Positions 1 to 4,677 of a DNA stretch of 4,677 nt are shown in pieces. The stretch lies in the IMG/VR virus record IMGVR_UViG_2648501186_000009; one strand, 5' to 3'. The notes beneath the pieces are model-generated. The model ran no database searches. It saw only the letters and a list, made by a program, of their open reading frames with translations, and was not told the origin of the DNA. The DNA comes from a virus. Lineage: Duplodnaviria; Heunggongvirae; Uroviricota; Caudoviricetes. Numbering within the stretch: the first letter of the stretch is position 1; each line of letters starts with the position of its first letter. The translations under genes and the position numbers were made by a program.

Positions 1-112
1 AACTGAAGTTGCCCTGAAAATGAAATTTTTTTGCACAACCGCAGAACTTTTCCGCAGGGCATCAGTCTTAATTAGTGCCACTGCTTTTCTTTGATGTCCC
101 CATTTTGTGGAG

Positions 113-155
113 CCCATCAACCCCGCCATTTCGGTTCAAGGTTGATGGGTTTTTT
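113..155 (+). terminator. Candidate rho-independent terminator in flanking (presumed host) DNA
   Basis: Perfect 10-bp inverted repeat cccatcaacc (113-122) / ggttgatggg (140-149) followed directly by TTTTTT (150-155). The loop is long (17 nt) but contains an internal ccg/cgg pair. No T-run in the minus-strand orientation, so it would terminate a plus-strand transcript arriving from upstream of the window. Confidence 0.4.
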
Positions 156-213
156 GTTGTCTGAAATTTATGCTGTTTAAAATCATGATGTTAGAAGCAC
201 TGTTTTTTAACGA

Positions 214-235
214 TGGCGACAAAATGGCGGCAGCG
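214..235. repeat. Direct repeat copy 1 (tggcgacaaaatggcggcagcg); putative att core at the ogr-proximal prophage junction (attR-like)
   Basis: Seen in sequence: 22 bp at 214-235 match 4638-4659 at 21/22 positions (single A/G difference at 224 vs 4648) in direct orientation. The copies sit immediately outside the ogr stop codon (236-238) and inside the 3' end of int, i.e. at the two extremities of the phage-like gene block. Confidence 0.7.
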
Positions 236-454
236 TCAAAGAGAGAGCGCCACCTGTCCTGATTTCATTGGATGCGGCTGAACCGGATTTGACTCTTTTG
301 GCGTTGCAATCGAACGAACAAAAGTTTCATGGGTAACAAAAGTATGGCTGCAGTTAATGTTCTGGCACTGGTTGTAACGCTCTTTGGTCAATGAAGATAC
401 CTGAAAACTGCTGCGAGTATGGGCGGCACTTCCACACAGTGGGCAAATCATCAT
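236..454 (-). CDS. ogr: Ogr/Delta-family zinc-finger late transcription activator
   Basis: The six-frame ORF 236..487 (-) contains MMICPLCGSAAHTRSS...KERYNQCQNINCSHTF, a C-x2-C...C-x4-C zinc-finger arrangement. The ...KERY.QCQN.NCS.TF... core matches what I recall of P2 Ogr. I place the start at the ATG at 454-452, which gives 72 aa (the size I recall for P2 Ogr) and has a GGGAGA Shine-Dalgarno 9 nt upstream. The longer ORF start at 487 has no such support. Confidence 0.85.
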   Translation of the reverse strand: MMICPLCGSAAHTRSSFQVSSLTKERYNQCQNINCSHTFVTHETFVRSIATPKESNPVQPHPMKSGQVALSL

Positions 455-491
455 TTTTCGAGCTCTCCCCATTTTTGCTAAATTCACAATA

Positions 492-519
492 ATGATACCG
501 CATTATTCCATTTTGCAAA
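492..519 (-). promoter_or_regulatory. Candidate sigma70 promoter for ogr (TTTGCA-N16-TATCAT on the minus strand)
   Basis: Read by eye on the reverse complement of the D-ogr intergenic region: -35-like TTTGCA (plus coords 519-514), 16-nt spacer, -10-like TATCAT (497-492). Moderate matches only. Confidence 0.3.
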
Positions 520-544
520 CTTAAAAGCTCTCCATTGCGAAGAA

Positions 545-1645
545 TCATTCCATTTCGAAATCATCAATCCTCACTTCAAGCTCCAGACTGGTCGTAAAAC
601 CGTTATCCGGGCTGACGGTATGCGTCAGAGTCGTAATGCTCCATTCCGCATCATCTATCGGCTGTTTAAAGCCACTGACTTTCACTGGCATTTCCGTGTA
701 GAGATCTGCCCGCCCTTCCGCCAGTTGTAGCGAGAATGACGCAACGCCGCGTTGCAGGCGTTCCCACTGCATTTTCGCTGCCCGTTCGGCGTTACTCCGA
801 TTAGCATAGGTGCGATTAAGTACCAGCACGTTTTCATCCGTCCCCACCAGGTAATCGCCCTGCTTCGCTTCCGGCTCTTTCTTCTGCTTCTTAGTCCTGC
901 GCTTACGCTTCACCGTAGTGCTTTCTTTCTTCGCGGGTTCGCGGGTATGCAACCAGCTGGCAATTACGCCCGTGTAAGCTCCGCGATCTGCCAGGGTAAA
1001 GCGGTGACTGTCGCCGTCCTTACGTGTGATAGTGATCACCGGCAGTGGTTTACCGCTGGCGCTTTTACCCTGACCCTGCCGGATGAATAACAGATTGCCA
1101 TTTTTCACCGATGCAATAGCACCGTACTGGCGCGCCAGCCGCATCAGAAAACTGCCGTCACTCTCATTAGTCTGGTCTATATGCTCCACGGGCTTATCCG
1201 ACAGGTCTTTACCCAGTGCCATCTTCAGCTTGTGCCGCGCGGCTATTTCCTTCACCACTTCCCCAACTGTGGTCTTGTGCCACGATTTTTCACGGCGGGT
1301 ATTCAGGGTTTCCCGAAAATCAGCACTTCGCGCCCGGATAGTCAGGCGGTCCGGTGCGCCAGTGTGTTCAATCTCGTCCACCGTGAATGCCCCTTTCGGG
1401 AAAAGCGGCTGCCCCTTCCAGCCCAGCGCCAGCGTAATGACCGCACCACGGCGCGGCAGCACGATTTTTCCGTCAGCGTCGTCCAGCTCCAGATCAAGCT
1501 GGTCCGCTTCAAAGCCCCGGTTATCCGTCAGCGTAAGCCCCATCAGGCGGTTGTCCAGCACAGTGGTTATATCCCTGCCTTCAATACTGATGCTGAATGC
1601 CGGAGTTTTGTTGCCTTTGTTAAGCAGTTCAGAGCTGAAATTCAC
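545..1645 (-). CDS. D: Phage tail protein D (P2 gpD / late control gene D family), apparently full length
   Basis: 366-aa ORF with segments characteristic of gpD as I recall it (TPAFS, LTLTDNRGFEADQLD, LPRRGAV, FTVDE..H.GAPD, IRARSADFR, HIDQ..ESD, ADRGAYTGV, a lysine/arginine-rich linker KRKRRTKKQKKEP, RGVA.FS..LA.GRAD.Y.E.PVKVSGFK, GFTTSLELEV). GTG start at 1645-1643 overlapping the upstream TGA stop (GTGA coupling), with GGGAGGG Shine-Dalgarno 8 nt upstream. Confidence 0.9.
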   Translation of the reverse strand: MNFSSELLNKGNKTPAFSISIEGRDITTVLDNRLMGLTLTDNRGFEADQLDLELDDADGKIVLPRRGAVITLALGWKGQPLFPKGAFTVDEIEHTGAPDRLTIRARSADFRETLNTRREKSWHKTTVGEVVKEIAARHKLKMALGKDLSDKPVEHIDQTNESDGSFLMRLARQYGAIASVKNGNLLFIRQGQGKSASGKPLPVITITRKDGDSHRFTLADRGAYTGVIASWLHTREPAKKESTTVKRKRRTKKQKKEPEAKQGDYLVGTDENVLVLNRTYANRSNAERAAKMQWERLQRGVASFSLQLAEGRADLYTEMPVKVSGFKQPIDDAEWSITTLTHTVSPDNGFTTSLELEVRIDDFEME

Positions 1646-2280
1646 GACAGCAGCCCTCCCACCGTTTTACTGATATCGCTTAAGGCAGACGTTGCCGTGT
1701 CCTGCAGATTATTCAGTTGAGTACTGAGATCACCGAACATATCGGACAGGGATTCATCCACCCGTTTTAGCGACAGGGTGAACTCAATCCTGCGCGGCAT
1801 ACCGTCGCGGAAAAACTCCGTTTTAGTCTGATTCAGTCCCTCAATCACATACATGCCGTAAATCGTGCCGCTACCTTCAATCAGGGGCCATGCTTTCCCC
1901 TGTTCTGCCATCTGCTCCAGTGCCAGCAACGACAGCCTGCCACCTGTTACCGCACCTGCAGCAACACGCCCGATCTCTGCGGTTGCACTCATGACGTAAT
2001 GTGGCAGTTTCTCTTTTGCCACCTCATTAATCGGTACACATGGCAGACAATGAATCTGTGCCAGAAAACCATCTACCAGCGTTGAATCTTCAGTCAGATC
2101 GGTAAGCAGCCAGATTTCTGGTGCGGTTAATAGATGAGGCTGAGCTGGGTTCAGCTTGTTCCGCAGAATCTGCGCATTCATGCCTGCACGTTCTGCCAGT
2201 TGCACCAGATTGTGGCGCAGTGCAAATGCACGACAGGCTTCATCAAAATGTGGATGTTTGGAAACTTGGTAATCAAACAT
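1642..2280 (-). CDS. Chimeric ORF: N-terminal ~110 aa of a phage 186 CII-type regulator fused in frame to the C-terminal ~100 aa of tail protein U (gpU); likely the prophage deletion junction
   Basis: N-terminal part [24 protein letters not shown]...LNPAQPH...[28 protein letters not shown] closely resembles the 186 CII sequence as I recall it. C-terminal part [31 protein letters not shown]...FF.DG.PR.I.FTLSL.RVDESL resembles P2 gpU. It sits directly upstream of D and is translationally coupled to it, as U is in P2. The switch in similarity occurs around residues 110-116 (nt ~1945-1955). Probable start is the ATG at 2280-2278 with an AGAGG Shine-Dalgarno; the ORF track's 2286 start is a TTG. 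Confidence 0.65.
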
Positions 2281-2312
2281 GGTCAATGCCTCTGATGTAT
2301 TTCAGAATCGAA

Positions 2313-2534
2313 CTAATTAAGGTTTAGATTGCATTCTGAAAGCGCATCAACGGTCATGGCTGCTATGTTGATCATCACTTTTTCGCGTTTTTTATCTTTG
2401 CGCAAACGGTGACGGATAAGGCGTCCGTCAGCCAACATGTCATTGATGGTATCGATGGACAGCCCTGTCAGCTCGCTATAGCGCTCAATAGTCACATGAG
2501 GCGTGGTAAGAGTGATTGAAATGTTAGGTCTCAT
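2313..2534 (-). CDS. apl: Apl/Cox-like small DNA-binding regulator (putative excisionase / switch regulator)
   Basis: 73-aa ORF in the first position of the operon divergent from cI and directly upstream of the CII-like gene, i.e. the position of apl in phage 186. Contains a helix-turn-helix-like stretch ([23 protein letters not shown]). ATG at 2534-2532 with GAGGAA Shine-Dalgarno 9 nt upstream. Family assignment rests on position, size and the HTH, not on recalled sequence identity. Confidence 0.55.
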
Positions 2535-2659
2535 GATGCAACATTCCTCGTTTAATGATGATTAATCAGGACGAATACGGATCGTTTGTATTTTGTGAAC
2601 ACCATAAACATACGATCGCACAATGAAATCGTCAAGATAAAAGTTCACTTGGAGTGACC
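2535..2659. promoter_or_regulatory. cI / apl intergenic switch region with candidate operator motifs
   Basis: 125-bp AT-rich region between the divergent cI and apl starts. Contains an inverted repeat ttaat-gatg-attaa (2552-2565) and two related motifs, atacggatcgtttgtat (2575-2591) and acatacgatcgcacaat (2608-2624), both carrying TACG(G)ATCG. The second overlaps the -10 of the candidate pR promoter. Confidence 0.4.
2607..2635 (-). promoter_or_regulatory. Candidate pR-type sigma70 promoter driving apl-cII' (TTGACG-N17-TATGTT on the minus strand)
   Basis: Reverse complement of 2601-2640 reads TTATCTTGACGATTTCATTGTGCGATCGTATGTTTATGGT: -35 TTGACG (plus 2635-2630), 17-nt spacer, -10 TATGTT (2612-2607). 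Predicted start near 2600, about 65 nt upstream of the apl ATG. Confidence 0.5.
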
Positions 2660-3229
2660 ATGAATTTGGAGAAAGGCGGACGAGGCGCTATAGAGCGCAT
2701 GGTAGAAGCTTATGGATTCAAAACTCGACAGGCGTTGTGCGATCATTTAGGAATCTCTAAAAGTACACTCGCCACACGCTACATGCGTGACTCATTCCCA
2801 GCAGAATGGGTAATCCAGTGCGCCCTTGAAACGGGCACCTCGCTTAATTGGCTCACAACCGGACATGGTTCAAAGCAAACTTCAGGTAATACAAATACTA
2901 TGGAAGTTGCTAAATATGTATTATCTGATGGTGCCTTGCGTGAAGACGGTTTTTATATTTTTGATAAGGGATTTCTACCCTCTACGTTTAAAAAACCTTT
3001 TGTCATCACAGATAACAATTCTGAATTTATTTGTGATAAAGAATTTGATGATATACGTGATGGTAAATGGGTAATAAGTATTGATGGCGAAGTAACGATC
3101 CGTGACATTACTCGTTTACCCGGTGGAAGAATCTTCGTCGAGGGTGGAAACAGAGCCTTCGAATGTAAGATAGAAGACATTGAAATAATTGGTAAAATTA
3201 TAAGTTTAACAGTCAAGTATGTTAAATAG
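2660..3229 (+). CDS. cI: Phage 186 CI-type immunity repressor
   Basis: 189 aa from the ATG at 2660 (the ORF track begins at an in-frame GTG at 2654). N-terminal region AYGF...L..H.GIS.S.L..RY.R...P.....QCALETG..L.WL.TG.G and C-terminal region (ITRLPGGRIFVEGGNRAFEC.I.DIE) both resemble the 186 CI repressor as I recall it; size also matches (~190 aa). Divergent from the apl-like gene, as in the 186 switch. GGAG 5 nt upstream of the ATG. Confidence 0.85.
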   Translation: MNLEKGGRGAIERMVEAYGFKTRQALCDHLGISKSTLATRYMRDSFPAEWVIQCALETGTSLNWLTTGHGSKQTSGNTNTMEVAKYVLSDGALREDGFYIFDKGFLPSTFKKPFVITDNNSEFICDKEFDDIRDGKWVISIDGEVTIRDITRLPGGRIFVEGGNRAFECKIEDIEIIGKIISLTVKYVK

Positions 3230-3244
3230 TACCGGGAGGAAACT

Positions 3245-3436
3245 ATGCTTGGTAAGGTATTTTTTGTGGTTTTGTCATGTTCTTTGTTATTAAACCCACT
3301 AACTACCTATGCTAGAAATTATCCCTGCTCAGGGAAAAAGGGAGGTGTTTCTCACTGTACCTCAGATGGCAAATTCGTTTGCAATGATGGAACTATTAGT
3401 AAATCCAAAAAAATCTGTACTAAAAACTCACGATAA
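3245..3436 (+). CDS. Small hypothetical protein (63 aa) with N-terminal signal peptide / hydrophobic segment and 4 cysteines; putative prophage moron
   Basis: ATG at 3245 preceded by GGGAGGA (3234-3240), starting 16 nt after the cI stop. N-terminus [23 protein letters not shown] is signal-peptide-like (possible signal peptidase I site after TYA, or a weak lipobox VLSC). The remainder is lysine-rich with Cys at 28, 38, 46 and 58. AT-rich relative to the D/U genes. No family recognised. Confidence 0.5.
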
Positions 3437-3571
3437 CTTTTGCTTTTATATCTGCGTCTAAAATAAAAATGAGCCGCAGGTTAACCGCAAAAGTTACATG
3501 CTCACATAGCAAAAAGAATAGCCAACTTCATTATGGCTTCAGTGAGATGTATGGTCGTAGGATTTCATACA

Positions 3572-3599
3572 TTGACACTGGTTATACATACAGTAAAAA
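3572..3599 (+). promoter_or_regulatory. Candidate strong sigma70 promoter immediately upstream of int (TTGACA-N16-TAAAAT)
   Basis: Consensus -35 TTGACA at 3572-3577, 16-nt spacer, -10 TAAAAT at 3594-3599. Followed by GGAGGG (3611-3616) and the int ATG at 3625. Confidence 0.5.
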
Positions 3600-3624
3600 T
3601 GCTCTCTACTGGAGGGCATTTTTT

Positions 3625-4677
3625 ATGGCAGTACGAAAACTCACCACAGGGAAATGGCTTTGCGAATGTTACCCCGCCGGACGAAGTGGGCGTCGTGTGC
3701 GTAAACAATTCGCCACCAAAGGCGAAGCTCTGGCTTTTGAGCGTCACACTATGGAAGAAACCGAATCAAAGCCATGGCTGGGCGAATCAGTGGATCGTCG
3801 AACCCTGAAAGACGTGGTTGAGCTATGGTTCAAACTACATGGTAAATCTCTGACTGCTGGGCAGCATGTCTATGACAAATTGCTGCTGATGGTTGGCGCT
3901 CTGGGCAATCCTCTTGCAACCGATCTCACCTCTAAAATGTTTGCCCACTATCGAGATAAACGCCTGACAGGCGAGATCTACTTCAGCGAGAAATGGAAGA
4001 AAGGAGCAAGCCCGGTCACCATTAACCTGGAGCAAAGCTATCTAAGTAGTGTTTTTAGCGAACTATCCCGTCTGGGCGAATGGTCGTATCCGAACCCACT
4101 GGAGAACATGCGAAAATTCACCATCGCAGAAAAAGAGATGGCATGGCTTACCCATGAGCAGATTGTTGAATTACTGGCTGATTGCAAACGTCAGGACCCA
4201 ATTCTAGCACTGGTAGTTAAGATATGCTTAAGCACAGGCGCACGCTGGCGAGAAGCCGTAAATCTTACTCGTTCACAGGTGACCAAATACCGAATTACCT
4301 TTGTAAGAACGAAGGGGAAGAAAAACAGAAGTATCCCTATCAGTAAAGAGCTTTACGAAGAGATCATGGCGCTTGATGGGTTCAATTTCTTCACAGACTG
4401 CTATTTTCAATTTTTATCCGTGATGGAAAAAACGTCTATCGTGCTCCCTCGCGGTCAACTCACACACGTTCTGCGCCATACGTTTGCGGCGCACTTCATG
4501 ATGTCGGGTGGAAACATTCTGGCCTTACAAAAAATTCTCGGACACCACGATATAAAAATGACTATGCGTTACGCACATCTGGCACCGGATCATCTGGAAA
4601 CGGCGCTCCGTTTCAATCCTCTGGCAACGCTGCCAAGTGGCGACAAAGTGGCGGCAGCGGTTGGCATTACCCCGTAA
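3625..4677 (+). CDS. int: Tyrosine site-specific integrase, P2/186 integrase family
   Basis: 350 aa from the ATG at 3625 (GGAGGG Shine-Dalgarno 8 nt upstream). MAVRKLTTGKW...YPAGRSGRRVRKQFATKGEALAFE has the same N-terminal architecture as P2 Int as I recall it. Catalytic-domain motifs are present: LSTGARWREA (Arg), LPRGQLTHVLRHTFAAHF (His-x-x-Arg), GHHDIKMTMRYAHL (Tyr nucleophile). The 52 codons upstream in the ORF track (3469-3624) have no integrase similarity and contain the candidate promoter. The 3' end overlaps the att core copy at 4638-4659; the stop is the last three bases of the window. Confidence 0.9.
   Translation: MAVRKLTTGKWLCECYPAGRSGRRVRKQFATKGEALAFERHTMEETESKPWLGESVDRRTLKDVVELWFKLHGKSLTAGQHVYDKLLLMVGALGNPLATDLTSKMFAHYRDKRLTGEIYFSEKWKKGASPVTINLEQSYLSSVFSELSRLGEWSYPNPLENMRKFTIAEKEMAWLTHEQIVELLADCKRQDPILALVVKICLSTGARWREAVNLTRSQVTKYRITFVRTKGKKNRSIPISKELYEEIMALDGFNFFTDCYFQFLSVMEKTSIVLPRGQLTHVLRHTFAAHFMMSGGNILALQKILGHHDIKMTMRYAHLAPDHLETALRFNPLATLPSGDKVAAAVGITP
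4638..4659. repeat. Direct repeat copy 2 (tggcgacaaagtggcggcagcg); putative att core at the int-proximal prophage junction (attL-like)
   Basis: 21/22 identity to 214-235 in direct orientation. Lies within the last 40 nt of the int coding sequence. Confidence 0.7.

Follow-up and report, generated by a model that had tools for sequence, protein, structure and literature searches.

Cryptic P2-family remnants with ogr and, in many cases, a portion of D have been familiar since the Escherichia coli K-12 remnant was described, reportedly by Barreiro and Haggard-Ljungquist in 1992. That element, the cryptic prophage PR-X (cyaR, ogrK, yegZ), lies at the 3′ end of a small RNA gene, and its K-12 record shows an intact 72-aa ogr beside the attachment site with D sequence adjoining. 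Slettan et al. reportedly found in 1992 that the ogr genes of K-12 and B are functional. Ogr/Delta activators act via the RNA polymerase alpha subunit at promoters with a TGT-N12-ACA element near −55. In coliphage 186, the genes run in the order D, B/ogr, att, int, cI, apl, cII. Here we analyze a 4,677-nt stretch of DNA (hereafter the window) that shares this order and the same protein families and, as in PR-X, places an intact ogr between an attachment site and D sequence.

A defective mini-prophage at the 3′ end of rybB

The window matches the chromosome of E. coli ETEC1706 at 100% identity, between ybjL/rybB and rcdA. Pfam and PHROGs domain calls, obtained for every ORF, together with the host flank revealed that its content is a defective P2/186-like mini-prophage at the 3′ end of the small RNA gene rybB. 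This prophage leftover of about 4.6 kb is arranged as attL, ogr, D, an in-frame cII′::′U chimera, apl, cI, orf63 and int, with attR just outside the window. Attachment sites are present at both ends, and replication, virion and lysis genes are absent. The first-pass annotation had described ogr and D as an orphan pair, having overlooked cII′::′U, apl, cI, int, att and the rybB insertion site; the pair is in fact flanked by apl, cI, int and both attachment sites. The left end carries the following features.

80..158, plus strand: host small RNA gene rybB (Rfam RF00110, 105.3 bits, full length)
141..172, no strand: attL core region, with ATGGGTTTTTTGTT common to attB, then phage-type GTCTGAAATTTAT
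214..235, no strand: left copy of a 22-nt direct repeat, TGGCGACAAAATGGCGGCAGCG (repeat search, 95% identical to 4638-4659)

The rybB sequence equals that of K-12 as far as GGGTTTTTTGTT, and the attachment core begins, on its left side, within its terminator and T-run. We placed the core by aligning three sequences, namely the empty K-12 site, the left end of the window and the right flank in ETEC1706, where attR lies approximately 80-110 bp past the window end. The 22-nt repeat (214-235 and 4638-4659) was rejected as the core, given that the empty K-12 site puts the latter in the rybB terminator region. By analogy with 186, which has annotated arm-type Int sites on both sides of attP, the repeat is probably an Int arm-type site.

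The lysogeny module occupies the right half of the element.

2313..2534, minus strand: apl, Cox-like excisionase/repressor, 73 aa (phrog_575, E = 6e-31)
2607..2635, minus strand: candidate early lytic promoter pR, TTGACG-N17-TATGTT (promoter scan; position matches 186 pR)
2660..3229, plus strand: cI, 186-type immunity repressor, 189 aa, intact (PF07022, PF16452; WP_001047327.1)
3245..3436, plus strand: orf63, small Cys-rich protein, accessory gene between cI and int (phrog_6000)
3625..4677, plus strand: int, tyrosine integrase, 350 aa, apparently intact (PF24624, PF00589; WP_000290953.1)

Apl (WP_001247707.1) is the same protein in complete prophages, Orf63 has a signal-peptide-like N-terminus and is named "YdcA family protein" in relatives, and the 22-nt repeat has its right copy (4638-4659) within int. 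Full-length CI, Apl and Int are encoded, and the CII reading frame passes into U after codon 111 of 169; judged from its sequence, the 186-type module is complete in its maintenance part and broken in its establishment part. Candidate pR reads into apl, cII′::′U, D and ogr, and no terminator-like site was found on the minus strand from pR to ogr. This operon would stay silent in the lysogen, because CI would repress pR and the deletion has removed the SOS antirepressor gene that the element once had. CI should confer immunity to homo-immune phages, and Int together with Apl may still permit excision.

A probable single deletion between U and cII

The two halves of the element meet in a chimeric reading frame.

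1642..2286, minus strand: chimeric ORF cII′::′U, 212 aa from ATG 2280 (PF06892, CII, and PF06995, GpU, in one ORF; PHROGs 101 and 76)
1947..1950, no strand: deletion junction U/cII, 1947/1948, with 2-bp TA microhomology at 1948-1949

The chimera consists of cII codons 1-111 (2280 down to 1948) followed in frame by the final ~101 U codons (1949 down to 1645), and PGAP annotates it as two pseudogene fragments. The earlier statement that every other late gene is gone was thus too broad, as this part of the tail gene U (1645-1949) remains, fused to cII. We mapped the junction base by base against the intact U of the SL124 prophage and the intact cII of HS. Relative to the SL124 prophage, ~28.7 kb is absent from the ETEC1706 element; the deletion removed most tail genes, the head, lysis and replication genes, fil and the 3′ end of cII, and cos (at ~19.65 kb of the SL124 prophage) falls within the deleted interval. 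A junction-spanning query matched in one piece solely in ETEC1706, 1 of 5,426 complete E. coli genomes.

These observations suggest the following history. A phage of the P2 family whose switch (CI, Apl, CII) is of the 186 type would have entered the E. coli chromosome at the 3′ end of rybB, and one illegitimate deletion of ~28.7 kb in the ETEC1706 lineage would have joined U to cII at the TA microhomology. Lost with that interval would have been cos, tum, fil, the genes for head, lysis and replication and most of those for the tail, leaving both prophage ends: attL-ogr-D-′U on the left and cII′-apl-cI-orf63-int-attR on the right. We assign a probability of roughly 0.85 to this reading as a whole, namely that the mini-prophage arose by one recent, strain-specific deletion, and that ogr and D would be intact by recency rather than by preservation.

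A helper-dependent mobile element of the P4-like or cos-island-like kind would present a superficially similar picture: int, apl, both attachment sites and an Ogr/Delta-family activator are kept, Delta alone among the P4 genes has homologues in P2 (PMC8628076), and some related multi-deletion remnants keep a cos-proximal fragment. Set against the P4-like satellite core (psu, sid, delta, alpha primase-helicase, epsilon, alpA, cos), however, the element offers just an Ogr/Delta homologue, in addition to its integrase; by Pfam and PHROGs every ORF belongs to a P2/186 gene or gene fragment, with no homologue of psu, sid, alpha or epsilon. Moreover, cos was lost with the deleted interval, the join is marked by a chimeric pseudogene, and the U/cII junction occurs in one strain alone. 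A satellite-like origin is therefore highly improbable, and the element is best regarded as the debris of a deleted prophage.

Age of the deletion and fate of ogr and D in sister remnants

Genome comparison identified a complete prophage of ~33 kb at the same site in SL124, which encodes Ogr and D proteins identical to the window's and whose ogr-D-U′ DNA is 99.7% identical. The ogr-D-U module recurs at 95-99% identity in 928 genomes. "Recent" refers to comparison with the available genomes, among which the exact parent is absent: the left part is closest to SL124, and the right part is 100% identical to other strains. Since the junction occurs in one strain and a complete prophage at this locus encodes the very same Ogr and D, their intactness most likely reflects the recency of the deletion and not selection. 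The claim that the two genes had been retained, in the sense of long-term keeping, finds no support in this comparison, which leaves no period over which decay would have been withstood.

Remnants at the rybB locus of other strains show how D fares after deletion: it is cut to 756, 462, 324 or 117 nt, and is truncated or lost in most of them, which argues against its preservation. Ogr, in turn, is identical and intact in each of the 11 E. coli strains for which a remnant at rybB was examined, a set gathered with an ogr-containing query and thus composed of ogr-bearing remnants. Taken at face value, the Ogr pattern would fit domestication, in which the host keeps ogr, and perhaps D, as useful genes, with Ogr firing the late genes of invading P2-like phages early or mobilizing satellites and gpD moonlighting in a VgrG-like role; K-12 likewise keeps ogrK beside cyaR, and PGAP labels the truncated D fragments "VgrG/Pvc8 family". 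However, ogr is a 219-bp target beside att, so its survival across nine deletions is unremarkable, and ogr-less remnants fall outside the set by the way in which it was found. The junction occurs in a single strain and its genes do not differ from their counterparts in a complete prophage, so that they carry no signal from which purifying selection could be judged, and the state of D in most sister remnants points the other way. Domestication thus appears improbable, and a recent deletion is the preferred explanation.

Ogr is intact and without a target in cis

236..454, minus strand: ogr, Ogr/Delta zinc-finger late-gene activator, intact, 72 aa (PF04606, phrog_603)

The earlier call of an intact zinc-finger Ogr is borne out by the domain scores, which reach 77.5 bits against PF04606 (cut-off 26.3) and E = 1.5e-28 against phrog_603. 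All four zinc cysteines of its C-X2-C-X22-C-X4-C finger (C4, C7, C30 and C35) align with those of P2 Ogr and 186 B, to which the protein is 54-55% identical, and the gene sits between D and the attL region in a layout like that of 186 and P2. The extent first given, 236-487, corresponds to a mechanical 83-aa ORF opening with GTG; the gene itself is real, and both PGAP and the homologues place its start at ATG 454, which gives the 72-aa product. This protein (WP_000972391.1) is identical in the complete SL124 prophage, and its exact sequence occurs on at least 1,000 contigs. In the alignment, position 42 is His, with Tyr in P2 and Met in 186; at this position, P2 ogr52 is reported to suppress rpoA109.

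No TGT-N12-ACA element of the Ogr-type late promoter was found within the window; the parent prophage carries one, TGTGTGAATAACGGTACA, upstream of the sheath gene. With no such element left in the remnant, a 72-aa Ogr would meet no target inside it if the ogr promoter were active, and any action must be in trans. Possible targets are late promoters brought in by a P2-like phage or a P4-like satellite. By analogy, the resident Ogr could plausibly act on late promoters in this way, and the proposal of trans-activation made in the first-pass annotation is possible in principle, with a precedent in ogrK and the D fragment yegZ of K-12 PR-X.

D is intact but lacks a tail to join

545..1645, minus strand: D, gpD tail/baseplate-hub protein, intact, 366 aa (PF05954, phrog_52)

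D scores 95.7 bits against PF05954 and E = 1.5e-175 against phrog_52 ("tail protein") over residues 1-366, in agreement with its initial description as an intact gpD. It is 21-23 aa shorter than D of P2 and 186 owing to a gap in the Lys-rich linker, and the 1,101-nt gene has equal length in phage KP12. The protein (WP_046788620.1) is identical in the complete SL124 prophage, and its exact sequence occurs on 269 contigs. That D is present through proximity to the prophage end was correctly anticipated: the gene lies outside the deleted interval.

The GTG start of D overlaps the stop of the upstream chimera (GTGA), so that D would be translationally coupled to cII′::′U, and it could be produced only by read-through from the CI-controlled early promoter pR. 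The contractile-tail context is absent, the 3′ fragment of U being the sole other tail gene sequence; D is a gpD family member that cannot carry out its structural role here. It would appear only after CI inactivation, with no tail to join.

A candidate ogr promoter and its possible control by CI

492..519, minus strand: candidate ogr promoter, TTTGCA-N16-TATCAT (promoter scan, 9/12 matches)

The promoter noted earlier in the D-ogr spacer is indeed present (519..492), and the window shows no excess of such sites (5 promoter-like sites versus 7.1 expected by chance). It is a modest match, with support from its position and from the −10 hexamer TATCAT, which it shares with the annotated 186 pB; ogr may thus have a sigma-70-like promoter of its own.

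The same comparison raises the question of whether resident CI represses this promoter directly, as in 186, leaving Ogr intact but silent unless CI is removed. The 186 record places two CI sites over pB with the annotation "repressed by CI", and it lists pR with CI sites as well. Besides the common −10 sequence, an inverted repeat, AATAATG-N6-CATTATT (507..488), straddles the −10 of the candidate ogr promoter, a GTGAAT half-site like those of the 186 pB operators lies just downstream of it, and cI is intact in the mini-prophage. However, CI of the window is just 31-32% identical to 186 CI, and the D-ogr spacer is nearly identical in L6-21 and phage KP12, whose CI proteins are 52-53% identical to that of the window; the spacer hence does not co-vary with immunity type. 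Furthermore, no motif of at least 8 nt is common to the pR region and the ogr promoter besides one at start codons. Direct repression of ogr by CI is consequently doubtful.

A recurrent breakpoint in cII

Comparison of remnants in complete genomes revealed that the same cII nucleotide is broken in 6 of 9 distinct junctions, with a different partner each time, and approximately nine further distinct junctions on metagenome and viral contigs share this break nucleotide. On the plus strand, the break reads ...CGCCAGA/TACCGCACC... (window 1947/1948, cII codon 111). Its signature is a fixed minus-strand 3′ end, ...GGTGCGGTA-3′, joined via terminal TA or GGTA-like microhomology, and two more recurrent break sites in the same prophage have the motif CCAG[AT][CT]AC[CG]G. 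This recurrence implies that the deletion is not a fully random event. Tentatively, and at odds somewhat below even, we propose that a sequence-determined break in cII, reused in at least 15 independent remnants, reflects an undescribed site-specific DNA-processing step such as a nick, a replication stop or a nuclease site.

Several candidate causes were considered and set aside. A P2/186-type replication origin was rejected, as the ori sequences of 186, P2 and SL124 are unlike the site. The 34.7-kb prophage has no exact Chi; a Chi-like octamer with two mismatches, GCAGGTGC, stops 4 nt 5′ of the cII break on the correct strand, and Chi was not adopted as the cause because several nearby one-mismatch sites are no hot spots. 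Selection for in-frame CII fusions is not supported, as just 4 of 8 are in frame. Comparison by eye gave no convincing match to invertase sites of the Gin/Hin type, Xer/dif-like arms, Type IIS or Type III restriction sites or a Vsr site, and an Int pseudo-core (TTTACAT plus 7 nt in common) was likewise unconvincing. A pattern scan of genome contigs returned two matches, both by chance, in unrelated MAGs; the best 120 matches to intact CII protein were full-length proteins, with no truncated fusions; and no junction with the GTG or GTT allele of codon 111 was found, in a comparison of low statistical power.

If such a step exists, it would repeatedly turn 186-like prophages into non-lethal mini-prophages with immunity, integrase and ogr. 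Given a mechanistic cause for the exact reuse of one cII position, prophage inactivation in the P2/186-like family would be in part set by the sequence and not left to chance, with a bearing on the frequency of immune, non-inducible remnants in bacteria. The ogr/D remnant itself, a recent deletion in a single strain, matters little, and the cII breakpoint, although a by-product of this analysis, may outweigh it. The element nonetheless provides a clean, fully mapped example, with both junction parents available, an in-frame cII′::′U chimera, and D and ogr rewired under pR.

Comparison with known systems

The complete rybB-rcdA prophages of SL124 and HS share the insertion site and nearly identical DNA at both ends with the mini-prophage, and SL124 additionally shares identical Ogr, D and Apl proteins. 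These prophages differ in keeping the ~28.7 kb and in having an Int of 343 aa followed by an extra 270-nt ORF. Relative to coliphage 186, about 85% of the genome is deleted. The N-terminal part of CII is 71% identical, Int 56%, D 56% and B/Ogr 54%, and both activator promoters have the −10 sequence TATCAT; in contrast, CI is just 32% identical, and att lies at tRNA-Ile in 186 versus rybB here. With P2 Ogr and P4 Delta, the window protein shares the C-X2-C-X22-C-X4-C zinc finger (PF04606), although identity to P2 Ogr is only 55% and the window is without a late promoter in cis. PR-X, for its part, spans 629 bp with only a 219-nt D fragment and without int, cI and apl, whereas the window element, at rybB instead of cyaR, comprises 4.6 kb with a full D and a lysogeny module.

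Source and gene content of the remnant

The window matches the chromosome of E. coli ETEC1706, an isolate from pig faeces in Belgium, at 100% over 4677 bases (NZ_CP122904.1, 3183862-3188538), with ybjL as host neighbour on one side and rcdA on the other. It carries the following features:

80-158: rybB, host small RNA gene (Rfam, 105 bits)
236-454, minus strand: ogr
545-1645, minus strand: D
1642-2286, minus strand: single ORF carrying CII and GpU domains
2313-2534, minus strand: apl, Cox-like excisionase gene
2660-3229, plus strand: cI, two-domain, 186-type
3245-3436, plus strand: small YdcA-family ORF
3625-4677, plus strand: int, tyrosine integrase gene

The ORF at 3245-3436, between cI and int, encodes a Cys-rich protein (YdcA family, phrog_6000) whose N-terminus resembles a signal peptide; in relatives, this slot holds other cargo, namely DUF4041, a KAP NTPase, a second CI-like gene or a Panacea domain protein. 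The host gene ybjL, which adjoins rybB just upstream of the window (4316-6000 of the ETEC1706 locus, L001), is annotated as frameshifted in ETEC1706.

Integrity of ogr and D

Ogr comprises 72 aa from ATG 454; an 83-aa GTG ORF was rejected as a mechanical maximum only. In alignment, C4, C7, C30 and C35 match cysteines of P2 Ogr and 186 B, with overall identities of 55% and 54%, respectively. D comprises 366 aa; the P2 and 186 D proteins have 17 more residues in a Lys-rich linker, and the D gene of Klebsiella phage KP12 equals that of the window in length. Both proteins share their accessions (Ogr, WP_000972391.1; D, WP_046788620.1) with the complete prophage (~33 kb) that strain SL124 carries at this locus, and the exact sequences occur in public data on at least 1000 contigs (Ogr) and 269 contigs (D). 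The shared accessions and numerous public copies indicate that both genes are intact by the best available standard, in agreement with the first-pass annotation. Its further statement that every other late gene is gone holds for most of them, but not for U, whose last ~101 codons are still present, and its term "orphan" for ogr is wrong, as a lysogeny module (apl, cI, int) also lies in the window. The earlier observation was largely correct; its framing was not.

A recent, strain-specific deletion

Comparing the window base by base with two intact genes, U from SL124 and cII from HS, placed the U/cII junction, which has a TA overlap of 2 bp, at 1947/1948-1950; the deleted DNA spans 2126-30838 in SL124 prophage coordinates (~28.7 kb). 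The resulting cII'::'U fusion is in frame (212 aa from ATG 2280) and joins CII(1-111) to the C-terminal ~101 aa of U. Its stop codon overlaps the GTG start of D (GTGA), so that translational coupling to D is kept. Truncation of 186 CII at residue 145 stabilises the protein and leaves it active (PMC7708051).

A 301-bp junction-spanning query, run against 5426 complete E. coli genomes, gave an unbroken match in ETEC1706 alone. The ogr-D-U' DNA shares 99.7% identity with SL124, and the ogr-D-U module is found at 95-99% identity in 928 genomes. Several further E. coli chromosomes match the right-hand part of the window at 99.9-100% identity; the two inspected at the locus, HS and SL124, both harbor a complete prophage. 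A junction confined to ETEC1706, flanked by ends nearly identical to prophage DNA of other strains, marks the deletion as recent and strain-specific, and the intact genes require no appeal to selection.

Sister remnants and retention of ogr

At this locus, further complete genomes harbor versions of the prophage with other deletions.

Portion of D retained in sister remnants
LR-27, BE2-5, D97-1: whole gene
A134_1EC, L6-21: 756 nt
EC06: 756 nt, features as in A134_1EC/L6-21 (similarity search)
ET896: 462 nt
AF44: 324 nt
ZYB62, E3: 117 nt

The Ogr protein is identical in all 10 strains inspected, a set collected with a query that contained ogr; because of this query, and because ogr is a small target beside att, shared Ogr permits no inference on selection.

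Several multiply deleted remnants retain a short cos-region fragment (SL124 prophage ~19.2-19.85 kb; locus L014, 3353-3726, and loci L027, L028 and L029), in one case inverted with TA on either side; cos is absent from the window's remnant. In FDAARGOS_1248 (locus L015), successive prophage copies meet int to ogr, an arrangement compatible with a tandem double lysogen of this phage family, and CFSAN061772 (hit H5) displays the same match pattern in the similarity search.

Recurrent breakage within cII

The ogr/D finding itself is of low interest; the recurrent cII breakpoint is the sole point deserving follow-up. In complete genomes, the cII-side break falls at the same nucleotide in 6 of 9 distinct junctions, the remaining three ending at other positions.

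Partners joined at the shared cII nucleotide
Window: U
LR-27: T
A134/ET896/L6-21 group: mid D
E3: 3' end of D
BE2-5: inverted 374-bp cos-proximal fragment
PK5: different phage, inserted at ssrA

Pattern scans revealed same-position breaks with further partners on three metagenome contigs, and on seven IMG/VR contigs versus at least 117 intact copies; among the seven, a single contig repeats a metagenome junction. This amounts to ~15 independent remnants with different partners, including ~9 distinct junctions beyond the complete genomes. Scans at two control positions, offset by 30 and 60 nt, yielded no junctions. The shared position is window 1947-1950 (cII codon 111); the loci concerned also include L004 (~9001), L005, L010-L014, L019, L022-L024, L026-L029, L031, L035 and L038.

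The breakpoint reads AGA/TACCGCACC, with TACCGCACC the constant start of the retained side. TA microhomology is present in 8 of 11 junctions with a known parent, and partner sites tend towards TA-N-C, a pattern compatible with a fixed 3' end on the minus strand (...GGTA-3') that anneals. Alleles of codon 111 read GTA, GTG or GTT; the broken copies found are GTA alleles only, at low statistical power.

Further recurrent break sites (SL124 prophage coordinates; loci L010, L012, L014, L017, L023, L028)
3226-3237: gene T
837-841: 3' end of D, break point in three different junctions
30689-30695: cII nt ~476

CCAG[AT][CT]AC[CG]G is common to the main cII site, the T site and the second cII site; this pattern, derived post hoc, occurs four times versus 0.6 expected in 34.7 kb. 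No tie was found between the hot spot and a replication origin, Chi, a known recombinase or restriction site, or in-frame selection; exact Chi (GCTGGTGG) is absent from both strands of the whole SL124 prophage (34.7 kb).

Candidate promoters and potential trans action

The proposed promoter TTTGCA-N16-TATCAT is present (519..492, minus strand), but promoter-like sites in the window do not exceed chance (5 versus 7.1 expected); its credibility derives from its position and from its -10 TATCAT, the latter common to annotated 186 pB. A perfect 7-bp inverted repeat, AATAATG-N6-CATTATT (488-507), lies over this -10, and is followed by a GTGAAT half-site resembling 186 pB operators. In 186, pB is repressed by CI; CI control of the present candidate is unproven, as the D-ogr spacer is near-identical in relatives whose CI is only 52% identical and no motif common to the spacer and the pR region was found.

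From the pR candidate (2635..2607) to ogr, the minus strand shows no terminator-like site, giving apl, cII'::'U, D and ogr the appearance of a single operon that would be driven by pR and kept off by CI; Ogr may additionally come from its own promoter. With no terminator predicted downstream of ogr, transcripts from ogr or pR would continue into rybB in antisense orientation. Self-induction is unlikely, given that the region bearing tum in 186 is deleted.

TGT-N12-ACA is absent from the window (0 versus 1.5 expected), leaving Ogr without a cis target and D without a late promoter; the parent prophage carries such an element, TGTGTGAATAACGGTACA, upstream of the sheath gene. Ogr could plausibly trans-activate P2-like phages or P4-like satellites that enter the cell, which would not be new. 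Delta and Ogr both promote P2 and P4 late gene expression (PMC8628076).

Attachment site and relation to known prophages

Comparison of the empty K-12 site, the left end of the window and the ETEC1706 right flank defined a common att core, ATGGGTTTTTTGTT, corresponding to the 3' half of the rybB terminator and its T-run; sequence downstream is replaced by phage-supplied DNA, and attR lies ~80-110 bp past the window. The prophage is inserted in the terminator/T-run of the sigma-E-dependent sRNA gene rybB (region 80-172), whose 3' end is regenerated. A 22-nt repeat on both sides of the core (214-235 and 4638-4659) probably represents a pair of Int arm-type sites; its right copy sits within the int 3' end. 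In HS and SL124, Int is 343 aa long and an additional 270-nt ORF (WP_001032044.1) precedes the repeat (locus L004, 11600-12250), whereas ETEC1706 encodes a 350-aa Int and lacks this ORF.

Read across its attachment site, coliphage 186 has the same gene order (D, B/ogr, att, int, cI, apl, cII), but nearly all of its genes between U and cII are absent from the window. The K-12 cryptic prophage PR-X presents the same architecture at another sRNA gene (cyaR, ogrK and yegZ, a D fragment). The feature adds a new single-strain case to a well-known class, that of defective P2/186-like prophages with ogr beside att.

What the first reader, a model, noticed from the sequence alone, without database searches (positions are those of the whole stretch)
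3245..3436. Uncharacterised small secreted cysteine-rich peptide in the cI-int moron position
A 63-aa ORF with a good ribosome-binding site sits 16 nt downstream of cI, so it is probably co-transcribed with the repressor in the lysogenic state. It has an N-terminal hydrophobic signal-like segment and a ~40-residue lysine-rich tail with four spaced cysteines (C-x9-C-x7-C-x11-C), which looks like a small disulfide-stabilised exported peptide. Genes inserted between repressor and integrase in temperate phages are frequently lysogenic-conversion or superinfection-exclusion factors. I do not recognise this protein, and it is AT-rich compared with the structural genes.
Basis: partly seen in the sequence, partly recalled or inferred. 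Interest (0 to 1): 0.6.

Follow-up and report, generated by a model that had tools for sequence, protein, structure and literature searches.

The report
Prophage copy of YdcA periplasmic mini-protein
The 63-codon ORF is a real, strongly conserved gene in the repressor-integrase operon of a common E. coli prophage; it encodes a tiny exported, disulfide-stapled protein of the already catalogued YdcA family, whose function is unknown and which seems distantly related to a part of the Legionella type IV secretion machine.

Summary
The ORF (3245-3436, +) is as described: ATG start, GGGAGG ribosome-binding site, 15 nt after the cI stop, hydrophobic N-terminus and C-x9-C-x7-C-x11-C. It is not unrecognised. 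It is RefSeq WP_000900883.1, "YdcA family protein" (NCBIfam NF007463 above its cut-off, Pfam PF27300, PHROG 6000), 57% identical to chromosomal YdcA of K-12, whose function is unknown.

It is conserved as a protein. The mature core has pN 0.08-0.22 against saturated synonymous sites, while the signal peptide drifts freely but keeps a hydrophobic core and an A-x-A cleavage site.

The window is a decayed 186-like prophage at rybB/rcdA. The same cI-ORF-int module is in about 11% of complete E. coli genomes, including BL21(DE3). Phages 186 and P2 have nothing in this slot. HP1 has other genes there, and HP2 has an unannotated homolog overlapping the cI stop. So it is cargo in the lysogenic operon.

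The profile and the predicted fold both point to the lobes of Legionella Dis2, an outer-membrane-proximal T4SS component. This is probable, not proven.

Best reading: a periplasmic, two-disulfide, cationic mini-protein made in lysogens that acts at the inner face of the outer membrane. Its phenotype is unknown. The family is already catalogued, so interest is modest.

The parts
2660..3229 (+). cI repressor (186 type). The PGAP start is 2660; the longest ORF starts at GTG 2654.
   Evidence: Pfam Phage_CI_repr 2.8e-33 plus Phage_CI_C 5.4e-29; RefSeq WP_001047327.1.
3234..3239 (+). Shine-Dalgarno GGGAGG for the 63-aa ORF, 5 nt before the ATG.
   Evidence: Sequence. CCGGGAGGAAA[CT]T is kept in 85 of 87 lineage copies.
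3245..3436 (+). YdcA-family gene (63 codons plus stop TAA) = WP_000900883.1.
   Evidence: NCBIfam NF007463 115.8 bits (cut-off 93); PHROG 6000 at 1.9e-34; PF27300 on homologs; annotated 'YdcA family protein'.
3245..3313 (+). Predicted Sec signal peptide, residues 1-23 (MLGK / [12 protein letters not shown] / NPLTTYA), cleaved at TYA|RN.
   Evidence: Rule-based: best 9-aa Kyte-Doolittle window 2.72, small residues at -3 and -1. In 73 of 76 family members (3 residues: 29; 4 residues: 44) the rule-based site lies 3-4 residues before the first core Cys. pN is about equal to pS here. No dedicated predictor was available.
3314..3433 (+). Mature 40-aa peptide with the four-Cys core [34 protein letters not shown].
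   Evidence: Invariant or near-invariant columns; pN 0.08-0.22 against pS 0.7-1.0; AF2 pLDDT 84-91 over residues 31-60.
3437..3624 (+). AT-rich non-coding spacer between the ORF and int. It is absent from phage 186, where cI and int overlap by 1 nt.
3595..3623 (+). Strong hairpin of the form A5-stem-loop-stem-U6, ending 1 nt before the int ATG, with the int SD GGAGGG in its 3' arm. It is terminator-like and/or sequesters the int RBS.
   Evidence: dG -17.5 kcal/mol, z -5.75, 0 of 200 shuffles as stable. Pairing is kept in all sequence variants. Yersinia prophages have an analogous hairpin of different sequence.
3625..4677 (+). Integrase (350 aa, WP_000290953.1).
   Evidence: Pfam Int_N plus Phage_integrase; PGAP coordinates.
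2313..2534 (-). Apl/Cox-like excisionase-repressor, divergent from cI. The 2535-2653 interval corresponds to the pR/pL switch region of 186.
   Evidence: PHROG 575 at 6.1e-31; 186 annotation for comparison.

Best explanation
The ORF is a functional gene for a YdcA-family mini-protein, carried as accessory cargo inside the lysogenic (cI-int) operon of a lineage of 186-like prophages that integrate at the 3' end of rybB. Shown: family membership, protein-level purifying selection, and the accessory status of the slot. Inferred step 1: it is transcribed with cI from the lysogenic promoter(s), so it is made in lysogens and even in decayed remnants such as this one and the one in BL21. The hairpin just before int limits read-through or int translation, which leaves cI plus this gene as the expressed unit. 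Inferred step 2: the 23-residue signal peptide sends it through Sec and is cut at TYA|RN. The 40-residue, strongly basic product (about 4.3 kDa, pI 9.7) folds in the periplasm with two disulfides. Inferred step 3, the weakest: by analogy with the homologous lobes of Legionella Dis2, which dock on the outer-membrane lipoproteins DotC, DotD and DotK at the outer-membrane-facing side of the T4SS cap, it binds a conserved outer-membrane-proximal envelope component. It then supplements or modifies the function of the host's own YdcA, giving the lysogen an envelope-related trait. Stress or organic-acid tolerance is the only phenotype reported for the family. The exact phenotype is unknown.
For: Family: NF007463 115.8 bits, above the cut-off of 93; PHROG 6000; PF27300; 57% identity to K-12 YdcA. 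Selection: mature core pN 0.08-0.22 with pS 0.7-1.0 against orthologs in the same slot in Yersinia, Buttiauxella and Haemophilus, and signal peptide pN about equal to pS. All 87 lineage copies are intact, with 15 synonymous and 2 non-synonymous changes, both outside the core. Export: the hydrophobic core and A-x-A site are conserved across 76 members while the sequence drifts. Operon: 15-nt gap, strong SD, no + strand promoter-like or terminator-like site between cI and the ORF. In HP2 the homolog overlaps the cI stop as TAATG. The 186 annotation shows cI-int as one pL/pE operon. Hairpin before int. Accessory slot: empty in 186 and P2, other genes in HP1. CI repressor and integrase are the commonest neighbours of the family across species (7/74 and 6/73). 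Prevalence: 590 of 5,426 complete E. coli genomes, at least 535 viral contigs, BL21(DE3). Dis2 link: Foldseek top hit with probability 0.97; hhalign 87.5% for the mature domain and 95.6% for full length; Dis2-like proteins hit only the two YdcA models among 18,950 NCBIfam models; PF27300 is precomputed on six of the 120 listed Dis2 homologs; bridging tandem-domain members. Dis2 biology: PMC8486379 and PMC12716638. YdcA phenotype: PMC7642389.
Confidence: 0.6

Rival explanations
1. Superinfection-exclusion or anti-phage factor. The periplasmic peptide made in lysogens would block DNA entry or the tail-associated enzymes of incoming phages, or block conjugative or T4SS traffic. This is functionally like T4 Spackle or the Cor and Llp receptor blockers (a comparison from general knowledge).
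For: It is expressed from the immunity operon position. It recurs as cargo in unrelated phages (Moraxella Mcat, Acinetobacter Vieuvirus, Pseudomonas Y12, HP2) and on 4-5 kb plasmids. It is predicted to be periplasmic.
Against: There is no match to PADLOC defence models. The mature domain is about 75% identical per column across alpha-, beta- and gammaproteobacteria with dN well below dS, which is the opposite of the diversifying pattern usual for phage-host conflict proteins. Most family members are chromosomal in ordinary contexts.
Confidence: 0.2
2. Selectively neutral passenger. The ORF would be a captured host ydcA paralog that persists only because it lies between two maintained genes (cI and int), with little or no expression or effect.
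For: No function is known for the family. No cultured enterobacterial phage carries it. The prophage here is decayed.
Against: There is strong purifying selection on the mature domain across prophages whose cI is only 32-37% identical. All 87 copies are intact and the SD is conserved. A neutral 190-bp ORF would accumulate frameshifts, as the neighbouring cII and gpU genes have.
Confidence: 0.08
3. Lipoprotein. Cys12 in the context L-S-C would be a lipobox, so the protein would be lipidated and membrane-anchored rather than soluble.
For: V-L-S-C at residues 9-12 fits a relaxed lipobox pattern. One UniRef member of the family is labelled 'Lipoprotein' (P0047).
Against: Only 7 residues separate K4 from C12, which is too short for a typical lipoprotein signal peptide. 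In close homologs the residue before this Cys is F, I or V (LLFC, LLIC, ILVC), or the Cys is absent altogether. The conserved feature is the A-x-A site 3-4 residues before the core.
Confidence: 0.04
4. Secreted cationic antimicrobial or bacteriocin-like peptide, or a metal-binding Cys4/His peptide.
For: It is small, cationic and has four Cys, which is defensin-like in composition. His37 is present in at least 90% of the close homologs. One paper found a YdcA-family gene among loci associated with antimicrobial activity in Pseudomonas protegens.
Against: It has a Sec signal rather than a double-glycine leader, and there is no adjacent immunity or exporter gene. In the wider family His37 is replaced by A, S, R, G, Y or T. 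The equivalent cysteines in Dis2 form disulfides seen in cryo-EM density. The P. protegens association is correlative only.
Confidence: 0.05

Closest known systems
YdcA of E. coli K-12 (b1419, NP_415936.1; NCBIfam NF007462/NF007463 = PRK10040; Pfam PF27300)
   Same: Same family and architecture: a signal peptide followed by a single core of about 35 aa with four Cys. Identity is 57% overall and about 78% in the core. Both are predicted periplasmic and of unknown function.
   Different: YdcA is a chromosomal gene next to rydC/cybB, whereas this copy lies in a prophage lysogenic operon. The two belong to different NCBIfam equivalog models: the window protein scores 68.5 bits against the K-12 model, whose cut-off is 118, and 115.8 against NF007463. 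Lysogens therefore carry two diverged paralogs.
Dis2 (Lpg0823) of the Legionella pneumophila Dot/Icm T4SS outer-membrane cap (PDB 7MUC/7MUD)
   Same: Each Dis2 lobe shows the motif CxxxMGG[VI]xxC...G.xVCN[ND]G..S..C with cysteines at matching positions. It is secreted and disulfide-stapled. It is the top and only meaningful fold hit.
   Different: Dis2 has two fused lobes with five disulfides and is part of a T4SS complex. The window protein has a single lobe with four Cys and no T4SS genes nearby. Sequence evidence alone is marginal. The authors describe Dis2 as Legionella-specific, so this link is not in the papers I read, although Pfam's PF27300 hits on some Dis2 homologs imply it.
Unannotated 60-aa ORF of Haemophilus phages HP2 and S2 (NC_003315 complement 2487-2669 region)
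   Same: It is in the same slot, directly after cI on the same strand and upstream of int, and in the same family with a 73.5% identical core.
   Different: It overlaps the cI stop (TAATG) and is followed by a second secreted cargo gene, orf1(S). The cI there is only 32% identical. The gene is not annotated in the phage records.
Classical P2-group accessory ('moron') genes such as old, tin and Z/fun, and small periplasmic or outer-membrane exclusion proteins such as T4 Sp, phi80 Cor and T5 Llp (comparison from general knowledge, not tested here)
   Same: It is a non-essential cargo gene, present or absent among otherwise syntenic phages, AT-rich, and expected to be expressed from the prophage.
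   Different: There is no sequence or fold similarity to any of them. It has no promoter of its own and is embedded in the repressor operon. Its family is mainly chromosomal and highly conserved.

Membership tests
YdcA family (NCBIfam NF007463 / PRK10040.1-2; Pfam PF27300; PHROG 6000) | Score above the curated family cut-off | tested here: met
   NF007463 scores 115.8 bits against a cut-off of 93, covering residues 5-63. PHROG 6000 scores 1.9e-34. PF27300 is absent from the local Pfam copy but is precomputed on 58 of the 64 homologs returned, including the 98%-identical cluster representative.
YdcA family | Four invariant cysteines and the motif PCSG.KGG[VI]..C...F.C.[DN]G..S.S...C | tested here: met
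   C28, C38, C46 and C58, together with P27, S29, G33, G34, F44, G49, S52 and S54, are invariant or nearly so in 43- and 40-sequence alignments.
YdcA family | N-terminal Sec (SPase I) signal peptide and periplasmic location | tested here: inconclusive
   Rule-based features are met in the window protein and in 72 of 76 members. No SignalP-type predictor was available and there are no experimental data.
Dis2 (Lpg0823) lobe fold | Significant sequence or profile similarity to the Dis2 family | tested here: inconclusive
   For: hhalign 87.5% (P 3.6e-6) for the mature domain and 95.6% for full length; reciprocal NCBIfam hits at E about 2e-4; a bridging tandem-domain member with E 3e-5 for an internal domain. 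Against: the mature-only HMM against the PDB gives E 0.46.
Dis2 (Lpg0823) lobe fold | Structural similarity | tested here: inconclusive
   [not shown]
Dis2 (Lpg0823) | Two lobes with five disulfides, as a component of a Dot/Icm T4SS | tested here: not met
   The window protein has a single lobe and four core Cys. There are no T4SS genes in the window or its flanks. It is therefore not a Dis2 ortholog, and at most shares a domain.
Phage accessory gene ('moron') or lysogenic-conversion gene | Present or absent among otherwise syntenic relatives | tested here: met
   In 186, cI and int overlap by 1 nt. P2 has a 115-bp gap with no gene. HP1 carries orf1-4, and HP2 carries a YdcA-like gene plus orf1(S).
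Phage accessory gene ('moron') | Own promoter and terminator (autonomous transcription unit) | tested here: not met
   There is no + strand promoter-like site upstream of the ORF and no terminator-like site between cI and the ORF. It appears to be embedded in the cI operon, and a hairpin lies 158 nt downstream.
Phage accessory gene / lysogenic conversion | Expressed in the lysogen and changes the host phenotype | not testable with these tools
   This needs RNA-seq, Ribo-seq, proteomics and genetics. BL21(DE3) carries the module.
Known anti-phage defence or superinfection-exclusion proteins | Homology to a catalogued defence or exclusion protein | tested here: not met
   PADLOC gives 0 families for the window protein, the HP2 homolog, YdcA and Dis2. 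There is no BFVD fold match.
Bacterial lipoproteins | Conserved lipobox with Cys at a suitable distance from the N-terminus | tested here: not met
   C12 lies only 8 residues after K4. The -1 residue is F, I or V in close homologs, and the Cys is absent in most of the family.

The most novel reading that the evidence does not exclude
The YdcA/Dis2-lobe mini-domain is a widespread module of about 35 residues and two disulfides that docks on conserved outer-membrane lipoprotein or OmpA-like partners. Under this reading, phages, small plasmids and the Legionella T4SS have each recruited it. The prophage copy, expressed from the immunity operon, would remodel or occupy such a site and so exclude incoming phage or conjugative DNA, or harden the envelope. 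That would be a new class of soluble periplasmic lysogenic-conversion factor, and the first functional handle on both YdcA and Dis2.
Probability: 0.15. Interest if true: 0.65.

Novelty: already known. Interest (0 to 1): 0.3.

Why it matters
The gene and its family are already catalogued, so there is no new kind of element here. What this work adds is context.

- A function-unknown, extremely conserved periplasmic mini-protein is made from the repressor operon of a prophage lineage present in about one in nine E. coli genomes. That lineage includes the workhorse strain BL21(DE3).
- The same slot carries the same family in Yersinia, Buttiauxella and Haemophilus (HP2/S2) peduoviruses. In HP2 and S2 the gene is not even annotated.
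- The domain probably equals one lobe of Legionella Dis2, which had been regarded as genus-specific and without structural relatives.

Together these make YdcA, the prophage copy and Dis2 mutually informative, and they give cheap experiments in standard strains. If a phenotype emerges, it would define a new lysogenic-conversion function.

Tried and rejected
- **Local Pfam copy:** no family for the ORF. The only hit is a spurious GULLO2-like one at E 0.075 or 0.021, because PF27300 is newer than the local copy.
- **Recalled resemblance to DUF3761 or YHYH-type small Cys proteins:** no Pfam support at E up to 10, so I dropped it.
- **First PDB profile hit to Dis2 (E 2.8e-4):** partly driven by signal-peptide alignment. 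Repeating it with the mature domain only gave E 0.46, level with chance hits such as hepsin, VLDLR and lysozyme. The link therefore had to be re-established by profile-profile, reciprocal and bridging comparisons.
- **Weak PDB hits to Pin-II or potato-type proteinase inhibitors (E 0.16-7.6):** treated as Cys-composition noise.
- **PADLOC:** nothing.
- **Conserved partner gene downstream, like HP2 orf1(S):** only scattered weak similarities, so there is no cassette.
- **Rfam:** nothing in or near the ORF. The only hit is RybB at 80-158.
- **'Conjugal transfer protein' label on UniRef entries for this exact protein:** no tra or T4SS genes at any examined locus, so I treat it as an unsupported automatic name.
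- **'ydcA' in Neisseria GGI and F-like plasmid papers:** an unrelated naming scheme, judged from general knowledge and not followed up.
- **Lipoprotein reading of Cys12:** rejected on conservation grounds.

Full report
**1. What is there**

The window is 100% identical to E. coli ETEC1706 chromosome NZ_CP122904.1, positions 3183862-3188538. RefSeq annotation and my own family scans agree on the layout. On the minus strand lie ogr (236-487), gpD (545-1645), a cII'-'gpU junction left by a large internal deletion (1642-2286), and an Apl/Cox-like gene (2313-2534). On the plus strand lie a 186-type cI (2660-3229), the 63-aa ORF (3245-3436) and an integrase (3625-4677). The whole element sits between ybjL and rcdA, so it is a decayed 186-like prophage.

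- an ATG start at 3245;
- GGGAGG 5 nt upstream of it;
- a 15-nt gap after the cI stop codon;
- a hydrophobic N-terminus;
- cysteines at residues 28, 38, 46 and 58, plus a fifth at residue 12 inside the hydrophobic segment.

Its GC content is 35.4%, but the C-terminal half of cI (33.2%) and the downstream spacer (36.7%) are equally AT-rich.

**2. It is a known family**

The protein passes the curated cut-off of NCBIfam NF007463 (PRK10040.1-2), scoring 115.8 bits against 93. It also matches the K-12 YdcA model NF007462 below that model's cut-off. It matches PHROG 6000, annotated 'unknown function', at 1.9e-34. Its homologs carry the precomputed Pfam domain PF27300, which is missing from the local Pfam copy.

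The exact sequence is RefSeq WP_000900883.1. Older PGAP runs call it 'hypothetical protein' and newer ones call it 'YdcA family protein'. It is 57% identical to K-12 YdcA (b1419), and about 78% identical over the Cys core.

The literature says little about YdcA:
- It is a 57-aa predicted periplasmic protein of unknown function (bioRxiv 10.1101/2024.02.12.579971).
- Its deletion sensitises E. coli W to 300 mM 3-hydroxypropionate, and it is said to be acid-induced via YdcI (PMC7642389).
- A 2026 paper still calls the family 'poorly characterized' (PMC13541209).

An exhaustive profile search finds only 451 clusters at 50% identity among 1.84 billion representatives. These are spread over alpha-, beta- and gammaproteobacteria.

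**3. It is a real, selected gene for an exported protein**

I compared the window ORF with orthologs in the same cI-int slot in Yersinia, Buttiauxella and Pasteurellaceae prophages. In the mature domain pN is 0.08-0.22 while synonymous sites are saturated (pS 0.7-1.0). In the N-terminal 24 codons pN is about equal to pS.

Within the E. coli lineage all 87 copies are intact. There are nine DNA variants but only three protein variants: 15 synonymous and 2 non-synonymous changes (T20A and R24K), both outside the core. The caveat is that 80 of these copies were selected as the best protein matches.

Across 76 family members, 72 have a strongly hydrophobic 9-residue window. The -1 residue of the rule-based site is always A, G or S, and in 73 members that site falls 3-4 residues before the first core Cys. 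For the window protein this predicts cleavage at TYA|RN and a 40-residue mature peptide of about 4.3 kDa, pI 9.7 and net charge about +7.

Cys12 is not a credible lipobox. It lies too close to the N-terminus and is not conserved as such.

AlphaFold2 with the family alignment gives pLDDT 84-91 over residues 31-60, with two short strands.

**4. Position and operon context**

In phage 186, cI and int overlap by one base and form the pL/pE lysogenic operon. In P2, C and int are separated by 115 non-coding bp. The ORF plus its 188-bp spacer is therefore an insertion relative to both prototypes. In the Haemophilus peduoviruses the same interval is variable:
- HP1 carries orf1 to orf4.
- HP2 and S2 carry an unannotated 60-aa YdcA-family ORF whose ATG overlaps the cI stop (TAATG), followed by orf1(S) and int.

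Among species-representative genomes, the arrangement cI, then YdcA-like gene, then int recurs in Escherichia, Buttiauxella, three Yersinia species and two Pasteurellaceae. The repressors there are only 32-37% identical to the window's. Phage_CI_repr is the commonest upstream neighbour of the family (7/74) and Phage_integrase the commonest downstream neighbour (6/73). All other contexts are heterogeneous chromosomal genes.

The family also occurs elsewhere on mobile elements:
- in the structural modules of Moraxella Mcat phages;
- in Acinetobacter Vieuvirus phages and in Pseudomonas phage Y12;
- on 4-5 kb Moraxellaceae plasmids.

I found no conserved partner gene.

In E. coli, 590 of 5,426 complete genomes carry the ORF plus spacer, and 648 carry this cI type. 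All six copies I inspected lie at the rcdA/rybB site: the window, BL21(DE3) and four further genomes. Those four have an intact early region next to the module (cII, fil, dam and the end of a replication endonuclease gene). At least 535 viral contigs encode a relative. No cultured enterobacterial phage in the phage collection has the gene.

The simple scan finds no plus-strand promoter-like or terminator-like site between cI and the ORF, so co-transcription with cI is the parsimonious inference. Downstream, at 3595-3623, there is a strong hairpin: A5-stem-loop-stem-U6, dG -17.5 kcal/mol, z -5.75. It ends one base before the int ATG and holds the int Shine-Dalgarno in its 3' arm. Pairing is preserved in every sequence variant, and Yersinia prophages have an analogous hairpin of different sequence. 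It would terminate or attenuate transcription, or occlude the int ribosome-binding site. Either effect leaves cI plus the YdcA-like gene as the promoter-proximal expressed unit in lysogens.

**5. A structural relative: Dis2**

Evidence for a relationship:
- Foldseek with the AF2 model independently ranks Dis2 first (probability 0.97, 39% identity over 38 columns, E 0.087), with nothing else close.
- A Dis2 family profile built from Legionella homologs aligns to the mature YdcA profile at 87.5% probability (P 3.6e-6), and to the full-length profile at 95.6%.
- N-terminally truncated Dis2-like proteins, which lack a signal peptide, hit only the two YdcA models among 18,950 NCBIfam models, at E about 2e-4.
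- Six of the 120 listed Dis2 homologs carry precomputed PF27300.
- Bona fide YdcA-family proteins with two or three tandem domains exist. An internal domain of one of them is 50% identical to Dis2 lobe 1, with pairwise E 3e-5.

Evidence against:
- With the signal peptide removed, the sequence-only hit falls to E 0.46.
- The hhalign values are single-comparison statistics.

I rate homology of the YdcA domain to a Dis2 lobe at about 0.8. The window protein is certainly not a Dis2 ortholog, because it has a single lobe and no T4SS context.

Dis2 buries surface on the outer-membrane lipoproteins DotC, DotD and DotK on the outer-membrane-facing side of the cap. Its deletion removes only its own density and causes subtle translocation defects. 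Its authors regard it as Legionella-specific (PMC12716638). In L. pneumophila the gene lies among envelope genes rather than in a dot/icm locus.

**6. Mechanism and rivals**

The best-supported chain runs as follows. The gene is transcribed with cI in lysogens. The product is exported by Sec and cleaved after A23. It is oxidised to a two-disulfide, cationic mini-domain. That domain acts at the inner face of the outer membrane on a conserved envelope partner, supplementing or modifying the host's own YdcA.

Family membership, selection and slot status are shown. Expression, export and disulfides are inferred. The target and the phenotype are unknown.

The very high cross-class conservation, together with ordinary chromosomal copies, argues for a conserved host target rather than a phage target. 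I therefore rank an envelope-physiology role above classical superinfection exclusion (0.2). Exclusion has no support from PADLOC but cannot be excluded. The neutral-passenger, lipoprotein, antimicrobial-peptide and metal-binding readings are each unlikely, for the reasons listed under the rival explanations.

**7. Verdict**

The entity is already catalogued, so novelty is low and interest modest (0.3). Three pieces of context are useful: the recurrent occupation of this slot across Peduoviridae, including unannotated genes in HP2 and S2; its presence in BL21(DE3); and the probable YdcA-Dis2 domain relationship.

Noticed in passing
window 80-158 (+); window 145-171 and L001 12752-12778: A full-length RybB sRNA (RF00110, 105 bits, E 9e-22) sits at the left prophage junction. 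A 27-nt direct repeat (89% identical) overlaps its 3' end and recurs about 75-100 nt beyond the window's right end, after int. The prophage att site is therefore the rybB 3' end. This fits the P2-like elements 'Rybb*W/B/Cr' listed at the rybB ncRNA in the E. coli W genome paper (PMC3032704).
   Followed up: partly
window 3595-3623 (+): A strong, conserved hairpin (dG -17.5 kcal/mol, z -5.75) has the form A5-stem-U6 and lies immediately before the int ATG, with the int Shine-Dalgarno inside the stem. Yersinia prophages have an analogous hairpin of different sequence. It is probably a terminator or attenuator, or a translational occluder, controlling int. The simple terminator scan missed it.
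   Followed up: partly
window 1642-2286 (-): An open 214-aa reading frame fuses the N-terminus of CII (Phage_CP76, residues 12-128) to the C-terminus of tail protein gpU (residues 112-178). It marks one deletion that removed the replication genes and most late genes. PGAP calls two pseudogenes here.
   Followed up: partly
[not shown]
   Followed up: yes
window 3469-4677 (+): The longest int ORF (402 aa, from 3469) over-extends the gene. Homology starts at M53, and PGAP starts int at 3625 (350 aa).
   Followed up: yes
window 3225-3197 (-): A near-consensus sigma-70-like site (TTAACA-17-TATAAT, 11/12) points antisense into the 3' end of cI. Promoter-like sites are not enriched over shuffles in this AT-rich region (3 found against 4.3 expected), so it may be chance.
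   Followed up: no
protein cluster of WP_000900883.1: UniRef entries for this exact protein, including one from Salmonella Typhi, are named 'Conjugal transfer protein', although no transfer genes lie near any examined copy. This is probably a propagated mis-annotation.
   Followed up: partly
P0201-P0205; P0056-P0062, L044, L048, L053 and others: Some family members have 2-3 tandem YdcA domains. Others, in Herbaspirillum, Comamonas and Stenotrophomonas, carry a second, different Cys-rich C-terminal module (C.C......C.G.RGG.[YF]C.....G..S[YF]), which corresponds to NCBIfam NF007464.
   Followed up: partly
L167 (pGFJ6, 4,066 bp) and L168 (pA40P1, 5,371 bp): Very small mobilisable Moraxellaceae plasmids carry a YdcA-family gene among only 5-6 genes. 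This suggests the gene is useful as stand-alone cargo.
   Followed up: partly
L174 5001-5375: Legionella pneumophila dis2 lies between a rhomboid protease/M23 peptidase pair and Wzy_C/glycosyltransferase genes, not in a dot/icm locus.
   Followed up: no
L001 6316-8000 (just left of the window): ybjL (aspartate:alanine antiporter), adjacent to the prophage junction, is annotated as frameshifted in this strain.
   Followed up: no

Follow-up and report, generated by a model that had tools for sequence, protein, structure and literature searches.

Phage 186 is a textbook model of the lysis-lysogeny decision; its int is regarded as being expressed from the repressor transcript, and its CII as acting on one promoter. 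Only one CII-activated promoter has been described in this phage (PMC7708051), and the half-sites of 186 pE are centred at -38 and -58 (PMC6593788). Ahead of 186 int the phage sequence holds neither a CII site nor a LexA box; with the position weight matrix (PWM) used in this work no LexA site was recovered near that gene, the maximum being 11.7 bits. Literature searches returned no account of P2/186-type phages in which int is preceded by either a LexA box or a CII site, and the box sequences, searched as text strings, gave no match in the literature. We describe here a block ahead of int in a 186-type prophage that appears to be a regulated switch, comprising a LexA operator, a CII site and a blocking hairpin, and which we found undescribed for this group of phages.

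The window, i.e., the whole stretch of 4,677 nucleotides that was analysed, is a deleted 186-type prophage adjoining rybB in E. coli ETEC1706 (Table 1). RybB, at 80-158, was the only match when the whole window was scanned with Rfam at E <= 1, with no family in 3400-3700. Many IMG/VR prophages encode an Int 100% identical to the one found here, whereas the identity to 186 Int is 56%. In the deletion from which the remnant arose, cII was joined in frame to the C-terminal part of the tail gene U, leaving 106 codons of it, while the cognate cII is present in all intact relatives. The operator of pE lies inside the first nine codons of cII, with half-sites and an N13 spacing identical to those of the annotated 186 CII site (23435-23462), and the -35 of this promoter is TGGTCA. 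No family match was obtained for the product of orf63. Arm-type repeats are found at 214-235 and 4638-4659. The core of att occupies 145-171 and recurs past the end of the window. As regards annotation, the int start is placed 12 codons downstream by RefSeq in BL21(DE3), and 24 codons downstream in the 4LV2017 record.

Table 1. Features of the window discussed in the text (positions counted from its first nucleotide).
Feature	Position	Strand	Description
cII, truncated	1963..2280	-	106 aa; 77% identity to 186 CII over the retained part
CII operator of pE	2254..2280	+	ATGTTTG-N13-CAAACAT; inside the first 9 cII codons (cII on - strand)
cI immunity repressor	2660..3229	+	Phage_CI_repr and Phage_CI_C domains; upstream gene, lysogenic transcript
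orf63	3245..3436	+	cargo gene between cI and the putative int control module; small Cys-rich protein with hydrophobic N-terminus
Distal half-site ATGTATG	3547..3553	+	about -57 from the predicted start
Proximal half-site CATACAT	3566..3572	+	centred at about -38; ends on the first T of the -35
-35 hexamer TTGACA	3572..3577	+	direct reading and promoter scan
Predicted LexA box CACTGGTTATACATACAGTA	3576..3595	.	core CTGG-N8-ACAG 3578-3593; fills the -35/-10 spacer; PWM 23.3 bits
-10 hexamer AAAAAT (N17)	3595..3600	+	other register TAAAAA 3594-3599 (N16)
Predicted RNA hairpin	3595..3623	+	13 bp; 5' arm 3595-3607, loop 3608-3610, 3' arm 3611-3623
Hairpin GC-rich core	3601..3617	+	terminator-like
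U-run (U6)	3619..3624	+	terminator-like
Predicted transcription start, +/-1 nt	3607	+	7th nt after the -10; puts the CII-type half-sites at -38/-57
Shine-Dalgarno GGAGGG of int	3611..3616	+	within the hairpin 3' arm
int	3625..4677	+	intact tyrosine integrase, 350 aa; ATG 3625-3627

A sequence-only reading of this DNA had proposed a near-consensus sigma-70 promoter directly upstream of int. Its TTGACA, GGAGGG and int ATG were confirmed by direct reading, but the -10 hexamer that it named, TAAAAT, is absent: 3594-3600 reads TAAAAAT, in which an N16 spacer gives TAAAAA and an N17 spacer AAAAAT, each with four of six consensus bases. The promoter scan called TTGACA-17-AAAAAT (10/12 consensus, with a weak -10), and the -10 variants of relatives (ATAAAT, GAAAAT, TTAAAT) are a better fit to this N17 register. 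The start just upstream of GGAGGG that had been suggested agrees with the one predicted here, at about 3606-3608 (some 7 nt past the -10), with a leader of about 18 nt. The candidate had also been presented as one of the best promoter matches of the window; it does rank second, but the scan gave 5 matches in total versus 7.1 +/- 3.2 in shuffles, and as a bare consensus match it is not beyond chance. It is judged real because it is conserved and has regulatory sites embedded in it, and not for its match to the consensus. Across genera, both the -35 and the -10 are conserved in the int upstream regions of relatives, TTGAC or TTGAT being kept in nearly all of them, with TTTACA at the Rahnella/Ewingella loci. 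Comparison of these regions indicates that a dedicated int promoter, differing from 186, is very probably present at 3572-3600.

The earlier view of a strong dedicated int promoter, unusual with respect to 186, thus stands as far as a dedicated promoter is concerned, 186 having no such element, but not as a plain strong constitutive one: its spacer is a predicted LexA box, a CII-type operator abuts its -35, and its -10/start region is the 5' arm of a hairpin. These three elements had all been overlooked in the sequence-only reading. On account of its consensus -35, the int promoter may not need CII, unlike the activator-dependent pE. An antisense promoter working through the LexA box was considered and discarded, as the - strand offers no acceptable hexamers and only variable cargo lies downstream, with nothing conserved.

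The core of the candidate LexA box, CTGG-TTATACAT-ACAG, has the form of the 16-bp palindrome CTGT-N8-ACAG with its AT-rich interior, and departs from the consensus at a single base (T to G). CTGG is likewise present in the accepted boxes of ruvAB and colicin E1, and the boxes of relatives mostly have CTGT. The consensus in question is that of gamma-proteobacterial LexA boxes, CTGTatatatatACAG (PMC3108266). The box, at about -31 to -12 in the predicted promoter, overlaps the core promoter. Our PWM was built from the sequences of known boxes, and validated on the annotated 186 p95 LexA site, which it recovered with 27.9 bits. It assigns 23.3 bits to the window box (known boxes, 12.8-27.7; median, 21.3), whereas the next-best site of the window reaches 6.2 bits and the top of 300 shuffles 18.3 bits; the LexA pattern occurs once in the window versus 0.26 expected. 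The complete genomes of ESSI2_ev129 and 4LV2017 have exactly two LexA sites of at least 20 bits each, one of them at int and the other upstream of a small ORF in the position equivalent to tum. In 4LV2017 this small ORF is followed by a DinI-like ORF; BLASTP gave no alignment of its product with 186 Tum, and the equivalence is drawn from its position and the DinI-like ORF next to it. All 14 sampled loci whose Int is at least 70% identical, and also 9 loci of the 54-57% Int class, have a LexA box that scores 15 bits or more and whose first base lies 47-55 nt ahead of the ATG. Across genera, the 18 unique 20-mers of relatives all keep CTG and ACAG, while the interior varies. The int promoter is, in all likelihood, LexA-controlled. 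As a caveat, LexA repression looks counter-productive for the lysogenisation of an undamaged cell, in which CII would have to out-compete LexA or act together with it.

The -35 is abutted by the inverted repeat ATGTATG-N12-CATACAT (3547-3572), of the same type as the CII operator of the window pE, and with the central base changed symmetrically with respect to the pE half-sites ATGTTTG/CAAACAT. Several relatives have exactly ATGTTTG/CAAACAT at int. The pattern ATGTWTG-N12/13-CAWACAT was found twice in the window (at pE and int) versus none in 200 shuffles, and exactly twice per complete relative, again at pE and int. Among 26 unrelated upstream contexts, the distal half-site (with at most one mismatch) is found at N12 or N13 in 25, their spacer sequences being different, whereas none of the remaining spacings between 5 and 29 is seen in more than 2. 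N12 (19 bp centre to centre) is the spacing of the window and of 18 of these contexts, and N13 (20 bp) that of 7 of them and of ESSI2_ev129, in which the int copy reproduces both the half-sites and the N13 spacing of the phage's own pE. The half-sites of the window, at -38/-57 relative to the predicted start 3607, are therefore 19 bp apart and not the two turns (20 bp) of pE-type promoters, every pE site found here being N13; likewise, promoters of the pE type have a poor -35 and negligible basal activity, whereas the int -35 is the consensus TTGACA. Spacing and recurrence of the half-sites suggest that the inverted repeat is probably a working CII site. The specificity ATGT(A/T)TG is the same at pE and int in every lineage sampled.

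The hairpin is predicted to fold with about -14.5 to -16 kcal/mol (z = -3.8), and includes a G.U pair that could form on the + strand but not on the other. No structure is predicted for RNAs starting at 3606-3608 (z about 0), and the probability of an unpaired Shine-Dalgarno was computed as 0.20 in the read-through RNA versus 0.81 in the RNA from the predicted start. As the 5' arm lies upstream of that start, the hairpin would form only in read-through transcripts. The terminator scan of the window did not list this hairpin, and the equivalent one of KP12 was called an intrinsic terminator by the scan; our guess is that the stem of the window hairpin runs into the U-run and leaves no T tail for the rule. 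With regard to relatives, 15 of 19 diverse leaders fold at z <= -3 and three have no significant hairpin; the arm sequences are unrelated, and such unrelated arms fold at the same place in at least eight lineages. One compensatory change (GCCCTC/GAGGGC to GTCCTC/GAGGAC) and several G-C to G-U changes were found among close relatives, the G.U pairs being valid only on the sense strand. We regard it as an even bet that the hairpin discriminates read-through transcripts from transcripts of the int promoter. According to the fold predictions, the notion that a start inside the arm frees the ribosome-binding site seems well supported only for the class of the window, and weak for the KP12/Enterobacter class, in whose leaders this site is largely paired even from the predicted start.

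The equivalent region of intact relatives was compared, as had been proposed with the earlier reading. The block upstream of int is conserved in the intact phages 4LV2017, KP12, vB_EcoM-813R9 and ESSI2_ev129, as well as in prophages of at least 15 other enterobacterial genera, which speaks against both explanations offered previously, i.e., a feature evolved in the remnant or a coincidental AT-rich match. The homology of the window to intact phages begins at 3547-3567. The group of 186 relatives with this block is found in 1101 of 5426 complete E. coli genomes (about one fifth), among them BL21(DE3), which has an identical copy. The distance between cI and int ranges from 77 to more than 1700 bp here and in relatives, often with cargo genes: this slot holds orf63 in the window and other genes in relatives, and in KP12 and vB_EcoM-813R9 a PD-Lambda-1 defence gene (E = 7e-120) lies upstream of the module. 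In intact phages, the putative int control module travels with int.

The sequences, scores, conservation, co-occurrence and predicted folds given above make it reasonably likely that 3547-3624 is a self-contained int control module, made of a sigma-70 promoter, LexA and CII inputs and a read-through filter; from these we infer that LexA and CII bind, where transcription begins and what the hairpin does. In such a module, TTGACA-N17-AAAAAT would start the int transcript at about 3607, and LexA bound to the SOS box of the spacer (3576-3595) would keep int off in the undamaged lysogen; DNA damage would release int simultaneously with the LexA-controlled antirepressor operon. After infection, CII would drive int from the inverted repeat, as it does at pE. 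The -10/start region would double as the 5' arm of the hairpin; the ribosome-binding site forms the 3' arm, and the U-run comes next, so that transcripts coming from cI or the cargo would be terminated or untranslatable, while those born at the int promoter would lack the 5' arm and be translated. Such insulation of int would leave the cI-int junction free to accommodate variable cargo. In the remnant itself, cII is truncated and the tum region deleted, and of these controls probably none but the LexA input and the hairpin still works. More tentatively, and with a rather low probability, the picture could be extended to a large 186-type clade of the Enterobacterales: int would be an autonomous three-layer unit, switched on by CII upon infection (integration) or by LexA cleavage upon damage (excision), with the hairpin letting only own-promoter transcripts be translated; this insulation would have allowed a cargo hotspot, and an SOS-inducible integrase would survive in remnants, including that of BL21(DE3).

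Several other readings have to be weighed against this module. Promoter-like sites were no commoner than in shuffles in the consensus scan, as expected if the hexamers were a chance AT-rich match and int were expressed only by read-through from cI, as in 186/P2; this is very improbable, considering that the -35 and -10 are conserved across genera with predicted operators embedded in them, and that a stable hairpin, terminator-like in the Escherichia/KP12 classes, separates the int ATG from the genes upstream and hides the ribosome-binding site. A plain, unregulated sigma-70 promoter with incidental LexA-like and CII-like motifs would account for the consensus -35, the acceptable spacing and the conservation of the block with int. 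Nevertheless, the invariant bases of the spacer are exactly the LexA-contact CTG and ACAG, the distal half-site keeps a fixed distance in the 25 of 26 unrelated contexts, and apart from int the LexA and CII motifs occur once each per ~30-kb phage genome, at the known functional site, all of which makes incidental motifs an improbable explanation. The promoter might also be LexA-repressed with a repeat that is not a working CII site (a relic, the site of another protein, or a site bound without effect), which we consider unlikely. This would be consistent with a consensus -35 that requires no activator, with N12 as opposed to the N13 of every pE site, with the mismatches (often one) of the distal half-site in 16 of 26 contexts, and with the statement that 186 has a single CII-activated promoter (PMC7708051); it fits poorly with the pE-like int copy of ESSI2_ev129 and with the strong enrichment of N12/N13 across unrelated spacer sequences. 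As for other binders, CI is disfavoured because phages that differ in their cI genes have the repeat in common, and Apl because its sites are direct and not inverted repeats (PMC7498355); an attP arm or Int arm-type sites do not explain the repeat, the arm-type repeats lying elsewhere.

The hairpin may be a mere intrinsic terminator of the cI-cargo operon, its overlap with the promoter and the ribosome-binding site being a matter of compaction with no role in int translation, a possibility that we hold to be real though not the likely one. The terminator call for the KP12-type hairpin with its U-run points in this direction, as do the presence of a U-run in Escherichia/Klebsiella/Enterobacter-type leaders and the fact that the ribosome-binding site of this class stays paired even from the predicted start. 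Conversely, at the Serratia, Yersinia, Rahnella, Ewingella and Brenneria loci the hairpin pairs the ribosome-binding site and has no U-run, ESSI2_ev129 retains a hairpin over this site despite having no cargo, and the 5' arm starts within a few nt of the -10 in every case.

Should the module work as it is read here, very common relatives of 186 would use a different circuit from that of the model phage, in which the synthesis of integrase would be linked directly to CII as well as the SOS response of the host, and screened from the lysogenic transcript. This would bear on the excision timing of the prophages that carry the module, on why defence genes gather between cI and int, on whether remnants keep an SOS-inducible recombinase able to act on related elements, and on the choice of start codon in the annotation of int genes. 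It is also cheap to test, since BL21(DE3) has an identical copy.

Among known systems, 186 pE shares with this locus the CII family (the retained window CII is 77% identical to 186 CII) and the 7-bp inverted half-sites ATGT(T/A)TG/CA(A/T)ACAT, which are spaced by about two helical turns, the proximal half-site being near -38, in the window as counted from the predicted start. It differs in that the window promoter would drive int and not cI, has a consensus instead of a poor -35, mostly has N12 spacing, and contains the predicted LexA box. The logic resembles that of lambda pI, a dedicated int promoter served by a lysogeny-establishment activator and separate from the repressor transcript. Lambda CII recognises TTGC-N6-TTGC, pI is not known to have a LexA box, and the control of read-through int in lambda is sib retroregulation at the 3' end and not a 5' hairpin. 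The lambda and 186 CII proteins are stated to be unrelated (PMC7708051).

The LexA-repressed promoters of integron integrases (Guerin 2009; Cambray 2011, PMC3108266) have in common with the int promoter a tyrosine-recombinase gene, a promoter LexA box of the form CTGT-N8-ACAG and SOS-coupled recombination; they differ in belonging to integrons and not to phages and in serving another recombinase subfamily, and have neither a phage activator input nor a leader hairpin. In the p95-tum operon of 186, a LexA box inside a phage promoter also makes induction an SOS function. The p95 promoter controls the antirepressor and not int, 186 Int coming from the pL transcript, whereas the relatives studied here carry a LexA box at the equivalent position plus one at int. 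Finally, the P2/186 arrangement, with int read from the repressor transcript (Pc/pL), has the same gene order, repressor then int, and the same integrase family. The stop of cI and the start of int overlap in 186, with no control region between the genes, and int is read from the pL/pE lysogenic transcript; in the window and its relatives, on the other hand, cI and int stand apart, and the hairpin placed between them is predicted to block read-through.

The int gene of the window is preceded by a compact block (3547-3624) made up of a CII-type inverted repeat, a probable promoter with a LexA box in its spacer, and a predicted leader hairpin. A sequence-only reading had placed a sigma70 promoter, TTGACA-N16-TAAAAT, at this position. 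Its TTGACA, the GGAGGG ribosome-binding site and the int ATG are all read directly in the sequence, but the -10 hexamer was misread: bases 3594-3600 are TAAAAAT, and the candidate hexamers are TAAAAA (N16) or AAAAAT (N17), with 4/6 matches each. The promoter scan called TTGACA-17-AAAAAT (10/12). The consensus match by itself proves nothing, because five promoter-like sites were observed in the window versus 7.1 +/- 3.2 in shuffles. The same reading took int of P2/186-type phages to be expressed generally from the repressor transcript, which is right for 186 and P2; in 186, int begins in overlap with the cI stop, without such a block. On the other hand, its two proposed explanations, a feature evolved in the remnant or a coincidental AT-rich match, do not survive the comparison with intact relatives that it suggested: the block precedes int in 4LV2017, KP12, vB_EcoM-813R9 (813R9) and ESSI2_ev129, and is absent from 186. 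The Klebsiella phages 4LV2017 and KP12 and the Escherichia phage 813R9 match the query at its int end alone, with homology to intact phages starting at 3547 or 3567, just 5' of the -35. On these alignments, the block is part of the int unit and not of the remnant.

Between the promoter hexamers, CTG(G/T)-N8-ACAG is kept in all of the ~32 distinct upstream variants of 80 IMG/VR loci with near-identical Int, while the eight interior bases vary; the LexA box consensus is given as CTGTatatatatACAG in PMC3108266. With a position weight matrix built from 23 E. coli LexA boxes, CACTGGTTATACATACAGTA scored 23.3 bits, the source boxes themselves 12.8-27.7 bits (median 21.3), the runner-up in the window 6.2 bits, and the top site of 300 shuffles 18.3 bits. 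The annotated LexA site of p95, the LexA-controlled promoter of the 186 tum operon, was recovered at 27.9 bits, and the 186 int-cI-apl-cII region held no matrix site above 11.7 bits. Sites of at least 20 bits number exactly two each in ESSI2_ev129 (30.9 kb) and 4LV2017 (33.5 kb), one at int and the other ahead of a small ORF located where 186 has tum; in 4LV2017 a DinI-like ORF follows this small ORF. The p95, 186 int-region and complete-genome controls support the validity of the matrix.

CII of 186 recognizes a pair of inverted half-sites that are separated by two helical turns and have their centres at -38 and -58 of the establishment promoter pE (PMC6593788); the annotated site is ATGTTTG-N13-CAAACAT. 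The pE operator of the window, identical to it in half-sites and N13 spacing, lies within the first nine codons of cII (ATG TTT GAT TAC CAA GTT TCC AAA CAT, - strand), so that protein coding accounts for part of its conservation. The int-side repeat, ATGTATG-N12-CATACAT, abuts the -35, and its half-sites would fall at -38 and -57 of the predicted start, 3607. This copy lies outside coding sequence; the one exception is ESSI2_ev129, whose cI stop codon falls within the distal half-site. ATGTWTG-N12/13-CAWACAT matches the window only twice, at pE and int (0 in 200 shuffles); CII-type sites are likewise found only at pE and int in each complete genome, and the int copy of ESSI2_ev129 (ATGTTTG-N13-CAAACAT) has the half-sites and spacing of its own pE. 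Among 26 upstream contexts differing at >12 of 45 positions, 25 retain the distal half-site with no more than a single mismatch (N12 in 18, N13 in 7), and any other spacing from 5 to 29 occurs in at most two of them. The spacer sequences are unrelated among contexts, and a half-site distance held at N12 or N13 across unrelated spacers is what a bipartite protein-binding site would be expected to show.

The read-through RNA is predicted to form a 13-bp stem, AAAAAUGCUCUCU / GGAGGGCAUUUUU (about -14.5 to -16 kcal/mol, z = -3.8), enclosing the ribosome-binding site and covering with its 3' arm most of the U-run directly 5' of the int ATG; RNAs begun at 3606-3608 are predicted to be unstructured (z about 0). 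In the window class, the unpaired probability of the ribosome-binding site is 0.20 in the read-through RNA versus 0.81 in the predicted-start RNA. The G.U pair of the hairpin is valid on the + strand alone. The KP12 counterpart, AGCCCTC-TGATAT-GAGGGCT followed by T5, was called an intrinsic terminator by the scan, and stable hairpins (z <= -3) of unrelated sequence occupy the same place in 15 of 19 diverse leaders, always starting within a few nt of the -10 and pairing the Shine-Dalgarno region. Among near relatives, one change is compensatory and several turn a G-C pair into G-U. The role of the hairpin is the least secure part of the model, because the contrast in unpaired probability is weak in the KP12/Enterobacter class and the U-run is missing in some genera.

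When a single genome was searched for each species, the composite was present in 14/14 loci with Int identity of at least 70% (Escherichia, Enterobacter, Silvania, Raoultella, Klebsiella, Citrobacter, Kluyvera, Dryocola, Serratia, Yersinia) and in nine loci of a 54-57% Int class (Rahnella, Ewingella, Acerihabitans, Winslowiella, Brenneria, Buttiauxella and one more); ~55 other loci are without it, like 186. In the region ~100 nt upstream of int in two Vibrionaceae loci (Photobacterium and Vibrio), strong LexA boxes of 20.8 and 25.5 bits start closer to the int ATG, 30 and 36 nt 5' of it, with a TAAACAT-TGA motif farther 5'; this may represent another layout of the same control. The int-plus-promoter segment occurs in 1101/5426 complete E. 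coli genomes, and the int promoter, LexA box and hairpin of BL21(DE3) are identical to those of the window. The BL21(DE3) copy belongs to a defective prophage of the same family between rcdA and ybjL (872058-892602), in which cII is truncated and a DinI-like gene and a retron St85 system are present as well. RefSeq starts this int 12 codons 3' of the ATG backed by Shine-Dalgarno and homology, and the 4LV2017 record places its int start 24 codons downstream.

Features of the window and cargo genes of intact phages
Feature	Coordinates	Strand
rybB sRNA gene	80-158	+
27-nt direct repeat (att core)	145-171	
22-nt direct repeat, just past ogr	214-235	
ogr	236-454	-
D	545-1645	-
U C-terminal part + cII N-terminal 106 aa, in-frame fusion	1642-2286	-
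pE operator	2254-2280	
apl/cox-like gene	2313-2534	-
cI	2660-3229	+
orf63, 63-codon cargo ORF after cI	3245-3436	+
int-side inverted repeat	3547-3572	
TTGACA (-35)	3572-3577	
LexA box	3576-3595	
AAAAAT (-10, N17)	3595-3600	
Leader hairpin	3595-3623	+
GGAGGG	3611-3616	
U-run	3619-3624	
int	3625-4677	+
22-nt direct repeat, last codons of int	4638-4659	
Cargo of KP12: 558-aa PD-Lambda-1 defence protein (DUF4041 + T5orf172, E = 7e-120)	L002 1822-3498	
Cargo of 813R9: same	L003 1822-3498	
Cargo of 4LV2017: 349-aa protein w/o assigned function, then further unannotated stretch	L004 1813-2862	

The window corresponds to E. coli ETEC1706 chromosome 3183862-3188538, a deleted 186-type prophage flanked by ybjL/rybB and rcdA. 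The U-cII chimera, a 214-aa ORF produced by the remnant-making deletion, matches Pfam Phage_CP76 (residues 12-128, cII) and Phage_P2_GpU (112-178, tail gene U), and what remains of CII shares 77% identity with 186 CII. The 27-nt repeat ATGGGTTTTTTGTTGTCTGAAATTTAT overlaps the 3' terminator of rybB, an sRNA gene matched at 105 bits, and a second, 89% identical copy lies 75-101 bp past the int stop, outside the window (L001 8752-8778); given both copies, the rybB 3' end appears to be the integration site of this phage family, with the terminator rebuilt on insertion. Each copy of the 22-nt repeat, TGGCGACAAA(A/G)TGGCGGCAGCG, consists of two tandem units whose complement, TGYCGCCAYTT, is similar to YAYCGCCAYTY, the consensus that the 186 annotation gives for Int arm-type sites, and these are probably the arm-type sites of both att arms, one within the int coding sequence. 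The gene after cI, on the upstream side of the block, differs among KP12/813R9, 4LV2017 and the window; ESSI2_ev129 is without cargo, the block directly following cI. The cI-int junction thus takes variable cargo, with at least 26 distinct upstream contexts observed. It may represent a hotspot for defence genes in 186-type phages that has not been charted before. The most frequent cargo in the IMG/VR sample, also present in BL21(DE3), is orf63; its 63-aa product has a hydrophobic N-terminus and five cysteines, and no Pfam or PADLOC match was obtained for it.

From these features, scores, conservation and folds we infer LexA and CII binding, the start site, and the following regulation. In the lysogen, LexA on its box would shut the int promoter, and pL transcripts that have crossed cI and the cargo gene would either terminate at the hairpin or stay untranslatable, giving no Int. 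Upon DNA damage, LexA cleavage would open the int promoter jointly with the tum-like operon, Int appearing while Apl and CII come on; upon infection, CII bound at -38/-57 would drive the promoter for integration. With LexA removed, the consensus -35 would make CII dispensable for firing, and the design would amount to an either/or gate. The remnant, with its truncated cII and its deletion of the tum region, is expected to keep the LexA input and the hairpin alone.

Compared with known systems, the operator is of the 186 CII kind, the gamma-proteobacterial LexA box is in common with 186 p95 and integron integrase promoters (for integrons, PMC3108266), the logic would be that of lambda pI, and the leader resembles ribosome-binding-site-sequestering hairpins and intrinsic terminators. 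Unlike in 186 pE, the half-sites are 19 bp and not 20 bp apart and the -35 is strong, so that the int promoter may be said to work like a CII-activated promoter, as a candidate rather than a proven member of the pE type. The literature searched does not describe a CII site, LexA box and hairpin combined ahead of int in 186-type phages; the individual parts are of known kinds.
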